Shown piece by piece: positions 1-6,359 of a stretch of DNA of 6,359 nucleotides. Origin of the DNA: Amoeboradix gromovi X-113 (Eukaryota; Fungi; Sanchytriomycota); the NCBI GenBank assembly GCA_018985225.1, contig JADGIF010000585.1:1-6359 (forward strand), read 5' to 3'. Under the pieces are notes generated by a model that saw only the letters and a program-made list of their open reading frames with translations, searched no databases and was not told the origin of the DNA. The translations under genes were made by a program, and so were the position numbers. Position 1 is the stretch's first letter. The number at the start of each line of letters is the position of its first letter.

Positions 1-1
1 T

Positions 2-55
2 TGTAATGTTGTACTAACATCATTACTCTTGTCTATTCTAGTTTTTACAGAGTAA
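2..55 (+). CDS. Possible 3' end of an upstream gene (hydrophobic C-terminus ...CNVVLTSLLLSILVFTE*), truncated by the window edge
   Basis: The frame is open from the edge to TAA 53-55, followed at once by in-frame TAG and TGA (56-61) and AATAAA at 74-79. Only 17 codons are visible, so support is weak. Confidence 0.25.
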   Translation, partial: CNVVLTSLLLSILVFTE

Positions 56-232
56 TAGTGATATTTTATTTGAAATAAAGATTGGATGAAAGAGTAAGAG
101 AATAGCTGTACAGAATATTTATTTTTGAAATTTCGATACAAAAAGTTATTTATTTTCCTTTTATACTCATCAACTCCACAACTAGCTGAATGTCCACTCG
201 CGTCTTAAATAATGTTCCAAGTTGTTACAGAA

Positions 233-263
233 AGTTAGTCCAGTTTTTATATTTGATGTCCCA
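233..263 (+). repeat. 31-bp inverted repeat, left copy (AGTTAGTCCAGTTTTTATATTTGATGTCCCA)
   Basis: Matches the reverse complement of 6227-6257 (AGTTAGTCTAGTTTTTATATTTGGTGTCCCA) at 29/31 positions without gaps. The mismatches at 241/6249 and 256/6234 are both transitions. Confidence 0.93.
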
Positions 264-404
264 ATTGTACTTAATGATAAACAAGATTATTGGGTTTATG
301 CAATTAAAATTTTTTACAAAGAGTGGATATTTTAGCAATATATCTCATGTAATTATAATAAATGGCTTGTTCTACTAAAATCGAGGACTGCTTGAAACAG
401 CGAC

Positions 405-2156
405 ATGCTTGCTAATATGTTAAATTGGGACCAAATCTTAAGATCGCAGGAATATGAATCTGTGACCAGCAACGATCTGCTAGCCTTGTTAAATTCAAAC
501 ACGACCGAGTCGCAGGCAATAATAAGTCAGTTTTATGCAAAGAAACCTGAATTGTTTAATCAGCTATTATTTAAGCTTCCGTTGCAGTATTCAATTATTA
601 ATACCGTGCTAGAGCACACTGATACTACATTTTCGAAGTCTTGCGTGTCTAACCCGAAGTTTAAAACCTTTGTTCTTGATAACTTAACTCAATCCTGCTC
701 GTTGTTAAAACTTTTGACTATAGTGATGGTTGATCAATCGGTATTAAACCAGATTATTGAATGGATAGGCAAGGATAAATTGAACTCGTTACTAAAGTCA
801 CAAGATAATCCTGACCTTCGAGATCTACTAACTTGCTACTTTATTGGCGAGAATACAGTAGGTGTAAATAGCTGGTCTAATCCTGAAAACAAAACATCTG
901 TAGATGACATTGAATCAATGTATCTAATGATTAGCGATCGATTGAAGTTAAAATTTAACTTAACTGATCTAAAATCAGTTATGTTTTTATCTTCCATGGC
1001 ACCAGTCAAGGACATGATCTCTAACAATTTTTCCCAATTTGATTTGCTTTTCAAGTCATTTATCAAATCAAAAGACTCGGAAGCATTGAACATTTTATAT
1101 CAAATACTAAACAACGTCATTAGAATACCTAAACCCAAATCTGAACAAGACATTAAGATGATTCAAATGAAATTGATGTCTTTGGGTGTTGACCAGGATA
1201 CTGCGTTTGATCCTAACGTATTGAAAGAAGATGAAAGTGCAAAATCTATTTCTAATCGTATATCGTGTTTAATCAAGAACTTTGATATGGTTTACTATTA
1301 CGCTCAGCTATATAAACTTTTTATTTGCCACCAACTAAATTCTAAAGCGTTTTCTCTATTTTTGGATTCTATAACTAGTTTAACCACGCCTGCTGCAAAC
1401 CGTAGTAAGCTAGTGGCCGATGGTCTATTGAAGCTACTCTTGGGACTCTTGACCAAGTCTGAAGTGCATAGGTTGCCAATCACTTTCAATATTGCAAGAT
1501 TGCTAACGAGTACCAACCCAACTGCATTGCAACAAGTTCAGCAATTTGTTCCTATAGTTTATGAGCTGATTAGACCCGGCAATGATTATGAATACCAGCT
1601 ACAGGGCATTATGGCTCTGACTAATTTATGCTGCACTGGGGATCCACTAGTATTGGACAAAATATTTAAAGACTGTTCTATAACATTTACATCATTCCTC
1701 AAGAGTTACATGACACATGAGATAATAGAGTTGAGGAGAGTGGCCATGGAGTTGTTTACCAACATGCTTCAATGTGATTCGTTTGCAGCTAATTATTTTG
1801 AGGAGGCTAATTGCTTATATGAAGATGTATTGTTGGTTTGGTTATTTACTTTTGAAGAAGATAAGTACCTTCAGTATGCTGCCATGGGTGCCATGGCATA
1901 TTTGTCATACGCATCGCATATAAAATCATATTTGTTGACTAGATCAAAGTTTCTGGATGAATTAAAAGAGTTAACTGTTATGAGATTTAAAATAGAGCAG
2001 AGCCATTTTGCATTGATAGCTATTCTTCAGAATATGCTGCCAGTGTTGTCTGTGGAAGTGCAACAAGAAATAATCATAATGATTAAAAAAGAGGTTCCGC
2101 ACATGGATGGTAGAATCAAAGAGGCCATGCTTGAATTACTGAAAGAGTTAAAATAA
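405..2156 (+). CDS. SHE4: UCS-domain myosin chaperone, fungal She4/Rng3/Cro1 type (UNC-45 family, no N-terminal TPR), 583 aa
   Basis: The C-terminal half carries UCS armadillo-repeat motifs in the expected order: NRSKLVADGLLKLLL, IARLLTSTNP, QGIMALTNL, RRVAMELFTNM, EDKYLQYAAMGAMAYLS. ATG at 405, TAA at 2154-2156. The N-terminal half is divergent. Confidence 0.85.
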   Translation: MLANMLNWDQILRSQEYESVTSNDLLALLNSNTTESQAIISQFYAKKPELFNQLLFKLPLQYSIINTVLEHTDTTFSKSCVSNPKFKTFVLDNLTQSCSLLKLLTIVMVDQSVLNQIIEWIGKDKLNSLLKSQDNPDLRDLLTCYFIGENTVGVNSWSNPENKTSVDDIESMYLMISDRLKLKFNLTDLKSVMFLSSMAPVKDMISNNFSQFDLLFKSFIKSKDSEALNILYQILNNVIRIPKPKSEQDIKMIQMKLMSLGVDQDTAFDPNVLKEDESAKSISNRISCLIKNFDMVYYYAQLYKLFICHQLNSKAFSLFLDSITSLTTPAANRSKLVADGLLKLLLGLLTKSEVHRLPITFNIARLLTSTNPTALQQVQQFVPIVYELIRPGNDYEYQLQGIMALTNLCCTGDPLVLDKIFKDCSITFTSFLKSYMTHEIIELRRVAMELFTNMLQCDSFAANYFEEANCLYEDVLLVWLFTFEEDKYLQYAAMGAMAYLSYASHIKSYLLTRSKFLDELKELTVMRFKIEQSHFALIAILQNMLPVLSVEVQQEIIIMIKKEVPHMDGRIKEAMLELLKELK

Positions 2157-2157
2157 A
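2152..2157 (+). terminator. AATAAA polyadenylation signal overlapping the SHE4 stop codon
   Basis: AAA TAA A at 2151-2157 contains AATAAA. Function is inferred. Confidence 0.6.
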
Positions 2158-2176
2158 TATGTTGCATGGTATCTCA

Positions 2177-2182
2177 TTTATT
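2177..2182 (-). terminator. AATAAA polyadenylation signal 2 nt after the orphan gene stop
   Basis: TTTATT on + at 2177-2182. The minus strand reads TAA CT AATAAA. Confidence 0.6.
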
Positions 2183-2184
2183 AG

Positions 2185-3210
2185 TTAGCTTCGTTGTTGG
2201 AACACTTTGCTAAAAGATTTGATATCGTTCTTTGAGCGGTGAGGAACCTGTACTCTAGATTGAAGTTGTGATTTTTGAGGCAAAACTGGTAGCTTTACGT
2301 TTGATTGCAATTCGGATCTACGTTCTACAGTATCACAAGTGTGATCTATATTTGTCTTATGGGCTTTAGGAGTACTAGTCTTTTCAACATAATTGATCCT
2401 GTTTAGTTTGCCATTGAAGAGATTATCAATGCATGATAAAGTGTCGTCATCTACAAATGTTTTGACACTAAATAGATGGATTAGTTCAGGAATGAATTGG
2501 TCGGACTCAATTAACGGCGAGAAAGCAAAGCGGATAAACTCCAAAAAGGATTCGTTTTGATCGTAAATCACATCAAACACACCATAAACTGGAACCTTAT
2601 TGGAGAGTCTGTTTTTGGATCTTTTGTCAGCTTTGGAAGCACGAGATCTTAGACTCTGATACTGCCATTCCTCATTTTTAACAGAGTGCTTTTCAAATCT
2701 ATCATATTGAGCAATCATAGGCATCAAGCGAATGTCAGCCATTGCATTTTCATTCATGCCTTTGTGGTCGACAAAAAGTAACTTTATATCCTTCATTGCA
2801 TTTTCGTCCATGCTCTTCTCTTTCTTCTGATTGTATAAATTTCTTACGCATTGCAATGCTAACATTTCCCTTCTTCCTCGAGACATTTTTTTGGTTTTCT
2901 TTGATTTATTAAGATTTCTGGCAGATGCAACTGCAGAATGTTTTAAATTTGATTTCGCTTTGAGGACAGTTGCTTTTGAATTAGCTGCTGCGCTTTTGAA
3001 ACTTTTTGATCTATTCGGGATTTTAGATTTCAAATTTGTTGGACTATCACGAAGCATTGGTGAATCAGTAACTGCTATATTGATTTTTGCATCCTTTGGA
3101 GATTGTAAGACTAAATCATGACCATCCCATTTAAACATAAAGAATTGGTTCACATCTTTCATTTCTACTGCTATTTGTAAAGATTTTTTAATTTCTTTGC
3201 TTGGGAGCAT
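2185..3210 (-). CDS. Hypothetical basic, Lys-rich protein (341 aa from the first ATG; possibly 363 aa with an upstream exon)
   Basis: Long ORF filling the space between two conserved genes, with AATAAA just after its stop. The ORF-track start at 3237 is GTG and the first ATG is at 3210. It has an NLS-like KSKKTKKMSRGRR and an internal repeat with synonymous differences. No family recognised. Confidence 0.75.
   Translation of the reverse strand: MLPSKEIKKSLQIAVEMKDVNQFFMFKWDGHDLVLQSPKDAKINIAVTDSPMLRDSPTNLKSKIPNRSKSFKSAAANSKATVLKAKSNLKHSAVASARNLNKSKKTKKMSRGRREMLALQCVRNLYNQKKEKSMDENAMKDIKLLFVDHKGMNENAMADIRLMPMIAQYDRFEKHSVKNEEWQYQSLRSRASKADKRSKNRLSNKVPVYGVFDVIYDQNESFLEFIRFAFSPLIESDQFIPELIHLFSVKTFVDDDTLSCIDNLFNGKLNRINYVEKTSTPKAHKTNIDHTCDTVERRSELQSNVKLPVLPQKSQLQSRVQVPHRSKNDIKSFSKVFQQRS
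2725..2811 (-). repeat. Intragenic duplication with a 54-nt period: MDENAMKDIKL / MNENAMADIRL
   Basis: ATGGACGAAAATGCAATGAAGGATATAAAGTTA (2811-2779) versus ATGAATGAAAATGCAATGGCTGACATTCGCTTG (2757-2725). Confidence 0.8.
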
Positions 3211-3342
3211 ATGTTTATGCAGCGAAGTGGCCTGCACTTTTTATAGTGAAATAACAAACAAGCCATTTCTTTATGATTGGTGGGTAAATTTGCCAACTAG
3301 CCATTTGAATAATCTAATAGTACATTCTAAAATTGCAAAAAG

Positions 3343-3348
3343 TTTATT
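3343..3348 (-). terminator. AATAAA polyadenylation signal overlapping the MGM101 TGA stop
   Basis: The minus strand reads TGAATAAA across 3350-3343. Confidence 0.6.
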
Positions 3349-4076
3349 CATCGTATTTTCTGATAGGGATAGTCAACCTCTTGTCCCTTTTTTAAGTTCA
3401 AATTAGAAACTCTACCAGAATTCTTATGCGATACCCTGACGTTGGAAGTATTCTCTCTTTTAAATTTAGAAATAAATACAGGATCCCATAGCTCTGACGC
3501 GATTCCTAGGTCTTTGCAACATCGCGTTAGGGCATTACTTTTTACAGATTCTACGGCAGTTCCAAGTGAGGCCATTGAATAAAAGTCATGTTCTCCACGA
3601 GCTTGAGATACAAAAGTACTGTCACAAATTAAAGCATAATCTCTTAATAGCAAAAAAGCATTACCGACCTCCAACTTATAATGAGCCGATCGCGGGACGA
3701 GCTTCCAGTTTCCTGGTCCAAACGCTTCATTTAGTGTTCTTCTATATCGTATCTCTGGCATATATAAAAGGCCATCTGGCCTTAACTCAATATCTTCAAC
3801 TGATAGTGGCCTAGTTAATATTTTACTCACGTCATTTGAAAACCTTTTGGTAGTAAAGCCACCGTACAACTTATCAAAGTTGTCTGAGGTTGAGAAAGTC
3901 TCTTCAGCATCTGTAAATAGCGATTGAATCCCATTCTTTTTTAGTACTTTAGTGCTTTTTAGGTTTGATTCAGATCTTTCTTCTGGTGCATTGTTTTGGG
4001 GTGGCAAAATGCTGTTAACAACTGATTTTTGCTTTCCAATTGATCCCACAATCCTTTGAAATAGTACACGGTGCAT
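3348..4076 (-). CDS. MGM101: Mitochondrial genome maintenance protein Mgm101 (Rad52-family ssDNA annealing protein), 242 aa
   Basis: Diagnostic motifs IELRPDGLLYMPEIRYRRTLNEAFGPGNWKLVPR, ARGEHDF and KSNALTRCCKDLGIASELWDPVFI. The basic, acid-free N-terminus MHRVLFQRIVGSIGKQKS fits a mitochondrial presequence. The track start at 4082 is TTG and the first ATG is at 4076. Confidence 0.96.
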   Translation of the reverse strand: MHRVLFQRIVGSIGKQKSVVNSILPPQNNAPEERSESNLKSTKVLKKNGIQSLFTDAEETFSTSDNFDKLYGGFTTKRFSNDVSKILTRPLSVEDIELRPDGLLYMPEIRYRRTLNEAFGPGNWKLVPRSAHYKLEVGNAFLLLRDYALICDSTFVSQARGEHDFYSMASLGTAVESVKSNALTRCCKDLGIASELWDPVFISKFKRENTSNVRVSHKNSGRVSNLNLKKGQEVDYPYQKIR

Positions 4077-4104
4077 TATCAAACAAGGAAAACTGGATTT
4101 TAAA
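4077..4104. promoter_or_regulatory. 28-bp spacer between the divergent MGM101 and RFT1 start codons (putative bidirectional promoter core)
   Basis: TATCAAACAAGGAAAACTGGATTTTAAA lies between CAT (4074-4076) and ATG (4105-4107). The promoter role is inferred from position only. Confidence 0.5.
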
Positions 4105-5682
4105 ATGAATTTAACATCCGTTCTTAGTGGCTCTATTTACTTGATATTACTGCAATTCGTTTCAAGAGTAACTACATTCGTTCTTAACCAGTTGCTATTG
4201 CCTCACATATCTCCTGAAGTCATAGGAATTTCTATGATTCAAATGGAATTTCTAGTCAACACTATTTTGTTTTTCTCCCGAGAAGGCATTCGTACTGCAT
4301 TATTTAGATCATCTGTAGACAATTCCTCGGAAAAGCAAAAAACTCTCATCAATATCAGCTGGCTATCAGCATTTGTTGGTCTTTTCACTACATTGCTAAT
4401 GATTGTTTATTTTTTAGTGTTTTCAACTGATATACAACATTATACCACATGTGTGTGGATCTTTGGATTAAGTACTTGGTTAGAGCTATTAATTGAGCCA
4501 ATGTTTGCACTTACACAGGCCGAATTTAAATTTAAATCCAGGGTTCTAATTGAGGGCTGTGCTGTGTTCTGCAATGTACTAACTAGCTACATTTTAGTAA
4601 TGCTAGGAAGTACAAAGGTTCCGTCTGATAATAAATATGGAGTGCTGGCTTTTGCTTATGCCCGGTTATCTTATTCCATCACTCTGATTTTTGGGTACAC
4701 AATCTTGTATTCCAAAGTATTATATATATTCAGACCCTCTAAGTTATTGTCTAATGTGTATTTTGACAAATCTACTTTATCGCTAGCCTGGTCTTTTACT
4801 AAACAATCTTTTGTTAAACAGTTACTTAACGAAGGTGACAAATTCATTATGTCGATGCTAGCTACCGCTTCTACTCAAGGAATTTGGGCTATCGTTTTAA
4901 ACTACGGCTCATTGTTTGGTCGTATAATATTTGCACCGTTAGAAGAGATTTTGCGTGTTTTGTTCTCAAAGTTGTTGCTAAACGCCAGAACTAGTAAAGA
5001 GCCCGAAGTAAAAACTAATATTGACAAGTCCCACAAGTTCATTCTGCTATTCTTGAGACTACACTCTATACTAGGAATTTTGTTTATTTGTTTTGCTTCT
5101 TATTTTTCTTATCCAGTGTTGCATGTTATAATTGGTCAAGAGTGGGCAATCAAGGCAGGGTATACATTGTCCTGGTTTTGCTATTTGATCCCTTTAATGG
5201 GATATAATGGAGTTTTAGAAGCTTTTGTGAGTAGTGTGGCTGATCAATCGGAATTGCAAATACAATCCACTTGGATGGCGGTATGCATGACTATATATAG
5301 CATAACTGCATATGTAGCTCTCAGCTTATTGGAAATGGGCAGCATGGGTATAGTTATTGCCAACGCCTGTAATTTCACTTTGAGGATATTGTGGTGTATA
5401 ATGTTTACAAAGAAGTATTATCACGATTTAGGACTGCACAATCTGCTACTAAATAGATGTTTTCCCAACATTATAACAATGGTAGCGTCATTAGTCACCA
5501 TGCTCTATTTACGAATGGAATTTTTAAATTATTACGACAATCCTAGCAAATCTAACAGTGTTGACTTTATACTGAAGCATATACCTACTGGAATAGCAAT
5601 CTTAAGCATAGTTTTAGCAAGTGAAAGGGCGATTTTTCAAGACTTGAGGAAGATATTAAATGAAAAATCAAAGAAATTATAA
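4105..5682 (+). CDS. RFT1: Rft1, Man5GlcNAc2-PP-dolichol translocation protein (MOP superfamily, ER multi-pass membrane protein), 525 aa
   Basis: Conserved Rft1 motifs LQFVSRVTTFVLNQ, ILFFSREGIR, QSFVKQLLNEGDK, NYGSLFGRIIFAPLEE, MGYNGVLEAF and GIVIANACNFTLRI. Many hydrophobic helices and a Lys-rich C-terminus (KSKKL). Confidence 0.96.
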   Translation: MNLTSVLSGSIYLILLQFVSRVTTFVLNQLLLPHISPEVIGISMIQMEFLVNTILFFSREGIRTALFRSSVDNSSEKQKTLINISWLSAFVGLFTTLLMIVYFLVFSTDIQHYTTCVWIFGLSTWLELLIEPMFALTQAEFKFKSRVLIEGCAVFCNVLTSYILVMLGSTKVPSDNKYGVLAFAYARLSYSITLIFGYTILYSKVLYIFRPSKLLSNVYFDKSTLSLAWSFTKQSFVKQLLNEGDKFIMSMLATASTQGIWAIVLNYGSLFGRIIFAPLEEILRVLFSKLLLNARTSKEPEVKTNIDKSHKFILLFLRLHSILGILFICFASYFSYPVLHVIIGQEWAIKAGYTLSWFCYLIPLMGYNGVLEAFVSSVADQSELQIQSTWMAVCMTIYSITAYVALSLLEMGSMGIVIANACNFTLRILWCIMFTKKYYHDLGLHNLLLNRCFPNIITMVASLVTMLYLRMEFLNYYDNPSKSNSVDFILKHIPTGIAILSIVLASERAIFQDLRKILNEKSKKL

Positions 5683-6213
5683 TTGTTTATTATATATCAG
5701 AGAGAAGTATAAAATAAATTCTATAATTAGCGCAACAATTAATGCTTTTATACTAATTTGGTAACTGCTATAAGCGCACAGCGTAACTACAGCTGCGATT
5801 TTTAGTGTCTCACCATAAGTAGGATATTGCCTAGAAAAGGTCAGCAGAGCGTAATAAGCACTGCATATATGTGAAATAATCAAGTAACCATCGGAAAATT
5901 TGTTATTCGATAAGAAAACAAACATGCCCCATAGCAACGCAGTTATTGGCCATTTCCGCAAAGTATCGCCTTGATCGGGATCCTGCACAAATTGCTGGTG
6001 AACCAGCTGCTCAAAAAACAACTGAACGCAAGACATTATGAACCCCATCAACATTGAGATGACAAAACCTTGAACTAAAGAATCCATTTTTACCGGCGGT
6101 TTATTAGACAGTATACCTGATTCTTGTATGATTCTTTGCTGCTCATAAGACGGTATTTGATCGATTAATGTTGACTTGGGTTTGAAGTCTTTGATCTCTT
6201 CAATAGTTACCAT
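5677..6213 (-). CDS. Small multi-pass membrane protein (178 aa) resembling an uncharacterised conserved fungal family (recalled as DUF7719-like, unverified)
   Basis: N-terminal IPSYEQQRIIQESGIL, then hydrophobic segments including VQLFFEQLVHQQF, similar to the L-D-V-L-V-H-x-Q-Y motif I recall for that family. The track start at 6237 is TTG and the first ATG is at 6213 (MVTIEEI). AATAAA lies at 5691-5686 just before the stop. Confidence 0.75.
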   Translation of the reverse strand: MVTIEEIKDFKPKSTLIDQIPSYEQQRIIQESGILSNKPPVKMDSLVQGFVISMLMGFIMSCVQLFFEQLVHQQFVQDPDQGDTLRKWPITALLWGMFVFLSNNKFSDGYLIISHICSAYYALLTFSRQYPTYGETLKIAAVVTLCAYSSYQISIKALIVALIIEFILYFSLIYNKQL

Positions 6214-6226
6214 TTCACGGAGAATA

Positions 6227-6257
6227 TGGGACACCAAATATAAAAACTAGACTAACT
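6227..6257 (-). repeat. 31-bp inverted repeat, right copy (TGGGACACCAAATATAAAAACTAGACTAACT on +)
   Basis: The reverse complement is 29/31 identical to 233-263. It lies 13 nt upstream of the ATG at 6213 and contains TATAAAAA at 6239-6246. Confidence 0.93.
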
Positions 6258-6289
6258 CGTTTTTAAAGAAGGTGCTCCATACGGAGGAA

Positions 6290-6359
6290 ATGCTATCATT
6301 AATAAAAGATCTTCTATTATACCAATTTTCTTTCATTGATTGTATTCCTCTTTTTAAAA
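6290..6359 (+). CDS. Possible 5' start of a downstream gene (MLSLIKDLLLYQFSFIDCIPLFK...), truncated
   Basis: ATG in GAAATG context about 45 nt downstream of the TATAAAAA in the right repeat, open to the window edge, with a hydrophobic N-terminus. A competing minus-strand frame (6357-6247) is also open. Confidence 0.25.
   Translation, partial: MLSLIKDLLLYQFSFIDCIPLFK

Follow-up and report, generated by a model that had tools for sequence, protein, structure and literature searches.

Inverted repeats around a five-gene block of Amoeboradix gromovi as very probable ends of two separate insertions of an abundant MITE

[quoted passage not shown] The window, that is the whole stretch of 6,359 nucleotides that was analysed, is one entire contig (C861) of a low-coverage SPAdes assembly, as indicated by the contig names. 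The bodies of both elements end at the ends of this contig because short-read assembly breaks inside the MITE repeat. DNA between neighbouring copies of an element with terminal inverted repeats (TIRs) is always bracketed by such repeats in inverted orientation, and the bracket is therefore uninformative about the genes inside it. The five genes are ordinary single-copy DNA between two insertions.

The window and its two truncated elements

A repeat search of the window confirmed the two arms described in an earlier, sequence-only reading: positions 233-263 and 6227-6257 are 31 nt long and complementary at 29 of 31 positions (94%). The 31-nt pattern has two matches in the window, compared with none in 200 shuffles. 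A Pfam search of the window bore out the absence of a transposase or recombinase from the DNA between the two. The true TIR most likely comprises 30 nt (233-262 and 6228-6257), and the bases at the outer tips of the arms, 263 and 6227, most likely belong to the target-site duplication (TSD) and not to the repeat. With this correction, the window is read as follows:

1..262, + strand: right ("A") part of MITE copy 1, broken off at the contig start
233..262, + strand: probable TIR of copy 1, 30 nt (the earlier arm minus its last base)
263..266, no strand: probable TSD beside element 1, AATT, followed by GTA at 267-269; matches the A-end flank consensus AWWT-GTA
405..2156, + strand: ORF of 583 aa, host gene, called SHE4 in the sequence-only reading, name unconfirmed
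2185..3237, - strand: ORF of 350 aa, unnamed host gene
3348..4082, - strand: MGM101, mitochondrial genome maintenance (PF06420, E 1e-61)
4105..5682, + strand: RFT1 (PF04506, E 1.3e-122)
5677..6213, - strand: ORF of 178 aa from the ATG at 6213, unnamed; this ATG and the element 2 TSD are 10 nt apart
6224..6227, no strand: probable TSD beside element 2, ATAT, from the sequence and the TSD model
6228..6257, - strand: probable TIR of copy 2, 30 nt (the earlier arm minus its first base)
6228..6359, + strand: left ("B") part of MITE copy 2, broken off at the contig end

Both end regions match complete copies of the MITE. Window positions 1-263 match positions 208-465 of a complete 465-bp copy (C121:111-575) at 93% identity across 263 nt and four further complete copies at 80-88%, and positions 6227-6359 match positions 1-130 of complete copies at 89-93% across 133 nt. 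Both outward matches run up to the first or last base of the contig. The sharp drop of similarity reported for both sides of the arms holds between the two copies in the window, since one shows the left and the other the right half of the element; it does not hold for the outward sides, which match other copies to the contig end. Judging from these other copies, both elements are probably whole, with their missing halves outside the window. Of the first 100 listed sites of the motif, 31 are no more than 300 nt away from the start of a contig, 26 of them in the orientation that leads out of the element.

When the block between the elements (270-6220) was searched against the genome, it matched itself alone; the second copies of its genes that the sequence-only reading had suggested looking for were not found. 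The 583-aa ORF matched no Pfam family at E<=0.001, and at E<=1 it gave noise alone. A circular contig, in which both ends would belong to one MITE, was considered and dismissed: the ends share no part of the MITE (positions 208-465 versus 1-130), many contigs have ends of this kind, and the cargo consists of nuclear housekeeping genes.

The MITE family, its target sites and its full-length relatives

The genome-wide scan for the 31-mer, proposed in the sequence-only reading, yielded 739+785 = 1,524 matches in 10.55 Mb at up to 3 mismatches, the reversed-pattern control giving 0. The arms are ends of a many-copy MITE, a finding which, by the standard of that reading itself, makes their pairing coincidental. 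The genome contains about 760 MITE copies, which at ~480 bp per copy make up roughly 3.5% of its DNA. Each of the 35 copies examined for this feature has conserved body only 5' of the oriented 31-mer, and this body is of one of two types; in examined copies unique DNA begins directly after ...TGTCCCA. A whole-unit search produced 1,428 first-look candidates, with complete copies 82-90% identical, and 38 distinct complete copies of 280-596 bp have both termini present. The sampled copies come from the first-listed contigs and the best-scoring matches and are not a random sample. No protein match was obtained for the MITE body. The abundant family is a MITE with a 30-nt TIR. The load of DNA transposons is unusually dense for a very compact genome.

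The 4-mers flanking the element are identical in 14 of the 38 complete copies, as against a mean of 2.8 and a maximum of 9 in 2,000 shuffles, and the remaining 24 copies lack an exact duplication. AAAT, AATT, ATAT and ACAT are the commonest flanking 4-mers, and one case of insertion into known sequence displays the duplication directly. Edge bases that deviate from the consensus are mirrored across the element in five cases: a T edge is mirrored in four of seven deviant cases and an A edge in one of seven, and the mirrored T edges mean that the duplication is at least 3 bp long. One mirrored case, TTTT/TTTT, favours 4 bp, and a nested insertion in C419 is a better fit to 3 bp. We infer that insertions duplicate 3-4 bp, approximately AWWT; a 2-bp model was replaced by this one after the comparison of the 38 copies. 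The flank at A ends has the consensus AWWT-GTA, with T and G each present in 41 of 42 cases, and a G/C adjoins the duplication at 41 of 42 A ends versus 29 of 56 B ends. A one-sided C/G flank is found on every long element, at one end only.

Longer units were sought as termini with a non-MITE base behind them. Units of 3-5.5 kb with the same or near-identical termini (C426, C915, C556, C419) carry an ORF for a protein of about 580 aa with the domain DUF7869; such ORFs were found four times at exact or near-exact termini and once more at a variant terminus, and the ORF has 81 matches in the genome. Full-length copies are mostly interrupted or degenerate, and those full-length elements that could be read share with the MITEs the TIR only, their subterminal DNA being different. 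At C154:76-1834, a Schlafen AlbA_2 ORF lies between the same TIRs. Another candidate for a long element, L087 (C497), was rejected, its ORFs being the host genes Fumble and HORMA.

Three aspartates of the DUF7869 protein (D327, D406, D448) show no variation among 55 homologues. In a structure predicted from 78 sequences (pLDDT 84), which superseded a model from 5 sequences that was too poor (pLDDT 52), D327 is located on the first core strand, D406 at the end of the fourth, and D448 where the helix that follows the fifth core strand begins; in fold, the model most closely matches the cores of TnsB, IstA, Mos1 and retroviral integrases. A weak match to PF07592 at E<=0.01 is present in 2 of the 55 homologues (best E 5.7e-4), and DUF7869 and PF07592 are joined in one Atlas cluster. 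The query protein itself has no match to PF07592 even at E<=10, none to NCBIfam IS-family models and none in a sequence search of the PDB, and a literature search for DUF7869 found nothing. The invariant residues and the predicted fold suggest that the DUF7869 protein is a D-D-D transposase with an RNase-H fold, acting on these termini; the Pfam domain would thus gain a functional reading, with defined termini and target. The family would then move by cut-and-paste transposition, with catalysis supplied in trans by the ~580-aa protein of the full-length relatives and with insertion at c-AWWT-G(TA) sites, of which 3-4 bp would be duplicated.

Other readings of the bracket and of the family

That the five genes are cargo of one Pack-type or composite element, an option raised by the sequence-only reading, we regard as next to impossible. 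Carriage of a foreign ORF is possible with these termini, as the Schlafen-carrying element demonstrates, but real elements read GGGACA... inward at the left and ...TGTCCC at the right, and the window has the reversed order of ...TGTCCC, block and GGGACA...; the outer faces of the termini are turned toward the block, the conserved bodies lie outside it, the 4-mers beside it differ (AATT versus ATAT), and the block is single-copy. The option that held was that of inner ends of two separate elements leaving the window, as the element halves were matched up to the contig ends. It is also exceedingly unlikely that a gene module is set off here by recombination, inversion or breakage at the arms, possibly by ectopic recombination between both MITE copies. 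About 760 dispersed copies, 82-93% identical, make such recombination possible in principle, and the imperfect duplications in 24 of 38 copies could partly reflect ectopic exchange; against this, the Pfam search detected no recombinase within the block or close to it, isoforms are not in evidence, and many contigs have the same pattern merely because the assembly breaks there. Moreover, both elements have direct relative orientation (B...A body on each side), so that recombination between them would delete, not invert, the block. As for the 31-mer being a conserved promoter or boundary element of gene blocks, or the MITEs having been co-opted for this role, both arms do lie next to the 5' end of a gene, at distances of 142 nt and 14 nt to the ATG, gene starts prevail over gene ends beside the element by 22:9 in a small sample, and the element occupies spacers, the other spacers here measuring 23-110 nt. 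We nevertheless consider this very unlikely: the motif always comes with a body of ~450 bp, target duplications and autonomous relatives, the two ends that face genes come from different halves of the element and differ greatly in their distance to the ATG, and the target motif AWWT-G itself often makes an ATG. A 5' bias is common among DNA transposons. The motif punctuating gene blocks genome-wide, which the sequence-only reading had favoured as a candidate for an undescribed system, thus exists as a motif, but as a transposon terminus and not as a new kind of boundary. Reading the arms as ends of two MITE insertions removes a false lead towards mobile housekeeping genes or a new boundary system; in this genome, wherever the inverted repeat encloses a block near contig ends, this is a MITE-caused consequence of assembly. 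The bracket as originally posed is of little importance, and some value lies in the transposon family itself.

The family might also consist of Fanzor "ghosts", deletion derivatives of a Fanzor1 transposon that retain the guide-RNA scaffold; this appears unlikely to us. Spu-1 ghosts of Spizellomyces punctatus have 30-nt inverted repeats (IRs), a body of ~550 nt and a conserved CA beside one IR (PMC10432273), a layout which the MITE resembles, and the C/G that adjoins the duplication at the A end in 41 of 42 copies is comparable to their one-sided CA. The genome does contain a 4.57-kb Fanzor element with an intact 672-aa Fanzor ORF, whose TIR has the same GGGAC tip and type of duplication and is identical to the MITE TIR at 17 of 31 positions (hand count, ungapped); the published ghosts, with 7 differences from the parent IR in 30 nt, are much closer than that (PMC10432273). 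However, the MITE body (five copies) gave no significant blastn match to the Fanzor element or to a 600-bp family of Fanzor remnants and no tblastn match to the Fanzor protein, and no Fanzor ORF was found between exact MITE termini, where DUF7869 ORFs were found four times, with one more at the variant terminus. The element ends have no stable or covarying RNA structure, with mean z of -0.9 to +1.4 on the outward-read strand and of -2.3 to +0.5 on the reverse complement (alifold energies -1.4 to -8), and Rfam had no match on the window, a MITE or the Fanzor loci. The one-sided C is present on DUF7869- and Schlafen-carrying elements as well. TnpB-domain loci are mostly without the MITE TIR and define the separate 600-bp family; a MITE derived from a gutted Fanzor element was rejected on this ground and for want of DNA or protein similarity.

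Comparison with known transposable elements

The short elements resemble MITEs in their size (280-596 bp), absence of ORFs, copy number (~760), 30-nt TIRs shared with protein-coding elements, short AT-rich target-site duplication and position in gene spacers. They differ in that the TIR alone, and not the subterminal DNA, is common with the readable full-length elements.

As to the superfamily, Sola2 elements are flanked by AWWT tetramers and are known to capture Fanzor1 genes (PMC3627910), and Sola elements are reported to be very rare in fungi (PMC5751038). The family described here is similar to Sola/Sola2, compared by description only, in its predicted D-D-D triad on an RNase-H-like fold and in its AT-rich AWWT flanks; it differs in that its duplication may be 3 and not 4 bp long, and its TIRs of 30-33 nt contrast with the 12-21 nt of described Sola2 elements with Fanzor (PMC3627910). 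With Zator and the prokaryotic ISAzo13 (PMC10045372), a 3-bp duplication would be compatible, and two of the 55 DUF7869 homologues weakly match PF07592; on the other hand, these matches are weak, no NCBIfam IS model matched, and the TTTT/TTTT case favours 4 bp.

The comparison with Spu-1 reveals both differences and likenesses. Here the same termini enclose a putative DDD transposase gene, but for Spu-1 no such gene was found (PMC10432273, PMC3627910); the short copies have no similarity to the 3' region of the Fanzor element and no detectable guide-RNA scaffold, and copy density is several-fold higher. Both systems have IRs of 30-33 nt, a conserved C(A) by one IR only, and ORF-less copies of ~500 bp that outnumber the coding ones, and this genome also has an intact Fanzor1-type element with termini of the same type. 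The GGGAC terminus, the AWWT-type duplication and the one-sided C/G flank are common to transposase-coding, Fanzor-coding, Schlafen-carrying and ORF-less elements. A Fanzor1 element thus falls into the same terminal and target class as an element coding for a probable transposase, which bears on the question of what mobilises Spu-1-type Fanzors. We tentatively suggest, as a speculation with the odds against it, that the DUF7869 D-D-D transposase might be the autonomous partner so far missing for Spu-1-type Fanzor1 elements, and the one-sided flank may double as the target-adjacent motif of Fanzor (CATA in SpuFz1). If this is true, the Fanzor nuclease could help to retain elements moved by the transposase.

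Arms and gene block of the window

The two arms of the window, 31-nt segments at positions 233-263 and 6227-6257, are inverted copies complementary at 29 of 31 positions; a degenerate pattern written to cover both occurs twice in the window and never in 200 shuffles. The inverted pair described in the sequence-only reading is thus real, and its remark that neither transposase nor recombinase lies between the arms agrees with a Pfam scan, which found none there. Two genes of the block were named by Pfam.

Pfam-named genes between the arms
3348-4082, minus strand: MGM101
4105-5682: RFT1

The three remaining ORFs of the block received no Pfam name, even at relaxed thresholds; the label SHE4, given earlier to the ORF at 405-2156, was accordingly not confirmed. 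Genes in the window are spaced extremely tightly, with gaps of 28 nt (2156-2185) and 22 nt (4082-4105), and the end of RFT1 overlaps the end of the next ORF by 6 nt (5677-5682). The ~480-bp repeats at the contig ends, described below, exceed every other non-coding stretch here by a wide margin.

A miniature transposon and its two copies at the contig ends

A scan for the 31-mer across the window's own assembly (10.55 Mb, 1,319 contigs, up to 3 mismatches), a check proposed along with the original observation, found 739 forward and 785 reverse matches, and the reversed-pattern control found 0. When 35 copies were oriented on the 31-mer, conserved sequence was present on its 5' side only, in two alternative bodies (A and B), and unrelated DNA started directly after ...TGTCCCA. 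A complete unit consists of a minus-oriented copy closely followed by a plus-oriented one, spans 280-596 bp and carries the B body at one end and the A body at the other. We collected 38 distinct complete units. Searching the genome with a whole 492-bp unit gave 1,428 first-look candidates; identity to this unit is 82-90% among the complete copies that were scored. The repeat is a miniature transposon (MITE) with the 31-mer as its terminal inverted repeat (TIR), present in roughly 760 copies that make up about 3.5% of the genome, on average one per ~14 kb.

The window spans the whole of contig C861 (1-6359). Its positions 1-263 share 93% identity with positions 208-465 of a complete copy (C121:111-575); for 6227-6359, complete copies match at their positions 1-130 with 89-93% identity. 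Both matches run out to the terminal base of the contig. Because these contig-end sequences match opposite halves of complete MITEs, the left arm is, on sequence grounds, the right-hand tip of one element, with its body leaving the contig leftward, and the right arm the left-hand tip of a second element leaving it rightward. The earlier suggestion of two separate elements extending beyond the window was therefore correct. As both element tips are the same sequence, inverted, the DNA between any two neighbouring copies is bracketed by an inverted pair; the bracket around the block is a geometric consequence of this and not a property of its genes. The same layout, unique DNA with an outward-truncated copy at both ends, is present in the short contigs C54, C68 and C104. 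Among the first 100 sites, listed by contig number and not a random sample, 31 lie at most 300 nt from the first base of their contig, and 26 of these 31 are oriented from the element interior outward into unique DNA. Contig names of the form NODE_..._cov_0.13, seen through a protein search, indicate a low-coverage SPAdes assembly, and for this reason breaks inside a ~480-bp repeat are expected.

The readings that had made the inverted pair interesting are not supported. A Pack-type or composite element carrying the block as cargo would need GGGACA... running inward from the left edge, and the window termini are reversed. The 4-mers at the two tips differ, AATT (263-266) versus ATAT (6224-6227). 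Second copies of the block, for which a check had been suggested, did not appear, since the rest of the genome holds no match to 270-6220 beyond four short, weak ones to 271-384. Recombination sites and a promoter or boundary element had been proposed as well. The distances from tip to ATG in the window are 142 nt and 14 nt, and among flanks with a detectable gene end within about 80 nt, a small sample, gene starts outnumber gene ends beside the element 22 to 9. Bias towards gene starts is common for DNA transposons. Positions 271-384, in the spacer that separates the first ORF from the left MITE tip, match four other contigs (C777, C1082, C464 and C945) at 72-79% and showed no similarity to any of the fetched loci.

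Target site and longer relatives

The flanks of the MITE carry a strong motif and a duplication signal. With the outermost T...A of the 31-mer read as target, the arrangement is C-AWWT-GGGACA...TGTCCC-AWWT-G. Of 38 complete copies, 14 have the same 4-mer on both flanks, where 2,000 shuffles give 2.8 on average and never more than 9; five copies repeat a non-consensus edge base at their other end (ATAG, ATTA, AAAC, ATTG and TTTT). Two nested insertions provide further evidence. The pre-insertion sequence is known for a 4.57-kb element inserted in a copy of the MITE TIR, so that the duplication, ATTT or the inner TT/TTT, is read directly; at the second (C419), 3 bp fits better than 4. From identical 4-mers, mirrored edges and nested insertions together, we put the target duplication at 3-4 bp (consensus AWWT) and the length of the true TIR at 30 nt. 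The flanks are asymmetric: among sampled ends, G follows the duplication at 41 of 42 A ends (right) versus 29 of 56 B ends (left), and TA follows that G at the A end only. In every long element C adjoins the duplication at exactly one end.

Longer units were sought as termini followed by a base absent from both MITE bodies, and candidates were fetched. Four have termini identical or nearly identical to those of the MITE and encode a protein with the Pfam domain DUF7869; on C567 a DUF7869 gene adjoins a variant terminus.

Long units, each with a DUF7869 ORF
C426:3777-9320: 5.5 kb, contains another, nested element
C915: 5.6 kb, one tip missing, cut off where the contig starts
C556: 3.7 kb
C419: 3.0 kb

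The long elements and the MITE have the TIR in common and no shared subterminal DNA. The elements on C915, C556 and C419 each have an additional, diverged TIR-like sequence 72 bp inward of one or both outer TIRs.

Inner TIR-like copies
L102:79-109 and L102:5476-5506 (C915)
L105:4674-4704 (C556)
L106:1307-1337 (C419)

A GAGATAAAT-like subterminal motif is common to the subfamilies, the Fanzor element discussed below included. These inner copies and the motif are probably binding sites for the transposase.

Intact DUF7869 ORFs encode 579-586 aa. Within the genome, 81 matches to the protein form several subfamilies of 41-83% identity. A large protein collection has 517 homologues, almost all without a name; the nearest protein-atlas clusters come from eukaryotes, for the most part arthropods and molluscs. 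Across 55 aligned homologues with a mean identity of 29%, residues D327, D406 and D448 do not vary, and D448 is kept in at least 90% of a larger, 78-sequence alignment. In a structure model built on the 78 sequences (mean pLDDT 84), the triad falls in an RNase-H-like core: one residue sits on the first core strand, one closes the fourth and one opens the helix that follows the fifth. Foldseek ranked the catalytic cores of TnsB (E 4.8e-4), IstA, Mos1 and retroviral integrase highest, at probabilities reaching 1.0. From triad and modelled fold we infer that DUF7869 is the DDD transposase of the group with MITE termini.

Several further proteins touch on this group. A 687-aa ORF on C556 (L105:2409-4469) joins DUF7869 to a C-terminal homeodomain, an architecture likewise present in the unrelated database proteins P0006 and P0008-P0010. 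One homologue, P0108 (E 1.8e-40), comes by its record from the assembly of a Desulfobacterales bacterium and could be contamination or a genuine prokaryotic relative. A 1.76-kb unit on C154 (L037:76-1834) has exactly the TIRs of the MITE and a different interior; the gene in it, captured or carried as a passenger, codes for 383 aa that include a Schlafen AlbA_2 domain (E 2e-13).

Fanzor elements and known superfamilies

The TnpB/Cas12f zinc-ribbon domain has at least 150 scored matches in the genome. They belong to a different repeat of ~600 bp, whose ends are non-inverted and unrelated to those of the MITE. This repeat (C1251, L040:1236-1833 and about 150 other loci) carries a ~100-aa Fanzor C-terminal remnant (TNB, PF07282) and, after it, ~150 nt of non-coding DNA that is conserved; its ends are unlike the 30-nt TIR. 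The 4.57-kb element lying in a MITE TIR (C542:92-4657, locus L050) has perfect 33-bp TIRs and an intact 672-aa Fanzor/TnpB-like ORF (PF07282 and PF12323); its second ORF (306 aa) has no Pfam match. Its TIR is identical to that of the MITE at 17 of 31 positions (ungapped count), with the GGGAC tip common to both, and on the side upstream of the Fanzor gene C adjoins the duplication. This layout is that reported for Spu-1, with 30-nt inverted repeats and CA upstream of the 5' repeat (Saito et al., PMC10432273).

Five MITE copies showed no significant similarity to the C542 element, the 600-bp family or the Fanzor protein; neither a stable nor a covarying RNA structure was found at either MITE end, and Rfam gave no match. 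Derivation of the MITE from a gutted Fanzor element is not supported by these comparisons, of which the guide-RNA tests are weak. The C542 element appears to be a non-autonomous sibling in the same class of termini and target, and not the parent of the MITE.

The MITE belongs to an already known kind of element. The analysis contributes its 3-4-bp AWWT duplication and 30-nt TIR, the full-length copies between its own termini, the triad and fold evidence pointing to DUF7869 as their probable transposase, and its separation from the Fanzor-remnant family. Sola transposases are DDD enzymes, which fits the triad. Sola2 elements, some with Fanzor1, have AT-rich 4-bp AWWT duplications (Bao and Jurka, PMC3627910). 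Zator elements have 3-bp duplications and are related to prokaryotic ISAzo13 (PMC10045372). The ISAzo13-type domain PF07592 matched 2 of 55 DUF7869 homologues weakly, as well as part of one Atlas cluster, and NCBIfam IS-family models gave no match. The MITE group, set against Sola and Zator by their descriptions, is filed under neither; both are reportedly rare in fungi (PMC5751038).
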